In this document: positions 1-64,000 of the stretch, one piece after another
How positions within the stretch are numbered: position 1 is the first letter of the stretch
How the letters are laid out: each line of letters opens with the position of its first letter
Assembly (NCBI GenBank): GCA_964594835.1
Contig: CAZQNA010000004.1
Coordinates: forward strand, 1 to 64,000
Source: an uncultured Nitrososphaerota archaeon
GTDB taxonomy: Archaea; Korarchaeota; Korarchaeia; Korarchaeales; Korarchaeaceae
Direction of reading: 5' to 3'
Length of the DNA: 64,000 nucleotides
The notes under the pieces: model-generated
Told to the model about the DNA's origin: nothing
Database searches by the model: none
Seen by the model: only the letters and a program-made list of their open reading frames with translations
Program-made: the position numbers and the translations under genes

Positions 1-764
1 GGACTACCCGGGTATCTAATCCGGTTTGCTCCCCCAGCTTTCGTCCCTCACCGTCGGACGCGTTCCAGCCGGGCGCCTTCGCCACCGGTGGTCCTCCGGG
101 GATCTACGCATTTTACCGCTCCCCCCGGAATACCCCCGGCCCCTCCCGCTCCCTAGCCCCGCAGTATCCCCGGCAGCCCACCGGTCTTCCGGTGGATTTA
201 ACCGAGGACTTGCGGGGCCGGCTACGGACGCTTTAGGCCCAGTATGCGTGGGGACCCCTCGAGGAGCTGGTTTTACCGCGGCGGCTGGCACCAGCCTTGC
301 CCTCCCCTTCCTGTCCCGGGCTGTTTACACCCGGGGACAGCCGCCCTCAGCGGGCGGCACGCGGGCTCACTCCGTCACGCTTTCGCGCATTGCGGAAGTT
401 TCCCGCCTGCTGCGCCCCTTAGGGCCTGGGCCCTTGTCTCAGTGCCCATCTCCGGGCTCCGGCTCCCACCGCCCGCACCCGTCTCAGGCTAGGTGGGCCG
501 TTACCCCACCTACTACCTGATAGGCCACGGTCCCATCCTGGGGCCTCAGCGGGGCTCCCCCCGCCTACTTTCGAGGCCGGGACATTCCAGTACCCGGCCC
601 CTATCCGGGATTAGCCTCAGTTTCCCGAGGTTATCCCGGTCCCCAGGGTAGGTTGACCGTGTATTACTGAGCCGTGCGCCGCCAGGGGCGGAATGGCCCC
701 CAGCCGACTTGCATGGCTTAGTGCGAGCCCGCTAGGGGTCCCCTCCGGCAGGATCAACCGGTCT
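1..764 (-). rRNA. rrs: 16S rRNA, 5' portion (continues beyond window start)
   Basis: Minus strand starts ..CCGGTTGATCCTGCCGGAGGG.. and contains GTGCCAGCCGCCGCGGTAA; the window begins with the 806R-type sequence GGACTACCCGGGTATCTAAT. Exact 5' end approximate. Confidence 0.98.
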
Positions 765-999
765 CTCAGGAGCGGCCGCAAGGCCTCTCCGATCTGCCCT
801 GCCTCTATACGCGGGACACCCGGACTCTCTCGAGCGCGAGGGGTCGGGCGGCGCCCTTTTCCTCGCGCTCACATGGCCACTTATCGTCACTTGTCGCCGC
901 GACCGGAATCGACGGGCCCTCAAGCGGTCAGGGGGTCACCCTTCACCCCTCGGGCCCGCGACCGGGATGTCGCGGCAAGTAGAGGGGAGGGGGGGACGC

Positions 1000-1014
1000 T
1001 ATATAAGGTTTTGT
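1000..1014 (-). promoter_or_regulatory. BRE/TATA promoter of rRNA transcript
   Basis: Minus strand CAAAACC-TTATATA, about 240 nt upstream of the 16S 5' end, in GC-rich context. Confidence 0.75.
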
Positions 1015-1024
1015 GGACCCCCCT

Positions 1025-1963
1025 CTAGGCGAGGAGGGTCTCCAGAACCGCCTTTGCGGTGTGTAGCCTGTTCTCAGCCTGGTCAAAGGCCGCTGACCTC
1101 GGCCCGTACGCCACGTCCTCCGTTATCTCCTGGCCGAGGAACCAGGGCTGGCAGTGCAGGACTATGGCCCTCTCCGAGGCGTGCTCCAGCAGCTGTTCGT
1201 TCACCTGGTAGGGCGGGAACACCTTCATCCGCTCCTCGACGTCCTTCACGCCCATGGAGACCCAGGTGTCTGTGTATATCACGTCGGCCCCGTGGACCGC
1301 CTTGACCGGGTCCTCGTATATCTCCACCGTGGCCCCGGTCTCGGAGGCGATCTCGAGGGCCCTGCTGACGACCGAGCTGTCGGGCCAGTATCCCTTGGGT
1401 GCGGCGACGGCGTGGTCGTAGCCCATCAGGGCGGAGGCCAGCATGAGGCTGTGGCTCGTGTTGGCCGCGCCGTCGCCCATGAAGACCACCTTGACCCGCT
1501 CGTCGCCGAACCTCTCCACGATGGTCATGACGTCGGCCAGGGCCTGGAGCGGGTGGTACCGGTCGCTGAGCATGTTGATCACCGGCACGTCGGCCCACTT
1601 GGCCAGCTCCTCGAGGGTCTCGTGCCTCTTCACCCTGGCGGCTATGGCGTTGACGTACCTGCTCAGGACTGTGGCCGTGTCCCTGAGGGTCTCGCCCCTG
1701 GAGATCTGCAGCGCCTCGACGGGGAGCGTCATGAAGGTGGCCCCCAGGTGCGCGCATGCAGTTCCCATGGAAACCCTGGTCCTCGTGCTGGGCTTCTCGA
1801 ATATCCCGGCCACCACCATGCCCTCAAGGGGCCTGCCCGTCACCAGCCCCCCCTTGTGGGCCATGGCCCTCTCGACGAGGGCTCTGAACTCCGCGGGGCT
1901 CACCGTGGACAGCGTGAGGAGGTCCCTGCCCCTCAGGGACCTGAGAGCCCAACCCCACCTCAT
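1025..1963 (-). CDS. argF: ornithine carbamoyltransferase
   Basis: STRTR, HPLQ, WVSMG and QAENR motifs; HCQP in place of the usual HCLP; ATG 1963 preceded by GGTGA. Confidence 0.9.
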   Translation of the reverse strand: MRWGWALRSLRGRDLLTLSTVSPAEFRALVERAMAHKGGLVTGRPLEGMVVAGIFEKPSTRTRVSMGTACAHLGATFMTLPVEALQISRGETLRDTATVLSRYVNAIAARVKRHETLEELAKWADVPVINMLSDRYHPLQALADVMTIVERFGDERVKVVFMGDGAANTSHSLMLASALMGYDHAVAAPKGYWPDSSVVSRALEIASETGATVEIYEDPVKAVHGADVIYTDTWVSMGVKDVEERMKVFPPYQVNEQLLEHASERAIVLHCQPWFLGQEITEDVAYGPRSAAFDQAENRLHTAKAVLETLLA

Positions 1964-2046
1964 GCAGGGATCACCAGGGGCCCCTGGGGCCGTAAAATAA
2001 AATGCGGCGAGGTCCCGGCCCGGCCCCCGGGGCCAGACCGACCGGC

Positions 2047-2454
2047 TCACCTGCCCCCTCGCCCGGCCTGGCTTATCGCCTGGGTGAGCTGCGCCTCTAT
2101 CTGCCTGAGGGTGGCCTGGACCCTCCCGAGTTCCTGCCTGGCCTCCTCGAGCATCCTCGTGAGCTCCTCCTTGGCCCTGCCGGGCTCCATCTCAGCGTAC
2201 ACGTTGCCGCCCAGGTTCACGAGGACCCTGTCCGCCAGGGCCCCGGGGACCCTCAGCATGAGGAAGGCCCCGACCGGCAGGAGGAACGGACCCATCCCAT
2301 CCTTTCCCGCCCTCTCCAAGACTTCCAGGGTCTCTATAGCCCCCTGCAGGTCCGCCACCTGGACGGCGAGGCGGTTGCTGGCGTCGACCAGGGCCTGGTA
2401 CATGGCCTGCAGGGTCTCGACGTCTACCTGCCTCTCTTGCCCTCCCTCGCTCAA
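2047..2454 (-). CDS. pfdA: prefoldin alpha subunit
   Basis: Coiled coils flanking LLPVGA...VLVNLGGNVYAE hairpins; usual position after aIF6. Confidence 0.9.
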   Translation of the reverse strand: MSEGGQERQVDVETLQAMYQALVDASNRLAVQVADLQGAIETLEVLERAGKDGMGPFLLPVGAFLMLRVPGALADRVLVNLGGNVYAEMEPGRAKEELTRMLEEARQELGRVQATLRQIEAQLTQAISQAGRGGR

Positions 2455-2536
2455 CGCGAACCCCGACCCCCGGGCCCCCCATAGTTAAAGGCTTGCCCCC
2501 GCCCCGGCCGAAGGACCCGGAGGGGGCCCCGAGCCC

Positions 2537-3217
2537 TCAGAGTTCTATCCCCAGGGCCTCCGCGATCACGTCGATCTCCAGGGGGGTCGTCGGGTAGCCC
2601 ACCAAGGCCCCAAGGTCGTTCGCGAGCATCCCGGTCCTGACGTACCTGACCCCGTCGTTGACCGTGCCCCTGGTCACCTCCACCCCCAGCGTGTCCTCTA
2701 TGACCCTGGCCTCCTTGTCGGTGATGTCGGGAGACGCCAGCACCCCCCTGTCCGTCGCGACGGCCAGGGACCCGACCACCCCGACGCCGCCTATGGTCCC
2801 CCTCCTCACCGGCACGTCCAGGGCCTCGGAGATCTGCTCGACCTCGGAGTCGCGGAACTCCGGGTGTACCAGGGCCCCGTAGCCGTTGGCCAGTATCACG
2901 TTGCCCAGGGCGGTCAGCCTCACGTCGAGGACGTGGGTAGGGAGGCCCGAGCCCTCGACCGCCTCCACCTCAGCCGGGCTGACTATGGAGGGGAGGAGTA
3001 CCCTCTCCCCGTTCCCCGCCATGAAGACCCCCACGAGCCTGGAGGAGTACAGGCTCACCTCGATGGCCCGGGCCCCCAGGACCTCCTCGAGCTGGGACCT
3101 GAACCTCCCCGTCGTGCCCGTCGGGACGAAGGCGACCCTGCCGACCACCCTGGCGAATATCCCCAGGCCGGGGCTGCCGCTCAGCTTCGCCCTCTCGATC
3201 GGCAAGTCGCCCCTCAC
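2537..3217 (-). CDS. eif6: translation initiation factor aIF6
   Basis: ALGNVILAN, GTVN, TTPLE pentein repeats; follows rpl31e. Confidence 0.95.
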   Translation of the reverse strand: MRGDLPIERAKLSGSPGLGIFARVVGRVAFVPTGTTGRFRSQLEEVLGARAIEVSLYSSRLVGVFMAGNGERVLLPSIVSPAEVEAVEGSGLPTHVLDVRLTALGNVILANGYGALVHPEFRDSEVEQISEALDVPVRRGTIGGVGVVGSLAVATDRGVLASPDITDKEARVIEDTLGVEVTRGTVNDGVRYVRTGMLANDLGALVGYPTTPLEIDVIAEALGIEL

Positions 3218-3513
3218 CTCGCGGGGGCGACCGTCACCACCTTCTCGTCCCGGTCAACCTTCACGTAGACCCTGAGCAGCCTGGGCGGGTTCTCGGCGCC
3301 CCGGCTCCAGACGAACTCGTTCAGCTCGGGGTGCACCTTGACCTCGTACTCTTCCTCCAGCCTGAGCCTCCTCCTGACCTCCTGGGCTATCAGCTTGACC
3401 GTCCTGGCCGCCCTCTTCTTCGGGGGGTACTTCTCCCTGACCACCCTGCCGAGCCTTAGCGTGAGGTAGCCCTCGTCTGAGTCCCTGGAGAGGGTGTCCC
3501 TGAACTCCTCCAT
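3214..3513 (-). CDS. rpl31e: 50S ribosomal protein L31e
   Basis: KKRAAR, LNEFVWSRG, PPRLLRV; start moved to ATG 3513. Confidence 0.92.
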   Translation of the reverse strand: MEEFRDTLSRDSDEGYLTLRLGRVVREKYPPKKRAARTVKLIAQEVRRRLRLEEEYEVKVHPELNEFVWSRGAENPPRLLRVYVKVDRDEKVVTVAPAR

Positions 3514-3527
3514 TCGCCCCACCCCGC

Positions 3528-3680
3528 TCAAAGCTGGAGCCTGCTCCTCCTCCAGCTCCTGAGGGGTCTCGTCCGGATCCCCCTCAGGGTGCGGATGTAC
3601 ACCCAGATCGGGATCCTCCTGTTGGACTTCATCGCGCTGGCGTACCTGAGCTTCGACGCAAGGGGACGGTACCTCGCCAT
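3528..3680 (-). CDS. rpl39e: 50S ribosomal protein L39e
   Basis: MARYRP...KSNRRIPIWV...RSWRRSRL. Confidence 0.93.
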   Translation of the reverse strand: MARYRPLASKLRYASAMKSNRRIPIWVYIRTLRGIRTRPLRSWRRSRLQL

Positions 3681-3712
3681 AACACACCACCTGAACACCA
3701 ACACGCTTCGCG

Positions 3713-4048
3713 TCACACTATCCTTATCCTGAAGTCCGAGCTGGACCTCTCCGCCAGCCTGGCCAGGAGGGCCTTGAGCTCAGAGTCGCTGAGCCTCCTG
3801 GTCAGCCTCCCCGCGGTGTAGAGCTGGACGAGGTATATCCTCACCTCGTCGGCCAGCTCGGGCTTCACCATCTCCAGCCTCTTCAGCCTGGCCCACGCCT
3901 CGCTGTCGAGGAGCTGCCTGACTATGGCGTCTATCCTCTGCTTCTCCAGCCTCTTCCTCTCTTCCTCCTCCTGCTGCCTCTGCCTGGCCATCATCTCGGC
4001 CTGAAGCCTCTCCTGAATCCTCCTCAGCTCCTCGTCCTCGCCGCTCAC
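3713..4048 (-). CDS. PDCD5-like protein (MTH1615 family)
   Basis: [34 protein letters not shown]; conserved position between rps19e and rpl39e. Confidence 0.92.
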
Positions 4049-4506
4049 GGGGCCACAACCCTCCCGGGCACCAGCCCCATCTCCTTTAGGATCTCAGCCG
4101 CCTTCCTGTCCAGCAGGGACGCGCCCTCCCTCGTTACTCTCCTCCCGCGCCCGGGCACCCTCTCCACCAGGCCCGCCTCCTCGAGCTGCTGGAGAATGAG
4201 CCGAATCACGTGACCGCTGGCCTTCCTGAAGTGCTCGGGCCTGACGCCCCGGTCCTTCCGGCCCCCGTACTTCGTCCGCAGCCTCTCCACGCCCACCGGC
4301 CCGTGCAGGTAGACGGTCCTGAGCACGGAGGCCGCCCTGATGTACCACCAGTCCTCCTGCTGCGGGGGCCTCTGCTTGTGGGACCCCGTCTTCACCAGGG
4401 AGGCCCACTCGGGCGGCTTGATCCGCTCGAGCCCCTTCAGCTCCTCGGCGACCCGATCTATCAGCAAGTCTGCCCTCACGTCCCGCGCTGTTGGCAAGCC
4501 GATCAC
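4045..4506 (-). CDS. rps19e: 30S ribosomal protein S19e
   Basis: [32 protein letters not shown]. Confidence 0.97.
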
Positions 4507-4528
4507 CTTCTCCGGCTGGCGGCTTACC

Positions 4529-4903
4529 TCACTCAGGCCCGCCCTCGGCGGGCATTTTAAACCTTAGCTTCAGCCTCTTCTCCCTCAGATAGGGCCTCCT
4601 GGTGACCGCCCCGCACTCCCTGCAGTGGACGACCAGGTGCGGCATCCTCCTGGGCCTGATCCTGACCGTCGCGTTCACCCCTGGGATGAGGAACGACTTG
4701 CAGCGTCGGCAGTACCTCCACCTCCACTCCCGGGGTATCCTGACCCTGGCCCTCATCGATATCCGCCTGGCGAGCTCCCCGTACCTCCTGGCCAGGTCGG
4801 GCCTCTCGGGCGCCACGACGTCGGCCAGGGTGAGCAGCCAGACTATCCTCTCCCTCGCCACCCTTCTGCTCCTCTGCCTGCTCCTCCTGATCCTCCCCCT
4901 CAC
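4529..4903 (-). CDS. rnp4: RNase P protein component 4 (Rpp21)
   Basis: [20 protein letters not shown]...PG...CRECG zinc ribbon; GTG 4903 overlaps nep1 stop. Confidence 0.92.
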
Positions 4904-5574
4904 CTCCCCCACCTCCTCGCCAGGTAGTAGGACCAGGCGACGGCCGAGCAGACCGTCGAGGCCGACAGCGCCCCGTCGTACAGGCTGACCTCCACGTCGA
5001 AAAGTCGCCTGACCTCGGGGGAGAACTCCCCCGCCGGGAAGCAGCCTATCACGGCGAGCAGATCTAGATCCGGGTCCAGCACGTCTAGGGGATTGGCGAG
5101 CCCCCCCTGGCGGGAGAGGCCGAGCACGAGGTCGGGCCCCGCCTCTTCCACCAGCGAGTCGAGGCCGGAATCCACCTCGGAGATCAGATCCACGCCGGGC
5201 GGCCCCACCCGACCCTCGGTCAGGAGCTCCTCCATGAGCCCGACGAAGCGGTTGTAGCTCCTCGGGGGTCTGAGTCCCGGGGCCAGCTCGAAGAGCCTCC
5301 CGCCGACGGTGTGCAGCAGCACGCGGAGCCACCCCTCAGACCAGGCGGGGGAGTCGGTGAGGGCGAGCAGCGACCTGTGGACGACGTCGGGCCTCCCCCT
5401 CTTCCCCGTGGGGTCCACCCTCCTGACCAGGTCGGGGCCCAGGGCGGAGGAGTCCAGGAGGATCGTCCCGGGGTCCTTCCCCCTCCTGGCGGCGGACCGC
5501 CGCACCCTCGGGTGCCTCCTCAGACCCCTCGGAACGAGTTCGAGGGACGCCTCCGCCAGCAGTACGGTCAGCAC
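4900..5574 (-). CDS. nep1: 16S rRNA pseudouridine N1-methyltransferase Nep1/Emg1
   Basis: AEASLELVP, RGRPDVVH, PRSYNRFVGLME, IGCFPAGEF; start moved to GTG 5574. Confidence 0.93.
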   Translation of the reverse strand: MLTVLLAEASLELVPRGLRRHPRVRRSAARRGKDPGTILLDSSALGPDLVRRVDPTGKRGRPDVVHRSLLALTDSPAWSEGWLRVLLHTVGGRLFELAPGLRPPRSYNRFVGLMEELLTEGRVGPPGVDLISEVDSGLDSLVEEAGPDLVLGLSRQGGLANPLDVLDPDLDLLAVIGCFPAGEFSPEVRRLFDVEVSLYDGALSASTVCSAVAWSYYLARRWGR

Positions 5575-5597
5575 CGGCCCACGGAAGCTCGACAAGC

Positions 5598-5605
5598 TTT
5601 TATAT
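5598..5605. promoter_or_regulatory. TATA box between divergent nep1 and tRNA-Gly
   Basis: TTTTATAT, 25 nt before tRNA-Gly and 23 nt before nep1 GTG. Confidence 0.7.
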
Positions 5606-5630
5606 CGATGGCGGAGGTGAGGGGGGTCGG

Positions 5631-5729
5631 GCGGCCGTAGTCTAGCCTGGTCTAGGATGGGAGCCTGCCAAGCCCCGGAGGGGGCGCGGAGCGCTCCAGA
5701 CCCGGGTTCAAATCCCGGCGGCCGCACCA
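5631..5729 (+). tRNA. tRNA-Gly(GCC) with 21-nt intron at 37/38 (5671-5691); CCA encoded
   Basis: Acceptor GCGGCCG/CGGCCGC, anticodon stem GGAGC/GCTCC, T-loop TTCAAAT; bulge CA|A, helix CTGC/GCGG, bulge AG|C. Confidence 0.96.
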
Positions 5730-5738
5730 CCACAGATC

Positions 5739-7661
5739 TCACTCCTCAGCCTCAGGCCCGCCGCGCCTCCGCCTTGCCCTCAGCGAGGCCCAGGCCCCGA
5801 CGGAGAGGGACAGGGCCGCTGCGGATCCCAGCGCGACCAAGCGCGGGGCGATCGACCGCCCACCCCCGCCCGGGGTCGGGGGGGACGTCTGCTGACGGGC
5901 CGACCAGCCCAGGTCGGTCCCCGGGATCTCGTCCCCCGGGTCCGGGATGATAAGCTCGGGCTCGCACCCGGGGGGCAGGCTGACGTTGACCCAGGTGGCG
6001 TTGACCCAGGCCACCACGTCCCCGCACGGCCTGACCTCGAACTCCACCGGCATGGACTTCGGGCCGGATCCCGACTCGCACCCCTGCGCGTCCTGGTAGA
6101 CCACGGCGCGCCGACCTCCCGGCCCGGCCTCCACGCCGACCACCCTGTAGGACGGGACGCACCCCCCGTACACCCACTCCTCGAAGAACCAGTCCAGCTC
6201 CCCGCCCCAGGACCTCTCGAACGCCTCTATCAGGTCGGACCCGGTGGCAACCCCGTACGCGTTCCCCTCCGCGTACTTCCTGAGCGCCTCGAAGAAGGCC
6301 TCGTCGCCCACTATCCCGCGCAGCATCCTGAGGGTCCAGGCCCCCCTTAGGTAGACCGCCGCCCTGTACCTGCCGGGGTCGTCGGAGACGTCCCCCACGC
6401 TTACGGCCACGGGCAGGGCGGGCTCGCCTGACTCGAGGTAGTACCTGTAGGGATTCCCGACGAAGTCCCAGAAGGCCATGTCGGCATTATCGGGACCGTA
6501 GACCCACTCGAAGTAAAGTATCTGGGAGTACTCAGCGAGTGACTCGTCCAGCCACGGCTCCTCCCACTGATCGTTCCCGACGAGGGAGTACCACCACTGG
6601 TGCGCGGTCTCGTGGGCCACGATCATCTCGAGCGTCCTCTCGTCCCCCTGATAGTAGGAGCCTGATACCATGATGAGCTGGGGGTACTCCATCCCGCCGA
6701 ACCACCCGTTCACCTCGGCCGCTCGGAAGGTGGCGAACGGGTACCTCGTGAAGTGCTCGCTGAAGACGCGTATCGCGTTGGCCGCGTACCTCAGGACCCT
6801 CCTTCCCCCCTCGGCGTGCTCGGGGAGGTAGTAGGAGTAGACCGTCACCCCGTCCACGGTCTCGCTGGCGACCTCGAAGCGGGGGCTGGCCACGATGGCG
6901 AAGTCCCTCACCCCACAGGCCTCCCACATCTGCAGGACCCTCCCGCCCCCCAGGGGGGTCTCGGACACCAGGTCCCCCGTGGCGGCCACCACCAGGCCCT
7001 CAGGGACGACCAGCTCTACGCGGAAGTCCGACGCCTCGCTGAGGAAGCACTCACCCTCGCGGAAGTACGGGTGGTCAACCCAGGACCCGTTCCTCAGCAC
7101 CGAGAGTATGGGGAACCAGTTCCCCAGGGCCAGCACCCCCTCGCTCAGGCCGAACCTGTCGTCCAGGGCCGGGACGCGGATCGAGAACTCGAGCCTCAGC
7201 GTCACGACCTCGCCAGGCCCCGCCGGTGGGCTCAGGGCGACCACCAGCACCGTGTCGTCCGGCCCGGCCAGCCTCGTGGAGACGTCCCTGCCCGGGGAGG
7301 AGGCCGCCGTCACGTCAACCCCGCCCCCGCTCGACGAGAACGCGTTGGGGTAGAGCCTCAGGTGGACCTCTCCCACCGGCGCCGCGCCGCAGTTCTGCCA
7401 CGACACCTCCTCCCAGCCCGAAACCCTGTCGAGGGAGCCTGAGATCTCCGCCCTGATCCTGTACGACGGGCGAGCGCACTCTGCCCCGGCGGCTGGGTGG
7501 GCCCCTGCGGCGAGGGGGGCGATCGACGTAACCACCAGGATCAGGGCGAGGATCGCGATCGCCGCGAGGTGGTGCGGGGGGTGGGATTCGAACCCACGAA
7601 CCCCTGAGGGACGGGGTCCTAAACCCCGCGCCTTTGACCTAGCTCGGCCACCCCCGCCCAC
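5739..7661 (-). CDS. membrane-anchored M1 family zinc aminopeptidase (start uncertain: GTG 7661 or GTG 7535)
   Basis: GGMEYP, HETAHQWW...E, YLRGA motifs; N-terminal hydrophobic stretch; C-terminal TM followed by RRRR. Confidence 0.88.
   Translation of the reverse strand: MGGGGRARSKARGLGPRPSGVRGFESHPPHHLAAIAILALILVVTSIAPLAAGAHPAAGAECARPSYRIRAEISGSLDRVSGWEEVSWQNCGAAPVGEVHLRLYPNAFSSSGGGVDVTAASSPGRDVSTRLAGPDDTVLVVALSPPAGPGEVVTLRLEFSIRVPALDDRFGLSEGVLALGNWFPILSVLRNGSWVDHPYFREGECFLSEASDFRVELVVPEGLVVAATGDLVSETPLGGGRVLQMWEACGVRDFAIVASPRFEVASETVDGVTVYSYYLPEHAEGGRRVLRYAANAIRVFSEHFTRYPFATFRAAEVNGWFGGMEYPQLIMVSGSYYQGDERTLEMIVAHETAHQWWYSLVGNDQWEEPWLDESLAEYSQILYFEWVYGPDNADMAFWDFVGNPYRYYLESGEPALPVAVSVGDVSDDPGRYRAAVYLRGAWTLRMLRGIVGDEAFFEALRKYAEGNAYGVATGSDLIEAFERSWGGELDWFFEEWVYGGCVPSYRVVGVEAGPGGRRAVVYQDAQGCESGSGPKSMPVEFEVRPCGDVVAWVNATWVNVSLPPGCEPELIIPDPGDEIPGTDLGWSARQQTSPPTPGGGGRSIAPRLVALGSAAALSLSVGAWASLRARRRRGGPEAEE
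7570..7657 (-). tRNA. tRNA-Leu(TAG); CCA encoded
   Basis: GCGGGGG/CCCCCGC acceptor, CGGGG-TT-TAG-GA-CCCCG anticodon arm, long variable arm, GGTTCGAATCC. Confidence 0.97.
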
Positions 7662-7682
7662 GCGGCTGGCCCCCTGCCGGGG

Positions 7683-7690
7683 ATATAAAA
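7683..7690 (-). promoter_or_regulatory. TATA box for tRNA-Leu / M1 peptidase transcript
   Basis: Minus strand TTTTATAT, 25 nt upstream of the tRNA. Confidence 0.7.
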
Positions 7691-7696
7691 TGCGCG

Positions 7697-8731
7697 TCAG
7701 GACTCCAGTATCCTCGCCACGGCCTCGGGGACTCCCCTCGGGCTCCTCAGCTCTATGAACCTCCCGCCCCCGATCCTCGCGAGCTCCGCGCACAGCCTCA
7801 TCCCGGCCGCGGTCTCCCTCCCGCCCCATCCCCTCACCCCTATCACGTTCAGCCCGCCCAGCCGTCTGGCCACCGATCTGGGGTCACCTCCGACGTTGTA
7901 GAGGCCGTCTGTTATCAGGACGTACCTCTTGTCCGCCCTCTTTATGAGGGCGCCCTCCCTCAGCGCGGCCTCGAGGGCCCCCCTCATGTTGGTGTACCCG
8001 AGGGGGGCCAGGTCCAGGATCTCCTCGATGACCCTGCCGATGGGGGTCCTGTCCCTCACGCCCTTCAGGACGAAGGGCTCGGTGTTGAAGGCCACTATGG
8101 CGTACTCGTCGGCCCTGAGGAGGTGGGCGGCCACGGCGGCGGACAGTGCTGCAGCGGCTATCTTCCCCCCGGTCATGGAGCCGCTTGCGTCTAGGATGAT
8201 CACGGCCCCCCTGCTCCGCTCCACCCTCTCGACGCCGACGACGTCCTCGTACGTCAGCTCCCCTAGGCCCTTCCCGCTCGCGAGGAGCCTCTGTATGGTC
8301 TCCTCCGGGTCGAACTCCATCCCTGGCTCGTACCTCGTCAGAAGCCGCATGGACCTGCCCGGGGCCGTTGAGGCGAGCCTCAACCCGCTCCTCAGGGCGA
8401 CCTTGCTCAGCAGGGACCTGAACCTCCTCCTCAGCTCTGGGTTCAGGTGCCACCTTATCTGCCGGTAGAGCCTCATCCCGGCCGCCGGATTCCTCTCGAG
8501 CGACCTGACCAGGGCGCCGTCCAGCCCCCCCTTCGAGACGGCCCTCGCCACGGCCACGCTGCTCACGGCGGCCAGGGAGACGAGCTCCCCCAGGGCGCCG
8601 GCCGAGGCCGCGGACGCCGCCCTGGCGTAGAGAGACTCGTAGTCCACGTCAAGCTCGACCCCTTCCCACTCACCGAGGTCCCCCTCCAGTCCAGCCGGGC
8701 CGGTGGGGGGCGGGGGCGTGCCGGGGGTCAT
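7697..8731 (-). CDS. vWA domain protein (MoxR partner)
   Basis: MIDAS DASGS, GYTN, ITDG; follows MoxR ATPase. Confidence 0.88.
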   Translation of the reverse strand: MTPGTPPPPTGPAGLEGDLGEWEGVELDVDYESLYARAASAASAGALGELVSLAAVSSVAVARAVSKGGLDGALVRSLERNPAAGMRLYRQIRWHLNPELRRRFRSLLSKVALRSGLRLASTAPGRSMRLLTRYEPGMEFDPEETIQRLLASGKGLGELTYEDVVGVERVERSRGAVIILDASGSMTGGKIAAAALSAAVAAHLLRADEYAIVAFNTEPFVLKGVRDRTPIGRVIEEILDLAPLGYTNMRGALEAALREGALIKRADKRYVLITDGLYNVGGDPRSVARRLGGLNVIGVRGWGGRETAAGMRLCAELARIGGGRFIELRSPRGVPEAVARILES

Positions 8732-8751
8732 CGGGGCGTCGGTGCGCCCCT

Positions 8752-9639
8752 CTACCCGTGAAAATCCTCTGAAGCTCCCCTTAAGGCCCTTAGGACGACG
8801 TCCCTTATCACCGACTCGACGTCGTCCGTGACCCCGTCCCTGAGCTCGATCCTGGGGCTGAGGACCATCACGGCCGCGGTTACCCAGTCCCCCTCGTCAG
8901 GCCGATCGCTCATCTGCCTGACGACCGAGGCCAGGTCTATCGCCGACCTGACCGAGGCCCCCCTCCTGATCGACGGGTCCTCCCTGGTCTCCCTCACTAT
9001 CCTGACGGCCGACGCGACTATCTCGGGGTCTTCCACCCCGCTCCTTATCCTGACGATCTCCCGCTCCTCCTCCTCTGGCTGGTACTCAAGCCTAACGAGG
9101 ACGAACCTGTCCCTGAGGGCCTCGGAGAGCCTGGTGACTCCCACGCTCTCCTCCGGGTTCTGGGTCGCCACGATGAGGAAGCCATCCCTGGCCCTGAACT
9201 CCCCCAGGTGGGGGACCACTATGATCCCCTCGTCCATGACGGGGAGGAGGGCGTTCTGGGCGGATTCGGGGAGCCTGTTAAGCTCGTTGATGAACAGGAC
9301 TCCCCCACTCAGAGCCGCCCTCGTCAGGGGGCCCTCGACGAACGCCTCCCTCACGTACCCCCTGCTGAGGACCACGGGAGGGTCCCAGTACCCTATCAGC
9401 TTCGCCTCCGTGAGCCTCTCGTCCCCGTCCACCCGAATGAACTCTCTGCCCAGGTGGGAGGCCACGGTCTTGGCCAGGAACGTCTTCCCCACGCCGACTG
9501 GACCCTCCAGGAGTATGTGCCTCCCGGCCCTGGCGGCCGCCAGGATCCTCCTGAGCTCCTCCCCCCTCCCCACCACCTTGTAGCGGTGCCTGATCTCCTC
9601 AACCTCCGCAACAAGCTCCTCTCTGGCGCCCAAGTCCAT
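8752..9639 (-). CDS. MoxR-family AAA+ ATPase
   Basis: Walker A GPVGVGKT, FINELNR, ATQNP, EALRDRF. Confidence 0.9.
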   Translation of the reverse strand: MDLGAREELVAEVEEIRHRYKVVGRGEELRRILAAARAGRHILLEGPVGVGKTFLAKTVASHLGREFIRVDGDERLTEAKLIGYWDPPVVLSRGYVREAFVEGPLTRAALSGGVLFINELNRLPESAQNALLPVMDEGIIVVPHLGEFRARDGFLIVATQNPEESVGVTRLSEALRDRFVLVRLEYQPEEEEREIVRIRSGVEDPEIVASAVRIVRETREDPSIRRGASVRSAIDLASVVRQMSDRPDEGDWVTAAVMVLSPRIELRDGVTDDVESVIRDVVLRALRGASEDFHG

Positions 9640-9699
9640 CCTCACCCGTGTACCTCGCAGGCCCCCTCAGGCTGGTATCCCCGCGGCGGGTTATTACGG

Positions 9700-10371
9700 T
9701 TACTCGGGCGCCCCCTCGACCACCCTCACCCCCGAGCTGGTGCCGATCCTGTTGGCGCCGGCCTCGACCATGGCGACGGCCTGCTCGTAGGTCCTTATGC
9801 CGCCCGCGGCCTTGACTCCGAGCCTGTCTCCAACCAGGCTCCTCAGGAGCCTGACGTCCTCGACCGTCGCCCCGCGGGGGCCGAACCCCGTGGAGGTCTT
9901 GACGAAGTCCGCCCCCGCCTCCTCCACGAGGGCGCAGGCGGCCTCGATCTCCTCCCGGCTCAGGAGCCCGGTCTCCAGGATCACCTTGACGACCCCCCCT
10001 GGGGAGGCCGACCTGAACGCCCTGACCACCCCCCTCACGTCCTCCAGGACGACGTCGTCGAGCCCGCTCCTCAGCGCGCCCACGTTGATCACCATGTCCA
10101 CCTCGTGGGCCCCCAGCCTCCCGATCAGCTCGGCCTCCCGCGCCTTCACCTCTGACAGCGTGGCGCCCAGCGGGAAGCCCGCGACCGAGCAGACCCTCAG
10201 GTTCGTCCCCCCCGCGAGCCTGACCGCCAGGGGCACGTAGTAGGGGTTGACCACCACCGAGTGGAACCCGTACCTCAGGCCCTCCTCCACCAGCCTGGCC
10301 ACGTCCGACTCGGTGGCCCCCGGCCTGAGGAGGGTGTGGTCGATCATGCCCGCCAGCTCGTCCCTGCGCAT
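9700..10371 (-). CDS. deoC: deoxyribose-phosphate aldolase
   Basis: IDHTLL, GFPLG, KVILET, FVKTSTGF, VKAAGGIR, RIGTS. Confidence 0.97.
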   Translation of the reverse strand: MRRDELAGMIDHTLLRPGATESDVARLVEEGLRYGFHSVVVNPYYVPLAVRLAGGTNLRVCSVAGFPLGATLSEVKAREAELIGRLGAHEVDMVINVGALRSGLDDVVLEDVRGVVRAFRSASPGGVVKVILETGLLSREEIEAACALVEEAGADFVKTSTGFGPRGATVEDVRLLRSLVGDRLGVKAAGGIRTYEQAVAMVEAGANRIGTSSGVRVVEGAPE

Positions 10372-10375
10372 CACC

Positions 10376-10960
10376 CTAACCACCTCCCCGGGCCCTCACG
10401 TTGAACCAGTAGTCGATGAACCTCCTGACCACGTCGAAGGTCTCGTCGGCCGACAGCCTTGTGGTGTCGAGCATCAGGTCGAAGGGGCTCAGGTCCTCCC
10501 CGAGCCTGAACCCATAGAGCGCCTGGTAGAGCCTCTTCGTCTCCTCGTCCTTCTTCAGTATGGCCTCCTTCGCCTCTTCAACGCTCGTCCCGTCTCTCTT
10601 GGCCACCCGCTCCGCCCTCACCCCCAAGTCTGCCTTCAGGAATATGGAGACCTTGTCCTCGGCGTCCAGCAGGTAGGCCATGGTCCACGAGTCCAGGACC
10701 ACGTCTCCGGCCTCCACGGCGATCCTGATCAGCTCCTCGTCCACCCTCTTGTCGAAGGTCGGATCCCGCCTCCTGATCTCCATAGCCCTCCTGCCGCCCT
10801 CCCTCTCCCACCACCCCGGGTCTCTGAGGGCCTCCTCCCCCCCGATCATCCTCTTGAGGACGTTTCCACCCGAGACGTATCGCAGCCCGTAGTGGGAGGC
10901 GAGCCTCCTGGCGAGCGTGCTCTTCCCCGTTCCGGTGAACCCCGTGAGGCATATCTTCAA
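10376..10960 (-). CDS. cmk: cytidylate kinase (archaeal type)
   Basis: GFTGTGKST, SGG, RAERVAKRDG, YDL/FDL-type C-terminus; TTG coupled to kae1 stop. Confidence 0.88.
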   Translation of the reverse strand: MKICLTGFTGTGKSTLARRLASHYGLRYVSGGNVLKRMIGGEEALRDPGWWEREGGRRAMEIRRRDPTFDKRVDEELIRIAVEAGDVVLDSWTMAYLLDAEDKVSIFLKADLGVRAERVAKRDGTSVEEAKEAILKKDEETKRLYQALYGFRLGEDLSPFDLMLDTTRLSADETFDVVRRFIDYWFNVRARGGG

Positions 10961-11988
10961 GGCCCGGGCACCCGGGCCTGCCGGCGCTCCCTCAATATTA
11001 AGCGCAACTCCTCCGGCCCCAGGAGCCTCCACTCGACCTCATCAGGCCTCCATCTCGGTCTAATGCCGCTCTCCTCGATCTTGATCTCGCCGAACTGGGC
11101 GTAGGCCAGTATGGAGGTCCAGGCGATCATGGCGCCGTTGTCCCTCAGGTACTCGGGGGGAGGCACGAGCATCCTCGCACCCCTGGCACTGCACATCGCC
11201 CCGATCTTCTCCTGGAGCCTGGGAGAGGCAGCGACCCCGCCCACCAGCAGGGCCTCCGACCTGCCCGTGGCGGCCAGCGCCCTCTCCGTCACCTCCGCCA
11301 GCATGGAGAAGGCCACCTCCACGAAGCTCCAGGCCAGGTCGTCCCTGCTGGCCCCCTCCCCCAGCCTCCTCTCCACCTCGGTGACGAGCCCGCTGAAGGA
11401 GAGGTCCATCCCCTTGACCGTGTAGGGGAGGTCGACCCACCTCCCCCTCACCCGGTCCAGGTGGGGCCCCGCCGGGAACGGCAGTCCCAGGAGGCGCCCC
11501 ACCTTCTCCTGGGCGTTCCCCAGGCCGATGTCCAGGGTCTCCCCGATTACCCTGAACCTGGACTCGTGGTGGACCATGATCTGCGTGTTGCCGCCGGAGA
11601 CGTAGACTATGAGGGGGTCCCGGGACCCCGTGACCAGCCTACCTATCTCTATGTGGGCTATCGGGTGGTTCACCCCCACCAGCGGGACCCCGAGCCGGAG
11701 GGCCAGGGTCCTGGCGGCCAGCGCGCCCACCTGAAGGGGCTGGCCGAGCCCCGGCCCCTGGGCGAACCCGACGAGGTCGACCTCGCCGAGCGTCACCCCG
11801 GCCTCGGCTAGGGCCTCCTCGATCACGGACCTGGCCACCCTGGCGTGGTGCTCGGCCGCCTCCCCCGGCTTGAGCCCTCCCCCCGGCGACCTCAGGGCCG
11901 ACCTGGCGTTCGCGAGTATCTCCCCGTCGGAGGTCGCCAGGCCGACCCCGAACGTGTGGGCGGTTGACTCAATCCCCAGGGCGATCAA
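10957..11988 (-). CDS. kae1: t6A tRNA threonylcarbamoyltransferase Kae1
   Basis: GIESTAHT, HxxxH (HPIAH), SGGNT, GETLD, DNGAMIA; no Bud32 fusion. Confidence 0.96.
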   Translation of the reverse strand: MIALGIESTAHTFGVGLATSDGEILANARSALRSPGGGLKPGEAAEHHARVARSVIEEALAEAGVTLGEVDLVGFAQGPGLGQPLQVGALAARTLALRLGVPLVGVNHPIAHIEIGRLVTGSRDPLIVYVSGGNTQIMVHHESRFRVIGETLDIGLGNAQEKVGRLLGLPFPAGPHLDRVRGRWVDLPYTVKGMDLSFSGLVTEVERRLGEGASRDDLAWSFVEVAFSMLAEVTERALAATGRSEALLVGGVAASPRLQEKIGAMCSARGARMLVPPPEYLRDNGAMIAWTSILAYAQFGEIKIEESGIRPRWRPDEVEWRLLGPEELRLILRERRQARVPGP

Positions 11989-12617
11989 GCGCCCCCGAAC
12001 ACCTCCTTGAACTTCTTCACGATCTCGGAGAATGGGACGGGCCCCTCCCTCACGAGCTCGGGCCTTCCCGAGGTGAGGTCCACGACCGTGGACGTCGGCC
12101 TCCTCGGTAGGGGCCCGGCGTCGATTATCAGGTCGGCGTCGGGGAGGGCCATCATGGCCTCCTCCGGGGTGTAGGCGGGGGGCTTGCCGCTGATGTTGGC
12201 GCTGGTGGCGGTGACAGCCCTTCCGAACCTCCCGACCAGCTCTATGGCTATCGGGTTGTCGGGAATCCTGACTCCTATGGCCCTTGGGTTCACCTCCTCG
12301 GGAACCCTCTCCGTCTTCTGGAGTATGAACGTGACCGCCCCCGGCAGGAACTCCTCCATGAACCTCCGGAGCCTCTCGTCGAACACCGCGTACCTCTCCA
12401 TCATCTCGAAGTCGCTGACGGCTATTGAGAGAGGGCTGCTCCTCGGCCTCACCTTGACCCTGTAGACCTTAAGGACGGCCTCCCTGTTCTCGGCGTCTGC
12501 TGCGAGCCCGTAGGTGGTGTCGGTGGGGTAGATCACGAGGCCGCCCCCCTCCAGGACCTCCACGGCCAGCCTGTACCCTTCCTCGCTGCACCCGGACCTG
12601 GCGATGACCCTGCGCAA
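11985..12617 (-). CDS. threonylcarbamoyl-AMP synthase (single YrdC/TsaC domain)
   Basis: YPTDTTYGL, KxR, TSANISG, STVVD; no C-terminal Sua5 domain. Confidence 0.93.
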   Translation of the reverse strand: MRRVIARSGCSEEGYRLAVEVLEGGGLVIYPTDTTYGLAADAENREAVLKVYRVKVRPRSSPLSIAVSDFEMMERYAVFDERLRRFMEEFLPGAVTFILQKTERVPEEVNPRAIGVRIPDNPIAIELVGRFGRAVTATSANISGKPPAYTPEEAMMALPDADLIIDAGPLPRRPTSTVVDLTSGRPELVREGPVPFSEIVKKFKEVFGGA

Positions 12618-12683
12618 AGCGCCCTCCCGGTCCCTCGGAGACCCATGTTAAATTAATCATCGCCGCAGCCGGCCGATCGGAAG

Positions 12684-13589
12684 ATGGAGTTCCAACTGCC
12701 GGCGGAGTACGCGGAGCTGGGTAAGTTCGTGGGCTCCCTCCTGAACAGGGTCTCGAGGGAGATAGAGCCGGGGGACCGGCTCCTAGAGATAGCCGAGTCC
12801 ATCGAGTCTCAGATCAGGGAGGCCGGATACGAGCCCGCATTCCCCGTCAACCTCTCCGTCAACGAGGTGGCCGCCCACTACACCCCGCCCCCCGGTGACG
12901 AGGCGGTCGTGCCCGAGGGGGCCCTGCTGAAGGTCGACGTGGGCGCGCGCCTCGGGGGGCTCATAGTGGACGCCGCCAGGACCGTCGACCTGAGCGGGAG
13001 GCACGGCTCCATGGTGGAGGCCGCCAGGGAGGCCCTCGAGGCCGCTGGTAGGGCGATGGCCCCCGGGGTCCCCGTGAAGAGGGTGAGCAAGGCGATCTAC
13101 GAGGAGATAAGGTCCAGGGGGCTCCAGCCGATCGTCAACCTGGCGGGGCACAAGATAACGGAGTACAGGCTCCACGCGGGGGTCGACGTCCCCAACGTCC
13201 CCCAGAGGCTGAGCCTCTACAAGTTCAGGGTGGGAGACGTCTTCGCCGTCGAGCCCTTCGTCACGTCCCCCGAGGGGTCGGGCTTCGTGGTGGAGGTTCC
13301 GCCAGGCTACATATTCTCATACGCCAAGAACGTGAGGACCTCGGACACCGCTGAGCGCAGGGTCATGGCCGCGGCCAGGGACGCCTTCAAGAGGCTCCCG
13401 TTCTGCGAGAGGTGGCTGGTCCCGATGGTGGGGATGAGGGTGGAGTACGCCATCAGGAGGCTCGTCAAGAAGAGGGGGCTGAGGGAGTACCCCCCGCTGG
13501 TGGAGTCCAAGGGGGCCCCGGTGGCCCAGTGGGAGGACACCTATGTGGTCACGGACTCGGGTGCCGTCCCGCTCACGAGAGTGGATTAG
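12684..13589 (+). CDS. map: type II methionine aminopeptidase
   Basis: AFPVNLS, AAHYT, metal ligands D, D, H (GHKI), E (AVEPF), E (QWEDT). Confidence 0.95.
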   Translation: MEFQLPAEYAELGKFVGSLLNRVSREIEPGDRLLEIAESIESQIREAGYEPAFPVNLSVNEVAAHYTPPPGDEAVVPEGALLKVDVGARLGGLIVDAARTVDLSGRHGSMVEAAREALEAAGRAMAPGVPVKRVSKAIYEEIRSRGLQPIVNLAGHKITEYRLHAGVDVPNVPQRLSLYKFRVGDVFAVEPFVTSPEGSGFVVEVPPGYIFSYAKNVRTSDTAERRVMAAARDAFKRLPFCERWLVPMVGMRVEYAIRRLVKKRGLREYPPLVESKGAPVAQWEDTYVVTDSGAVPLTRVD

Positions 13590-13590
13590 G

Positions 13591-14010
13591 ATGCCCAGGC
13601 GGGGGTCTCAGGCCGAGAGGGACCTCGTGAGGCTCTTCTGGAGGCACGGGGTCGGCGCCGTCAGGGTGGCAGGCAGCGGCTCGACCGGCCTCCCCTCTGC
13701 CGACGTCGTGGCCGGAGGGCCCGGTGGCCTTGCCGTGATAGAGGTGAAGACCACGTCGTCGGATAGGGCCTACGTCCCAATAGGAGAGATAGAGTCGCTC
13801 AGAAGGCTGTCCGCCGCCCTCGGCGCCTCCGCCTGGATCGTCGTCAAGTTCAAGAGGCACAGGAGGGGCGTCTTCTTCGCCCTCCCCCTGGAGGAGGTCA
13901 GGGCCTCAGGGGCTGGGGCCCAGGTCACGCTGGAGCTGGCGGAGAGGAGGGGGGTCAGGGCGGAGCTCCTGGCCCAGAAGCTGTCCGGCAGGCTGTCCGA
14001 GTTGGAGTGA
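13591..14010 (+). CDS. hjc: Holliday junction resolvase Hjc
   Basis: G..AERDL, RVAGSG, DVVAG, IEVK. Confidence 0.9.
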   Translation: MPRRGSQAERDLVRLFWRHGVGAVRVAGSGSTGLPSADVVAGGPGGLAVIEVKTTSSDRAYVPIGEIESLRRLSAALGASAWIVVKFKRHRRGVFFALPLEEVRASGAGAQVTLELAERRGVRAELLAQKLSGRLSELE

Positions 14011-14014
14011 GCCC

Positions 14015-15106
14015 TCAGGGTTTGTACCACTCGAGCTTATAGCTCAGGATGGCCTCCCCAGCAACGACGGAGACTATGAGGGACTTTCTAACGCTGGTGG
14101 CTATCCTTCCGGCCCTTATGAGCTCCACCGGGGTTATCTTGGACTCCGCGCGCCCCACCAGGCACAGGTAGGGGGCGTGGTCTATCCCCGGGCCCCTCTC
14201 GTACACCATGAAGTCGGACCCGTACTTTGAGGCGGGCTTGGCCACGTATCCGAGGTCCCTCCACCTCTTGAAGACGAGGTACCTGGCCTCCGCGTCGCGC
14301 CTCGCCTCGGAGAGGACCCCACGTAGGTCTTCGGGGGACAGGGGTCCGCCGGGCGACTCGACCTCAAGGACGCCGGCCTCGGCCAGGTACAGGGCCTCAA
14401 ACAGGGACATCTGCAGGGGGAGCCCGTAGGGGGTGCCGGGCCTCGGCTTCTCCACGCCTATGTGGTGCCCCCAGAACCCGCCCATGTAGAGGGAGTCGGC
14501 CCCCTCCGGGTCCCAGACGATGACCCTGTCGTGGGTGAGCCTGCCCTTGACCCTCAGACCCTCCGGAACCCTGGGGGGGCCAATTGGCTGGGGGAGGAAG
14601 CCGCTGGCCTCGTAGTAAGTCACGCTCATCTCGTCGTCCACCACCGCCATGACGAGCGTCTTCCTGAGCCTGCCCGCGTAGGTCACGTAGTCTAGCAGCT
14701 CCGAGTGGGTGACGGGCTCGTCCTCCGACAGCGGGAGGACTAGGGACCTGGCCACCGCCTTCCCTATCCGCGCCCCCTTGGGGTAGAGCCTGATGAAGGG
14801 GGTGGCCCTCTCCACCCTCAGCACCCTACCGTGCTTCCTCAGGTCGCTGTAGACCAGGAACCTGAGGAAGTCGTCTGGGTTGGACCTCGCGATGAGCTCT
14901 ATGAGCTCGGGGGTGTCAACCGGTCTCTCGTCCTCCGAGACGCTCAGGGCCCCCTGCCTGGAGAGTTCCGCGGCCTCGATCAGGGTCAGCCTGAGGACCC
15001 CCTTTTCCAGGGAGCCGTACCCCCTCTCGGCCAGCTCCGCCAGCTCAGAGAGTTCCCCGGAGGCCAGGACCTCACCCCCCTCCAGCGACCCCCTCAGAGC
15101 CTCCAA
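14015..15106 (-). CDS. endA: tRNA splicing endonuclease, two-unit single chain
   Basis: Two repeats (LTLIEA..VYSDLR; MSLFEALYL..KYGSDFMVY..PGIDHAPY..VRK) with the catalytic Y/H/K in the C-terminal unit. Confidence 0.93.
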   Translation of the reverse strand: MEALRGSLEGGEVLASGELSELAELAERGYGSLEKGVLRLTLIEAAELSRQGALSVSEDERPVDTPELIELIARSNPDDFLRFLVYSDLRKHGRVLRVERATPFIRLYPKGARIGKAVARSLVLPLSEDEPVTHSELLDYVTYAGRLRKTLVMAVVDDEMSVTYYEASGFLPQPIGPPRVPEGLRVKGRLTHDRVIVWDPEGADSLYMGGFWGHHIGVEKPRPGTPYGLPLQMSLFEALYLAEAGVLEVESPGGPLSPEDLRGVLSEARRDAEARYLVFKRWRDLGYVAKPASKYGSDFMVYERGPGIDHAPYLCLVGRAESKITPVELIRAGRIATSVRKSLIVSVVAGEAILSYKLEWYKP

Positions 15107-15110
15107 GGGG

Positions 15111-16028
15111 TCACCTCCCCGAGAGGACCAGGGAGAGGACCCTCTCCACGGTCTCTAAGTTCAGATCGGGCTCCCTGCCATCTCTGACGTGCTCCGTGAA
15201 GTAAGAGAGTTCCTCGGCCAGGGGCTCGGCCCACCTGGTGCGGAGAATTGAGGACTCACCCGTGCGGTCCACCAGGACGGTCTGCCTGAGGTAGTCCAGC
15301 TCGGCGCTGCCTCTGGACCCCGAGACGCGGACCGCCCGGAAGCTGATCGGGGTGAGCCAGTTGGCCTCTATGACCCCGACCACCCCGCTCGGGTACTCAA
15401 TGATGTATAGGGCTACGTCCTCCACCTCGTTCCCGAGGACGGATCGCCGGAAGGCCCAGACGCTCTCGGGATCCTCCCCGAGCAGGTCTAGCTGGATGTA
15501 GGCCTCGTGGACCCCCAGGTCTAGGGAGACCCCGATCTCCCACTTGACCTCCCTCTTAGGGGACCTCCCTATCCTCTTGCCGGAGATCACGTAGAGGTCC
15601 CCCAGCTCCCCGTCCCCGACCATCCGCTTGAGGAGCCTGTATCCCGGGTTGAAGAGCTCTATGAACCCGGGGACGACGAAGGCCCCGTGCCTGGAGGCCG
15701 AGGCCCTGAGGGCCCGGAGCTGATCGAGGGACGTGGCCACCGGCTTCTCGACAAGGACGTGCGCTCCAGCCTCTATGGCCTCCACGGCGGCCTCAACCAG
15801 CTTCTGCGGCGTGACCACCACGCTCACGGCGTCCAGGTCCTCCCGCTCCACCATCTCCTGGGCGGAGCCGTACGCCTCGATCCCGTAGCCCTCTGCCACC
15901 GATCTGGCGAGCTTCAGATTGACGTCTGAGACCGCGACGAGCTCCACTCCCGCCAGAGTCCGATAGACGCGCGCGTGGGCCCGGCCGAACCAGCCGCAGC
16001 CCACCACGCCGACCCTAACCCTCCTCAT
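15111..16028 (-). CDS. Gfo/Idh/MocA oxidoreductase
   Basis: GCGWFG Rossmann motif, VEKP, DLGVH. Confidence 0.9.
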   Translation of the reverse strand: MRRVRVGVVGCGWFGRAHARVYRTLAGVELVAVSDVNLKLARSVAEGYGIEAYGSAQEMVEREDLDAVSVVVTPQKLVEAAVEAIEAGAHVLVEKPVATSLDQLRALRASASRHGAFVVPGFIELFNPGYRLLKRMVGDGELGDLYVISGKRIGRSPKREVKWEIGVSLDLGVHEAYIQLDLLGEDPESVWAFRRSVLGNEVEDVALYIIEYPSGVVGVIEANWLTPISFRAVRVSGSRGSAELDYLRQTVLVDRTGESSILRTRWAEPLAEELSYFTEHVRDGREPDLNLETVERVLSLVLSGR

Positions 16029-16081
16029 CCCGCCGGGGCCGCTCGCCAGGCAATTTAAAGTGACGGAGTGGGCTGGGCCCG

Positions 16082-16927
16082 ATGCCTATCCCGAAGAGGG
16101 CCGCGGGTATCTTGGGACTCCTCCGCCCCAAGAACGCTATCATGGCCGCAATGGGGCCCGTAGTAGGCTGGACGGCCGTGAGGACGGACGCCTCGTGGGG
16201 TCTCCTCTGGGCAGCCGCGGTGCCTCCGCTGGTCCTCATGGCTGGTAACGCCATCAACGACTACTTCGACGTCGAGATAGACAGAATAAACAAGCCCTGG
16301 AGGCCTATCCCCAGCGGGGCGGTCACCCGGTCGGAGGCCGCAGCGGTCTACCTCACCCTCTCGCTGGTCGCGACGGCGCTGGCCTTCCTGCAGGGCCTCG
16401 CCCTCGGCCTCATGGCCGCCGGCTTCTCCCTCGCCTACCTGCTGTACGCTGCGAGGGTGAAGGCCACCGGCCTGCCGGGGAACCTCCTGGTGAGCCTGGG
16501 GGTGGCCTGCACGCTGATTTACGGGGCTCTCGCCGCGGGAGAGGTGACGGCGAAGGTGGCCCTCTTCTCATCGATAGCCTTCACCTCGAATCTGGCCAGG
16601 GAGCTGGTCAAGTGCGTGGAGGATCTCCCCGGGGACAGGGCTCTGGAACTCAACACGTTCCCGATCTCTCACGGGGTCGGGGCGACCAGGGCCCTGGTCC
16701 TCCTCCTGATCACCCTCGCGCTCGTGCTGACTGCGGGACCCGCCGCCCTCGGTCTCACGGGTCTTCCCTACGCCGTAGGCTCGTGTGTCGCGGGGGCGCT
16801 TCTGGTCGCAGTAGTCAGACTCTCCCTGGAACTTAATCCGGAGGGCGCGGGGAGGGCCAGCGGCCTGCTGAAGCTCGCCATGGCCGTCGGGATGGCCGCC
16901 ATGCTGGCCGACAACCTGCTAGCCTGA
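16082..16927 (+). CDS. digeranylgeranylglyceryl phosphate synthase (UbiA family)
   Basis: NDYFDVEIDRINKPWRPIPSG, RELVKCVEDLPGD; multiple TMs. Confidence 0.92.
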   Translation: MPIPKRAAGILGLLRPKNAIMAAMGPVVGWTAVRTDASWGLLWAAAVPPLVLMAGNAINDYFDVEIDRINKPWRPIPSGAVTRSEAAAVYLTLSLVATALAFLQGLALGLMAAGFSLAYLLYAARVKATGLPGNLLVSLGVACTLIYGALAAGEVTAKVALFSSIAFTSNLARELVKCVEDLPGDRALELNTFPISHGVGATRALVLLLITLALVLTAGPAALGLTGLPYAVGSCVAGALLVAVVRLSLELNPEGAGRASGLLKLAMAVGMAAMLADNLLA

Positions 16928-16952
16928 CCACCTGGGATCAGGTCGAGTCGGC

Positions 16953-17753
16953 TCATATGAGATCTAGGAGGCTCTTCCTGGTCACCACGCCGGCGAGGGT
17001 CTGGCCCCTAACCACAGGGGCCGCCGGGATGCCGTGCTCCGCCAGCGTCTCGGCCGCCCTCCCGACCGGGTCCTCTGGCGTGAGGGAGGGCGGGTTCTCC
17101 ATCATGACATCCTCGACCACGATCTTCCTGACCGCGGCCTCCATCCTCCTCGGGTCGATCTCCTCCCTGACCTCCATGAACGCCTTGGCCAGTATCAGGT
17201 CCGTCACGAGCCCCACCAGCTCACCCTGGTCCACCACGGGCAGGACCCTCGCCCCCGTCTCCAGCATCTTCGACCTAGCGTGGACTATCCGGTCGATCGG
17301 CATGATCCTGGGGTAGTTCTCGGTCATCACCCCGCCGACCGTCGGGTCGGCCGACCCGGAGAGCAGCCCCATCAGGTCCGTCTCCGTCAGGGTCCCCAGC
17401 AGGCCCCCGTCGGAGTCCACGACGGGCAGGAAGCTTATATCCCTCCCCTTGAACAGGAAGATGGCCCTGTCGAGGGTGTCTCTGGGCCCCACGGTTATCG
17501 CGGGCTCCGTCATCAGCGAGCTGACGTACACCCTCCTCGAGACCAGGCCCCTGAGCCTCGCCGACCCCAGGCCCTCCATCAGGTCCCAGGCGGCGATCAC
17601 ACCCACAACCCTAGAGTCCGAGAGGACGGGCAGGTGGGTTATCCCCCTCCTCTCCATCACCTCGAGGGCCACGCCAATCTGATCGTCCTTGCTCACGGCC
17701 ACGGGGTCGCGGCTCATGAAGTCCTCCACAGGCCTGCTACGAAGTCTCCCCAA
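16953..17753 (-). CDS. CBS domain protein (4 CBS)
   Basis: Repeated MS/MT..P, LPVVD, GxxT CBS units. Confidence 0.9.
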   Translation of the reverse strand: MGRLRSRPVEDFMSRDPVAVSKDDQIGVALEVMERRGITHLPVLSDSRVVGVIAAWDLMEGLGSARLRGLVSRRVYVSSLMTEPAITVGPRDTLDRAIFLFKGRDISFLPVVDSDGGLLGTLTETDLMGLLSGSADPTVGGVMTENYPRIMPIDRIVHARSKMLETGARVLPVVDQGELVGLVTDLILAKAFMEVREEIDPRRMEAAVRKIVVEDVMMENPPSLTPEDPVGRAAETLAEHGIPAAPVVRGQTLAGVVTRKSLLDLI

Positions 17754-18573
17754 CGGCTATCCCCCTCACGAGGTCGGTCTTCGTGACTATGCCCACCAGC
17801 TCCTCCCCGTCCGGGGAGACCGGAAGGCCGCTTATCCTCCACTCCAGCATGATCCTCGCCGCCTTTGAGGCGTCGGCGTCCGGTCGGACGGTGACCACGG
17901 GGTTGCTCATGACGTCGCCGACGGTCCCGAGCCTTACCTCCCTGCTGGACCTCCCGACGTGGGTGTCCGTGACGATGAACTTCCGCATCCTCTTCGGGGC
18001 GACGAAGGCGACGTCGGTCTCAGTCAGAACCCCCTTGATCCTCCCGTCAGGACCTATCACCACGAGCCTGCTTATCCCCTTGTCCTTCATGAGCTTGGCC
18101 GCCTTCTTGACGCTGTCGGTCTCCCTGACCGTGACCACGTCCCTCGTCATGAGGTCCTCCACCTTGAACCTCCCCCTCATCTCCCTGGCGAAGTACCTGA
18201 GCAGGTCGGTCTTCGTGATGATGCCGACCACCCTCCCCGCCTCGACCACGGGTATCCCGCTTATTCCCCTCTCGACCATCACCCTGGCCGCCTCCACGAT
18301 CGAGGCGTGGGGGGATATGGTCACCAGGTCCCTGCTCATGAACCTCGTGACGCTCGCGCTCTCGGGCCTCCTCCACCTCCAAGGGGCGCCCCTCCTCGCC
18401 CACGCCCTGGACAGGTCGTCTACGGTCACTATCCCGATGGGCCTCTCCTCCTGGACTACGAGCACCCTCTTGATCTTCCTCTCCAGCATGATGTTCCTCA
18501 CGGCGCCCAGGGTGTCCTGGGGAGTGACTGCGGCCACCTCCGTGGTCATATAGTCTCCGACCTTAGCCACCAT
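17737..18573 (-). CDS. CBS domain protein (4 CBS)
   Basis: Four CBS units, e.g. ISGIPVV..GIITKTD; start at ATG 18573. Confidence 0.9.
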   Translation of the reverse strand: MVAKVGDYMTTEVAAVTPQDTLGAVRNIMLERKIKRVLVVQEERPIGIVTVDDLSRAWARRGAPWRWRRPESASVTRFMSRDLVTISPHASIVEAARVMVERGISGIPVVEAGRVVGIITKTDLLRYFAREMRGRFKVEDLMTRDVVTVRETDSVKKAAKLMKDKGISRLVVIGPDGRIKGVLTETDVAFVAPKRMRKFIVTDTHVGRSSREVRLGTVGDVMSNPVVTVRPDADASKAARIMLEWRISGLPVSPDGEELVGIVTKTDLVRGIAVGETS

Positions 18574-18590
18574 CCGACCCCACCCCCTCC

Positions 18591-19085
18591 TCAGACGGGG
18601 AAGGTGCCTCTCCAAGAATTAGCGAGTCTGAGCCTCTCCCGCAGGATGAACACGACGTGGGGGGCTACCCTGACGACGTCTCGGGCGGATATCACCCCGA
18701 CAACCTTTCCGGCCTTGTTGACCACTATGAGCCTCCTCACGTTCTTCTCCGACATGATCCGGGCGGCCTCTATCAGGTCCTGGCTCTCATTGATGAGTAT
18801 CGGGTTCTTGGTCATGATCTCCCTGACCTTGACGTCCTCCGGCTTTCTCCCGTCCTCCCTCGCGACGAACCTAGTGATTATGTCCCGCTCGGTCAGGATC
18901 CCGACGAGCTTGTCGCCGTCCATGACGAGGACGGAGCCTATGTCGTGCTCCTTCATCAGCCTGGCGGCCTCGGCCACGCTCTCCTCGGGCGTGACAGCGA
19001 TGACCTTCGGAGTCATGACCTCGCTTACCTTAAGTTCCTCCTCGGAAGCGTCTTCCTCGGGGGGCGGTACCAGCGCCCACCTCAA
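18591..19085 (-). CDS. CBS domain protein (2 CBS)
   Basis: IGSVLV..GILTERD; VRRLIVV..GVISARD. Confidence 0.9.
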   Translation of the reverse strand: MRWALVPPPEEDASEEELKVSEVMTPKVIAVTPEESVAEAARLMKEHDIGSVLVMDGDKLVGILTERDIITRFVAREDGRKPEDVKVREIMTKNPILINESQDLIEAARIMSEKNVRRLIVVNKAGKVVGVISARDVVRVAPHVVFILRERLRLANSWRGTFPV

Positions 19086-19101
19086 CTCTCAAACCCCCAC
19101 A

Positions 19102-20991
19102 TCATCTGACCGGGGCCACTATCCTGACCCCGCCAGAGGGCAGTAGCCTCTGGAGATCCTCCACCTCGATCTCTGCTGGCACTCCCCTCTTCTTTGCGGC
19201 TTCCCTCAGGCTCTCGGTTAAAACTGTTGTGGCCCTCTCCTTGGGGAGATCCCCGGGAGCAATCTCGTATCCGATCACCATCCTCCCCCCCGCGCCCGGG
19301 GGCCTCGAGATCAGCCTGTAGTCATCCTTCCACTCCATCAGACCTATCTCGAGCCTCAGCTCACCCCTCAGGAGGCCCCTCCTCCCGACGATGTAGAACG
19401 ACCCCCTGGGCAGGAACATCCCAGGGGGGGCGTGCGTGGAGACCTGCTCCCCCCTGACGTAGAACACGTCGACCTGTGAGAGCCCCTCCCTCCAGGCTCT
19501 CGAGTACGAGGCCGCGTAGCAAGCCGCCTCCCTCATCGTGCCCTCGTCGGCCTCACGGCCGGCGGTCTTGACTATCACGACCGCCCCTCCCGGGAGGTCG
19601 ACGTGGAAGAATAGGTCGGAGGGCTCCATGTACCTCCTGACGAGCTCCCTGTTGGTGGAGGCGTCGAGGCCCGCCACCACCAGCATCCCCCCAGAAGAGG
19701 TGAACCACCTGAACCTCTCGTACCAGGCCCTCCTCCTCCGCCTCCTCACCCGGACCTCGTACTCCGGCTCGGGGCGGGCCAGCTTGGCCTCCAGCTCCCC
19801 GAGGATCTCGTCTATCCTGGCCGCCTTCTGCTCCAGCCTCTTCGCCCTCTCGTAGAGCCTGGAGGCGTTCTCGGCTGCAGTCAGCCTGAGGTCAACCTCG
19901 ACCTCTCCGGCGGAGAGGTTCAGCGTGGCGACGCCCCGACCCCTGTCGACCCTGACCCAGCCCGGCGCCTCCCCCCTGCGGGCTGCGGCCAGGGCCCCGT
20001 CCACCTCGGCCAGCCTGGTGAAGATCTCGTCCGCCGCCGCCCTCAGCAAGGCGGCCTCCTCCCTGTACCTCCGCCTCAGCTCCATCTGCCTAGCGAGGCC
20101 CTCAGAGGCCGACCGGTCCTCCTCCCTCGAGACCTCCTCAACTATCCTCTCCGTGAGGTACGCGTCCAGGGCCGCGTTCATCGACTTTCCGAACGCCTCC
20201 GCCCGGTACCTTCGCGACAGGGACTCGAGGGGGAACGCGGAGAAGTTCACGTAGACGTCCCCCTCCCGGTACATGGTGGGCTCGGCCGGCCCCGAGGTCC
20301 TCTTGAGCACCCGTGCCGCAGCCTCGGCTATGTCCCCCCAGAGCCCCTCCTGGTCGGCCAACCTGGACCTGAGGTCCGCCCCAGCCTGGAAGGCCACCTC
20401 CTCGGCATAGGGCGGACCGATCCCCAGCCTGAACGTGAGGAATCTCCACAGCTCCAGGTCGGGGCTCGACTCCATCTCCCCGAGCACGGCGCCGGCGTCC
20501 AGGCCCTCCGGCTCGAGCGATCCGCTCGGCGGGTACTTGTACCTCAGGCCCCTCCTAAGCTCTCGGGCCCTGACCCTGAGGGGGCGGGCCAGCTGCACTA
20601 TGACCCCGTCCTCGTCGGTGAGCACCAGGTTCCCTCTGCCGAAGAGCTCTACGTGGAGCCACCCCGAGTAATCGCCCTCGTACCTGAGGCTGGCGACCCT
20701 TTCCAGCCTGAGCTGCCTCACCTCCACGACCCTGGCGCCCCTCAGCCTCTTGCGGAGCCCCATGGCCAGGGGGGTGGGCGTCTTCGGCTTCTCCCACTCG
20801 TACCCGCTCAGGTACATGGCGCCGCCGAGCCAGGCTATCAGCTCGCTCCGCCTGGCAGATCCGCCCAGCCTGAGGGAGAACAGGGAGTCCGCCATCTGGT
20901 AGACCTTCTCTATCCTCAGCGGGAGGAGTTCCTCCAGCTCTCGCAGGACGAACCTCAGCTCTATCCCAGCCACGCTGAGCCTGGCCGGCAT
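19102..20991 (-). CDS. rqcH: ribosome quality control factor Rqc2/NEMF/RqcH
   Basis: ELFGRGNLVL, WYERFRWF, AGLDASTN, NFACT-R FHVD..G, SRAW, GSFYIVG. Confidence 0.92.
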   Translation of the reverse strand: MPARLSVAGIELRFVLRELEELLPLRIEKVYQMADSLFSLRLGGSARRSELIAWLGGAMYLSGYEWEKPKTPTPLAMGLRKRLRGARVVEVRQLRLERVASLRYEGDYSGWLHVELFGRGNLVLTDEDGVIVQLARPLRVRARELRRGLRYKYPPSGSLEPEGLDAGAVLGEMESSPDLELWRFLTFRLGIGPPYAEEVAFQAGADLRSRLADQEGLWGDIAEAAARVLKRTSGPAEPTMYREGDVYVNFSAFPLESLSRRYRAEAFGKSMNAALDAYLTERIVEEVSREEDRSASEGLARQMELRRRYREEAALLRAAADEIFTRLAEVDGALAAARRGEAPGWVRVDRGRGVATLNLSAGEVEVDLRLTAAENASRLYERAKRLEQKAARIDEILGELEAKLARPEPEYEVRVRRRRRRAWYERFRWFTSSGGMLVVAGLDASTNRELVRRYMEPSDLFFHVDLPGGAVVIVKTAGREADEGTMREAACYAASYSRAWREGLSQVDVFYVRGEQVSTHAPPGMFLPRGSFYIVGRRGLLRGELRLEIGLMEWKDDYRLISRPPGAGGRMVIGYEIAPGDLPKERATTVLTESLREAAKKRGVPAEIEVEDLQRLLPSGGVRIVAPVR

Positions 20992-21053
20992 CCCACCCCT
21001 GGGGGAGGTCCACGTCTTTAAAGCGGAGGGGCCCGGGGGTCGGCCCGATAGGC

Positions 21054-21905
21054 ATGACGCTCAAGGACTCCCTCTTCTGGCTCAAGCTCTCACTCTCATC
21101 TCTCGCCGGCCTGCTCGCCGGAGTTGCCGGCCTATCGGCCACAGAGGGACTCACGCTGTTCTTCTTCACGGACATCGCCGCCGGCACCGCCCTCTTGACC
21201 TGGAGGAGGGAGGCCGTCTCAGAGGTGGGCGTGTACAAGGCCTACAGGGAGTTCTTCATGACCTCGTTCCTGGCCTTCTTCCTCCTCTGGACGCTGTCCC
21301 TCAACGTGGCCGCGGGTGGGGTGGCGATATACCTGGCCTCCCCGGTCGAGGGGGTCCAGGAGCTCAGGCCCGTCGTCCCCAGAGACGGCTTCCCCTACAA
21401 CGCGCTGTGGATACTCAACTCGACTGACGAGACGTACACCGCCCTGGTGGGGTCCTGTGCCCCGATGGGGGAGGCCGCCAACCTGGAGAACCTGACGGCA
21501 TCGGCTGGGCCCAGCGGGATCACTCTCGTCGTGGAGGCCCCCGTGGAGGAGGGCTCGCCGACCGCACTGGGGTGGGCCAACCTCACCTACGAGAACGGGA
21601 CGGTCACCCTCCGGCTCCCGGGCGATGGGGGTATCGAACTCAGGGTGGGCGAGGAGAGGACTGCGGAGCTTGGAGGTCACCCGCTCAGGGTCAGGACCTC
21701 GCCCGCGGGGCCGGCCGCGGCTAGGGTGGAGGTCGAGGTCGGCCCGCTCCCCGCTCAGTCCTCCGACCTCTCCGGCGGCCCGCTCGGCGCCCTCGTCTCC
21801 CGCATATTCGTGGAGGGAGACAGGTACTGCGTCTTCGAGCCCGGCCCAGCTACCTTCAAGAGGACCCTCAGGGTGGACGGGGCGTACGTGCTGATCAGGG
21901 GGTGA
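21054..21905 (+). CDS. EMC6/RAB5IF-like 3-TM protein with C-terminal ectodomain
   Basis: N-terminal SLSSLAGLLAGVAGL...G and EFFMTSFLAFFLLWTL resemble the EMC6/Rab5ip family; C-terminal beta-rich region has four NxT sequons. Confidence 0.6.
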   Translation: MTLKDSLFWLKLSLSSLAGLLAGVAGLSATEGLTLFFFTDIAAGTALLTWRREAVSEVGVYKAYREFFMTSFLAFFLLWTLSLNVAAGGVAIYLASPVEGVQELRPVVPRDGFPYNALWILNSTDETYTALVGSCAPMGEAANLENLTASAGPSGITLVVEAPVEEGSPTALGWANLTYENGTVTLRLPGDGGIELRVGEERTAELGGHPLRVRTSPAGPAAARVEVEVGPLPAQSSDLSGGPLGALVSRIFVEGDRYCVFEPGPATFKRTLRVDGAYVLIRG

Positions 21906-21993
21906 TCCGACCAGGCCCCACCGCGGCCCGGTCGGGTCGGGCCGCCCCGGGTCAGGTTATATCTCCCCCTCGGGATCGGGCGGCGGTGTCCCG

Positions 21994-22419
21994 ATGGGGG
22001 GATACAGGTTCTTGGAGCACGGCGCCGACGTGGCGTTCGAGGTGAGGGGGGAGACGCTGGAGGAGCTGTTCGCGCAGGCCGCCAAGGCGATGTACGCGGC
22101 CATGCTCAACGTGGACAGGGTCCGCCCCCGGGACTCTAGGGAGGTCTTCGTCGAGGCTCCTGACCTGATCCTACTACTGCACGACTGGCTGGCCGAGCTG
22201 CTGTACACGACGGACACGGAGGGTCTGGTCTTCTCGGAGTTCGACGTGAGCATCTCACGCGGGGTAAAGGGCTACTCGCTAAGGGGAACTGCCAGAGGAG
22301 AGCCTGTCGATCCAGAGAGGCACGAGGCCGTGACGGAGATCAAGGCGGTCACGTACCACGGTTTGGAGGTCCGGGAGGAGGGCGGAGAGTGGGTCGCCCG
22401 GGTGATCCTGGATGTCTGA
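21994..22419 (+). CDS. archease
   Basis: EHGADV, WLAELLY, EIKAVTYH, C-terminal LDV. Confidence 0.95.
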   Translation: MGGYRFLEHGADVAFEVRGETLEELFAQAAKAMYAAMLNVDRVRPRDSREVFVEAPDLILLLHDWLAELLYTTDTEGLVFSEFDVSISRGVKGYSLRGTARGEPVDPERHEAVTEIKAVTYHGLEVREEGGEWVARVILDV

Positions 22420-22433
22420 GCCCCCTTCCAAAG

Positions 22434-22441
22434 TTTATTAA
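22434..22441 (+). promoter_or_regulatory. TATA box of rpl3 operon
   Basis: CAAAG-TTTATTAA upstream of rpl3. Confidence 0.6.
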
Positions 22442-22506
22442 CCGGGGCGAGGGTCGAGCCGAGAGTTGTACGGGGTTTGGCCCGTATCAAATGAGGGGTG
22501 CTACAG

Positions 22507-23631
22507 ATGCCCAGGAGGCACGGTTCACTGGCCTTCCGGCCTAGGAAGCGCGCGGCCACTCAGAGGGCAGTATTCCGCTCCTACCCAGAGGTCGAGTCGG
22601 ACCAAGTTGTCTTGGTCGGCTTCCCAGGCTACAAGGCTGGCATGACTCACGTCCTGATGGTCGAGGACAGGCCGGGCCGACCCACCACCGGCCAGGAGAT
22701 CGCCGTCCCCTCCACAGTCGTGGAGACGCCCCCCGTGAGGGTCATAGGCGTGAGGCCCTACGTGGGGACGCCCTACGGCCTGAAGCCCCTCACGACCTAC
22801 CTGAGGTTTGAGGTGGACGACGATATCAGGAGATCCATGACTCTAGGCCGCCGGGAGGGGACGCTGTCCAACGAGGAGGCCGCCTCCAAGAAGTTGGAGG
22901 AGGGGAGGGACCGGGTCAGGGAGGTCAGGCTGATCGTGGCCACCAGGCCGAGGCTTGCCGCCCTGCCCAAGAAGAGACCAGAGATCCTTGAGATACCCCT
23001 GAAGGGGGCGACGCCTCAGGAGCGGCTGGACAGGGCCATGGAGATGGTCGGGACGGTGGTTCGCGTCTCCGACGTCTTCAGGGTGGGCCAGTTGATCGAC
23101 GTCACGGCGGTCACCAAGGGGCACGGGTGGCAGGGCGTGGTGAGGAGGTTCGGCGTCGAACTCCTCAGGCACAAGGCCGGCAAGGGCAGGTGGAGGGTGG
23201 GGAGCCTCGGCTCCAGGCACCCTCCGTACGTGACCTGGAGGGTGCCGAGGGCCGGCCAGACGGGCTACCACAAGAGGACCGAGTACAACAAGCGGGTCCT
23301 CCTGATGGGCCTCGCGAAGTACTCTGAGGACGGGGACCTGCTGGAGGAGGCCTTCCCGGACCTCAACCCGCCGAGCGGGGGGTTCAGGGGTTACGGGAGG
23401 GTGAGGAGCGACTACGTCCTCCTGTCGGGCTCGGTCCCAGGGCCGGCGAAGAGGTTCGTGATGATGAGGCACCCGGTGAGGCCCTACGCCACCGACCTCC
23501 AGGAGCCCAGGATAATCTACGTGTCCGGCGTCGGATACCTCGAGCAGATAATGAAGGCCAGGGCCGAGGCCAAAGGGCAGGCTCAGGCCCAGGGGGCCCA
23601 GGCAGTCGCCGGGGGAGGTGAGGGCGGGTGA
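22507..23631 (+). CDS. rpl3: 50S ribosomal protein L3
   Basis: PRRHGSLAFRPRKRA, GYKAGMTH, TKGHGWQG, GSVPG. Confidence 0.97.
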   Translation: MPRRHGSLAFRPRKRAATQRAVFRSYPEVESDQVVLVGFPGYKAGMTHVLMVEDRPGRPTTGQEIAVPSTVVETPPVRVIGVRPYVGTPYGLKPLTTYLRFEVDDDIRRSMTLGRREGTLSNEEAASKKLEEGRDRVREVRLIVATRPRLAALPKKRPEILEIPLKGATPQERLDRAMEMVGTVVRVSDVFRVGQLIDVTAVTKGHGWQGVVRRFGVELLRHKAGKGRWRVGSLGSRHPPYVTWRVPRAGQTGYHKRTEYNKRVLLMGLAKYSEDGDLLEEAFPDLNPPSGGFRGYGRVRSDYVLLSGSVPGPAKRFVMMRHPVRPYATDLQEPRIIYVSGVGYLEQIMKARAEAKGQAQAQGAQAVAGGGEGG

Positions 23632-24437
23632 GCGAGGAGGTAAAGCGTCCTGTTCGAGACCTGGAGGCTCAGGTCGTCGACGAGGTGGAGCTGCCGGAGG
23701 TCTTCATGACCCCCGTGAGGCCCGACGTCATCAGGAGGGCCTACCTCTCCAGCCTCACCGCCAGGATCCAGCCCCAGGGCAGGGACCCGATGGCCGGGCT
23801 CAGGACCTCCGCGGAGTCCTGGGGGGCCGGTCACGGGGTAGCGAGGGTCCCCAGGGTCAAGGGCAGAGGGTACCCCGCCGCCTCCAGGGGGGCCAGGGCC
23901 AACCAGGCCGTCGGCGGGGTCAGGATTCAGGCCCCCAGGGCCAACAAGGTCGTCTGGGAGAGGATAAACAGGAAGGAGAGGAGGCTGGCCATAAGGTCGG
24001 CCATAGCGGCCACGGCCTCCGTCGAGCTGGTCTCGGCTAGGCACAGGCTGGGGGAGCTGGACTCCGTTCCGGTCATAGTGGTCGACGACCTCGCCTCTTT
24101 GGAGAAGACGAGGGACTTCTACGAGTTTCTGCTGAAGCTGGGCCTTGAAGAGGAGCTGAGGAGGCTCAAGAGGAGGTTCAGGAAGATAAGGGCTGGCAGG
24201 GGCAAGATGAGGGGCAGGGTGAGGCAGAGGGCGAGGGGCCCGCTCGTGGTTTACCACGAGGACGGCGGGATATCGAGGGCCGCCAGGAACGTTCCAGGGG
24301 TCGACGTGGTCAGCGTGAGGAACCTTGGGGTGATTCACCTCGCCCCCGGCGGGGTCCCGGGGAGGCTCACCATATGGACCGTCGGCGCGATCGAGGCACT
24401 GAGGTCGGAGCAGGTCCCGCTGGTGGGGAGGAGGTGA
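23628..24437 (+). CDS. rpl4: 50S ribosomal protein L4
   Basis: TSAESWGAGHGVARVPR, LAPGGVPGRLTIWT. Confidence 0.97.
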   Translation: MSEEVKRPVRDLEAQVVDEVELPEVFMTPVRPDVIRRAYLSSLTARIQPQGRDPMAGLRTSAESWGAGHGVARVPRVKGRGYPAASRGARANQAVGGVRIQAPRANKVVWERINRKERRLAIRSAIAATASVELVSARHRLGELDSVPVIVVDDLASLEKTRDFYEFLLKLGLEEELRRLKRRFRKIRAGRGKMRGRVRQRARGPLVVYHEDGGISRAARNVPGVDVVSVRNLGVIHLAPGGVPGRLTIWTVGAIEALRSEQVPLVGRR

Positions 24438-24440
24438 GGT

Positions 24441-24710
24441 ATGATGGAGTTCGACCCCTTCAAGGTGCTCATAAGGCCCGTCGCGACGGAGAAGGCGGTT
24501 CAGCTCCTGGACACCCAGAACAAGCTGGTCTTCATTGTGGACCGGAGGGCCAACAAGCTGATGATAAAGAGGGCCGTTGAGGAGGCCTTCGACGTCAAGG
24601 TGACTAAGGTGAACGTCATGATAACGGCCAGGGGCGAGAAGAAGGCCTACGTCAGGCTGGCCCCCGAGTACAACGCCAGGGACGTGGCGTCCCAGCTGGG
24701 CATACTGTGA
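24441..24710 (+). CDS. rpl23: 50S ribosomal protein L23
   Basis: [19 protein letters not shown]. Confidence 0.97.
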
Positions 24711-24721
24711 GGTGGTGATCC

Positions 24722-25453
24722 GTGGGCAAGAGGATACTGGTACAGAGGAAGGGGAGGGGCGGGATACAGTTCAGGTCCCGGGCCCACCTGAAGATCGGCC
24801 CCGCCAGGTACCCGCAGATAGGCCTGAGGGAGACCGTCAAGGGACGGATCGTCGAGTTCCTCCACGAGCCCGCCAGGTGGACGCCGCTGGCCAGGGTCGT
24901 CCTCGAGACGGGTGAGGAGATGATCTACGTCCCGCCGGAGGGGGCCTACGCTGGCCAGGAGATTCAGATGGGGCCCGGGGCCGAGCCGGTGACCGGAAAC
25001 GTCCTCCCACTCTCCGAGATCCCAGACGGCACACTGGTGTGCAACGTGGAGGTGAGGCCCGGGGACGGCGGCAAGATAGCTAGGAGGAGCGGGACCTACG
25101 CCCTTGTGTTCTCCCACGACGGGGACAGGGTGATACTCCGGCTCCCGTCGGGCAAGGACAAGGTGGTCACCGCCAGGGCGAGGGCGACCATAGGGGTTGT
25201 CGCCGGGGGCGGGAGGACGGAGAAGCCCCTCCTCAAGGCGGGCAACGCGTACTACCGCGAGAAGGTTCACCCCAAGCGCTGGCCCAAGGTCAGGGGTGTG
25301 GCGATGAACCCCGCAAGCCACCCGCACGGCGGAGGATCTCACAAGAGGCCTGGAAAGCCCACAACCGTGCCGAGAACGGCGCCGCCCGGGCAGAAGGTCG
25401 GGCACATAGCCGCCAGGAAGACGGGAAGGGCCAAGAAGAGGGCCAAGCTGTGA
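24722..25453 (+). CDS. rpl2: 50S ribosomal protein L2
   Basis: GKRILVQRKGRG, VRGVAMNPASHPHGGG. Confidence 0.97.
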   Translation: MGKRILVQRKGRGGIQFRSRAHLKIGPARYPQIGLRETVKGRIVEFLHEPARWTPLARVVLETGEEMIYVPPEGAYAGQEIQMGPGAEPVTGNVLPLSEIPDGTLVCNVEVRPGDGGKIARRSGTYALVFSHDGDRVILRLPSGKDKVVTARARATIGVVAGGGRTEKPLLKAGNAYYREKVHPKRWPKVRGVAMNPASHPHGGGSHKRPGKPTTVPRTAPPGQKVGHIAARKTGRAKKRAKL

Positions 25454-25497
25454 CGGCCAAACCCTTATATGAGGGGGGCGTGGGGAGGTCCTGAGGA

Positions 25498-25893
25498 ATG
25501 CCCAAGGAGTTCACCTACCGGGGGTACACGCTCGAGCAGCTCTCCCAGATGACGCTCGACGAGCTGGCGGAGGTCATGCCGGCTAGGGTCAGGAGAACCC
25601 TCAGGAGGGGGCTCTCCCCGGAGAATAAGAAGCTCCTGGAGAAGGTCCGGAAGTACAGGTCTGCGGGCGTCAGCAAGGTCATCAGGACCCACAGGAGGGA
25701 CATGCCCGTCCTGCCCGAGATGGTGGGCATGAGGATAGCGGTCCACAACGGTAAGGAGTTCGTCGAGGTCCAGATCACCCCCGAGATGATAGGCCACTAC
25801 CTGGGGGAATTCGCCATAACCAACAGGATAGTCCAGCACGGCAGGCCCGGGAAGGGAGCCACCAGGTCCAGCAAGTACGTGCCTCTCAAGTGA
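25498..25893 (+). CDS. rps19p: 30S ribosomal protein S19 (uS19)
   Basis: FTYRG, RTHRRD, HNGK, GHYLGEF. Confidence 0.97.
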
Positions 25894-25951
25894 GGGGCAT
25901 CGCGGGGCGGCCCTCTCACCTTTTTATTCCTGCTCTCGGTGTGGTTCACGG

Positions 25952-26042
25952 GCCGGGGTAGCCTAGCCAGGACCAAGGCGCCGGCCTTGAGAGCCGGTGG
26001 CCCTTCGGGGCCGCGTGGGTTCAAATCCCACCCCCGGCGCCA
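25952..26042 (+). tRNA. tRNA-Ser(TGA); CCA encoded
   Basis: GCCGGGG/CCCCGGC acceptor, CCGGC-CT-TGA-GA-GCCGG, long variable arm, GGTTCAAATCC; TTTTTAT at 25921-25927. Confidence 0.97.
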
Positions 26043-26117
26043 CTCAGGACATCCGAGGAGAGAGGGGCGAGCCAGCCCAACCCGGGCCAGGCTGAGAAGG
26101 AGCAGATGCTGGGCGGG

Positions 26118-26432
26118 TCAGGCCAGCATCACTATGCTGATCTTGACGTCCTCGGGGATGGATATACCCATTATCCTCCTGATGAACCTCTCGTCGGGAT
26201 TGAGGACGTCTATTATCCTCTTGTGGATCCTGAGCTCGAACCTGTCATACCTGTTGGTCCCCTCTCCGGACGGGTTCCTGAGGGTGGTCACCCTCAGCCT
26301 CTTCGTGGGCAGCGGGATCGGGCCCCTGATGCGGATGCCCATCTTCTCAGCGACCTCCCTGAACTCGTTTGCCGTGGACTCCAGGCTGCGCACGTTGGTG
26401 CTCACGAGCTCTATTCGAAGGCGCTCCACCAT
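26118..26432 (-). CDS. rps10: 30S ribosomal protein S10
   Basis: GPIPLPTK, PSGEGT, FELRIHKRIID. Confidence 0.97.
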   Translation of the reverse strand: MVERLRIELVSTNVRSLESTANEFREVAEKMGIRIRGPIPLPTKRLRVTTLRNPSGEGTNRYDRFELRIHKRIIDVLNPDERFIRRIMGISIPEDVKISIVMLA

Positions 26433-26500
26433 CCCCTATCCCTTCCCTCGGGGCCCCACGCTGGCCGCAAATAAAAGGGTGGAGGGAGGGGTCGACCCCC

Positions 26501-27766
26501 TCACTTCTTCCTCTCCATGGGCTTGACGTCGAGCACTATGCCGGCGGCGACCGTGATGCCCATGTCCCTGACGGCGAACCTGCCCAGCTGCGGGAACTCT
26601 TGGTACTTCTCGAGGACGAAGGGCTTGATGGGCCTCATCTTGACTATGGCGGCGTCTCCCTTCTTGATGAAGGACGGGTTCTCCTCGATGACCTGGCCGG
26701 TCCTAGGGTCGAGCTTCTTCAGGAGCTCGGTGATCCTGGCGGACACGTGGCCGGTGTGGGCGTGGACCACCGGGGTGTAGCCCGCGGCTATGGCCGTCGG
26801 GTGCTGGAGCACCACTATCTGGGCGGTGAACTCCTCCACCACGGTCGGCGGGTTGTTCGGGTGTCCAATCACGTCTCCCCTCTTGATCTCCCTTCTCTCG
26901 ATCCCCTTCAGGTTGATCCCTATGTTGTCGCCGGGCTCGGCCTTGGGCAGCTTCTCGTGGTGCATCTCGATGCTCTTGACCTCGGCGGTCTTGTGGAGCG
27001 GCTCTATGATCACGGTGTCGCCGGGCTTGATCACGCCCGTCTCGACCCTCCCGACGACGACCGTGCCCACTCCGGTTATCGAGAAGACGTCCTGCACTGG
27101 GATCCTCAGCGGCTTGTCCACCGGCTTGGGCGGGGCCTTGAAGGTGTCCATAACCTCGAACAGCGTTGGGCCGTCGTACCACGGCATCTTGTCGCTCCTC
27201 CGGTAGACGTTGTCACCCTCGAGTCCGCTGCACGGGACGAACTGGATCTCGTCCGGGTTGTAGCCCACCTTCCTCAGGAGTTCGGCCACCTGCTCCTTGA
27301 GCTCCTCGAACCTCTCCTTGCTGTAGTTGACGGTCGGGTCGTCCATCTTGGAGATGGCGACGGCCAGCTGGTTCACGCCGAGGGTCTTTATCAGGAAGAC
27401 GTGCTCTATGGTCTGCGCCTGGACTCCCTCGCCCCTCTTCGCCGACACCACGAGTACGGCGGCGTCGGCCTGGCTGGCCCCGGTGATCATGTTCTTGACG
27501 AAGTCCCTGTGACCGGGAGCGTCTATGATCGTGATCATCTTGTGCGGCGTCTCCAGCTTGGTGTGGAACAGGTCGATGGTCATTCCGCGCTCTCTCTCCT
27601 CCTTGAGCCTGTCTACCACCCAGGCGAACTTGGCGTCGTGAGCCAGCTCCTCGGGCGGGAGCTCCTTGATTATACCGGCGTCCCAGTACAGCCTGCCTAT
27701 CAGCGTGGACTTGCCGTGGTCGACGTGTCCCACGAACACGACGTTTACGTGCTCCTTCTCGGGCAT
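26501..27766 (-). CDS. tuf: elongation factor 1-alpha
   Basis: [33 protein letters not shown]. Confidence 0.98.
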
Positions 27767-27861
27767 CTCTCATCACCCTCTACACACGATACCGCGACTT
27801 TGCGGGTCCTTGGGTTTTTTGCGTTCGAGTTTTAAAACTTATTTGAGCGGGGCTGGGGGCG

Positions 27862-28359
27862 ATGCCAACGCCGCAAGCGGGGAGCGCGGCCTCCTCGAGT
27901 CTGAAGATCGAGGAATCTGCCCTGCAGAAGCTCGGTCTAGCGACGGCCTGGGCGTGCCTCGGTCCGGCGTCATCCATGCTGGTCGCCGCCCTGGCGTGCG
28001 GCCGGGTCGGGTGCCCCCTCCTACCCGGATACGGGCCCCTCAACCTGGCCGCGCTGGTCGTCGCCATCGTCCTCTTCTTCTACGCCGACAGGGCCGTCAA
28101 GACGATAAGGAGTGGAGATCCGAGGCCGTTCAACAGGATACTGATCATCGGCGGGCTGGAGATCCCGCTCCTGGGCCTCGCGTCCGCCCTGGCGGCGAGG
28201 ACGGGGGAGACCCTCCTGACGACCCTGGCCTTCTCCGCGCTCGCCTACAGCATCCTGGCCTCCGGGTGGAAGCACATGACCCTCCTCGCCGAGGGGGGTG
28301 AGGAGGCCGGGAGGGGGAGGGAGAGGGAGAAGCCCAGGCCCAAGGGGAAGAAGAGATAG
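27862..28359 (+). CDS. hypothetical membrane protein (about 4 TM)
   Basis: Hydrophobic segments, basic C-tail, coding-like codon usage; TTTTAAAA upstream. Confidence 0.65.
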   Translation: MPTPQAGSAASSSLKIEESALQKLGLATAWACLGPASSMLVAALACGRVGCPLLPGYGPLNLAALVVAIVLFFYADRAVKTIRSGDPRPFNRILIIGGLEIPLLGLASALAARTGETLLTTLAFSALAYSILASGWKHMTLLAEGGEEAGRGREREKPRPKGKKR

Positions 28360-28371
28360 TCAACCCCCGCC

Positions 28372-29409
28372 TCACGGTAGCCGGTAAAGCCTCCCCCGCC
28401 TGACACCTAGAGAGGAGTCGGTCATGTCCATCGACCTCTCGCCCGGGAGGTCCGTCGACATCGCCCTTATGGCGTCGACGTTCTCCGGGATCACTATCGC
28501 CTCCTGGTGTATGGCCTGGAACAGGTAGAGCCAGTCGCCATCCACGCTCACCGAGTCTGCCCAGACTACGTTCTCGTACACGTCGGCCCTGGGCCTGCCG
28601 AGCTCCCTCCCGACCTCCAGCACGTCTGCCGTGGACCTGAACCCCGCCCTGGAAGAGACGAGCACAATTCTCCTCTCCTCAGATAGGACCCCGAGCACCT
28701 CCTCCCTGCTGACCTCCCTGCCGAGCCTGACCGCCACGCCGTGAACGTGGCCGTGGGTCGTCGGCGCCTTCACCGCCATAGTCACGACCTTCAGCCCGGG
28801 CATGACCGTTCGGAGGTCTGGCCCGTGGTGTGACGGGATCCTGGTCGGGTCGGGGATGAGCGCGTCTATCGGGCCCCTCTTGACCTCCTTTGGATCTGCG
28901 GCCCTCCTGATGAGGGTGACCAGCGCCCTCTCAACCCCAAACTCCCTGTCGAGCGCGTTCAGGAGCCTCGCCAGCCCCGTGGTGTTGCACGAGACCACCC
29001 TGACGAAGCGCCTGCCCCTGGCCTCCTCGTAGTTGACCTGCGCCACGAAGCTCGCCTCCGCCACGTCGGCCGGCTCTCCCCCCTGAAAGACTGCCCTCAC
29101 TCCGGCAGACTCGTACCTGGGCCTCAGCTCGCCGCCCCTCCCGCCAGGGGTGGCGTCCACGACGACGTCGACCTCGCCCAGCAGATCCTCAAGCGTCCCG
29201 TGGACGGGCAGCCCCCTCTCCTGCCAGGCCCCCAGCTCCTCTCGAGACGGGGCGTAGAACCTTATGCCCCTCAGCCCCATCGCGACCTCCGCCCTGTAGT
29301 CAGGGGTGGGCTTCACCACGCCGACGAGCTCCATGTCTGGCTGGGCCGCGACGGCGTCGGCGACCCTCGACCCTATCGTGCCGTATCCGACCACCCCCAC
29401 CCTGATCAT
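28372..29409 (-). CDS. gap: archaeal (class II) glyceraldehyde-3-phosphate dehydrogenase
   Basis: GYGTIG, VVSCNTTGL, SHHGPD, HQEAIVIPENVDAIRA. Confidence 0.97.
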   Translation of the reverse strand: MIRVGVVGYGTIGSRVADAVAAQPDMELVGVVKPTPDYRAEVAMGLRGIRFYAPSREELGAWQERGLPVHGTLEDLLGEVDVVVDATPGGRGGELRPRYESAGVRAVFQGGEPADVAEASFVAQVNYEEARGRRFVRVVSCNTTGLARLLNALDREFGVERALVTLIRRAADPKEVKRGPIDALIPDPTRIPSHHGPDLRTVMPGLKVVTMAVKAPTTHGHVHGVAVRLGREVSREEVLGVLSEERRIVLVSSRAGFRSTADVLEVGRELGRPRADVYENVVWADSVSVDGDWLYLFQAIHQEAIVIPENVDAIRAMSTDLPGERSMDMTDSSLGVRRGRLYRLP

Positions 29410-29413
29410 GGGA

Positions 29414-30667
29414 TCACCTCCTCAGAAGGACGTCGACCGCCGGCAGCGGGAGCCCCGAGAGGGCGTAGAGGATGGCGCCGCCGGCGGTGTATATCCTGCC
29501 CTCCTCCAGACCGACCATCTTCGCCGCCACGCTGAGGTGACCTCCGCAGAACACGACCTCCCTCCTCACCCTCGAGCAGGAACGAACGAAGTCCAGCGTC
29601 CCCCTCCTGAACCTCGGGTCCTCGAACATCCCGAACGGCCCGTTGGCCACGACTATGTCGGAGTCAGCCACGGCATCAGCGTATATCCCGGTCGTGCCCG
29701 GGCCCACGTCTACGATGACCCTCCCCTCCGGGACGGCGTACACGGGGGCGTGGGAGATCTCGTCGGTCTCTGGGTCCAGGACCACGAAGTCCACGGGGTA
29801 GAGGATCTTGTCCTTGAACTCCGTCAGAAGCCTCTTGGCCGCGGGCAGGAGTATCTCCCTCCTCTTGTAGGACGCGGCCGAGTCCGGGATGGGGTGTCCA
29901 GCGGCCTCGGCCATGAGCACTCCGAGCAGCCCGCCCGTCAGAACCAGGTCCACCAGCCCCCTCCTGAGGGAGGCGTCGAGCACCCTGATCTTGTCCTCGA
30001 GCTTTGCGCCCCCGAGGGCGAACACCCTCTTCCCCTGCACCCTGTGTATCTCGGCGAGCTCACCCAGCATCGCGGTGAGCAGCCTGCCCGCCGCCGAGGG
30101 GAGGAGTAGGGGAAAGGCCACGAGCGAGGGCTGTGACCTGTGTGCGGCCTGGAACGCGTCGTTGACGTAGGCGTCGAAGAGCGGGGCCAGCCTCCTGACC
30201 ATGTGGGTCCTGGTCAGCGCCTCCGGATCGTCCTCGAGGTTCTCCTCTGAGTGGAAGCGCAGGTTCTCCAGCATCAGCAGCTCTCCAGGCTTGAGATCCC
30301 TGATCCCCTCTCTCGCGGCGCTCCCGACCACGGAGTCGACCCAGTGTACCTCCTCTCCGAGCACTCCGCTGAGAATCCTGGCGTGGACCTCCGTGCTGAT
30401 GAAGTCGGGGCTCCCAGGCCGACCCTGGTGGGTCCCGACGACCACAGCCGCGCCGCCGTCCAGGAGCTCTCGGAGGGTCTCCGCGGCCTGCTCAATCTTC
30501 GCCGCGTCCATTATGACGGGCTCTGGGCCCTCTCCCTTCTCGACCGGCACGTTCATGTCGACCCTGACGAACACCCTCTTCCCCCTGATGTCCAGCTCGT
30601 CCACCTTGGGGAGGGCCTCGAGCTTCGCCCCCCAGGTCAGGTCCACCCTGGTGGCGGTAAGCTTCAA
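29414..30667 (-). CDS. pgk: phosphoglycerate kinase
   Basis: RVDMNVP, HQGRPG, ENLRF, NDAF..AHR, NGPFGMFE. Confidence 0.95.
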   Translation of the reverse strand: MKLTATRVDLTWGAKLEALPKVDELDIRGKRVFVRVDMNVPVEKGEGPEPVIMDAAKIEQAAETLRELLDGGAAVVVGTHQGRPGSPDFISTEVHARILSGVLGEEVHWVDSVVGSAAREGIRDLKPGELLMLENLRFHSEENLEDDPEALTRTHMVRRLAPLFDAYVNDAFQAAHRSQPSLVAFPLLLPSAAGRLLTAMLGELAEIHRVQGKRVFALGGAKLEDKIRVLDASLRRGLVDLVLTGGLLGVLMAEAAGHPIPDSAASYKRREILLPAAKRLLTEFKDKILYPVDFVVLDPETDEISHAPVYAVPEGRVIVDVGPGTTGIYADAVADSDIVVANGPFGMFEDPRFRRGTLDFVRSCSRVRREVVFCGGHLSVAAKMVGLEEGRIYTAGGAILYALSGLPLPAVDVLLRR

Positions 30668-31482
30668 GGCTCCACCACCGCCCCCTCCAGGGCGTCCTTG
30701 CAGGGGCACGCCCTCTCGCGCGGTATTCTCTCCACGGCCAGCCTCAGCATGGCCTTGACGTCCTCTATCCTCCTGGCGAAGACCTCCTTCACCTCGTCGT
30801 GGGTGAGCTTGGCCGGGCCGGAGACCCCGGCGGCGTAGTTGGTTATCACCGTCACGGTCGCGTAGCAGGCCGCCACCTCCCTGGCCAGGGCTGCCTCGGG
30901 GCAGCCGGTCATGCCGACCACGGTCCCTCCCAGCATCCTATAGGCCCTTATCTCAGCTGGCGTCTCGAACCTGTTCCCCTCTGCGCAGACGTAGACCCCG
31001 CCGTCCACCGGGTCCAGGCCCAGGCTGCTCCCTGCGTCCAGCAGGGCGCGCCTCAGCTCCGGACAGTAGGTGTGGGGCGTCATGGACACGTGGACCACTC
31101 CCCCCACCACCCGATCCCCCACCCTGATCCTGGTCCTCCCGTCGTAGAAGGTCGTCGGCCTGTTCTTGGTGAAGTCGATGAGGTCGTCCGGTATGAGGAT
31201 CGTCCCGGGTCCGTAGTCCGGATCCAGCGATCCCACCGCGTTCGTGGCGATTATCCTGACGACCCCCAGCGTCCTGAGGGCCAGGATGTTGGCCCTGTAG
31301 TTGACCATGAACGGGGGGACCTCGTGCCTCTCCCCGTGCCTCGGGATGAACGCGACCTCCCTCCCCCCCATGCTGCCGACGGCTACCCTAACCTGGCCGA
31401 ACGGGGTGTCGACTATCAGCCTTCTGGGCTCCTCGAGGAGTTCGTAAAACCCGCTGCCTCCTATGATGCCCACTTCAGGCAT
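30664..31482 (-). CDS. MTAP-family purine nucleoside phosphorylase (probably 6-oxopurine / methylthioinosine type)
   Basis: GIIGGSG, PRHG, FETPAE, GMT; TNYA rather than TDYD. Confidence 0.88.
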   Translation of the reverse strand: MPEVGIIGGSGFYELLEEPRRLIVDTPFGQVRVAVGSMGGREVAFIPRHGERHEVPPFMVNYRANILALRTLGVVRIIATNAVGSLDPDYGPGTILIPDDLIDFTKNRPTTFYDGRTRIRVGDRVVGGVVHVSMTPHTYCPELRRALLDAGSSLGLDPVDGGVYVCAEGNRFETPAEIRAYRMLGGTVVGMTGCPEAALAREVAACYATVTVITNYAAGVSGPAKLTHDEVKEVFARRIEDVKAMLRLAVERIPRERACPCKDALEGAVVEP

Positions 31483-31609
31483 TTTGGACGCTCACCCCAC
31501 CTCCTATCGGCCTGGCAATATTTTAAATAGCGAAACCGCCCGCGGTTCGACGGATCAGAGGACCCCAGCGAAGGGTCCCGATTCAATTGGTACCTGGGAG
31601 GTGACTGGA

Positions 31610-33259
31610 TTGGCTCTTGCGACCATAGGCGGGAGACCCGTCCTGATACTGAAGGAGGGGACTACCCGGACCAGGGGAGAGGAGGCGAGGAGGATCAACA
31701 TAATGGCGGCCAGGGCGATCGCAGATGCCATCAAGACCACCCTCGGCCCCAAGGGAATGGACAAGATGATAGTCGACTCGCTGGGCGACATCACCATCAG
31801 CAACGACGGGGCAACGATCCTGGAGGAGATGGAGGTCGCCCACCCGGCCGCCAAGATCATGGTGAACCTCGCCAAGGCCCAGGACAAGGAGGTCGGCGAC
31901 GGAACCACCACCGCAGTGGTCCTCGCCGGGGAGCTCCTGACCGAGGCGGAGAACCTTCTCAACAAGGACATCCACCCGACCATCATCATAGACGGCTACG
32001 AGAGGGCCCTGAGGTTCGTCGAGGGTGAGCTGGAGAAGGCCGCCATCGGGGTGGACCCCGACGACCTCGAGCTCCTCAGGAAGGTGGCCGAGACCTCGAT
32101 GAGCAGTAAGCTGGTGAGGGGGGCCAGGAAGAGGCTGGCTGAGGTAGTCGTTGAGGCCGTCAAGGCCGTCGAGGAGGTTCAGGGTGGAAAGAGGGTCGTC
32201 GACGTCGACAACGTCAAGATCATGAAGAAGAAGGGCGAGAGCCTCGACGAGACGCAGTTCATCAGGGGCATCGTGCTGGACAAGGAGGTCGTCCACAGGG
32301 ACATGCCCAAGCTGATCAGGGACGCGAAGATCGCCCTTCTGAACCTGTCCCTCGAGGTCAAGAAGCCGGAGATAGACGTGGAGATTCAGATATCCAGCCC
32401 AGAGGAGCTCAGATCGTTCATAGATCAGGAGACCCAGATACTCAGGGAGAAGGTGGAGAAGATCGCGGCCACCGGTGCCAACGTGGTGTTCTGCCAGAAG
32501 GGCATCGACGAGGTTGCCCAGCACTTCCTCGCCCAGAGGGGCATCATGGCCGTCCGCAGGGTCAGCGAGAAGGACATGAAGAGGCTCGAGAGGGCCACCG
32601 GAGGCAAGATAGTCAACAACCTCGAGGACCTCACCGGGGCCGAGCTCGGGTACGCCGGCCTGGTTGAGGAGAGGAAGATCGGCGAGGACCGGATGGTGTT
32701 CGTGGAGGACTGCAAGAATCCGAAGGCCGTGACCATCCTGGTGAGGGCGGGCGCGGACACGATACTGGATGAGGCGGAGAGGGGCCTCAAGGACGCCCTG
32801 TACGTGGTCAGGAACGTCGTGGAGGACGGCAAGGTCTGCCACGGCGGCGGAGCAATCCAGATCGAGCTAGCCAGGCGGCTCAGGGACTACGCTGAGACCG
32901 TCGGGGGGAAGGAGCAGCTGGCCATGGAGGCCTACGCCGCCGCCCTCGAGTCGATCCCGAGAATCCTGGCCGAGAACGCCGGCATGGACTCAATAGATGT
33001 CCTGGTCAGGCTTAGGCAGGCCCACGCCGAGGGCAGGGTCTCCTACGGCGTCGATCCCGTCAGGGGAGAGATCGCCGACATGACCGAGCTGGGGGTGTTC
33101 GACACCTACAGGGGCGTGAAGAACTCCATCTCCTCGGCCACCGAGACGGCGATCCTGATAATCAAGACCGACGACATAATAGCCGCCAAGCCGTACGAGA
33201 AGGAGGAGAAGAAGGAAGAGAAGGAGGAGGAGAAGGAGGAGAGCAAGTTCGAGTTCTGA
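31610..33259 (+). CDS. ths: thermosome (group II chaperonin) subunit
   Basis: [23 protein letters not shown]; TTG 31610 preceded by GGAGGTGA. Confidence 0.97.
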
Positions 33260-33320
33260 GCTCTCCCCTCCACGCCCTCCCTTCTTTACTCATTTTTGGG
33301 CCCGCTGCGACGTTCGGATC

Positions 33321-34679
33321 TCACTCGCCACTCTTCGGACCCGACCGAAGCCTGCTTGAGACGATCAGAGCGATGGCCGGGGCGAAGAAAGAGTAGAGGT
33401 ATGGGTGAACCGGCCCGGACTCGATCCACACCAGACTCGAGCTGAGCAGGATCGGGTAGAGGATCTTGGCCGCAGAGTCCCCTCGCCGGGCGAGCTCGAG
33501 GGTTCCCCCCGCCGCCGCCCCCAGGATCAGGGGGACGAGCAGGACGCCGGCCGCCCCGAAGTCGATCCATATGGGACCGACGAGGGACGTGGTGTAGGCG
33601 ACCGGCAGGCCAACGACCGCCTCCCCGGTCAGGGCACCCACGAGGGGCCGAGGGATCCCAAGCATCGTGAGCAGGGGGTTGATGAAGAGGAGGACACCGT
33701 AGGTCATCCCCCACGGGGAGTAGGTCCTTAGTATCATTGTGAGGGAGTATAGCGTGAAGCCCGCCCTGCTCACGAGCACGTAGTAGGGGTCGCCGGCCAG
33801 GCCAGCCCTGGACATCAGGATGACCTTCTGGAACGTGAACAGCAGCAGCCCTGGAGCGCCGAGGTAGACTAGCACGTGCCTCACCTTGACGAGGCCGCCC
33901 AGCCACATGGCGGTGATCAACGTCCCGAGGGCCACGACCACATCCAGTCTGAACCCGGACGGGAAGGTCAGAGCCAGAGATATGCCCAGGAGGCCTGCGC
34001 AGATTGCCAGAACATCCTCCCTGCGCAGCCGCCCGAGCCTGACCTCCGAGGAGAGCCAGGCCACCAGGGATGACAGCCCGAGGAGGTACATGTCGTAGCT
34101 GAGCATCCAGAAGGCGTCGTGCCTCCGAAGTTCCGGGTAGAGCAGGGGGATGGCCCCCAGCCTCAGGTAGTTCACGGCGAGGCCCACACCGCCGGCCGCT
34201 AGCAGGGGGAGGGAGAAGTGCAGGAGGCCCTCCCGCCCCAGCACCAGGACCGCGGATTTGGTCCCCCTGGACATGAGGCTGGCCCCTAGCGAGTAGGCGG
34301 CCACGGCGGCGGACCAAAGTCCGATGGCGGCCAGCCACAGCCCGGCATCGACCACGGGGAGGGGGCTGACGACCGCCAGGGCCAGGTAGGCGGCGTAGGC
34401 CAGGGGGATGGCGAGCACGGGGGAGGCCGCGCCGTCCCTCTCGGCGGCCGCCACCAGGGGCCGCAGGGTCAGGCTGGAGGATGCGGCCGCCACCAGGCCG
34501 TCGGCCGCCCTGTTCACCGGAGAGAGAGCCCTCTCGAGGGGCCCGGGGACCCTGACGATCTTACGCGACTCGCCGACTCCACCCAGGGGGACCGCCGACC
34601 TCAGGGCCTCCGCCAGGATCCTCCCGATCGCCATCTCAAGCCTCACGATCAGCTTGACTGCCTTCCAGGTCACGCTCAA
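33321..34679 (-). CDS. polytopic membrane protein, DUF70 / Wzy-like oligosaccharide repeat polymerase family
   Basis: About 10 TMs; GFR, SRAGFT, TTSLVGPIWIDFG and IESG motifs. Confidence 0.65.
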   Translation of the reverse strand: MSVTWKAVKLIVRLEMAIGRILAEALRSAVPLGGVGESRKIVRVPGPLERALSPVNRAADGLVAAASSSLTLRPLVAAAERDGAASPVLAIPLAYAAYLALAVVSPLPVVDAGLWLAAIGLWSAAVAAYSLGASLMSRGTKSAVLVLGREGLLHFSLPLLAAGGVGLAVNYLRLGAIPLLYPELRRHDAFWMLSYDMYLLGLSSLVAWLSSEVRLGRLRREDVLAICAGLLGISLALTFPSGFRLDVVVALGTLITAMWLGGLVKVRHVLVYLGAPGLLLFTFQKVILMSRAGLAGDPYYVLVSRAGFTLYSLTMILRTYSPWGMTYGVLLFINPLLTMLGIPRPLVGALTGEAVVGLPVAYTTSLVGPIWIDFGAAGVLLVPLILGAAAGGTLELARRGDSAAKILYPILLSSSLVWIESGPVHPYLYSFFAPAIALIVSSRLRSGPKSGE

Positions 34680-34685
34680 CGGCCC

Positions 34686-35546
34686 TCACCCCTTGAACTC
34701 CACCGCGAACTTGGCGAATCGGACCCCCTCGAGGGTGGACACGGCGTCGTATATGGCCGCCTTCTCACCGGCGGTCGGGGGTCTGTCGAACACTATCTTG
34801 ACCCTTATGTCGTAGGCGAACATGTCCCACGCCTCCTCCGGCACCCACCTCCTCAGTATGGCGTCCAGCTTGGCGAGGTCCCTCCAGTTCATGTTCTCGA
34901 CCACGAGGTAGAAGGGGGCGACGGTCGAGCCCACGAACATGAAGAGGCCCGTGCACTCCTCGTTGATGTCCTCCTGGAGCCAGTAGATCGGAACCCTGTT
35001 TCCCCTGATCACCTCGGCCAGGCCTCCTCCCTGGAGCTTGAACGACACGAAGGCCTGGTAGCCCACGCCCCCGGACCCCACCGCCTCGACCACCTCGCCC
35101 ACCCTGTCGGCCAGATCCCTCAGCCCCTCCGTCCACAGTGGGTCGAGGCTCACTAGGAGCCTGTCAACGTCTCTGTCGACCCTCAGGGAGAGTCTGAGGG
35201 GGTCTACCTCCTGCGGCAGCGGATCCCTCACCTTCTGATCTGAGGAGTACACGAGGAGCACGTCCCCGCCTGCGCTGAAGTACAGGGTGGCCCTGGCCGA
35301 GTCGAGGACGAACCCGCTGGAGTTGATGACCGTCCCGTTCATGTGGACGCCGAGCAGGGACCCCCTCAGCGAGTACCCCCTCTTCCGATAGAAGTTGGCG
35401 ATGTAGGCGGCCGACTGACCGCTTCTCACGTCCCCACTGTAGTAGGAGTGGGAGTTCACCTTCATGTAAGCGACCCCGACGGCCGCGGTCAGGACGAGGA
35501 CGTCCAGGGCGATCCCGAGCGCCTTTAGAGTCCTCCCCGCCTCCAT
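34686..35546 (-). CDS. N-terminally anchored extracellular hypothetical protein
   Basis: Single TM (LDVLVLTAAVGVAY), NxT/S sequons; similar N-terminus to the upstream gene. Confidence 0.75.
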   Translation of the reverse strand: MEAGRTLKALGIALDVLVLTAAVGVAYMKVNSHSYYSGDVRSGQSAAYIANFYRKRGYSLRGSLLGVHMNGTVINSSGFVLDSARATLYFSAGGDVLLVYSSDQKVRDPLPQEVDPLRLSLRVDRDVDRLLVSLDPLWTEGLRDLADRVGEVVEAVGSGGVGYQAFVSFKLQGGGLAEVIRGNRVPIYWLQEDINEECTGLFMFVGSTVAPFYLVVENMNWRDLAKLDAILRRWVPEEAWDMFAYDIRVKIVFDRPPTAGEKAAIYDAVSTLEGVRFAKFAVEFKG

Positions 35547-35551
35547 CTCTC

Positions 35552-36379
35552 TCACCCCTCTAGCCTCGGCTCCACGTGGGTGGCCCCTAACTCTCTGAGG
35601 GCGTCGCCCACCTCTCCAGCGTCCGTCGACCTGGGGTCGATGAGGACCGTCACCCGGACTGGGCCCCACAGGACGTCCCTGACTGGAACCCCCTCCCTGC
35701 CCAGCACGCCTCGGATCTCGCCGAGCAGCGAGGCGGAGTCCTCGCCGGGCACGAACCTCATCCTCAGGATGATCTCATTCCCGGCCGTCTCGACCTCGAC
35801 GATTCCCCCCTCCCTCGCGGCCAGGTCCTGTATCATGCTGGCCGGTATGGTGACGTTGGACTCCTCCATCCAAACGGAGGCCGCGGCGGAGACCAGGCAG
35901 GCCTCGACGCCCCTAATCCCCGAGACAGCCGAGCAGAGGTCTCGGGCGTGGCCGCAGCCCCGCCCGCCGCCGGGGAACAGGGCGTCCACCCTCCTAACCC
36001 CCTCGGAGCTGGAAATCTTCAGGAGGACCCTGCTCGGGACGCCATCTACGTAGAGGGCGTCAAACTCGTCAGACAGGACGAGGACGCCCTTCTGGGCATC
36101 GTAGAGGACGAGCCTCTTGCTGTCCGCGTAGACCACCCTCCCAGCCGCCCTGAAGGATCCGCCGGCGAACCAGGCTCCCTCCACCTCCACGTCGACCGCG
36201 TACCCGCGGAGGGCGGAGCTGTGGTAAGTTGCGGCTATCCCCACCATGTTGGCTCCCCTTATGTCGAAGTACCTCTCTCTCGGGACCGCCGCCGCGTAAG
36301 CGATCCCCAGCACGACCAGCAGAACCGCGAGGTCAAGGACCAGACCCAGCGCACGCCTCCTCGGCTCGCCCTCACCCAA
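35552..36379 (-). CDS. N-terminally anchored extracellular hypothetical protein
   Basis: Single TM (LDLAVLLVVLGIAY); shares RGY-x(6-7)-G with the downstream gene. Confidence 0.75.
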   Translation of the reverse strand: MGEGEPRRRALGLVLDLAVLLVVLGIAYAAAVPRERYFDIRGANMVGIAATYHSSALRGYAVDVEVEGAWFAGGSFRAAGRVVYADSKRLVLYDAQKGVLVLSDEFDALYVDGVPSRVLLKISSSEGVRRVDALFPGGGRGCGHARDLCSAVSGIRGVEACLVSAAASVWMEESNVTIPASMIQDLAAREGGIVEVETAGNEIILRMRFVPGEDSASLLGEIRGVLGREGVPVRDVLWGPVRVTVLIDPRSTDAGEVGDALRELGATHVEPRLEG

Positions 36380-36467
36380 CGCGTCGACCCTCCTTTCTGC
36401 CAGGGCCCCCGCCAGCGGTATGCTTATTTAACCGAGGGTTGGCCGGGGTCGGGGAGGTCGTGAATAG

Positions 36468-36875
36468 GTGCCCCACTACTACCACGGGCCAGTGGCCGTT
36501 CGCGGGCGGACTCCGACCGGAGGGAAGATCAGAAAGACTCGCAAGAAGAGGAAGAGGGAGCTCGGTAGGTTTCCGGCCCTAACCAAGGTGGGAGAGAGGC
36601 GGCTCAGGTTCATCCGGGCCATGGGCGGGAACTACAAGCTCAGGCTCCTGAGCGACAGCTACGCCAACGTGGTGGTCCCGGGCCAGGGGACCAAGAGGGT
36701 GAGGATCCTGGAGGTGGTCGACAACCCGGCGAGCAAGGTGTTCAGGCGGTACAAGATCATCACCCGCGGGGCCGTGATCAGGACGGAGCTGGGACTGGCC
36801 AGGGTAACGTCCAGCCCCGGCCAGCACGGGGTTATCAACGCCGTCCTGCTGGGAGAGGAGGCCTCTGCCTCCTGA
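36468..36875 (+). CDS. rps8e: 30S ribosomal protein S8e
   Basis: [30 protein letters not shown]. Confidence 0.97.
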
Positions 36876-36915
36876 GAGGAGATCAGGCCCACCGCCCTCC
36901 CTCGATAGATCCCGC

Positions 36916-37194
36916 CTGAGGCCTATCGGGGCGGTAGAGGGGGTCACGTCGTCCCGAAACTTCCTCGTTAGGTACTGCGGCCCAGTCGAGTACGATCCAA
37001 AGGACCTCAGGGTCGTGGACGAGGAGCTTCGTCAGGTGGGTGTCGTGAGGGATGTCATTGGGCCAGTCAGCTCCCCGTTCTTCCTGATCAAGATCACGAT
37101 CCCGCTGGATGAGGCCAGAGACTACGTGGGGAGACGGCTCTACCTCCTGGAGCCGCCCAATCTTCGGGCAAGGAAATTAAGGAAAGCCGTTTAA
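36916..37194 (+). CDS. gar1: H/ACA RNP protein Gar1 (not in ORF track; no canonical start codon)
   Basis: Frame reads LRPIGAVEGVTSSRNFLVR...VVDEELRQVGVVRDVIGPVSSPFFLIK...YVGRRLY; follows rps8e. Confidence 0.85.
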   Translation: MRPIGAVEGVTSSRNFLVRYCGPVEYDPKDLRVVDEELRQVGVVRDVIGPVSSPFFLIKITIPLDEARDYVGRRLYLLEPPNLRARKLRKAV

Positions 37195-37211
37195 CGCATC
37201 CGAGAGCATCG

Positions 37212-37391
37212 ATGCCCCGGCGGTCCAGGCGCGGAGGTGGCGCTACTTGGCCAGAGCAGGTCAACCTGGTCGACCTGGTCGAGAGGCTGCTCTCGCTCCC
37301 GTGCACCACCTGCCAGAACCTCGGGAGGTGCTACGACTCGGCCGCGCTGGAGTGCGGAAAGCTCACCTCGCACCTCCTGCGAGATCCCTAA
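37212..37391 (+). CDS. 59-aa protein resembling the C-terminal Fe-S domain of TFEbeta/RPC34 (not in ORF track)
   Basis: MPRRSRRGGGATWPEQVNLVDLVERLLSLPCTTCQNLGRCYDSAALECGKLTSHLLRDP; PCxxC-x5-C-x7-C-xKL; between gar1 and trm1. Confidence 0.7.
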   Translation: MPRRSRRGGGATWPEQVNLVDLVERLLSLPCTTCQNLGRCYDSAALECGKLTSHLLRDP

Positions 37392-38553
37392 TCACCCTGA
37401 TCAACTCGCCGATCGGCGCGTCCGTCTTTATCGACTTCTTCTCACAGTGGGTGAGGCTGGCCCTGTATCCGAGGGATCTGAGGGCCTCGACCGTGGCCTT
37501 GGGGCTCGGGGATGGAAGTCTACTCCTGCTGGCAAGCGCGTCCAGGTCGTAGTAGAGGGGCGGGAGCCCGACCTCCCCCCGGATTGCCTCGATGATCTGC
37601 AGAGCCTCCCCCGATGAGTGGGCCCCCTCCCTGAGGATGGCGGCCACGGCTTCGACGACCTCCCCGTCCTGGAGATCCCCTACCCACATGGGCCCCATCC
37701 AGCTCAGTCTGGACCCACACTCCGGGCAGGATCCCCCCTCGGCCGGCGGCTCGCCAGCGTGCACAGACCTCCACCCGCACCTGGGACAGTAGGAGGTCCA
37801 CCCCAGCTCCCTGTCCAGGATCTCAGACGCCCTCAGGGCCCCCCTGTCGATCCGAAGGTACACCCTGGCGTAGTGCCTCGTGGCGTGAGCCAGCACCGGT
37901 CTGGCTGCCAGGTCGTAAACGGCCGCCACCCTGGCGGCGTAGGCGGCCAGGATCCTGAGGCCAGCCTCCTTGTGGAACTCGGCCTTGGTCCCCCTGGCGA
38001 AGTACACCCTGCGTAGCTTCCGGGGGTAGACCCCGTAGAGGACCGGCGTGTCGGTCGCGGTCAGCGCCAGGATGCCTCCGGGCCTCACGGCCCTCACGGC
38101 GGCCCAGAGGTAGGGGGAGGGCGTCCCGAACGGATCCACGTCCAGGTAGTCCACCCCACCCCCCTCCCTAAGGGCCAGCGAGGCGAGGTTCGCGTCCATC
38201 AGCCAGGCGTCGACCGATGACTCCAGCCCGTTTCTCCTGATCCCCATCCTTATCGCGTGGTACGCCAGGGGGTTTCTGTCGTTGGCCACCACCGTTGCCC
38301 CGGCCTCGGCCGCCAGCCTGAGCGCCCTGACGCCTGATGCTGCCATCACGTCCGCGGCCCTCACGCCCTCCCCGAGCCAGGAGGCCACGGCGACCGCCAC
38401 GTCCCTGTTCGACCTCATGTGCGGGTTGTAGAACACCCTCGCCTTCGTGTACGCGAGCCCGAGCCTCTCCAGCTCGTCGAGGTCCGAGGCGTAGAACCTG
38501 ACGGCCCCCTCCTCGTACTCCCTGAGCGAAACGGTTATTCTCCTCGGCCTCAC
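37363..38553 (-). CDS. trm1: tRNA (guanine26-N2)-dimethyltransferase
   Basis: VFYNPHM..NRD, ASGVRALR, DVDPFGTP, TATD, CPRC/CPEC zinc site. Confidence 0.95.
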   Translation of the reverse strand: MRPRRITVSLREYEEGAVRFYASDLDELERLGLAYTKARVFYNPHMRSNRDVAVAVASWLGEGVRAADVMAASGVRALRLAAEAGATVVANDRNPLAYHAIRMGIRRNGLESSVDAWLMDANLASLALREGGGVDYLDVDPFGTPSPYLWAAVRAVRPGGILALTATDTPVLYGVYPRKLRRVYFARGTKAEFHKEAGLRILAAYAARVAAVYDLAARPVLAHATRHYARVYLRIDRGALRASEILDRELGWTSYCPRCGWRSVHAGEPPAEGGSCPECGSRLSWMGPMWVGDLQDGEVVEAVAAILREGAHSSGEALQIIEAIRGEVGLPPLYYDLDALASRSRLPSPSPKATVEALRSLGYRASLTHCEKKSIKTDAPIGELIRVIRDLAGGAR

Positions 38554-38571
38554 CGGCGTCCAGGGGGGCCG

Positions 38572-39141
38572 GTGGCAGTAAAAAACTTCATTCTGAGGGG
38601 TAGACCGGGTTCTGGAAAGTCTACGGCCGTCGACATCGTGAGAAAGATCCTGGGAGAGGCCGGGCTTGCCGTGGCCGGGATCGTCACCCCCGAGTTGAGG
38701 GAGGGGGGCTCGAGGGTCGGATTCGAGGTGGTGGACGTGACCACCGGGAGGAGGTCGACCTTCGCGAGGGTGGGGATGCCCTCGAGCCTCCGGGTCTCAA
38801 AGTACGGGGTCTCGGTTGAGCTGTTCGATCGGGTGGCCGTGCCGGCGCTGGAGTCGGCCCTGGGGGCTGACGTGGCGATAGTGGACGAGATAGGGAAGAT
38901 GGAGCTCTTCAGCGAACGCTTCAGGTCTCTCGTCGTCAGGCTGATGGACTCGAGCGTCCCCGTGGTTGGGACGGCGCCCTTCTACGACCTCCCGTTCCTC
39001 CGCGAGATACTCCAGAGGAGTGACGTCAGGATCGTGTGGGTGAGGCGCGGTCAGGCCGGGGAAGTGGCCCGCTCCCTGGCCGAAGAGGTGCTGAGGATAG
39101 TTCGGGGGAGGTCTGGCCCAGCCTCTGGCCTCACTTCCTGA
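38572..39141 (+). CDS. THEP1-type nucleoside triphosphatase
   Basis: GRPGSGKST, RVGF, KYGV, DEIGKME. Confidence 0.92.
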   Translation: MAVKNFILRGRPGSGKSTAVDIVRKILGEAGLAVAGIVTPELREGGSRVGFEVVDVTTGRRSTFARVGMPSSLRVSKYGVSVELFDRVAVPALESALGADVAIVDEIGKMELFSERFRSLVVRLMDSSVPVVGTAPFYDLPFLREILQRSDVRIVWVRRGQAGEVARSLAEEVLRIVRGRSGPASGLTS

Positions 39142-39823
39142 CCACTATCATGGCGTGCTTCGGGTCGAAGGGGGAGAGGTCCACCCTCTCCAAGACCTTC
39201 ATCCCGCCCCTGGAGAGCCTATCCTCCACGAGCCGGTAGACCCTCTTCGGGGGGAGCGTCACGTCGATGCTGCTCGCCTTGACGGCTATCATGGCGTACC
39301 CTCCTCTCCTGAGGTACGCGTCGGCGTTCTTGAGCAGGATCTCGGCCTGGTCCGGCTGGGCGACGTCGACGTACAGGAGGTCGACCATCTCGACCACGTG
39401 GGCGTACTCCTCAGGCCTCCTTGCGGACGCCAGGATGGGCACTATGTTCCGCCTGGCCTCCGCCACCGGCAGGAGTTCTCTCAGTACCCTCTGGGAGATC
39501 TCAACCCCGTAGATTATCCCCCTCTCCCCGACTATGTCGCTGAAGTGGGAGGCCGTCGTCCCCGAGGCTATCCCGAGGTAGAGCACGCGACTCCCCGGCT
39601 TCAGTGGGAAGTTCCTGAGCCCGTTCAGGATCGCCGCGGCCGGCTTCGACCTCCTCGGGGGCCAGATCCTGTACTCCCTCCCGTCGACCACGACGCTCGT
39701 CTCGTCGTAGCTCTTGAAGCCTGGAACGAGGTTCTCCGTCGCCAGGTTTCTCCTGCGGCCGTCTTGGATCCAGAAGACTCCCTTGAAGCCCTTGTGAGGG
39801 ACTGCCCTAGGTCCCCTAGTCAT
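39131..39823 (-). CDS. flpA: fibrillarin 2'-O-methyltransferase
   Basis: VLYLGIASGTT, DVAQPDQA, IKA/VKASSIDV. Confidence 0.97.
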   Translation of the reverse strand: MTRGPRAVPHKGFKGVFWIQDGRRRNLATENLVPGFKSYDETSVVVDGREYRIWPPRRSKPAAAILNGLRNFPLKPGSRVLYLGIASGTTASHFSDIVGERGIIYGVEISQRVLRELLPVAEARRNIVPILASARRPEEYAHVVEMVDLLYVDVAQPDQAEILLKNADAYLRRGGYAMIAVKASSIDVTLPPKRVYRLVEDRLSRGGMKVLERVDLSPFDPKHAMIVVRK

Positions 39824-40968
39824 CTCCTACCACCCCTCAGCTCGGCGAGCCTGCGGTCGACCTCGGCCCTCAGCCTGTCGCCTATGAACCTCCCGCCGCC
39901 GAAGGCGTCCACCCTGGCGGCGATCGCTATCTTGGAGGCTAGGATCCTCGCTATCTTCCCCCTAAGCTTCTTGGGGGCGGTCCTCACCTCCTTGGCCTGG
40001 AACAGGACGCCGTGCTTTGGCGGCTTCGTCCCCCTGGTCAGGTGGAGGAATATGGCCTTCTGGGCGCCGAGGATCTGTATCGAGCTGGCGGGCAGGGAGG
40101 CCAGGCGCCTCAGACCGCCTGCGATCGCTATCAGCCTTGCCCCCACGAGTGGAGACACCACGGCCGAGAGGTTCGGCGCGGCCTGGCGCATCAGGTCCTC
40201 TATGTAGCCCTCGACCTGCTCCCTGGTCTCGTAGAGCTTCACCCACCTCCTCGCCACCGCGGCCACGATCCTGAGGTCCTCCTCGGGGAGATCCGCTCCG
40301 ATGGAGTTTCTCGCGGCCTCGGCGACCTTCTCCGCCAGGCTCCTGTCCAGCCCGAGCCTCCTGAGCGCCTCCTCGGTGATCCTCTCCCTCAGCGTGAGCT
40401 CCGACGCTATCATCGCGTAGGCGTAGTGGTCCTCCACGAGGGAATCGAGCTCCGGAAAGTAGATGGAGTACCACTCCCTAATGGCGGGTATGAGCACGTT
40501 GAGGGACTTGTTCAGGTGGTCCACGTAGTCTATGGCCCTGATTATGAGGTTGTCCCTCTGGGAGAGTTCGTCCCTGATACGCCTCCTGCTTACCTCCACA
40601 CCCACCTCGGTGAGGTAGGAGTTGTACTCACGCCTCTCCCCCGGAAAGCCCATCTCCTTGGCGTACTGAAGGGACCTCTCCCTCACGATCCTTGCGGCCG
40701 GGGAGTTGAGGTCGACGACCACTCGCCTCCCGTAGCCCAGCGAGGAGGCTAGCCCCGGGGAGGTGACCACCACCTCCTCGACCCCGTCTCCCATGCCCTC
40801 AAGGGCGTTCCTAACCTCCTCCACCTGCGGGAACGGCTTCCCCCTGCTCAGGAGATACAGCGCCTCCCCGGCCTCCCTGGCGGAGGAGAAGACTGAGTAG
40901 AAGAGGGTGTTTCCATCATCGTCCAGCAGAAGGACCCCGAACGGGTGGGCGATCACGTGGACCCTCAA
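39820..40968 (-). CDS. nop5: box C/D RNP protein Nop5
   Basis: REWYSIYFPEL, APNL, PASSIQILGA, PKHG, RGKIAR. Confidence 0.96.
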   Translation of the reverse strand: MRVHVIAHPFGVLLLDDDGNTLFYSVFSSAREAGEALYLLSRGKPFPQVEEVRNALEGMGDGVEEVVVTSPGLASSLGYGRRVVVDLNSPAARIVRERSLQYAKEMGFPGERREYNSYLTEVGVEVSRRRIRDELSQRDNLIIRAIDYVDHLNKSLNVLIPAIREWYSIYFPELDSLVEDHYAYAMIASELTLRERITEEALRRLGLDRSLAEKVAEAARNSIGADLPEEDLRIVAAVARRWVKLYETREQVEGYIEDLMRQAAPNLSAVVSPLVGARLIAIAGGLRRLASLPASSIQILGAQKAIFLHLTRGTKPPKHGVLFQAKEVRTAPKKLRGKIARILASKIAIAARVDAFGGGRFIGDRLRAEVDRRLAELRGGRR

Positions 40969-40990
40969 GAGAACCGCCCGGCCCCGCTAC

Positions 40991-41158
40991 TCAGAAGGGG
41001 TTCTGACCGGGCTTCCTACCGAGGATGTACCTCTTCCTGTAGAGGGACTTCATCCTGACTCTGGGAACTGGAGACCTCCGCGGCCTCGCCTCAACCTTGG
41101 GAGTGAGAGAGCGCACCTTACCAGCCTTGTTGAGCGCTCCGTGAGTACCTCTAGGCAT
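40991..41158 (-). CDS. rps30e: 30S ribosomal protein S30e (55 aa; not in ORF track)
   Basis: MPRGTHGALNKAGKVRSLTPKVEARPRRSPVPRVR...YRKRY. Confidence 0.93.
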   Translation of the reverse strand: MPRGTHGALNKAGKVRSLTPKVEARPRRSPVPRVRMKSLYRKRYILGRKPGQNPF

Positions 41159-41196
41159 TCACATCCCTCCCGATGGTTTCTCCGCTCCGTCCTATT

Positions 41197-43245
41197 TTAA
41201 TGTGACGCGTTCTCCTCGCTGAGGAGGCTCTTCCTATACTCCCAGAGTATGCTGAGGATGTCGCCGCCCTCTCTCTCCCCAGATCCTTCCTCCTCCTCGG
41301 CGGGCTCCTCCTGGGGCCTCCTCTTGGCCGCCACCTTCAGGAGAAACTCCTCTCTGACGTGGGGCACCGCCCCCCTCCAGCGTATCCCGACGGAATCCGC
41401 GTCTTCGACGGTTATCCCCTCCTCCTCCATGGATGAGAGCACCTCTGGCGGCGGTGGCGATCCCATGTAGATCACGGCCCACACTCCCGCGTCCTTCAGC
41501 AGCTTCACCGACCTTGGCCCCGCGCTTGAGGCGTCCCCGACTAGCACCACGTCGCCCTCGGCTATGGCGCCCCCCGCCAGTGCCTCCTCGAGGGCCGAGC
41601 GGGACAGGCTCTCCACGGCCTTTATCGGGACCCAGCCGGGACCCAGCTCCTCGACGACCTCCCCCCTCAGCGAGCGGAGCTCGGCCCTCAGGGAGTCTAT
41701 GACTGCGTCCCTCCTTCCGACCTCGGCCTCGAGCAGGCGGATCCTCTCTCTGAGATGTGAGACCAGTCTGTCTCTCTCGAGTTCTCTCTTCTTCCTTCGC
41801 TTTATCCTGTCTAGCTCCTCCATGAGCCTGGTGACCTCCCTCTCGAGCTCTTCGACCCTCCCCCTGTAGTAGTCCAGCTCCTCCTCGAGGGACCTGATCT
41901 TCTCCGCCTTGGACCTGAGGATCCTCCTGAGTTCTATGATCTCCCTCTGCTTGGCCTTCAGGGACTCGACCTGTTCCTCCTGCTCCGCCTCCTCTCTCTC
42001 CCAGATCCTCGCCCCCTCTATGGCCTCCACTATCGAGGCCCCCCTCGTCAGGAGTTCGTACAGGCGGGTCCGGTCCACCAGCCCGGCGCCCCCCTCCATC
42101 TCCCTGAGGTGTCCCTCCGCCTTCTCAAAGAGCACCTTCATCCTCTGATAGACCTTGATGAGCGGCGCCAGGGCGTCCCTCTCGTGGGACGTGCTCACGG
42201 AGATTCCCTGCCTCTCCTCGAACTCTCTGACAATCCTTATCTTGTCCTCGATCTTCATGTGCTCGTTCAGAGCCATCAGCCTGGCCCCAAACGCCTGGGC
42301 TATCTTGACGACGTTCTTTGGGGGTGGAGACACGTCCGTCGTGATGAGGACCGGTCGGCCGTACTGCGCCAGGGTCTCTATGACCTCCGACCTGGAGGCC
42401 CTCCTCATGGTCTCGAGTCCCAGTATCCTCCCGTAGAGGTCCATGACGGCTATCCCTATGGACATCCCCGGGTCGATGCCGACCATTATGGGGCGCGGCC
42501 TCCTGCCGAGCTCCGTCCTCGTGAACTCTATCCTCTTCTTCCAGGAGGGGTCTATCTGAACCTTGACCGGACCCCACTCGTGCTCCCGGACCACGGACAG
42601 AATCCGCTCCCGGGGGGCGTAGACTATGAACTCGGCCCTCTTGAGGCCACCGGGGCCCCTCTCCACGTAGAGGTCGTAGTCTATCCCGGCCCTGTCGAAC
42701 TCGGCCGACACCCTGTTGGCCTCGCTGAGGATGGCGGCCTCTATGAACCTCTTCCACCTGGCGCTGCCCGATCCCCCCTGCCTGACGCTCCTGTTCTTCG
42801 ATATCACGACCCGGTACTCGGGGTTGAAGGCCACGACCTCTGAGCCGTACCCAAGTGCCGCCAACTCTGCTATGAGCTTCGCGCTCTCCAGGGAACCCGG
42901 CTTCCCCTCGACGCTGATTCCAGCATCTCTCGCAAGCTTTCTGAGGGAGACCCCCTCTCCCGGGGGCCCCGTGACCTGAATTATCTTGACCTCCTCGGGT
43001 ATCGAGGATATCAGGCCCTTCAGGGACCTTGAGTCGCCAGCAAGCTCGAATATGTTGTCCACCGCGAGGTACCCCCTTCCCATCTGCCTGACCAGCCTGA
43101 GCAACTCCGCGAGGGTGACCCCGTCGAAGAGCCTCGGCTCCTCGTCCTCGGACAGCAGACAGGCCGAGTACTTCGGCGCCGCCTTTCCCCTGGGGGAGCC
43201 CGCCTTGATGTCCACCCCCAGGACCGGGACCCTCAGGTACCTCAA
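41197..43245 (-). CDS. DUF460 / COG2433 protein (RNase H-like domains plus coiled coil)
   Basis: GVDI, AVDNIFEL, GIDPG, HERDALA, long coiled coil; start TTG 43245. Confidence 0.88.
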   Translation of the reverse strand: MRYLRVPVLGVDIKAGSPRGKAAPKYSACLLSEDEEPRLFDGVTLAELLRLVRQMGRGYLAVDNIFELAGDSRSLKGLISSIPEEVKIIQVTGPPGEGVSLRKLARDAGISVEGKPGSLESAKLIAELAALGYGSEVVAFNPEYRVVISKNRSVRQGGSGSARWKRFIEAAILSEANRVSAEFDRAGIDYDLYVERGPGGLKRAEFIVYAPRERILSVVREHEWGPVKVQIDPSWKKRIEFTRTELGRRPRPIMVGIDPGMSIGIAVMDLYGRILGLETMRRASRSEVIETLAQYGRPVLITTDVSPPPKNVVKIAQAFGARLMALNEHMKIEDKIRIVREFEERQGISVSTSHERDALAPLIKVYQRMKVLFEKAEGHLREMEGGAGLVDRTRLYELLTRGASIVEAIEGARIWEREEAEQEEQVESLKAKQREIIELRRILRSKAEKIRSLEEELDYYRGRVEELEREVTRLMEELDRIKRRKKRELERDRLVSHLRERIRLLEAEVGRRDAVIDSLRAELRSLRGEVVEELGPGWVPIKAVESLSRSALEEALAGGAIAEGDVVLVGDASSAGPRSVKLLKDAGVWAVIYMGSPPPPEVLSSMEEEGITVEDADSVGIRWRGAVPHVREEFLLKVAAKRRPQEEPAEEEEGSGEREGGDILSILWEYRKSLLSEENASH

Positions 43246-43315
43246 CAGGGGGCGACCCGCTCCTCGATCCCGCCTCTGGCGTTTTAAAGGTTCGGCGGTG
43301 GGAGGCTGCGTAATC

Positions 43316-44611
43316 ATGGGTTCCGCCCGCGCGGCGTCGGCGCTGCTGGCCCTCCTAGCGCTGGCCTCCATCCCAGCGTCCGCCGCGCAGCCGGAGGCGT
43401 CCTTCCAGGTGCAGGTCTCCAGCCCCTGCTACGTGGGGCTGCCGTGCAGGGTAAGGGTGAACCTGACCTCCGCCCCCCCGGGGGTCGCGATAGTAGGGCT
43501 CCGACTCTCACTCCCCTGGGGGCTTGTCAACCTTCTGCCCCTGGAGATCTCTCCCGGGATCCTGGAGACCTCTTTCACCCCCCCGAGGGATGTCCAGCCT
43601 GGGGTCTACTACGCCCTCCCCCAGCTCGTGGGTCGAGAGGGCGGCACGGGGAGGCTCGTGGTTTTCACCGGGACGCTCACCGTGGTGAGATTGAGCGAGC
43701 CCGACCTCATCGTAAAGATCGGCCTGCAGGTGGGTGACATTCCCCTAGAGCCCGGGAGGCCCGCCAGGGTCAACGTGACCTATCTGGTCCTGAACCTACC
43801 TCAGGGCGTCACGCCCAGGCTCGATATCCTCGTGAACGGGAGTGGAGTATACTCCTCACCCCTCGCGGAGTCCTCGGGCGAGGTCTTCACCTCTCTGGTT
43901 ACCCCCTCGGGGGCTAGGGCTCTTCACGTGATGGCGAGGATCTCGATCGGGCTTCACTCCTTCGAGAACTCTACCATAGCGCCGATCTCCCCCGAGAGAC
44001 CGCCCATCAACGTTGGAGAGGCCATGGTGCTCATCGAGGCCGCCAACCAGTCCCTGATGCAGGTTCAGCTCCTCCTCGGGAGGGCAGCCTCCCAGGGCAT
44101 CCCGGTGTTCGAGGTCGGTGCGGCGGATCTGCTGGCCTCCGCCGACTACCTCTTATACGAGGCCAGGAGGGAGGTTGACAGGGGAAACGCCAGCGCGGCC
44201 GGCCTCGCGGCCCTCGCGTTCAACCTCACCCAGGAGGCCCTGGAGAGGATATCCGAGGCCTACGTCTCCACGGCCAGGTCCAGGTTGGCCGAGATCAACT
44301 CGACCCTAGTCCAGCTGAGGGACCTCGGCTCTTCTGAGGATCTGCTGGAGGCGGCCGAGGGAAAGATCCGGGAGGCCTTCAACCTGACAGAGGAGATGGC
44401 CGGGGCCGACCCGTCCAGCCTGCCCGACCTCTACGACAGGTTGGGAGAACTCCTCTCAGAGGCCTCCTCAGCCCTGTCGCGGGCTGAGGAGCGTAGGAGG
44501 GCCATGGTCTCTAGGCTGACCGCCCTCGCAATCGCTCTGAGCGCCGCCCTCCCCCTCTTCTACAGCTACGCGGCGCTCAGAGCCTGGAGGCGGCTTCTGA
44601 CCCTCGGATGA
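43316..44611 (+). CDS. secreted, C-terminally anchored hypothetical protein
   Basis: Signal peptide ending ASA-AQ, beta-rich N-terminal half, helical C-terminal half, many NxS/T, terminal TM plus WRR. Confidence 0.75.
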   Translation: MGSARAASALLALLALASIPASAAQPEASFQVQVSSPCYVGLPCRVRVNLTSAPPGVAIVGLRLSLPWGLVNLLPLEISPGILETSFTPPRDVQPGVYYALPQLVGREGGTGRLVVFTGTLTVVRLSEPDLIVKIGLQVGDIPLEPGRPARVNVTYLVLNLPQGVTPRLDILVNGSGVYSSPLAESSGEVFTSLVTPSGARALHVMARISIGLHSFENSTIAPISPERPPINVGEAMVLIEAANQSLMQVQLLLGRAASQGIPVFEVGAADLLASADYLLYEARREVDRGNASAAGLAALAFNLTQEALERISEAYVSTARSRLAEINSTLVQLRDLGSSEDLLEAAEGKIREAFNLTEEMAGADPSSLPDLYDRLGELLSEASSALSRAEERRRAMVSRLTALAIALSAALPLFYSYAALRAWRRLLTLG

Positions 44612-44613
44612 CC

Positions 44614-44853
44614 TCACTCCTCAACTGTGATGAACAGCACGTTGTTTCCCCTTATGAAGAGCGTCCCGACGCTCCTCTTGACCTCCTTGCTGTGGGGGTC
44701 CCTCTCCTTGGCCGAGTCCAGCACCAGGTTCATCATGTCGTCAAAGCTGCGGAGCCGCCCGGCGATCTCTATGCCGTTCTTCAGGCGAACGACTATCTCC
44801 CCGCCGTAGGCCGCCTTTAGGTAGGACAGGGGGGACTGCTGACCCTTCTGCAT
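44614..44853 (-). CDS. Sm-like archaeal protein (SmAP)
   Basis: VRLKNG..GRLRSFDDMMNLVL, FIRGNNV. Confidence 0.93.
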   Translation of the reverse strand: MQKGQQSPLSYLKAAYGGEIVVRLKNGIEIAGRLRSFDDMMNLVLDSAKERDPHSKEVKRSVGTLFIRGNNVLFITVEE

Positions 44854-44929
44854 TCCATACCACCGTTCCCAATCTCTGGGTAGAGAGAAGGGGGAGTTCC
44901 CGGGAATAAATAGGTTCCTACCCTCCAGC

Positions 44930-45571
44930 TCACCTTGAGCTGAGGGCGATCCTCTCGATCTCCTCCTTCCTCCTGATTGCGTGGCTCCTCGTCCTGTCAT
45001 ACTCGGCCGCCGCTATTATCTCCTCCGCGAGAGCCTCGGCCAGGGACATGGGACTCCTGAAGGCCCTGATTGCCGCCCCTTGGGCTATGTTCCTGAGGGC
45101 CAGGTCCACCATACGCGTGGGGGACGTGTCGACCGCGTGGAAGTAGGTGACTCCGCCGTACATTATGCGGGTCACCTCCTCTCTTATGGCCGCGTTCTCT
45201 ATGGCCTTCAGGAGGACCTTGACCGGGTTCTCCCCCGTCCTGAGCTCTATGATCTCAAAGGCGTACTTGACGGTCCGAAGGGCCTTGAGCTTCTTGCCCT
45301 GGTTCCTGCTGTTCACGTGGTCTTTCTTCACGCCCGCGTTCTTCGCCTGCATCATCAGCCTGTTGACGAGCCTCTCGACGATCATGACCTCCAGCTTCCC
45401 GAAGGGCCTGTGCTCGTGCCTCCCGCCCGAGTGGGGCAGGTACACCGGCCTTATGGAGATCACTCCCCTCAGGGCGGGGTTCTCAACCTCCACGCCGTCG
45501 AGGGTCCACCTTCCAAACAGCTTGATCTCGGGCCCCTGCCGAGCCTCCTCGGACCTCTCCTCCTCGCTCAA
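44930..45571 (-). CDS. rps7: 30S ribosomal protein S7
   Basis: [28 protein letters not shown]. Confidence 0.97.
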
Positions 45572-45577
45572 CGGACT

Positions 45578-46018
45578 TCACCTCGTGGGCTTCTCCTTCT
45601 TTCCGGTCAAGATGGCCTGGAGGGAGACGTTGTTCACCTTGATGACCTTGTACCTGACGCCGGGGATGTCGCCGTAGCTCCTCCCCCTGGATCCCCCTAT
45701 CCCCTCTATTATGACCTCGTCGTGCTCGTCGATCACGTTCAGCGCGCCGTCTCCCGGGGCGAAGGCCGTCACGACTATGCCGTTCTTGGCCAGCTGGACC
45801 CTGACCGCCTTCCTGAGCCCGGAGTGCGGCTGCCTGGCCTCGAGCCCGACCTTCTCTATCACGATCCCCCTGGCCATCGGCGCGCCCTCGAGCGGATCGA
45901 ACCGCTCCTTGAGCCTGAGGACCCTCCTCCGGTACTTCCAGTCGTGCCACCTCTTCTCCTTGTACTTCTCCCTGAGGGTCCTGGCGGCGTAAAGCCCGAT
46001 CGGAGATTTCTTTCCCAT
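45578..46018 (-). CDS. rps12: 30S ribosomal protein S12
   Basis: [28 protein letters not shown]. Confidence 0.97.
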
Positions 46019-46073
46019 CCTCAGATCCCCTCTCAAGCCCGCTTATCTCTACTCCTCGGCGAGGGAGTCTCGC

Positions 46074-46538
46074 TCAGGCTATTTTAACGTTATCTATCCC
46101 CATCCAGCGCTTCGCCAGCATCCTCGCCCGCCTTATCCGCCTCCCCCCCGACCCTATGGCCACGCTCTTGTCCTCCTCGGGCACCCTGACTATCGCCACC
46201 CTCGACTGCCCCCTCCTCACTATCCTGACGGAGCTGACCCTGGCCGGGCTGAGGAGGTTCTTGATGAACCTCACCGGATCGTCGCTGTACTCGACGACCT
46301 CTATGTCCTTCTTCAGGTCCCTCCAGAGCATCCTCCTCATCGCCTTCAGCTTGGACCCGTCCCTGCCCACGGCCATCCCAAGGTTCCCCGGGGAGACGAC
46401 GAAGATCAGCCTGTTCTCCTCCGGATCCTCCACGACGTCTATGGCGGGGACCCCGAGCATGGTCTGGAAGAGCTGGAGGTACCTAACCTGCTGCTCCGTC
46501 AGGACAACCTTGCCGGGGCCCCCGGCCCTCCCGCTCAA
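46074..46538 (-). CDS. nusA: archaeal NusA (KH domains)
   Basis: GMAVGRDG, VEYSDD, AIGSGG; position in the rpo operon. Confidence 0.93.
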   Translation of the reverse strand: MSGRAGGPGKVVLTEQQVRYLQLFQTMLGVPAIDVVEDPEENRLIFVVSPGNLGMAVGRDGSKLKAMRRMLWRDLKKDIEVVEYSDDPVRFIKNLLSPARVSSVRIVRRGQSRVAIVRVPEEDKSVAIGSGGRRIRRARMLAKRWMGIDNVKIA

Positions 46539-46849
46539 GTGGATACCACCTCAAGGATGGAGGACTCGCCCTCCTCCATTATCGCGGCGGCCGACACGAA
46601 GAAGGGCTTTCTCATGGCCCTGCCCAGGCTGAGACTCCCTCCCTCGTGGAAGATCACCGGTACTCCAGCCATCTGAGCCAGGTACTCGATCTCCCTTTTG
46701 ACCGCCTCTGGGGCGTTCCTCGCCAGGACTATGAGCTTCGGCCTCTCGGTCCCAGTCTTCAAGAGCCTCGCGACCTTCTTTGCCCCTATCAAGACCTTCC
46801 CAGTGGAGTACGCGAGCCAGATCTCCTTGTCCAGTTCGGGCACGATCAC
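46535..46849 (-). CDS. rpl30e: 50S ribosomal protein L30e
   Basis: TGKVLIG, ARNAP, LGRAMRKPF, GESSIL. Confidence 0.95.
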   Translation of the reverse strand: MIVPELDKEIWLAYSTGKVLIGAKKVARLLKTGTERPKLIVLARNAPEAVKREIEYLAQMAGVPVIFHEGGSLSLGRAMRKPFFVSAAAIMEEGESSILEVVST

Positions 46850-49800
46850 GTCACCTCCCTCAGGAGCTCCTCGGACTTACGCCAGTCCCACCGGACCTCT
46901 ACCCTGCCTGTCCCGACCGGCGGGGTCTGGCCCATAATTAAGGCGTCGAGCGGGCCCCTGATCGGGTTGTCCTCCCCCCTCCTCGCGGTGTTGAGGACCA
47001 CGTGGTAGACCCACTCGTACGCCATCTTGCTGAGTGGGGTCTTCATCTCGGAGAAGAAGCCGGATGGAACGCCGGAGGCCTGCAGGCTGAGGGGCGTGGG
47101 CTTGCCCGTGTGGGTCATCGCGTCGGCGACGAGGGACACGTACCTCCTGTCGACCTCCAGACCCTGCTCGCTCAGTATCCTGGAGAGCTCGTTGAGTATG
47201 CAGGCCCTGGCCGCCTCCACCCCCAGGACCTCGTATATCTCCTTGCAGTCGTTCGTGATAGTCCTGGTCGGGTCCACGAACTCCAGCCTGACGACCTCCT
47301 TCAGGTTGGAGCCCCTCGTCTTAATCACGAACTCTCCCTCCTCGGTGGCTTCCACCCAGACCCTCTCAATTCCCCCGACGCCCCTTATCCTCTTCTCGAG
47401 GATCCTCTGCGTCCACTGCCTGAGCGTCAGATAGGGCCTCTCCCTCCCGGCGGCCTCAACCATGGATATCTTCACCAGGTCCCCCTCGATCTGCACCGAC
47501 CCCTTGATCCCCTTGACCGCCTTCTTGAGGAAGTTTATCAGCTCCTCGTCGTCTACGTCGCTGTCCCTCATCTTCTCGCGGTCTAGAACCAGCTCCAGGC
47601 TGAAGGCGAGGTTGTCTATCCTGTACTCCCTCAGGAGGTCCTTGACCCTGACCTCCCTCAGCCTCTTGGCCGCCGCCTCCGCCTTCCGCCTGTCCCCGGC
47701 GTACTCGGGCTTGAGGTGGATGGTCATGGTGGGAGTGCTGGTGCTCACGTAGAACACGAGCTCCTTGAACCTCTCCACACCGTGCGTCACGTCCATGGCG
47801 AGCACTCCGGGCGCGTGGAAGGTCCTGAGGACCATCTGGGTGGTCGGCTCCGCGATGCTCTGGGCGCTGATTATCCCGATGGGGGTCAGGACCTCGACCC
47901 TGGCCTCCTCCAGCCTCCTCCTGACCTCCTCAACGACCCTCTTGGCCTCCGCCTCGCTGGCCCTAGCCTCGTAGAGGAGATCGGCCAGGTGGGATGGCAG
48001 GTCGGCCCTCCTCACTATGTCCCCTATCTTCTTCTTGGACGCGCCCCGCTTCTTCCCCGGCTTGACGATCTCTGCCACGACCCTCTTCAGGTTCACGGGC
48101 TCCCCCTTGAAGAGCTTCACGGGATCCATCCCGTCTCCGCCGAACGCGAACTGGATTATCCTGCCCAGGCTGTCCCTCACGGTCTCGTCGTACTCGACAT
48201 ATATGTCCTTGAGTGAGTTGGCCACCCTCCTGTAGAAGTATCCGCTGTCCTCGGTGCGCCTTCCCTTGTCGACGAGGGACTCCCTGCTGGTCATGGCGTG
48301 GAACACGAACTCGGCCGGGTTGAGGCCAGCCATGTACCCGTTCTTGACGAACCCCCTGGCCTCGAGCCTCAGGTCGCCCCTCTTGAAGTAGGAGAGGGCT
48401 CTCTCCCTGAAGCCCTTCTTCGGCCTTCCGCTGGTGAGCACGAACCCGACCCTGCTCTTGACCGTCTGCTGTCCCACAAGCCCCATCACCTGCGCTAGGT
48501 TGGCTATCGACCCCCTCGCCCCGGTCTTGGCCATTATCATGGCGTGGCTCTCCGGCTTGACGTACTTCCCTATGACCTCCGTCGCCTGGGTCCTGAGGGC
48601 GTCGAGGGACCGCACTATGTCGAACTCGAGCATCTGCTCCTCGAGCGTCGCCCTGAGCAGCTCCTCCTTCGTCATGTACCTCTTGGCCCCCCTGGTCCTC
48701 TCGAACTCGGCGACCCTCCTGTCCACGTCCTCGGCGGCCTTCTTGAACAGGGCCTCCAGCTCCTCCCTGGCCTGGGGCGGGAGGATGAGCTCGTTCAGGG
48801 TGACCGTCACCCCGTAGAGGAGTATGCTCTTTGCGGCGAGCCTCAGGAGCTTGTTGAGGAACTCTGCCGCCCGCTCCTCGCCGTAATCCCTGATGAGGAC
48901 GTCGATGATGGTCTGCTTCCCCTTCACCAGCGTGCCCACGGACCCCTCGTCCAGCACGCCCGAGATCAGCTTCCCGTTTATCACGAGGACGTACCCCTCG
49001 ATCGGGCTCTCCGGAGACTGACAGAGTTCCTTCTCCTTGCAGAGCTTGGCGGTGGTCTCGTACTCGAGGTCTGGCGGGAGCAGCGTGGATATCAGCTGCT
49101 TCCCGGTCCAGAGCTCCACCGGGGACTGGATGGCCGGCTCGGGGAGCTCCGTTATCCCCACGGTGGCCAGCAGCCTGGAGGCCTCCTCCCTGTCGAAGAG
49201 CGTCCCCTTCTTCGTGAGTAGGTACAGGGCCGTTATCATGTCCTGCCTGGCGCCGACTATGCTCCCCCCGGTCCTGGGAGACAGCATGTTCTTCACGACG
49301 CTCATGAGCTCCCTGGCCTCGATCCTCGCCTCCATCAGCTGCGGGGCGTGGAGGTTCATCTCGTCCCCGTCGAAGTCCGCGTTGTACGGGAGGCAGGTCC
49401 CCGGGTGCAGCCTGAAGGTCGAGCCGGGGAGCACCTTCACCCTGTGCCCCATTATGGAGAGCTTGTGCAGGGAGGGCTGGCGGTTGAATATCACGTAGTC
49501 GCCGTCCATCAGGTGCCTCTCCACCACGTCTCCGGGCTGGAGGCTCTCCGCTATCTCCTCCAGGAGCCCCCTGGCCTTCACGACCTTCAGGCTTATGGGC
49601 ATCCCTCCGCCCTTCCTGACGTAGTTGGCCCCGGGGTACTGGTCTGGACCCCTCATCACCAGCTCCTTCAGCCATTCTATGTTGCTCTCGTTCACGTACT
49701 CCGGTATGGTGAGTGTCATGGCTATCTCGACGGGAACGCCGACCTCGTCTATCTCGATCATGGGGTCGGGCGAGATGACCGTCCGGCTGGAGAAGTCGAC

Positions 49801-50802
49801 CCTCTTTCCCACGAGGTTCTTCCTGAACCTGCCCTCCTTCCCCTCGAGCCTCTGGAACAGGGACTTGAGGGGCCTCCTCGTGCCCCTCTGCATCGCGACG
49901 GGCAGGCCCGCCATGGCGTTCCTGTAGAACACGGCGACCCAGTACTGCAGGAGATCCCACTCGCTCTCAACGACGCTGTTCGGCGCCCCGGAGTTTATTG
50001 AGTCCCTGAGCTTCTTGTTGGCTTTCAGTATCTCTACGAGCATGTGGGTCAGGTCGTCCTCCGACCTCTCGCCCGTCTGGAGGAATATAGAGGGTCTGAC
50101 GCTCGGGGGAGGGACTAGTATCACGGTCAGGACGGTCCACTCCGGCCTCGCCCTCTCGGGGTTGAACCCCAGGACCATCGCGTCCTCGTCCGGGATTCTC
50201 TCCAGCCAATCCCTTATCTCGTTTGGCCTGAGCCTTCTCGGGGCAGGGTCCTTGACTATGAACTTCAGGACCTCCTCGAGGTCGACGCTCTCAACCCTCG
50301 CCCCGCAGTGGGGGCAGACGTCGTGGTGCCTGAGGTACTTCTTCACGGCCGCCCTGACGGTCCTGGTCAGGCCGTCGTTGATCTTCTCCTCGGAGTGCTC
50401 CTGCCAGAACCTCTTGGCCTCCTCCACGAACTTCTGCCGCTCCTCCTCGGGGAGCAGGAGCCTCCCGCACTTCGAGCACGTGGCGTTGAGGATGTCCTTG
50501 ATCTTCTTGACGTAACCCACGTGGATGACCGGCCTCGCAAGCTCTATCCTCCCGAAGTGGCCCGGGCACTGGTTCTGGAAGTTTCCGCAGGTGGGGCACC
50601 TCTGCCTCGGGTTCATGGTGCCGAGCCGCGGGTCCAGGACTCCCCCGGGGACCGGGAGCCCGCCCTCGTCGTACGCCGTGGGCTCCCTTATCTCGATGAA
50701 CCCTATCTTCCTGATCTCGCTCGGAGAGAGGAGACCGAAGAGGACCCTGTCTAGCCTGTGGGGCAGGGCCTCCTGGTCCGAGACTGGGCTCGTGAAGCTC
50801 AA
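46846..50802 (-). CDS. rpoA: RNA polymerase largest subunit, unsplit A'+A''
   Basis: CPGHFG, NADFDGDEMN, SAQSI-EP..Q..RTFH all in one 1318-aa frame. Confidence 0.97.
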   Translation of the reverse strand: MSFTSPVSDQEALPHRLDRVLFGLLSPSEIRKIGFIEIREPTAYDEGGLPVPGGVLDPRLGTMNPRQRCPTCGNFQNQCPGHFGRIELARPVIHVGYVKKIKDILNATCSKCGRLLLPEEERQKFVEEAKRFWQEHSEEKINDGLTRTVRAAVKKYLRHHDVCPHCGARVESVDLEEVLKFIVKDPAPRRLRPNEIRDWLERIPDEDAMVLGFNPERARPEWTVLTVILVPPPSVRPSIFLQTGERSEDDLTHMLVEILKANKKLRDSINSGAPNSVVESEWDLLQYWVAVFYRNAMAGLPVAMQRGTRRPLKSLFQRLEGKEGRFRKNLVGKRVDFSSRTVISPDPMIEIDEVGVPVEIAMTLTIPEYVNESNIEWLKELVMRGPDQYPGANYVRKGGGMPISLKVVKARGLLEEIAESLQPGDVVERHLMDGDYVIFNRQPSLHKLSIMGHRVKVLPGSTFRLHPGTCLPYNADFDGDEMNLHAPQLMEARIEARELMSVVKNMLSPRTGGSIVGARQDMITALYLLTKKGTLFDREEASRLLATVGITELPEPAIQSPVELWTGKQLISTLLPPDLEYETTAKLCKEKELCQSPESPIEGYVLVINGKLISGVLDEGSVGTLVKGKQTIIDVLIRDYGEERAAEFLNKLLRLAAKSILLYGVTVTLNELILPPQAREELEALFKKAAEDVDRRVAEFERTRGAKRYMTKEELLRATLEEQMLEFDIVRSLDALRTQATEVIGKYVKPESHAMIMAKTGARGSIANLAQVMGLVGQQTVKSRVGFVLTSGRPKKGFRERALSYFKRGDLRLEARGFVKNGYMAGLNPAEFVFHAMTSRESLVDKGRRTEDSGYFYRRVANSLKDIYVEYDETVRDSLGRIIQFAFGGDGMDPVKLFKGEPVNLKRVVAEIVKPGKKRGASKKKIGDIVRRADLPSHLADLLYEARASEAEAKRVVEEVRRRLEEARVEVLTPIGIISAQSIAEPTTQMVLRTFHAPGVLAMDVTHGVERFKELVFYVSTSTPTMTIHLKPEYAGDRRKAEAAAKRLREVRVKDLLREYRIDNLAFSLELVLDREKMRDSDVDDEELINFLKKAVKGIKGSVQIEGDLVKISMVEAAGRERPYLTLRQWTQRILEKRIRGVGGIERVWVEATEEGEFVIKTRGSNLKEVVRLEFVDPTRTITNDCKEIYEVLGVEAARACILNELSRILSEQGLEVDRRYVSLVADAMTHTGKPTPLSLQASGVPSGFFSEMKTPLSKMAYEWVYHVVLNTARRGEDNPIRGPLDALIMGQTPPVGTGRVEVRWDWRKSEELLREVT

Positions 50803-50815
50803 TCAGGCCACCCCC

Positions 50816-53800
50816 CTATACCTCCTCCTCCACGTCGAGGCGGACGTCGATCAGGCCGGAGGTGAGCTCCTGGATCAGCAGCCTGGTCGCGTGGGACGTT
50901 ATGAGCGGCCTGACCTCCACGGCATCCTGGCACCTGGGGCAGAAGAACTGGCTGGTTATGGCGTTGTAGAAGGCCAGAGACCCGCACCTCTTGCACACGT
51001 ACACTATGGTCTTGTCGGAGTGCTCCACGTACCTGTCCCTCAGCATCGCGGCCGCCCCGTGAGAGATCAGCACCTCGCCCTCCATCTCGCCCAGCCTGAG
51101 CCCTCCTCCCCTCGCCCTCCCCTCAACCGGCTGCCTTGTAAGAATCTGGACCTGGCCCCTCGACCGGGCGTGTATCTTGTCCCTCACCATGTGCTTGAGC
51201 CTCTGGTAGAAGCTGACCCCCACGAACACGGGGGCCCTCAGCATCCTCCCCGTCCTCCCGTCGTACATGATCTCCTCGCCGGTGTACTCGAACCCCAGCC
51301 TCTTGAGGGCCTCCATCAGGTCGCCGATGGGCTCCTTGGCGAAGGGGGTCCCGTTGATGAACCTCCCCTCCAGCGCTCCCACCTTGCCCGCCAAGATCTC
51401 GATCAGCTGGCCGATGGTCATCCTGGACGGGATGGCGTGCGGGTCCAGGACGATGTCCGGGCTTATCCCGTCCGCCGTGAAGGGCATGTCCTCCTGCCTG
51501 TAGATCATCCCGATTACTCCCTTCTGACCGTGTCTCGTGGCGAACTTGTCCCCCAGCTCGGGGATCCTGGTCTCCCTGACCCTGACCCTCACCATCTTCT
51601 CGCCGCTCTCGGCGGTGGCTAGTATCACGTCGGTGACGACGCCCCTCTCCCAGGCCCTCATATCTATGGAGGTGTCCCTCCTCTCGAAGGTCATGGCGAG
51701 GCCGGCGGCTCCTCCGGCCAGCTCCGGGGAGAACCTGGGCGGGCTCGTCCTGCCGATGAGCACGTCTCCACCCTCGACGTCGGTCTCGGGCTCGACTATC
51801 CCGTCGGAGGCCAGCTTGCGGTAGGCCTCCTCTGCCCTCCTGCCCGTGACCCCCTTGACCTCGTAGGGGTTCTCGAACTTGTCTCCCTCGACTATGGCCT
51901 GCCTCCGGGCCACGGCCTCGTAGGTCCTCAGGAATATGGCCCTCCCCGCCCCCCTGTCCACGGCCCCCTTGTTCATCACCAGGGCGTCGTCCATGTTGTA
52001 TCCGTCCATCGGAAGGAGGGCGACGACGAGGTTCTGGCCCGAGGGCCTGAGGTCATACCCGGTTATCTCGCCCACCTTGGTCCTGACTATCGGCCGCTGG
52101 GGGTAGTAGAAGAGGTATGAGGAGCTGTCCATCCTGAGCCTCCAGTTCGTCGCGTAGTAGCCCAGGCCCTGCTTGACCATGTTCCCGCCGATTATGTCCC
52201 TGGGTATGGCGTTGTGCTCGGCGTAGGGTATCTGGCCTGCGGCGACCCCCATCATCATGTAGGGGGCGAAGTCCAGGTGAGTGTGCTCCTCCGTAATCTT
52301 GTCCAGATCGAAGGCGACCAGGGCGTCCTCCTCCTCGTCGGGGTCGAGGAACTCAACCACACCCATCCTGACCAGGTCGCTGAAGGTGATCTTGCCCTCC
52401 TCCACCTCCGGGAGGAGCTTGATGGCCTCCTCGACCCTCCCCACGGGGATGAGCGGGCGCCTCATCCTCCCCGGGTCGGCGTTCACTATGACGATCTTCT
52501 CCTCCTCCCTGCAGGCCACGTTGATCTCCGGGCTTATCTCCAGGCGGCGACGCTTGATCTCCTCCGCCACCCTCCTGGGATCGTCGGTCAGGCCCACCAG
52601 GGCCCCGTTGACGTACACCTGCGCTAGCGAGCCGACCTCCTCCGGCGTGGCCTCCTCGATGGGCTTGACCCCCAGCTCCGGCAGCATCTCGATTATGGGG
52701 GTGGGGTCTATGCCGAAGGTCACGTCGGCGAAGGTGGCCAGGCTCCTGACGAGCCCGACGTTGGTCCCCTCCGGGGTCTCCAGAGGGCATAGCCTTCCGA
52801 CGGACGTTCCGTGTATCTGCCTGGCCTCGTGAAGCGGGAGACCCGGTGGAAGAGGCGAGTTCACCCTCCGGAGGTGCTGAAGGGCCGCTATGTAGTTCGT
52901 CCTGTCCAGGTTCTGGCTTATTCCAAGCTCGCCGGTGGGCCATGTGCCGGTCGCCAGGGCCCTGAGTATCCTAGGGGTTATCTTGCTCTGCGTGGTCACT
53001 ATCCTGCGTACGTCCAGGTCGTAGACCCCGTGGGTCAGCTGCTCGTTGGCCTTCTCCTCTAGCTCCCTCACAAGGCGGTAGAAGGCGTACCTGAACGCCT
53101 CCTGCATCAGCTCGCCCACGAGCCTGAGCCTCTTGTTGGAGAAGTGGTCCTTGTCGTCCGGCTCCACCTGGCCCTTGACGACCCTCAGCAGCCTCTCGAT
53201 CATCTTGGCTATGAAGTAGGCCTTCTTCACGTTGTCCGACTCGCTCTGCCCCAGATGCGGGAGGAGGGCCCTCCTGAGGTAGTCCCTGGCCGCGTTGATC
53301 CTCTCCTGCCTTGGGGCGCTCTGGATGAGCCTCCTCCCGATGTAGTCCAGAGCCTCGTCCTGAGTCATGAACCCGCCCTCCTGCTCTCTCTTCCTCACCT
53401 CGTCCAGGCTGTAGAGGAACTCGTTGGCTATCTCCGGGTCGGTCGATATGGCCTGGAGGATCTGAGAGTCGTCCTCCAGCCCCAGGGCCTTCAGGATTAT
53501 CGCGACCGGGGCGCCCCTGACCGCGCCGAAGGAGGCCTTTATGGTCCCGTCCCTGGGGTAGTACTCCAGGAACAGCCGGCTCCTCATCCCGGCCCTGGCC
53601 GATATTATGTAGGCGGCGTGGGAGTAGGGCTTGCTCCCGGCCGTGGTCTCCTCCACTATGACCTTGTTCCTGGCCAGGTCGTCCCTGATGACGACGACCC
53701 TCTCGCTCCCGTTGATTATGAAGTAGCCCCCTGGGTCCGCCGGATCCTCGCCCCGGGCGATGAGCTCGTCCTCCGTCAGGCCGTGGAGGACGCACTTCTT

Positions 53801-54226
53801 GGACCTGACCATTATGGGTATGTACCCGATCTTGACCCTCTCGGTCTTCAGCTCCATCCCGTGGCCTATGACCTTGATCTCCAGGTACACCGGCCCCCAG
53901 TAGGTGATCTTCCTCAGCCGGCACTCCATGGGGGTCATGGACGACCTGGCGCCGTCGAACTCCTCGAACTCGGGCGGACCAACCTCGATCTTCCCGAGCC
54001 TCAGCTTGTAGTTCTCGATGAGCTCTATCTCCTTGAAGGAGTCGACGACCTCCTGGAGCCCGCGCTCTAGGAAGCTGTTGAAAGACTCTATCTGTGCCTC
54101 CACCAGGCTGTGCTCCATGAAGAAGGCCCTAACGATGGGATAGAAGTCGACCTCCCTGGCCTTGAGGGCCTGGGAGGCTCCCACCGAGCGGTCAGTACCC
54201 CTCCTATTTCGAGACCTATTCCCCAA
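50816..54226 (-). CDS. rpoB: RNA polymerase subunit B, unsplit (start approximate)
   Basis: GGYFIINGSER, ETPEG, GDKFATRHGQKG, GEME. Confidence 0.97.
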   Translation of the reverse strand: MGNRSRNRRGTDRSVGASQALKAREVDFYPIVRAFFMEHSLVEAQIESFNSFLERGLQEVVDSFKEIELIENYKLRLGKIEVGPPEFEEFDGARSSMTPMECRLRKITYWGPVYLEIKVIGHGMELKTERVKIGYIPIMVRSKKCVLHGLTEDELIARGEDPADPGGYFIINGSERVVVIRDDLARNKVIVEETTAGSKPYSHAAYIISARAGMRSRLFLEYYPRDGTIKASFGAVRGAPVAIILKALGLEDDSQILQAISTDPEIANEFLYSLDEVRKREQEGGFMTQDEALDYIGRRLIQSAPRQERINAARDYLRRALLPHLGQSESDNVKKAYFIAKMIERLLRVVKGQVEPDDKDHFSNKRLRLVGELMQEAFRYAFYRLVRELEEKANEQLTHGVYDLDVRRIVTTQSKITPRILRALATGTWPTGELGISQNLDRTNYIAALQHLRRVNSPLPPGLPLHEARQIHGTSVGRLCPLETPEGTNVGLVRSLATFADVTFGIDPTPIIEMLPELGVKPIEEATPEEVGSLAQVYVNGALVGLTDDPRRVAEEIKRRRLEISPEINVACREEEKIVIVNADPGRMRRPLIPVGRVEEAIKLLPEVEEGKITFSDLVRMGVVEFLDPDEEEDALVAFDLDKITEEHTHLDFAPYMMMGVAAGQIPYAEHNAIPRDIIGGNMVKQGLGYYATNWRLRMDSSSYLFYYPQRPIVRTKVGEITGYDLRPSGQNLVVALLPMDGYNMDDALVMNKGAVDRGAGRAIFLRTYEAVARRQAIVEGDKFENPYEVKGVTGRRAEEAYRKLASDGIVEPETDVEGGDVLIGRTSPPRFSPELAGGAAGLAMTFERRDTSIDMRAWERGVVTDVILATAESGEKMVRVRVRETRIPELGDKFATRHGQKGVIGMIYRQEDMPFTADGISPDIVLDPHAIPSRMTIGQLIEILAGKVGALEGRFINGTPFAKEPIGDLMEALKRLGFEYTGEEIMYDGRTGRMLRAPVFVGVSFYQRLKHMVRDKIHARSRGQVQILTRQPVEGRARGGGLRLGEMEGEVLISHGAAAMLRDRYVEHSDKTIVYVCKRCGSLAFYNAITSQFFCPRCQDAVEVRPLITSHATRLLIQELTSGLIDVRLDVEEEV

Positions 54227-54269
54227 ACGCCAAACCCCCCGACACACAAATGGGAGGACAGATCAAGCG

Positions 54270-54626
54270 CTAACCTCCCCTCACCACCACGCGGTAGGCG
54301 GGGACCCTCTCACCCGGCCGTGTGATCTTGATCACGTCCCCAGGCTTGGCCCCGAGCTGCCGGACGACCGGGTCGGTGGTCAGGATCTTGGGAAAGAGCT
54401 GAAGGGGGCCGTACCTCCGAATGAGGTCCTCCCTCTCATCCGGGGATACTATCTCGTGCCTGGGGACGAGGGCGTGACTCATCAGGTCAAACCCGCCGGG
54501 TTCGACTGCTACCTTCTCGGGGGCCTTCTGCGGTTTTATCCCTTTCGACTCCACCCTCTTCTTGGTTCCGGTCTTCTTCTTGGACGAGGTCCGTCCCGAA
54601 GAAGATCTCCTTGAGCGCGCTGGCAA
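54270..54626 (-). CDS. rpoH: RNA polymerase subunit H with basic N-terminal extension
   Basis: HALVPRHE, PKILTTDPVV, KPGDVIKITR, YRVV; TTG 54626 with GAGGGG upstream. Confidence 0.92.
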   Translation of the reverse strand: MPARSRRSSSGRTSSKKKTGTKKRVESKGIKPQKAPEKVAVEPGGFDLMSHALVPRHEIVSPDEREDLIRRYGPLQLFPKILTTDPVVRQLGAKPGDVIKITRPGERVPAYRVVVRGG

Positions 54627-54708
54627 TCTGAATGCCCCCTCTTCCGACGGGCAGTCGGCCCGATCTCGATTTAAAAGGTTTGACCAGCCCACCCGTGGGT
54701 GACCCGCG

Positions 54709-55284
54709 ATGCCAGACGTGGTGGAGATTCGATGGCACGGTCGGGGCGGACAGGGGGTAGTTTTGGCCTCGAGGCTGCTGGCCAAGGCGGCCTTTTTTGA
54801 GGGTAAGTGGACGCAGGCGTTCCCCTTCTTCGGCGCCGAGCGCAGGGGGGCCCCTGTGATGGCGTTCACGCGCATATCGGAGAGGCCGATCAGACTGCGC
54901 AGTCAGGTGTACCGCCCAGACGTGCTCGTCCTCGTCGACCCCATGTTCCTCGGGAGGCCTGAGGTGTTCGAGGGCCTGAAGGAGGGCGCCACGGTGGTAG
55001 CAAATACCCCGAAGGACCCGGGAGAGCTCGACGTCCCTGGGTCCGTGAGGAGGGTGGCCACGTTCGACGCCACCGGGCTCGCCCTGCGCCTGGGGCTGAG
55101 GGTGGCCGGGCTCCCAGTGCCGAACACGGCCATGGTGGGGGCGGTCGCCGCGGCGACGGGTCTGGCGGCCCTGGAGTCCGTGGAATCGGCGATCAGAGAC
55201 ACGCTCTCCGGCAGGGGGGTGGACATCAACCTGTCGGCGGCCGGAGAGGGGTTCAGGGGGGTCAGGGTTCGGGACCTGGGGTGA
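54709..55284 (+). CDS. porG: 2-oxoacid:ferredoxin oxidoreductase gamma subunit
   Basis: EIRWHGRGGQG, FGAERRGAPV, PNTAMVGA. Confidence 0.93.
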   Translation: MPDVVEIRWHGRGGQGVVLASRLLAKAAFFEGKWTQAFPFFGAERRGAPVMAFTRISERPIRLRSQVYRPDVLVLVDPMFLGRPEVFEGLKEGATVVANTPKDPGELDVPGSVRRVATFDATGLALRLGLRVAGLPVPNTAMVGAVAAATGLAALESVESAIRDTLSGRGVDINLSAAGEGFRGVRVRDLG

Positions 55285-55312
55285 ACCGCCCAACCGGCGC
55301 GAGCCCCGGGGC

Positions 55313-55552
55313 TCAACCCTCCCCCACGTACTTGTCGAAGAACTTCGCGTAGGCGTCAACCCTCTCGTCTGTGCTGGATATCTCCACGGTGTCGGTCAGC
55401 TGGCAGTTGAAGCACCGGATCAGGGCGAACCCGCCCTTCCTGTCAAGCTCCACCACCACCGAGTTGTGCTGGCACCGAGGGCACCTGAAGAACACCGACC
55501 TCCTGACTGGCCTCCGGACCCTCGTCATGGTCCTCCTCTTTCTCCTCCCCAA
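55313..55552 (-). CDS. elf1: transcription elongation factor Elf1
   Basis: GRRKRR, FRCPRC, CFNC, VDAYAKFFD. Confidence 0.9.
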   Translation of the reverse strand: MGRRKRRTMTRVRRPVRRSVFFRCPRCQHNSVVVELDRKGGFALIRCFNCQLTDTVEISSTDERVDAYAKFFDKYVGEG

Positions 55553-55656
55553 TCTCAACTCCCCCTCTAGGTTTGGCCCGAAGCCTCAGGACCCACCCGA
55601 CCTGAAGGTGACCGGGCCCTCGTTATTAACGTCTCCTCGGCCTCGACCCCGAAGGG

Positions 55657-58600
55657 ATGGACCTGGAGGGGTACTTCGCCGAGCTCGCGGAGAAGGTGGA
55701 GGAGCTCTATCGAGTCGCCAAAGAGGCCAGATCAAGGGGGATGGATCCCTCCACGGATGTGGAGGTTGCCAGGGGCGACACCATAGGCCAGAGGCTCGTC
55801 GCCCTCTTCGAGAGGCCGGACCTCGCCGAGGCCGTCCAGAGGTACCTCAGCCAGGGGCTGGGGAAGGTCGAGACCGCCTTCAAGGTCGCCAGCGACATAC
55901 TGGACGCGGGAGGCGCCGACGAGGAGGAGCTGGCCGAGCTGGCCGTCAGGGTCGGGATGGCGATAATGACGGACGCCACGGTCTCCGCGCCGATCGAGGG
56001 GATAAGCTCCGTCAGGATCAAGGTCAACCCCAGGGACGGGTCCCGCTACCTCGCCGTGTACTACAATGGGCCTATAAGGACGGCTGGAGGGACTGAGGGA
56101 GCCCTCAGCGTCGTGCTTGCGGACTTCGTCAGGCAGAGGCTCGGCCTCGACAGGTACAAGCCGACCGACTCCGAGATCGAGAGGTACGTCGAGGAGATAG
56201 AGCTGTACCGGAGGGCAGTCCACCTCCAGTACAACTCCACCCCTGACGAGGTCAGGTACGTGGCGAGGCACCTGTTGGTGGAGGTCACGGGCCCCCCGAC
56301 CGAGGAGGTCGAGGTCTCGACGAACAGGGACCTCCCAACGGTGGAGACGAACAGGGTCCGCGGGGGGGCCGCGCTCGTACTGAACGACTGCCTCCTCCAG
56401 AAGAGGAAGAAGCTCGCCAAGGAGATACCCAAGCTCGCCGAGGTCGTCGAGTTCGACCCTGGCGGGTGGGAGTGGGTCAGGGGGCCGTCCGAGGGGGAAG
56501 GGTCCGAGGGGGCAGGGGAGTCAAGGGAGGGGTGCCCCTACGTCCCCCCCTCATATAAGTACCTGAGGGACTCTGTCGTGGGCAGGCCGGTCCTGTCCTA
56601 CCCGTCGGCCGTGGGAGGCTTCAGGCTCAGGTACGGGCATGCTCGGAACACCGGTTTGGCCTCTGTCGGGGTCCACCCGGCCACCATGGTGATGCTGGAG
56701 GACTTCCTAGCCGTCGGGACCCAAGTCAGGATCGAGAGGCCGGGCAAGAGCGCCATAGTGATGCCGGTCGACTCGATAGAGGGCCCGGTGGTCAGGCTCA
56801 GGGACGGGTCCGTGGTGAGGGTCGAGGACCCGGAGAGGGCGAGGGCCCTCCTGCCGGAAGTCGACAGGATCCTCTTCCTGGGGGACGTGCTCATAGGCTT
56901 CGGGGAGTTCCTCGAGAACAACCACGTACTCCTCCCATCCGCCTGGGTGGAGGAGTGGTGGCACGAGCTGGTCGTGTCCGAGTCGGAGAGGAGGGGCGTG
57001 CGACTCCCAGAGCGCGTGAGGGAGGATCCGTTCGCGCCGGTCGACTTCGACACGGCCGTGGAGCTGAGCGTCTCCCTCGGAGTCCCCCTCCACCCGAGGT
57101 GGACCTACCTGTGGCACGAGCTGACCGTCGACAGGCTGGCCGAACTCGTGGACGCCCTGAGGGGATCCGAGTACGACGGCCGAGCCCTCAGGGTCCCCGA
57201 CGCCGGTAGGGTGAAGGAGTCCCTGGAGGCTCTCTGCGTCCCGCACAGGGTCGAGGAGGGGTTCATCGTCGTGGAGGGAGACGACGCAAAAGCCCTGCAG
57301 ACCACCCTACTGTCGCGCGACGCCGACCTATCGGAGTTCGGCCCCCACGAGGTCATGAGGGCCGTGAACTCCCTGGCGCCCTACAGGGTCATGCCAAAGG
57401 CTCCCCACTTCGTGGGCATGAGGCTCGGGAGGCCAGAGAAGGCCAAGCCCAGGAAGATGAAGCCCCCCGTGAACGTGCTCTTCCCGATAGGCAGGCAGAA
57501 GGGGATGTCCAGATCGCTGAAGAAGGCCCTCCAGAGCGGCCTGGCGGCCGTGGAGGTGGCCCTCAGGAGGTGCCCCTCCTGCGGGGCCGAGACCGTTCAC
57601 TACACCTGCCCCTCCTGCGACGTGAGGACCGAGCCCCAGCTCTTCTGTCCCAGGTGTGGGAGGAGGCTGAGGGAGGGCCAGAGGTGCCCCGATCACCCCA
57701 GGGAGGAGCCCGTCAACTACCGATCGACCGAGCTCAACGTGAGGGCCATCACCTCGGAGGCCGTGGATCGTCTCGGCGGGGGATACCCTCTTGACGGGGT
57801 CAAGTGCGTTCAGGGGCTGACCAGTAGGTCCAAGAGTCCGGAGCCTCTGGAGAAGGGCATACTGAGGGCCTACAGGGATCTGTACGTTTTCAAGGACGGG
57901 ACGATCAGGTTCGACGTCACGAACGCGGCGCTCACCCACTTCACGCCGGCCGAGGTCGGGGTCGCCCCCGAGAGGCTCAGGGAGCTCGGGTACCTGGAGG
58001 ACATCCACGGGAGGCCCTTGGTCTCCGACGATCAGCTCCTGGAGCTGAAGGTGCAGGACGTGATCATCCCCCGGAGGGCCGCCGAGTACCTGTTCCAGGT
58101 CTCGAAGTTCATAGACGACCTGCTGACCAGGTTCTACGGGCTGGACCCGTTCTACAACCTAGAGGGGCCCGAGGACCTCGTGGGGCACGTCCTCTTCACG
58201 ATATCCCCGCACACGTTCGTCGCCAACGCGGTCAGGGTGATCGGGTTCACGGACGCTGACATCATCCTCGCCCACCCCTACCTGCACGCGGCGAAGAGGA
58301 GGAACGTCGACGGGGACGAGGACTCGCTGATCCTCGGCCTCGACTGCCTCCTGAACTTCTCCAAGTCATACCTCCCGTCCAAGCCGGGTGGGAGGGAGGA
58401 CGCTCCGCTCATCCTGGTGACCAGGATCGACTTGGAGTACATAGACGACGAGTGCTACAACATAGAGGTGATGTGGAGGTACCCCAGGGAGTTCTTCGAG
58501 GCCACCCTCGAGTACAGGCACCCCGCGGAGGTGGAGGGCTCGCTGGTGCAGACCGTAGGCACGGTCTACTCGTCCGGGGACAGGTACCCGAGCATAGGCT

Positions 58601-59190
58601 TCACGCACCCGACCTCTCACTGCTGGAGGGGCCCGCTGGTGACGGCGTACAGGACCCTCAACTCCATGCTGGAGAAGCTGGAGAGGCACATCGCCCTGGA
58701 GGAGAGGATATCGGCCGTGGACCCAGAGGACGCCATATCCAGGGCTATGTCGGCCCACTTCCTGAGGGACATAGCCGGGAACCTCAGGAAGTACGCCAGC
58801 CAGAAGTTCAGGTGCCTCAAGTGCAACAGGAAGTTCAGGAGGCCCCCCCTGTCGGGGAGGTGCCCCTACTGCGGTGGGGACATAACCCTGACGATCCACC
58901 CGAGGTCGGCGGTCAAGTACCTGGAGCCCACCAAGAGGATCCTGGAGGCCTACAACCTCAGGGGCTACCTGCTCCAGAGGGTAGAACTCCTCGAGGAGGA
59001 GGCAGGCACCCTGTTCGACCTAACGTCCCCGGGTCAGCAGGGCGAGGCTAGGTCTAGGAGCCTGACTGAGTTCAGCTTCTCGGAGGGCGCCGAGGGCGCC
59101 GGGGAGCTCGAGTCGGGCGAGGAGGCGCCAGCGAGAGTGGAGAGAGCGGAGAGGAGGGAGGGGAGGGCCGACCTCTCAGCCTTCCTGTAG
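55657..59190 (+). CDS. polC: DNA polymerase D large subunit DP2
   Basis: GPIRTAGGT, FRLRYG, GRPEKA, KDGTIRFD, KRRNVDGDED, zinc fingers; no intein. Confidence 0.97.
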   Translation: MDLEGYFAELAEKVEELYRVAKEARSRGMDPSTDVEVARGDTIGQRLVALFERPDLAEAVQRYLSQGLGKVETAFKVASDILDAGGADEEELAELAVRVGMAIMTDATVSAPIEGISSVRIKVNPRDGSRYLAVYYNGPIRTAGGTEGALSVVLADFVRQRLGLDRYKPTDSEIERYVEEIELYRRAVHLQYNSTPDEVRYVARHLLVEVTGPPTEEVEVSTNRDLPTVETNRVRGGAALVLNDCLLQKRKKLAKEIPKLAEVVEFDPGGWEWVRGPSEGEGSEGAGESREGCPYVPPSYKYLRDSVVGRPVLSYPSAVGGFRLRYGHARNTGLASVGVHPATMVMLEDFLAVGTQVRIERPGKSAIVMPVDSIEGPVVRLRDGSVVRVEDPERARALLPEVDRILFLGDVLIGFGEFLENNHVLLPSAWVEEWWHELVVSESERRGVRLPERVREDPFAPVDFDTAVELSVSLGVPLHPRWTYLWHELTVDRLAELVDALRGSEYDGRALRVPDAGRVKESLEALCVPHRVEEGFIVVEGDDAKALQTTLLSRDADLSEFGPHEVMRAVNSLAPYRVMPKAPHFVGMRLGRPEKAKPRKMKPPVNVLFPIGRQKGMSRSLKKALQSGLAAVEVALRRCPSCGAETVHYTCPSCDVRTEPQLFCPRCGRRLREGQRCPDHPREEPVNYRSTELNVRAITSEAVDRLGGGYPLDGVKCVQGLTSRSKSPEPLEKGILRAYRDLYVFKDGTIRFDVTNAALTHFTPAEVGVAPERLRELGYLEDIHGRPLVSDDQLLELKVQDVIIPRRAAEYLFQVSKFIDDLLTRFYGLDPFYNLEGPEDLVGHVLFTISPHTFVANAVRVIGFTDADIILAHPYLHAAKRRNVDGDEDSLILGLDCLLNFSKSYLPSKPGGREDAPLILVTRIDLEYIDDECYNIEVMWRYPREFFEATLEYRHPAEVEGSLVQTVGTVYSSGDRYPSIGFTHPTSHCWRGPLVTAYRTLNSMLEKLERHIALEERISAVDPEDAISRAMSAHFLRDIAGNLRKYASQKFRCLKCNRKFRRPPLSGRCPYCGGDITLTIHPRSAVKYLEPTKRILEAYNLRGYLLQRVELLEEEAGTLFDLTSPGQQGEARSRSLTEFSFSEGAEGAGELESGEEAPARVERAERREGRADLSAFL

Positions 59191-59202
59191 GGAGGTGAGG
59201 GG

Positions 59203-59550
59203 TTGAGGATCAGGCCGATAGGCTCGCTGAGGGAGGGAGAGCCCGCCGCGGTGGTGGGCGTTGTCCTCCAGAGGGTGGAGAACTACGTAGTGCTCGACGA
59301 CGGGACCGGGAGGGCCAGGGTCTACTCCGACCAGGTCGACCCCCTATCGCCGGGGGATTTCGTGCTGGCCGTCGGCGTGGTCGCGGCCGCCGGACGCGTG
59401 GTCGAGATCCAGTCCGAGGCCCTGACTAAGGTGACCGGGATGGACCCGGACCTCCTCAAGGAAACCCTAAAATTGGTGGCCGAGGTTGAGGGACGAGACG
59501 CGGTTTCAGACGAGTCTGATGGGCGGGAGTTGGATGAGCATGAGCGGTGA
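59203..59550 (+). CDS. small OB-fold protein, RPA14-like
   Basis: VVG.V, LDDGTG, V.A.G, C-terminal helix D.DLLKE; resembles the smallest archaeal RPA subunit. Confidence 0.7.
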   Translation: MRIRPIGSLREGEPAAVVGVVLQRVENYVVLDDGTGRARVYSDQVDPLSPGDFVLAVGVVAAAGRVVEIQSEALTKVTGMDPDLLKETLKLVAEVEGRDAVSDESDGRELDEHER

Positions 59551-60310
59551 GGTTGGAGAGGTAGTCCTTGCGTTTGAGGAGGGCAAGGTCATCCGGAAGA
59601 TAGTCGAGGCCGTCGAGGCGCTGATCGAGGAGGCCACCTTCAAGGTCAGCCCCGAGGAGGGGTTCGTCCTCCAGGCCCTGGACCCGGCGAAGATAGCGAT
59701 GGTCCAGGTCTTCCTGCCCAAGCCCTTCTTCTCGGAGATCCAGGTGGAGGGAGATTCCTTCTTCGGCGTGAACTTCACCGAGCTGGCCAAGGTGATGAAG
59801 AGGGTGAAGGCGGAGGACAGGGTGGAGTTCCGCCTCGCGAGGGATTCTCTCACCGTAATCCTCAGGGACGGCTTCAGGAGGACCCACAGGCTCGCCCTCC
59901 TCCCGCCGGAGGAGTTTCAGGTCCGCAGCCTGAAGGTCAACTTCACGGCCGGCATCAGGATGGACAGCAGGAAGATGCCGGAGATCATAAGGGAACTCAA
60001 GGGGATATCCTCGGAGGTCGAGATAACGATAGACGGGGAGAAGACCGAGTTCGCCGCCAGGAGCGAGAGGCAGGAGTCCAGGATCACAATAGAGAAGACG
60101 GATCCGATCGTGCTGGACATATGGGCGCAGGAGCCGGCTCGGGCGGTCTACGGGCTCGGGTACCTGGAGAAGATGGTGAAGCCGGCCGACATATCCGCGG
60201 AGGTCTCCCTGGAGATAGCGACGGACAAGCCCATGATGATGAAGTACTCGATAGGCGGGTTCGCCGACGCGAGCGTCGTCTACTACCTGGCCAACGTGGC
60301 GGGGATGTGA
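59540..60310 (+). CDS. pcn: PCNA sliding clamp
   Basis: EATF, QALDPAKIAMV, YGLGYL, DKPM, YYLA. Confidence 0.92.
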   Translation: MSGEVGEVVLAFEEGKVIRKIVEAVEALIEEATFKVSPEEGFVLQALDPAKIAMVQVFLPKPFFSEIQVEGDSFFGVNFTELAKVMKRVKAEDRVEFRLARDSLTVILRDGFRRTHRLALLPPEEFQVRSLKVNFTAGIRMDSRKMPEIIRELKGISSEVEITIDGEKTEFAARSERQESRITIEKTDPIVLDIWAQEPARAVYGLGYLEKMVKPADISAEVSLEIATDKPMMMKYSIGGFADASVVYYLANVAGM

Positions 60311-60320
60311 CGGCCCCCCG

Positions 60321-61286
60321 ATGGAGGAGCTCGAGCCTGAGCTGGCCTCTCGATACCCCTTCACCTCTCTCGGAAGGAGGCTGATAGAGTCCGAGGGGCT
60401 GACGGGGGAGGAGCTGGCCTTCGACCCCCTCCTGGAGTCCAGCAGGCTGCACGCCAGGAGGAGGCTTCTGGCCGCCGTGACGGGCTCGACCTACCTGGAG
60501 GACCTCTACATACCCCCGCTGGACGCGGTTGCGGCCTACCTGATAGTCAGGCTCGTGACATCCTGGGCCGGAGACCCCTACCTGAGCAGGCTGGTTGCCG
60601 AGCACGAGTCGAAGAGGTTCTACAGGGTGGCGAGGGACGAGCCCACGGAGGTCCTCATCTGGATAGCCGGGGAGCTGGGGGCCAGGGCCACCTCGGACCG
60701 GGACGACTGGACCTGGATAGACCTGCCGAGCTACCTCAGGGCCGCCTCGAGGCTCGGAGGGGACTCCTGGAGGATGGCCAACAGGGACGTGCGGCGGGGG
60801 ATGGTTCGACTCGACAGGCGGGAGCTGGCGAGGGTCCTTCAGGAACTCCTTAGGGCCCACCTCCTGGAGCCCACCCCCAGAATCGATCTGCCGAGGCCCC
60901 TGGCGTCTATTGGAGAGGAGGTTCTCAGGAGGCTGAGGGAGAGGAAGGAGTCCGCCAGAGCACCTCAGCCCTCGAGGGCCCTCCCACCCTGCATAGAGAG
61001 GCTTATGGAGAAGGCCCAGAGGGGGGAGAACATGAACCACCAGGAGAGGTTCACCCTCGCCGCGTACCTCCTGAAGGTGGGCTGGTCCGTCGACCGGGTG
61101 GTCGACCTCTTCAGGGGCTCCCCGGACTTCAAGGAGAGGGTCGCGAGGTACCAGGTGAGCCACATAGCCAGGAGGGGGTACAACCCGCCCAACTGCGCGA
61201 CGCTCAGGGCCTGGGGCATTTGCTCGGAGGACTGCGGGGTGAGGTCCCCGCTCTCGTACCGCGGCCGGGGGAGGAGGAGAGGGTGA
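60321..61286 (+). CDS. priL: DNA primase large subunit
   Basis: RYPF, PPCI, H.ERF, PDF, YQVSHI, YNPPNC, Fe-S cysteines. Confidence 0.93.
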   Translation: MEELEPELASRYPFTSLGRRLIESEGLTGEELAFDPLLESSRLHARRRLLAAVTGSTYLEDLYIPPLDAVAAYLIVRLVTSWAGDPYLSRLVAEHESKRFYRVARDEPTEVLIWIAGELGARATSDRDDWTWIDLPSYLRAASRLGGDSWRMANRDVRRGMVRLDRRELARVLQELLRAHLLEPTPRIDLPRPLASIGEEVLRRLRERKESARAPQPSRALPPCIERLMEKAQRGENMNHQERFTLAAYLLKVGWSVDRVVDLFRGSPDFKERVARYQVSHIARRGYNPPNCATLRAWGICSEDCGVRSPLSYRGRGRRRG

Positions 61287-62473
61287 ACCCCCTCCGCTCA
61301 GCCTTCAGGGAGTACTACGCCCTTTGGTCCAGATCCATATTCGTGCCGAGGGTGGATCGTCGCGAGATAATGATGGTGACGTTCGACGGGACGGTCATCA
61401 GGCACGTCTCCGTCGGAGACCTGGGGTCCCTGCGAGCCATGCTGGCGAGGGAGGCTCCAAGGCACGCCTACTACTCCGTGGGAATATACGAGAGGCCCTC
61501 GGCCAAGTCCATGCAGGAGAAGGGCCTGACGGGCGCGGAGCTCCTGTTCGACATCGACGCGGATCACCTGGGAGTCGAGGAGTGCGACCGCGGCCTGGCC
61601 TGGCGCTGCAGGTCATGCGGCGAGTCGGGCGAGGGCCCTCCCCCAGAGGCGTGCCCGAGCTGCGGCGCCACCGAGCTGGAGAGGCTTGACTGGCTCTCGG
61701 AGGAGTGCCTCGACGCGGCCAAGGGGGAGGTCACCCGCCTCCTCGACATCCTGGAGTCGGACCTCGGGGTCTCGAGCGAGGACCTGATGGTGTACTTCAC
61801 GGGGCACAGGGGATACCACGTCAGGGCGCTCTCGGAGGAGTACCTCCGGCTGGGGAAGGAGGAGAGGAGGGAGCTGGCGGCTCACGTCTCGGGGATATCC
61901 TTCAGGGCGAACTGGGTGTTCCGCGTCAGCGGAGCCAGCCTCCTCTCCCCGAACGTGAGGGAGGGCGGCTGGAGGGGCAGGGTCGCCAGGGAGATACTCA
62001 GGGCGCTCGACGACCCGGAGGGGTCGAGGGTGCGCCCGCCCGAGAGCCTCCTCGCCAGGAGGGAGGAGCTGGCCAGGTGCCTTTTGGAGGGGGTCCCGCT
62101 GCTTAATCCTGGTACTGCGCTGGTCAGGGACCTCAGGAGGATGGCGGCGGAGATCGTGCGAGGGCTCGGGGTCAGGATCGACGAGCAGGTCACCCCCGAC
62201 ACCAGCAGGCTGACGAGAATCCCGAACAGCCTCCACGGGAAGACCGGGCTGAGGGCCATGGCCCTATCCAGGGATGAGCTCAGGGACTTTCAGCCGCTGA
62301 GGGACGCTGTTGGACTGCCAGACGACCGGGTCAGGGTTTTCACCACGGCGCCCGTGCCGAGGTTCAGGGTTAAGGGCGAGTGGTTCGGCCCATTTGAGCA
62401 GGGGGTCGGGGTCGACCTCCCCATGTACGCCGCGGCCCTGGTCCTGCTGAAGGGCAGGGGTGTGATCCCTTGA
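61283..62473 (+). CDS. priS: DNA primase small subunit
   Basis: YYS, ELLFDIDAD, FTGHRGYH, IDEQVT.D..RL.RIPNSLHGKTG. Confidence 0.95.
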   Translation: MNPLRSAFREYYALWSRSIFVPRVDRREIMMVTFDGTVIRHVSVGDLGSLRAMLAREAPRHAYYSVGIYERPSAKSMQEKGLTGAELLFDIDADHLGVEECDRGLAWRCRSCGESGEGPPPEACPSCGATELERLDWLSEECLDAAKGEVTRLLDILESDLGVSSEDLMVYFTGHRGYHVRALSEEYLRLGKEERRELAAHVSGISFRANWVFRVSGASLLSPNVREGGWRGRVAREILRALDDPEGSRVRPPESLLARREELARCLLEGVPLLNPGTALVRDLRRMAAEIVRGLGVRIDEQVTPDTSRLTRIPNSLHGKTGLRAMALSRDELRDFQPLRDAVGLPDDRVRVFTTAPVPRFRVKGEWFGPFEQGVGVDLPMYAAALVLLKGRGVIP

Positions 62474-62997
62474 GTGCCCCAACCCTGTACCACGAGCTGG
62501 TCGAGGCGCTGGTGAGAGAGCTCACCTCAGATCGACTCGAGGATCTCCCCGAAGACCTGTTCACCCGGGTTGAACGGTGGCTGGAGTCGCTTCTAGAGTC
62601 GGCCGTCGGAGACCAGGCCAGGGAGGTGGTGGACGCCCTTGCCAGGGAGTGCCGGGGGATCATGATGGCCATCGAGGAGATCCGCAGGGCGAAGTCCGGC
62701 GAGGGCGCGGGGCCAGGTGGGGTCGAAGAGGTGGCCGCCCCGACCGGCGGGACCTCGCACCCCTCGGGCGAGTCGCCCGCGACGGAGAGGCCCGTCGGCC
62801 CGCCAAGGCTCCCGGCGGGAAAGGTTTTAGTAACGTTTAAAACACCCTTGCGGGAGTTCGTGGCGTCGGACCTGAGGGTCTACGGCCCCTTCCGGGAGGG
62901 CGATGTCTGCCTCCTCCCGGTCGAGGACGCCGAAGCCCTGGAGGCCAGGGGAGTCGTGGAGGTGTTGATAGGGGATGAAGGTGCCGAGCAAGATTAG
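62470..62997 (+). CDS. gins: GINS complex subunit Gins15/51
   Basis: C-terminal B domain EFVASDLRVYGPFREGDVCLLP..AEAL..RG; follows priS. Confidence 0.85.
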   Translation: MSAPTLYHELVEALVRELTSDRLEDLPEDLFTRVERWLESLLESAVGDQAREVVDALARECRGIMMAIEEIRRAKSGEGAGPGGVEEVAAPTGGTSHPSGESPATERPVGPPRLPAGKVLVTFKTPLREFVASDLRVYGPFREGDVCLLPVEDAEALEARGVVEVLIGDEGAEQD

Positions 62998-63253
62998 GAC
63001 CTACTGCCCCAAGTGCGGGACCCACACCGAGCACAAGGTCTCACTCTACAAGGCTGGCAGGCAGAGGACCCTCTCCTGGGGGGCGAGGCAGCTGGAGAGG
63101 AAGAGGCGCGGTTACGGCGGAGAGCCTAGGGGGATGCTCAGGAGGAAGGCCAAGATAAACAAGAAGGCAGTCCTCGTACTGACGTGCTCTCAGTGCGGCA
63201 GGAAGCAGCTGAGGAGCCTCGGCAGGCTCAGCAGGGTAGAGGTGGTTAGGTAG
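62975..63253 (+). CDS. rpl44e: 50S ribosomal protein L44e
   Basis: TYCPKC..HT.H, GYGG, KK, CSQC. Confidence 0.96.
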   Translation: MKVPSKIRTYCPKCGTHTEHKVSLYKAGRQRTLSWGARQLERKRRGYGGEPRGMLRRKAKINKKAVLVLTCSQCGRKQLRSLGRLSRVEVVR

Positions 63254-63267
63254 GCGGGTGACTCCCG

Positions 63268-63483
63268 ATGGCCAAGAGCAGGAAGAAGGCCCTGATCCCC
63301 CTCCCCCGCTCCTACTTCGTCAGGGTGAAGTGCCCGAAGTGCGGCAACGAGCAGGTGATATTCTCCCACGCGTCGCGCGTCGTCAGGTGCCTCGTCTGCG
63401 ACGAGGTCCTAGCCGAGCCGACCGGCGGCAAGGCCAGGATCCACGCCCCCGTGATGGCGGTCTACGGCAAGCTGTCGGAGTGA
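63268..63483 (+). CDS. rps27e: 30S ribosomal protein S27e
   Basis: [26 protein letters not shown]. Confidence 0.97.
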
Positions 63484-63488
63484 GGCCC

Positions 63489-64000
63489 ATGCCGAGGGAC
63501 TTCCCGAGGCGGAACGAGCTGGTCGTCGCCACGGTGAAGAGAGTAGAGGAGCACGGGGTGATCGCGGAGCTCGAGGAGTACGAGGGTCTGGAGGCCTACA
63601 TACCCAGGGGCCACGTGGCCTCCGGCAGGATCAAGGACATCCGGGACTTCGTCAAGGAGGGGGATAGGGTAGTCGGCAGGGTCATACGGGCCGACAGGGT
63701 CAGGCGTCAGGTGGACCTCTCCCTCAGGTACGTCAGCAGGGATCAGGCCGAGCGAAAGCTCAGGGAGTGGAAGGAGAGGTCGAGGGCCCTCTCCCTGATC
63801 AGGGTCGCCGCGACCAGGGCGGGGGTGAGGAACCCTGAGGAGGCTGCCAGGAGGATCCTAGCCGGAATAGAGGACGCCTACGAGTCCGCCCTGGAGGCCC
63901 TGGAGGACGCCCTGGGCCACCCGGAGGTGCTGGACAGACTCGGAGTCCCGAAGAACGTGGCCGAGCACCTGATACCCCTCATCAGGGAGCAGCTGAAGCC
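63489..64000 (+). CDS. eif2a: translation initiation factor aIF2 alpha (truncated at window end)
   Basis: MPRDFPRRNELVVATVKRV..HG...LEEY, S1 domain, VDLSL; follows rps27e. Confidence 0.92.
   Translation, partial: MPRDFPRRNELVVATVKRVEEHGVIAELEEYEGLEAYIPRGHVASGRIKDIRDFVKEGDRVVGRVIRADRVRRQVDLSLRYVSRDQAERKLREWKERSRALSLIRVAATRAGVRNPEEAARRILAGIEDAYESALEALEDALGHPEVLDRLGVPKNVAEHLIPLIREQLK

Follow-up and report, generated by a model that had tools for sequence, protein, structure and literature searches.

An EMC6-like candidate partner of the archaeal YidC insertase, fused to a predicted outer beta domain in Korarchaeota

Results

The window analyzed here, a 64,000-nucleotide stretch of a korarchaeal draft genome, carries a gene whose product joins an EMC6-like membrane domain to a predicted ectodomain and which lies divergent to rqcH. 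The features of the locus are as follows (evidence in brackets).

19102..20991, minus strand: rqcH/NFACT gene, conserved divergent neighbour (Pfam NFACT_N E 9e-42, NFACT-R_1 E 1.9e-28)
20992..21053, no strand: intergenic region of 62 bp between the two divergent genes, holding a single A/T box, CTTTAAAG, at 21016-21023 (sequence, relatives compared)
21054..21905, plus strand: whole gene, EMC6-like domain fused to ectodomain (ORF list; same single-ORF architecture across the phylum)
21054..21314, plus strand: EMC6/OPTI-type three-helix membrane domain, residues 1-87 (Pfam EMC6, PDB profile matches, VIA, Foldseek)
21315..21476, plus strand: first part of the predicted ectodomain, residues 88-141, with conserved G100, P106, N116 and G133 (alignments A1/A2, conservation count)
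21417..21425, plus strand: sequon N122-S-T (sequence)
21477..21755, plus strand: variable middle of the predicted ectodomain, residues 142-234, with three of the four sequons (conservation count, weak fold matches)
21489..21497, plus strand: sequon N146-L-T (sequence)
21579..21602, plus strand: sequons N176-L-T and N181-G-T (sequence)
21756..21902, plus strand: C-terminal strands of the predicted ectodomain, residues 235-283, with conserved F261, Y278 and L280 (conservation)

The gene corresponds to the only ORF listed at its position, which starts with ATG and encodes 283 amino acids followed by a stop codon. An earlier note, made from the letters of the window, had described three hydrophobic N-terminal helices and a beta-rich C-terminal part with four sequons and two cysteines, and this architecture is borne out. 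Kyte-Doolittle peaks fall at residues 7-25, 31-49 and 67-91, and the AlphaFold model (pLDDT 87.8 for the full-length protein) places helices at residues 3-25, 29-50 and 68-86 and some 20 beta strands at residues 91-281, i.e. an all-beta domain of about 195 amino acids after three TM helices. An NCBIfam search with the protein matched no family. The source genome is a draft in 24 contigs, and a long ORF of this kind could be an artefact of two genes joined via an assembly or frameshift error. The comparative data already refute this scenario, to which we give practically no credence: the ORF is uninterrupted (283-321 aa) in each of the 13 further phylum genomes that were read out, from its five GTDB families, 40 of the 41 N-domain-carrying genomes have frames of 270-409 aa, and AlphaFold models the junction between N-domain and ectodomain with confidence.

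The N-terminal domain was compared with known families by sequence and by structure. As the earlier note had expected, the match to Rab5ip/EMC6 is significant: Pfam EMC6 (PF07019) scores 29.6 bits (cut-off 23.3), with residues 7-81 aligned to profile positions 2-79 of 81, and in a six-frame search of the genome the gene scores 32.5 bits and is the sole EMC6 match. A profile of korarchaeal N-domains run against solved chains gave only two kinds of match below E 1, namely OPTI (‘Obligate partner of TMCO1 insertase’, 7tut_9; E 8.7e-9) and EMC6, with four sequences between E 1e-6 and 5e-6. The alignment of this profile with OPTI also displays the proposed likeness of helix 3 to RAB5IF; the best-kept TM3 columns in the phylum alignments include W79 and N84. 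In VIA superpositions of the AlphaFold model, human EMC6 (6ww7_F, Z 13.2, rmsd 2.0, 89 aa), OPTI (7tut_9, Z 11.8) and yeast EMC6 (7kra_F, Z 11.4) are separated by a gap of 4 Z units from the next row (Z 7.4), and Foldseek matches the model to 6ww7_F with prob 1.00 and TMt 0.75. The Pfam profile EMC6_arch (PF19094) does not match the window protein at E up to 1, nor any of the 43 phylum genomes at E <= 0.001.

The helices might nevertheless be a generic three-helix anchor that resembles EMC6 by chance, in a protein unrelated to an insertase. Small helical bundles may reach Z values of about 13 without homology (a caveat of VIA), the Pfam score is modest, and the EMC6_arch profile is not matched. 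Such a coincidence is very improbable, however, given that sequence and structure searches both rank OPTI and EMC6 alone at the top, that the single-copy gene is the sole EMC6-like candidate of its genome, that its rqcH-divergent position is the same as that of bona fide EMC6_arch genes, and that the co-fold with YidC passes while the controls remain at 0.00 (see below). We regard it as highly likely that the gene encodes an EMC6-like partner subunit of an archaeal insertase.

The N-domain occurs in 41 of 43 Korarchaeota genomes, in frames of 270-409 aa except for a 169-aa frame located at the end of a contig. Each genome has one N-domain locus, and two genomes show a second weak partial match (E > 0.001). 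Lewis & Hegde (2021, PMC8675477) found exactly one EMC6-like protein in each archaeal proteome they queried, and the same holds for the korarchaeal gene. A profile of the C-domain finds one copy per genome, always inside the EMC6-like ORF (33 of 43 genomes), and all nine database matches to the C-domain carry PF07019; the ectodomain is found only in fusion with EMC6-like helices. Outgroup frames measure 96-188 aa for N-domain profile matches (rqcH-linked or EMC6_arch genes) and 85-143 aa for EMC6_arch matches. The taxonomic spread of the fusion, which the earlier note had left to be checked, is Korarchaeota-wide, and frames of homologues outside the phylum measure 85-188 aa. Other archaea get by with partners of about 100 aa, and the ectodomain is therefore not needed for the basic mechanism. 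A search for related loci with the single protein returned two close relatives, in records titled ‘Thermoproteota archaeon’.

A candidate EMC6-like gene with an acidic C-extension was observed in another archaeon (G060). This extension is unrelated to the korarchaeal C-domain (hhalign of the C-domain profile against it, probability 0.4%), and no second copy of the long form was found among the relatives of G060 (one genome of its order, five of its phylum).

The rqcH gene lies next to the EMC6-like gene, in divergent orientation, in 40 of the 41 phylum genomes with an N-domain match; the same holds for 17 of 30 outgroup genomes that have an EMC6-type match and for 10 of 23 that have an EMC6_arch match. 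The divergent rqcH/EMC6-like pair is kept in at least nine further archaeal GTDB families. The long gene thus lies divergent to rqcH just like the short EMC6_arch/EMC6 genes, which supports orthology. Orthologous gene position as a criterion of membership is our own and not that of Lewis & Hegde. Our literature search found no paper mentioning a conserved rqcH/EMC6-like neighbourhood, and a term search of Makarova et al. 2015 (PMC5898192) returned none of the words Rab5, EMC and DUF106. The earlier note had placed a single TATA box between the two genes. As sequence this holds, since one A/T box is present, and the window shares the box and its flanks, CGTCTTTAAAG, with each of the four relatives compared from its genus. 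In other genera the A/T-rich box is a different one, and the gap measures 58-75 bp (31 bp and 223 bp in two cases). A TATA function is read from sequence only, and CTTTAAAG is best called a putative TATA box.

Conservation is unevenly distributed over the C-terminal domain. The middle part (residues 142-234) is the least conserved, with a mean majority fraction of 0.30 and one column at >= 0.7, and F261, Y278 and L280 are among the best-kept columns of the ectodomain in the alignments and the conservation count. Sequons are abundant: the 196 aa of the window protein hold four, compared with 0.65 expected from composition (500 shuffles), and the C-domains of 17 homologues hold 92 compared with 25.0 expected, an enrichment of about 3.7-fold in counts that are not independent because the homologues are related. 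The cysteine pair named in the earlier note exists in the window protein (Cys135 and Cys259) but is not family-wide, as both residues occur in 6 of 13 full-length rows of alignment A1, five from the window's own genus and one other.

The TM2-TM3 loop (residues 50-66) holds four K/R, the genome encodes STT3/AglB, and in the co-fold described below the C-domain contacts only outward-facing YidC segments. From these computed signs and the sequon enrichment we infer a cytoplasmic N-terminus, with the C-terminus and the ectodomain outside, as the earlier note had assumed, rather than a C-domain in the cytoplasm. Judged by its sequons, the ectodomain is probably N-glycosylated.

No solved fold matches the ectodomain with confidence; the best VIA result is Z 6.3 over 87 aa. 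The top Foldseek match of the C-domain is a Methanosarcina DUF1608 S-layer domain (MA0829, 3u2g; E 4.1e-4, prob 0.97), which superposes poorly in three dimensions (TM 0.18-0.25, rmsd 11-13; VIA Z 3.6-4.1 over 90 aa). Among class II fusion proteins (HAP2, fusexin, flavivirus E), domain I aligns with residues ~142-234 only, at Z 5.1-6.3, which is below the level that VIA calls meaningful; these proteins have a three-domain ectodomain, compared with 196 aa for the whole ectodomain here. The EMC lumenal subunits (EMC1/4/7/10) are absent among the VIA and Foldseek rows listed for the C-domain, and the P1 domain of YidC reaches only VIA Z 3.3 (3bs6_A), 3.1 (6al2_B) and 2.9 (3wvf_A), with Foldseek prob <= 0.10. 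A Foldseek search of BFVD gave no match at E <= 0.001, ESM Atlas gave no usable match for residues 90-283, and no Pfam family matched the C-domain of the window at E up to 10. At the same threshold, 12 C-domains gave two weak single-member matches (DuoxA 0.051, Pih1_fungal_CS 0.15). One 1554-aa match in the representative search is an immunoglobulin-repeat protein that matches one 25-residue stretch 13 times, and it was treated as spurious.

The genome has one DUF106/archaeal YidC gene, located directly after secY at positions 54041-54553 of contig C1 (minus strand), and its product is the only Oxa1-family protein there. DUF106 was found in 40 of 43 phylum genomes; complete frames measure 167-197 aa (two are longer, 241 and 363 aa), and the YidC of the phylum is therefore without a comparable added domain. 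For YidC and the full-length protein an interface is predicted, as the earlier note had anticipated, with ipSAE values of 0.66, 0.67 and 0.67, compared with 0.00 for the controls (best of 3). Among solved complexes 116 of 157 attain the pass mark, compared with 2 of 215 mismatched pairs; these counts are only rough here because our own alignments were used in the co-fold. Runs share at least 97% of contacts, and the pLDDT of the partner is at least 83. On the YidC side the predicted interface includes residues 137-164 (the side of the last TM helix), and the EMC6-like side takes part via TM1 and TM3. This transmembrane part may score well because the predictor has learned the solved complexes EMC3-EMC6 and TMCO1-OPTI, and therefore speaks for likeness, not for binding.

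The ectodomain-YidC part of the interface is without solved precedent. Residues 88-92 and 107-108 belong to the predicted interface, and residues 107-108 and 268-282 face YidC 13-16 and 117-126; in particular, residues 268-273, 276, 278, 280 and 282 are predicted to touch YidC 117-126, with an expected error of 1.5 A between YidC 120 and residue 278. P120, L124 and P125 of YidC are invariant in the phylum, and combining co-fold and conservation, the best-conserved residues of the ectodomain are those predicted to touch YidC. A comparison of the outer YidC loop between seven korarchaeal and five outgroup sequences revealed no phylum-specific insertion and, thus, no sign of co-adaptation.

Discussion

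Overall we favor, with a probability of roughly 0.6, a scenario in which the protein is an EMC6-like YidC partner whose phylum-specific ectodomain serves as an outer insertase cap. The gene product would serve DUF106/archaeal YidC, the Oxa1-superfamily insertase of archaea, as its EMC6-like partner subunit. Its three TM helices would pack on the last YidC helix, an arrangement seen for EMC6 with EMC3 and for OPTI with TMCO1. In Korarchaeota its C-terminus would have grown into an all-beta domain of about 195 aa, probably N-glycosylated, whose conserved first and last strands may rest on the outward N-terminal stub and the TM2-TM3 loop of YidC, with the variable, sequon-rich middle as the rest of the ectodomain. 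As an integral outer cap the ectodomain could hold the two-subunit heterodimer together and offer a surface near the exit of translocated segments. The in silico results show the domain identity, the single copy, the spread over the phylum, the orthologous gene position, the enrichment in sequons and a predicted interface, and from them we infer the outward topology, glycosylation, cellular binding and a part in insertion. That the ectodomain works with the insertase is, taken by itself, a tentative claim with not quite even odds.

Alternatively, the helices might pair with YidC, or just anchor the protein, while the ectodomain has a surface job of its own that is unrelated to insertion and could be S-layer attachment or spacing, adhesion or ligand binding. 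The S-layer domain DUF1608 is after all the top Foldseek match of the C-domain, the middle part is variable and rich in sequons, as is often seen in surface-exposed proteins, and other archaea do without the ectodomain; the unrelated C-extension of the G060 candidate also implies that outer add-ons may be lineage-specific accessories. The DUF1608 match, however, is poor in three dimensions and has no sequence support (no Pfam family), the ectodomain was seen only together with EMC6-like helices, and its best-conserved residues are those predicted to touch YidC. We consider an independent surface function unlikely, although it deserves to be weighed.

The cap scenario may be carried further. 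The ancestral two-subunit YidC/EMC6-like insertase could have gained an outer ‘lumenal’ module independently in Korarchaeota, with a fold that has no solved relative. As a receiver or chaperone of translocated segments, this module would be a natural, minimal counterpart to the EMC lumenal cap or to YidC P1. The ancient divergent rqcH/EMC6-like pair could at the same time reflect a tie between ribosome-associated quality control and co-translational membrane insertion in archaea. This combined proposal is speculative and, in our estimate, improbable as a whole. The conserved rqcH neighbourhood hints at a possible connection of ribosome rescue with membrane insertion. The insertase cores of the eukaryotic EMC, GET and GEL presumably descend from the archaeal YidC/EMC6-like pair, and the ectodomain, itself a confidently modelled domain without assigned fold, permits testing whether outer domains of Oxa1-type insertases arise repeatedly and what role they play. 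Because it adds mass outside the membrane, it is also a natural handle for purification and cryo-EM.

Comparison with known systems

Eukaryotic EMC6, the partner of EMC3, and OPTI (RAB5IF/C20orf24), the partner of TMCO1, resemble the korarchaeal protein in profile matches, superposable fold and the predicted insertase contact via TM1 and TM3, but end shortly after TM3 without a covalent outer domain, where the korarchaeal protein continues. In the EMC the lumenal mass is supplied by the separate subunits EMC1, 4, 7 and 10. The earlier note had proposed the outer domain as a functional analogue of these subunits, which it may be by position. The P1 domain of Gram-negative YidC is likewise large, beta-rich and placed on the outside of an Oxa1-superfamily insertase; it belongs to one lineage, and homologues in others are not known to carry it. 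P1, however, forms part of the chain of the insertase, between TM1 and TM2, whereas the korarchaeal ectodomain is carried by the partner, and the two show little fold likeness in the searches above. Since no fold likeness was found, the analogy to the EMC lumenal module and to P1 is positional only.

The closest known counterparts are the archaeal EMC6-like proteins, which Lewis & Hegde (2021, PMC8675477) present as predicted YidC/DUF106 partners (e.g. M. jannaschii MJ0606). They share with the korarchaeal protein three TM helices, one copy per genome and a predicted place on the last helix of YidC, and in many lineages their genes are divergent from rqcH. Unlike these proteins, which occupy frames of 85-188 aa and have no outer domain, the korarchaeal one adds an ectodomain of about 195 aa, and unlike members of EMC6_arch it matches the eukaryote-type Pfam EMC6. 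Archaeal EMC6-like partners as such are already known; the fused ectodomain is new.

Results

Gene, product and neighborhood

Our analysis indicates that the gene studied very probably encodes an EMC6-like partner of the archaeal insertase. The following features are referred to:

18591-19085, minus strand: two-CBS-domain protein, downstream of rqcH
19102..20991, minus strand: NFACT/RqcH protein ORF (Pfam), upstream of the fusion gene
20992-21053, no strand: divergent intergenic region, 62 bp between rqcH and the fusion gene
21054..21905, plus strand: EMC6-like fusion gene, single ORF with ATG start, 283 aa

Three hydrophobic stretches were detected within the first ~95 residues by a hydropathy scan, and an AlphaFold model calculated from 14 family members (mean pLDDT 87.8) places helices at residues 3-25, 29-50 and 68-86, with about 20 strands after them. 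Sequence scans identified four sequons (N122, N146, N176, N181) and two cysteines (135, 259). The earlier note had described three hydrophobic N-terminal helices, a beta-rich C-terminal part with four sequons and a Cys pair, and a position directly divergent from rqcH; since ORF, helices, sequons, cysteines, rqcH and an A/T box were all found, it was right in every checkable detail. An archease gene lies downstream (Pfam E 2.9e-48), and the ORFs beyond it, read by eye, would encode ribosomal proteins uL3, uL4 and uL23; the fusion gene is ~600 bp upstream of these ORFs, which resemble the start of the uL3-uL4-uL23 cluster. In the outgroup family f18, rqcH likewise has a CBS-like match next to it at three loci (L061, L062, L067), and the conserved block there may thus comprise three genes.

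Identity of the N-domain

The Pfam EMC6 profile (PF07019) matches residues 7-81 over nearly its whole length with 29.6 bits (cut-off 23.3), and NCBIfam holds no family for the protein. When a profile of 12 korarchaeal N-domains (alignment A4; residues 1-87 in the window protein) was searched against all PDB sequences, the 'Obligate partner of TMCO1 insertase' (7tut_9, E 8.7e-9) came first, followed by four EMC6 sequences (E 1.1e-6 to 4.7e-6) and then a match at E 1.4. Exhaustive structural comparison ranked human EMC6 best (6ww7_F; Z 13.2, rmsd 2.0, 89 aa), ahead of OPTI (7tut_9, Z 11.8) and yeast EMC6 (7kra_F, Z 11.4), with the following chain at 7.4; Foldseek agrees. Helical bundles can match by chance at Z near 13, so the weight of the fold match derives from the gap to the next chain and from the sequence search pointing the same way, not from Z itself. 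The proposed likeness to EMC6 and RAB5IF (OPTI) is borne out by Pfam, sequence profile and fold alike. A six-frame search identified this locus as the only EMC6 locus in the 1.82-Mb genome.

Distribution of the fusion

A word-indexed search of 5.8 billion proteins returned 8 matches, all of 283 aa and all with PF07019, one of which its source labels 'Candidatus Korarchaeota archaeon'. An exhaustive search of 1.84 billion representatives gave 11 proteins including the query (eight of 287-297 aa, one of 194 aa); an Ig-repeat protein among them is spurious. With the C-domain profile, 9/9 matches in a large database carry PF07019.

Within the window's GTDB phylum the N-domain profile matched 41 of 43 genomes, in frames of 270-409 aa save a 169-aa frame located at the end of a contig. 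The two misses look like assembly gaps: G042 has a C-domain fragment at a contig start, and G030 is also without a full-length rqcH match. The C-domain profile matched 33/43 genomes with one copy each (that of G049, split over two contigs, counted as one), always in the same ORF as the N-domain. Of the ten genomes it missed, one is G030 and nine belong to genus g3; eight of these nine carry the N-domain within a long frame of 286-339 aa (270 aa in one fragmented draft), and the ninth is G042. Two g3 proteins align nearly full length with the single protein query, and ORFs of 292-321 aa from four further families of the phylum aligned throughout. Outside the phylum, 10 of 78 genomes matched the N-domain profile, nine in frames of 96-188 aa; the tenth match (G065) is weak and partial, in a 296-aa frame away from that genome's EMC6_arch gene. 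Pfam EMC6_arch was found in 23/121 genomes, none in the phylum, in frames of 85-143 aa save one weak match within a 1104-aa frame. Given the long form across the phylum and the short frames outside, we place the gain of the ectodomain at or before the phylum root, with retention ever since; it is phylum-specific.

In family f8 (L063, L064, L065; G034, G091, G112) a lysine- and acid-rich low-complexity frame lies upstream of the EMC6-like match (whole frames 149-188 aa). This stretch may be an N-terminal, presumably cytoplasmic, extension.

In another archaeal phylum, genome G060 has a 300-aa ORF divergent from rqcH (L089:114-1013; G060:C58:10033-10932) with a sub-threshold N-terminal EMC6_arch match (20.7 bits versus 26.7) and an acidic, sequon-rich C-extension. 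At an hhalign probability of 0.4% this extension is unrelated to the korarchaeal domain, and a counterpart is absent from the other four genomes of that phylum examined. It may represent a second, independent outer add-on, seen in one genome.

The divergent pair with rqcH

Of the 41 phylum genomes with an N-domain, 40 have an NFACT_N match directly beside it and divergent, as judged from coordinates; in the lone exception the EMC6-like gene is 37 bp from a contig end. By tblastn the pair was present in 22/22 fetched loci (13 distinct numbered genomes and two named records). In the outgroup, rqcH is adjacent and divergent in 17 of 30 genomes with an EMC6-type match by either profile, seven via the N-domain profile (families f8, f18) and ten via EMC6_arch (f6, f7, f12, f29, f30, f41, f52), so that the pair spans nine GTDB families beyond the window's phylum. 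Loci L061-L065, L067, L075, L077, L081 and L082 carry the pair, and Pfam on fetched ORFs confirmed four of the ten EMC6_arch pairs (32.9-64.3 bits). The two genes are apart in eleven EMC6_arch genomes, and an NFACT match is absent in two. The long korarchaeal gene shares its rqcH-divergent position with the short genes, which is good evidence that they are orthologous. A full-text literature search on archaeal NFACT with insertase found no mention of this conserved pair, which might also signify a functional tie of ribosome rescue to insertion.

The intergenic gap contains a single palindromic A/T box, CTTTAAAG (21016-21023), lying about 31-38 nt before the ATG of the EMC6-like gene and about 25-32 nt before that of rqcH. 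These distances suggest a TATA element common to both genes, and transcripts that are nearly leaderless. Within the genus the box is conserved; other genera have other A/T boxes instead. Of the single TATA box claimed earlier, the single A/T box stands and its TATA role is suggested.

Many phylum genomes also have a second, weak NFACT_N match inside a ~520-aa frame (G000:C9:29802-30029 in the window's own genome), covering profile positions ~161-240 at about 24-34 bits, mostly below the 31-bit cut-off. This may reflect either a distant paralogue or a sub-domain in common.

Topology and fold of the ectodomain

The loop between the second and third helices (50-66) carries four K/R, consistent with the N-in, C-out orientation that EMC6 has. 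The C-domains of 17 homologues hold 92 sequons versus 25.0 expected from shuffling, a trend rather than a statistic since the homologues are related; each C-domain (17/17) has at least two, the N-domains 0-1. An STT3/AglB gene is present in the genome, and the ectodomain is probably a glycosylated outer domain.

Folded alone from 12 sequences, the ectodomain reached pLDDT 93.4 and pTM 0.86. Against 48,161 chains, VIA found nothing at Z 8 or above; the top match was HAP2 domain I (Z 6.3, 87 aa), and the other leading rows were mostly further class II fusion proteins (Z 5-6), all aligning to residues about 142-234 only. The best Foldseek match, Methanosarcina S-layer DUF1608, had E 4.1e-4 and probability 0.97 but TM 0.18-0.25 and rmsd >11 (Z 3.6-4.1 when re-compared); the P1 domain of YidC gave Z 2.9-3.3. 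Searches of BFVD structures (E 0.001 or less), Pfam (any family, for the window protein's C-domain) and the ESM Atlas (usable matches) returned nothing. The ectodomain is without a convincing match among solved structures.

Residues 142-234 are variable (mean majority fraction 0.30) and hold three of the window protein's four sequons. Residues 88-141 and 235-283, which include the predicted YidC contact, are better conserved (0.39).

Predicted docking on YidC

The best-supported reading, to which we assign a probability of roughly 0.45, is that the ectodomain forms an integral outer cap seated on YidC. The main rival reading, that the ectodomain has an independent surface function, seems less likely to us. 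DUF106/EMC3_TMCO1 is represented by a single gene in the genome (81 bits), on a contig other than that of the fusion gene, where it immediately follows secY and precedes the L34e gene (L001, G000:C1:52550-55999). Co-folding of its product (alignment A5, 17 korarchaeal DUF106 proteins) with the full-length fusion protein (alignment A2) gave ipSAE values of 0.66, 0.67 and 0.67; none of the three controls scored above 0.00. The runs share at least 97% of contacts, with partner pLDDT of at least 83. The mark applied was passed by 116/157 solved complexes and 2/215 mismatched pairs, counts that hold approximately here since own alignments were used. An interface with an Oxa1-family protein, as the earlier note had anticipated, is accordingly predicted. 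EMC3-EMC6 and TMCO1-OPTI complexes have already been solved, so the membrane part of the pass may be carried over from them, and shows likeness to solved complexes rather than binding. The part of the co-fold without solved precedent is the predicted ectodomain contact, from residues 107-108 and 268-282 to the N-terminal stub (13-16) and TM2-TM3 loop (117-126) of YidC. The ectodomain contacts only outward-facing YidC surfaces in the model, consistent with an external C-domain. Contact residues Y278 and L280 and the nearby F261 are among the few well-conserved ectodomain columns, and P120, L124 and P125 of YidC are invariant across the phylum.

Comparison with known systems

A full-text search on archaeal EMC6-like proteins and korarchaeal YidC, mostly judged by entry, did not find the ectodomain-bearing form described. 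Lewis & Hegde 2021 (PMC8675477) surveyed nine archaeal proteomes and found in each a single EMC6-like protein, modelled M. jannaschii YidC with MJ0606, and reported that among human proteins C20orf24 (OPTI) is most closely related to the Asgard protein; a 2026 preprint (PMC13734099) repeats these findings. Archaeal EMC6-like partners are thus already known, and what is new is a variant with a phylum-specific ectodomain.

Follow-up and report, generated by a model that had tools for sequence, protein, structure and literature searches.

Our analysis supports the identification of a 59-codon gene in the window (the 64,000-nt stretch of DNA analysed here) as a truncated orthologue of tfeB that lacks the winged helix (WH) and has kept the Fe-S module. 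The identification rests on profile–profile homology to TFE-beta, the position of the gene in the tfeB slot, the full-length forms found in that slot and the lack of any other TFE-beta in the genome. A reading made earlier from the sequence alone had proposed just this, a TFE-beta minus its winged helix with the four-Cys module kept, and these four independent lines support it. We refer to the gene as mini-tfeB and to its product as mini-TFE-beta. By architecture, the product is not a canonical TFE-beta, since it has no WH, but it shares homology and synteny with the family and evolves under selection. We put the probability that it is a truncated TFE-beta orthologue which binds a [4Fe-4S] cluster and dimerises with TFE-alpha as an initiation subunit at roughly 0.75. 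TFE-beta, which corresponds in archaea to TFIIE-beta and RPC39, is a general transcription factor essential to Sulfolobus. The four-Cys domain of Sulfolobus TFE-beta and of human RPC39 carries a cubane [4Fe-4S] cluster.

The gene (37,212–37,391, plus strand) was delimited by its sole possible start, conservation, selection and an hhalign match. Its 59 codons run from an ATG at 37,212 to a TAA at 37,389–37,391, and the sequence reads as MPRRSRRGGGATWPEQVNLVDLVERLLSLPCTTCQNLGRCYDSAALECGKLTSHLLRDP. No ATG, GTG or TTG other than that at 37,212 occurs in the open frame before the Cys motif. The frame is shut on the 5' side by a TGA at 37,110–37,112; because this stop is in frame and the DNA there codes for gar1 in another frame, there is no space for an upstream domain. 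The variable N-terminal tail (residues 1–22; 37,212–37,277) is followed by a conserved helix and four-Cys domain (residues 23–59; 37,278–37,388) homologous to the [4Fe-4S] domain of TFE-beta/RPC6. The Cys motif, LPCTTCQNLGRC-x7-CGKLTSHL, follows the pattern C-x2-C-x5-C-x7-C, with the four Cys codons at 37,302–37,304, 37,311–37,313, 37,329–37,331 and 37,353–37,355 (37,302–37,355, plus strand).

Directly 5' of mini-tfeB lies gar1 (36,916–37,194, plus strand), which encodes an H/ACA RNP protein and was recognised by PF04410 and the NCBIfam Gar1 models. The gene for ribosomal protein S8e (36,468–36,875, plus strand; PF01201 5.5e-35, TIGR00307, synteny) is the first of the conserved block. On the other side, trm1 (37,363–38,553, minus strand) encodes a tRNA m2,2G methyltransferase (PF02005 1.3e-87; TIGR00308 287 bits, over the cut-off); it is convergent with mini-tfeB, and the two genes overlap tail-to-tail by 29 nt. 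Genes for an NTPase, fibrillarin and Nop5 lie farther along. The distance from the gar1 stop to the mini-tfeB start was 17 nt here, approximately 24 nt in f2 and approximately 100 nt in g2 (labels explained below). The sequence-only reading had described the ORF, its motif, the in-frame TGA at 37,110 and the trm1 overlap; all of these statements were correct on re-reading, and its placing of the ORF between gar1 and trm1 agreed with Pfam and NCBIfam for both neighbours.

Related genomes were labelled by rank, with G000 for the genome of the window, g1 for its genus, f1 for its family, f1 and f2 together for its order and f3 for the sister order; the class comprised 40 species genomes and the whole phylum 43. 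When 41 related genomes were searched in six frames, mini-TFE-beta was found in the same genus at 56–67% identity, with weaker matches in other genera. The earlier reading had made its case depend on the persistence of the ORF and its four Cys in relatives, and 13 of the 40 class genomes gave credible matches to A3, a profile of the mini-TFE-beta family only. The four-Cys gene was present in the window's own genome and three of the four others of g1 (the one without it is 72% complete), and in 1/1 genomes of g4, 4/5 of g2, 2/2 of f2 and 2/2 of f3. The gene order S8e–Gar1–X–Trm1, in which X is mini-tfeB and converges with trm1, was kept in every credible locus (L001–L010, L013 and L014; locus L004 stops at a contig edge), and the block spans relatives in the genus, family, order and class. 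Some candidates were rejected. A match in the g2 genome G015 (75% complete) was spurious, with an E-value of 0.005 and two stops, and did not appear in a search with A6, the combined profile that includes canonical TFE-beta. Loci L011, L012 and L015 were also dropped as spurious, having internal stops and no synteny.

The 11 genomes of the order encode a protein of 57–61 aa with four invariant Cys (C-x2-C-x5-C-x7-9-C). The open frames holding the domain measured 60–102 aa in these 11 genomes and 146–152 aa in the two f3 genomes. In the mini-TFE-beta family, P30, C31, C34, C40, C48 and L51 are invariant; the four Cys were conserved in all 11 rows of the family alignment and in all 24 rows of A6, canonical TFE-beta included. 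Within the genus, the dN/dS of mini-tfeB against G000 was 0.13–0.23 (0.15 overall for G000 versus G004), and a comparison of G001 with G004 gave five synonymous and no non-synonymous changes. Codons 23–50 (G000 versus G004) had a pN of 0.12 and a pS of 0.76, while residues 1–22 evolve much faster than the Cys domain (pN 0.40, pS 0.69). The variable tail was thus delimited by its high pN together with weak conservation in A1 and A3 and low pLDDT: the AlphaFold2 model of the monomer was poor (pLDDT 59) and fell below 50 at residues 1–4 and 7–10. Its charge differs among genera, being basic in this genome and in g2 but acidic in g4, and the acidic tail of g4 led us to reject a basic tail as a substitute for the WH.

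This pattern of change indicates that the 59-codon ORF is a real gene under purifying selection. The opposite reading is a functionless ORF, either the decaying remnant of a tfeB or a chance frame in GC-rich DNA. Such a reading would accommodate the complete loss of the gene in related genera and the overlapping ORFs of similar length that occur in other frames of the GC-rich region. However, the frame is open in 11/11 order-level genomes bearing the gene, whose base compositions differ greatly, the start position is conserved, and no variation occurs at the four Cys, P30 or L51. With replacement changes strongly under-represented as well, a functionless ORF is largely refuted, and we consider it hardly credible.

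Longer relatives of the protein were found in the same genomic position. In the mini-tfeB slot, the two f3 genomes encode a protein of 135–136 aa with a helix-turn-helix-like N-terminal region and the same Cys domain, and the three genomes of other classes of the phylum include proteins of 118 and 123 aa with a WH and the Cys domain, encoded beside trm1. As an independent reference set, 11 TFE-beta proteins (A4) were taken from the neighbouring large phylum (that of G034); scanned singly, all 11 matched PF05158 (RNA_pol_Rpc34). Aligned with hhalign, A3 matched A4 with a probability of 96.5% and an E-value of 7.2e-10; the alignment spans 41 columns, pairs all four Cys and takes in residues 21–59 of mini-TFE-beta. 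The full-length forms of the window's own phylum (A9) matched A4 over 108 columns including the WH (99.0%, E 9e-18). In HMMER searches, A3 retrieved the 118-aa WH and Fe-S protein of G031 (E 6.4e-8) and a protein of G029 (E 0.002). Against the PDB, A6 matched residues 275–314 of human RPC6, its C-terminal [4Fe-4S] domain (E 3.4e-7, 29 entries).

Several other searches were empty. Pfam and NCBIfam scans gave no match to the 59-aa ORF, and the 136-aa f3 form had no PF05158 match and one weak, irrelevant match in Pfam. In the PDB, profiles A1 and A3 and a phmmer search with the f3 form found no RPC6. The A4 HMM did not recover the 59-aa ORF from its own genome at E ≤ 10, and a protein atlas search with mini-TFE-beta returned no usable match. 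The profile test proposed in the sequence-only reading was hence answered in part, positively by hhalign to TFE-beta (96.5%) and negatively by PF05158, by NCBIfam and by the PDB search with the short family. The tie of the short family to TFE-beta is accordingly drawn from hhalign, one HMMER match to an intermediate and synteny, and its tie to RPC6 is only transitive, running through A6 and failing with A3 alone.

The earlier reading had also placed crenarchaeal tfeB near gar1 and trm1, and this synteny proved right. Among the 18 TFE-beta-type loci examined, 16 adjoined trm1, which is convergent with canonical tfeB, and gar1 was also seen in three.

The failure of Pfam to detect the ORF can be compared with its performance in the phylum of G034. 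There, PF05158 was found in 25 of 121 sampled genomes at E ≤ 0.001 and exceeded its curated cut-off in 8. The A6 Fe-S domain was detected in 121/121 genomes, which is expected since A6 holds sequences of that phylum; more telling are the lengths, with 122 matches in open frames of 116–321 aa and none shorter. PF05158 is insensitive for archaea, as seen in 8/121 genomes over the cut-off versus 121/121 with the Fe-S-domain profile. Pfam-based calls of an absent TFE-beta in archaea are therefore unreliable, and such calls merit a second look with a profile restricted to the Fe-S domain.

In mini-TFE-beta, 30 residues precede the first Cys, and the N-terminal winged helix of TFE-beta/RPC34, the homologue of WH2 of RPC39, is missing. 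Nor was it found elsewhere in the genome, which is 97.4% complete in 24 contigs. The best PF05158 match over this genome had an E-value of 0.14. Apart from WH bits at the C-termini of unrelated proteins of 397, 403 and 538 aa, A4 found nothing, and a search with the WH portion of the f3 protein gave no match at E ≤ 10. The earlier reading would have been undermined by a full-length tfeB elsewhere; no other TFE-beta was found in this 97.4% complete genome. These searches also bear on a split gene, in which the WH half of TFE-beta would be encoded elsewhere and the two pieces would come together as an ordinary TFE-beta. Small WH proteins are common in archaeal genomes, one of 113 aa at L091 being an example, and a diverged WH half could evade a single-sequence search; the genome, moreover, is 97.4% complete and in 24 contigs. 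Against this, the WH taken from the closest full-length relative had no match in the genome at E ≤ 10, the TFE-beta profile touched only the C-terminal WH of the three unrelated proteins, and the locus itself has no room, with a gap between gar1 and mini-tfeB of 17 nt here and approximately 24 nt in the f2 relative. We regard a split gene as very unlikely.

A TFE-alpha that could partner a truncated TFE-beta is encoded on contig 13 of the genome (L089:1468–2001; 177 aa; PF02002 44 bits, over the cut-off), and TFE-alpha was detected in 39 of the 43 genomes of the phylum. We modelled TFE-alpha (alignment A7) together with mini-TFE-beta (alignment A6) and a 4Fe-4S ligand. Three runs gave ipSAE values of 0.78, 0.71 and 0.70, compared with 0.24 for the best control, although similar solved complexes exist and this pass may partly reflect memory. 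In calibration, 58 of 80 solved complexes attain the mark applied, as do 2 of 110 mismatched pairs; these rates are only roughly valid for a model built with our own alignments and a ligand. Contact agreement among the runs was at least 77%, and partner pLDDT at least 70. The predicted interface joins residues 2–19, 56, 91–125 and 153–176 of TFE-alpha to residues 17–57 of mini-TFE-beta. [quoted passage not shown]

Two positions of TFE-alpha vary with the presence of mini-tfeB. Residues 108 and 172 are the sole positions among 177 that are large and hydrophobic in 9/9 sequences from genomes bearing the gene and in 0/11 from genomes without it, a descriptive comparison with at most two independent losses behind it. 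Position 108 is L or V where the gene is present and E or D where it is absent; position 172 is V, L or I versus A. Both fall within the predicted interface, which covers 41 positions.

We considered whether the four-Cys mini-protein might derive from TFE-beta and have taken up a new job, binding Zn or Fe-S and not partnering TFE-alpha; it might bind RNA polymerase directly or act with the RNA-modification genes gar1 and trm1. The shortened spacer before the fourth Cys would suit such a role, as would the first interpretation of the domain as a Zn finger (PMC2770514, in part). Two genera hold an intact TFE-alpha without the gene, which shows that TFE-alpha is independent of it in those genera. 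The tight linkage to gar1 and trm1 might point the same way; it is, however, inherited from canonical tfeB and is therefore uninformative. Moreover, the model with TFE-alpha beats its controls and uses regions of TFE-alpha that have been mapped experimentally, and the interface residues 108 and 172 of TFE-alpha are altered only in genomes lacking the gene. A new job is thus improbable in our estimation, though it retains some weight, and mini-TFE-beta most likely works as an Fe-S dimerisation subunit of TFE-alpha.

The mechanism that we propose starts from a tfeB that would have lost its N-terminal WH, leaving the four-Cys domain at the C-terminus and, ahead of it, a short helix that serves as linker. 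The 59-aa protein would hold a [4Fe-4S] cluster, and its four-Cys domain would dimerise with TFE-alpha through the WH, the next helix and the C-terminal tail of the latter. The dimer would bind the clamp of RNA polymerase and aid the melting of promoter DNA, and would lack the extra stabilisation of the preinitiation complex (PIC) that the WH of TFE-beta supplies. The shorter spacer before the fourth Cys suggests that the type and stability of the cluster could differ from those in canonical TFE-beta, and the sequence by itself is compatible with Zn as well as Fe-S.

Outside the genera listed above, the Fe-S domain was absent from much of the family. With A3 and A6 at E < 0.01, it was found in 0/21 genomes of g3, 14 of them at least 90% complete, and in 0/4 genomes of g5; the best stray matches in these two genera had E-values of 0.06–0.25. 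In five trm1 loci of g3 and g5, gar1 is directly adjacent to trm1 or to an NTPase gene in inverted orientation, and no mini-tfeB ORF was seen. Full-length TFE-alpha was kept in 20/21 genomes of g3 and 3/4 of g5. Methanocaldococcus jannaschii and Pyrococcus furiosus have TFE-alpha-only systems, and Korarchaeum is reported to have one. The g3 and g5 genera appear alike in having TFE-alpha alone, unlike the genome of the window, in which the Fe-S module of TFE-beta is still kept.

The phylum therefore shows three states of tfeB, namely full-length (WH and FeS), WH-less and absent. By rank, the simplest history has the full-length gene of f3, f4 and f5 as ancestral, a loss of the WH in the ancestor of the order (f1 and f2) and subsequent full loss in g3 and g5. 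The complete losses amount to one or two events; in the Trm1 tree, the genera of the family were unresolved (four open forks). Since the three states co-occur in a small phylum, the WH-less form looks like a stable intermediate toward a TFE-alpha-only system. The phylum thus offers a graded set of cases in which to study the reduction of an initiation factor from two subunits to a single one.

The g3 and g5 loci differed from the window in other ways. In L048–L052, an additional ORF lies between S8e and gar1, which the window does not have; it is a putative SRP19 gene (VIYPSYFDSRLSRKDGRRVP). The g3 loci also have the NTPase gene in inverted orientation, placed between gar1 and trm1.

Published surveys describe the Korarchaeota as lacking TFE-beta. 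Blombach et al. (2009) reported RPC34 orthologues in all Crenarchaeota and Thaumarchaeota and not in Korarchaeum cryptofilum (PMC2770514, in part), and a review of 2018 called TFE-beta 'missing in Korarchaeota' (PMC7289017, excerpt). That statement, as worded in the excerpt, fits the gene-less genus of 21 species and is contradicted for the group as a whole by the genome of the window and its relatives. Our results show that part of the Korarchaeota keeps tfeB in a form missed by size filters and by Pfam, and that deeper members have it at full length. A search of the text of open-access papers turned up no account of a TFE-beta without a WH.

The closest known counterparts are the archaeal TFE-beta proteins of Saccharolobus solfataricus (Sso0944) and S. 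acidocaldarius (Saci_1342), which have a homologous PC-x2-C-x5-C-xn-C domain (Blombach et al. 2015, PMC4495717, in part). Their gene occupies the same position as mini-tfeB, convergent with trm1 and near gar1, and TFE-alpha is present here too as the likely partner. They differ in having an N-terminal WH and a length of approximately 118–140 aa, whereas mini-TFE-beta has no WH and 59 aa. The C-terminal signature of TFE-beta/RPC34 is CxxC-x(3-5)-C-x(4-10)-C (PMC2770514, in part), and the C31-x2-C34-x5-C40-x7-C48 of mini-TFE-beta conforms to it. In the S. solfataricus protein, the Cys are C92, C95, C101 and C112 (PMC4495717, in part); the spacer before the fourth Cys is 10–11 residues in canonical TFE-beta, compared with 7–9 in the mini-TFE-beta family. 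RPC34/RPC39/RPC6 (PF05158; human RPC6 in PDB 7a6h, 7ae1 and 7d58, among others) has the C-terminal four-Cys [4Fe-4S] domain in common with mini-TFE-beta, but RPC6 is a stable polymerase subunit with three WH domains and mini-TFE-beta has none.

Experiments on Sulfolobus in the excerpts of PMC4495717 included a construct that resembles mini-TFE-beta. TFE-beta without residues 1–73 retained dimerisation and binding to the RNAP clamp, and deletion of its WH merely lowered the stimulation of the PIC. In the mutants C92S, C95S and C112S, both the cluster and the complex were gone. Mini-TFE-beta aligns to approximately residues 62–125 of the S. solfataricus protein and is therefore a natural counterpart of the engineered TFE-beta minus 1–73. 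As a match to this minimal construct, it allows a direct test of which functions of TFE-beta cannot be dispensed with.

Short proteins with the Fe-S domain were also found outside the lineage. A library search with A6 yielded 346 proteins at E ≤ 0.001; among the best 150 of these 346, 17 were 81 aa or shorter, five of them from the lineage of the window. Some of the short proteins among these best 150 were fragments, such as P0117, which starts inside the WH, and three that lack an initial M. The stand-alone forms comprised a cluster of 20 members, all of 51–53 aa, on contigs of up to 66.7 kb; a 62-aa protein labelled Asgardarchaeia; and a cluster of 63–66 aa labelled Thermoprotei/Thermofilum, on contigs of up to 474 kb. 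Among the matches listed, the short forms outside the lineage had the canonical spacer of 10–11 residues before the fourth Cys. It is conceivable that in vivo the core function of TFE-beta resides in its Fe-S domain alone, with Korarchaeota holding a series from WH and FeS through FeS to none and with independent losses of the WH in Asgard and Thermoprotei-labelled lineages; a subunit of 50–70 aa would then act as a detachable switch, dependent on iron and redox state, that makes TFE-alpha a strong initiation factor instead of a weak one. This broader idea is tentative, and we rate it below even odds.

The stand-alone short Fe-S-domain proteins outside the phylum were the P0050 cluster, P0143 and the P0073 cluster, and those with a name were called 'hypothetical protein'. 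Three further proteins (P0096, P0099 and P0123) have a TFE-beta-type Fe-S domain at the very N-terminus, another architecture without a WH. In two of them, a C2H2-like zinc-finger motif (HICHVCGKE...HITRIH) follows the Fe-S domain; two of the three begin with L and may be partial.

A word-indexed protein search with mini-TFE-beta gave a sole match, a predicted 59-aa protein of 98% identity already present in a public data set. Proteins of the g2 type appear in NCBI records as 'hypothetical protein [Candidatus Korarchaeota archaeon]' or '[Thermoproteota archaeon]'. The g2 alignment as a query for related loci led to three MAG loci; the single ORF as a query gave 599 pattern matches, none of them confirmed as a relative.

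Upstream of mini-tfeB, the A/T-rich stretch that the sequence-only reading had pointed to was present at 37,172–37,194. Within the 3' end of gar1, a candidate TATA-like block of 18 nt (GGCAAGGAAATTAAGGAA; 37,167–37,184, plus strand) is nearly unchanged in the genus, with 17 of 18 positions invariant in four genomes (alignment A8). Inside this block, AAATTAA lies 31–37 nt before the mini-tfeB ATG. The block may be a TATA-like element followed by a very short leader, or it may simply reflect constraint on Gar1. Mini-tfeB could equally well be co-transcribed with gar1 as have a promoter of its own.

For the conserved N-terminus of Gar1 (RLRPIGAVEGVTSSRNFLV), there is no ATG, GTG or TTG between a stop at 36,805 and a GTG at 37,015. 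The CTG at 36,916 is kept in G004 and aligned with the ATG or TTG starts of gar1 in relatives; it is probably the gar1 start in the genus. Upstream of the S8e gene, two ORFs of 327 and 275 aa adjoin on the minus strand (34,686–36,379). Each has one hydrophobic segment near its N-terminus, and the two may be paralogues.
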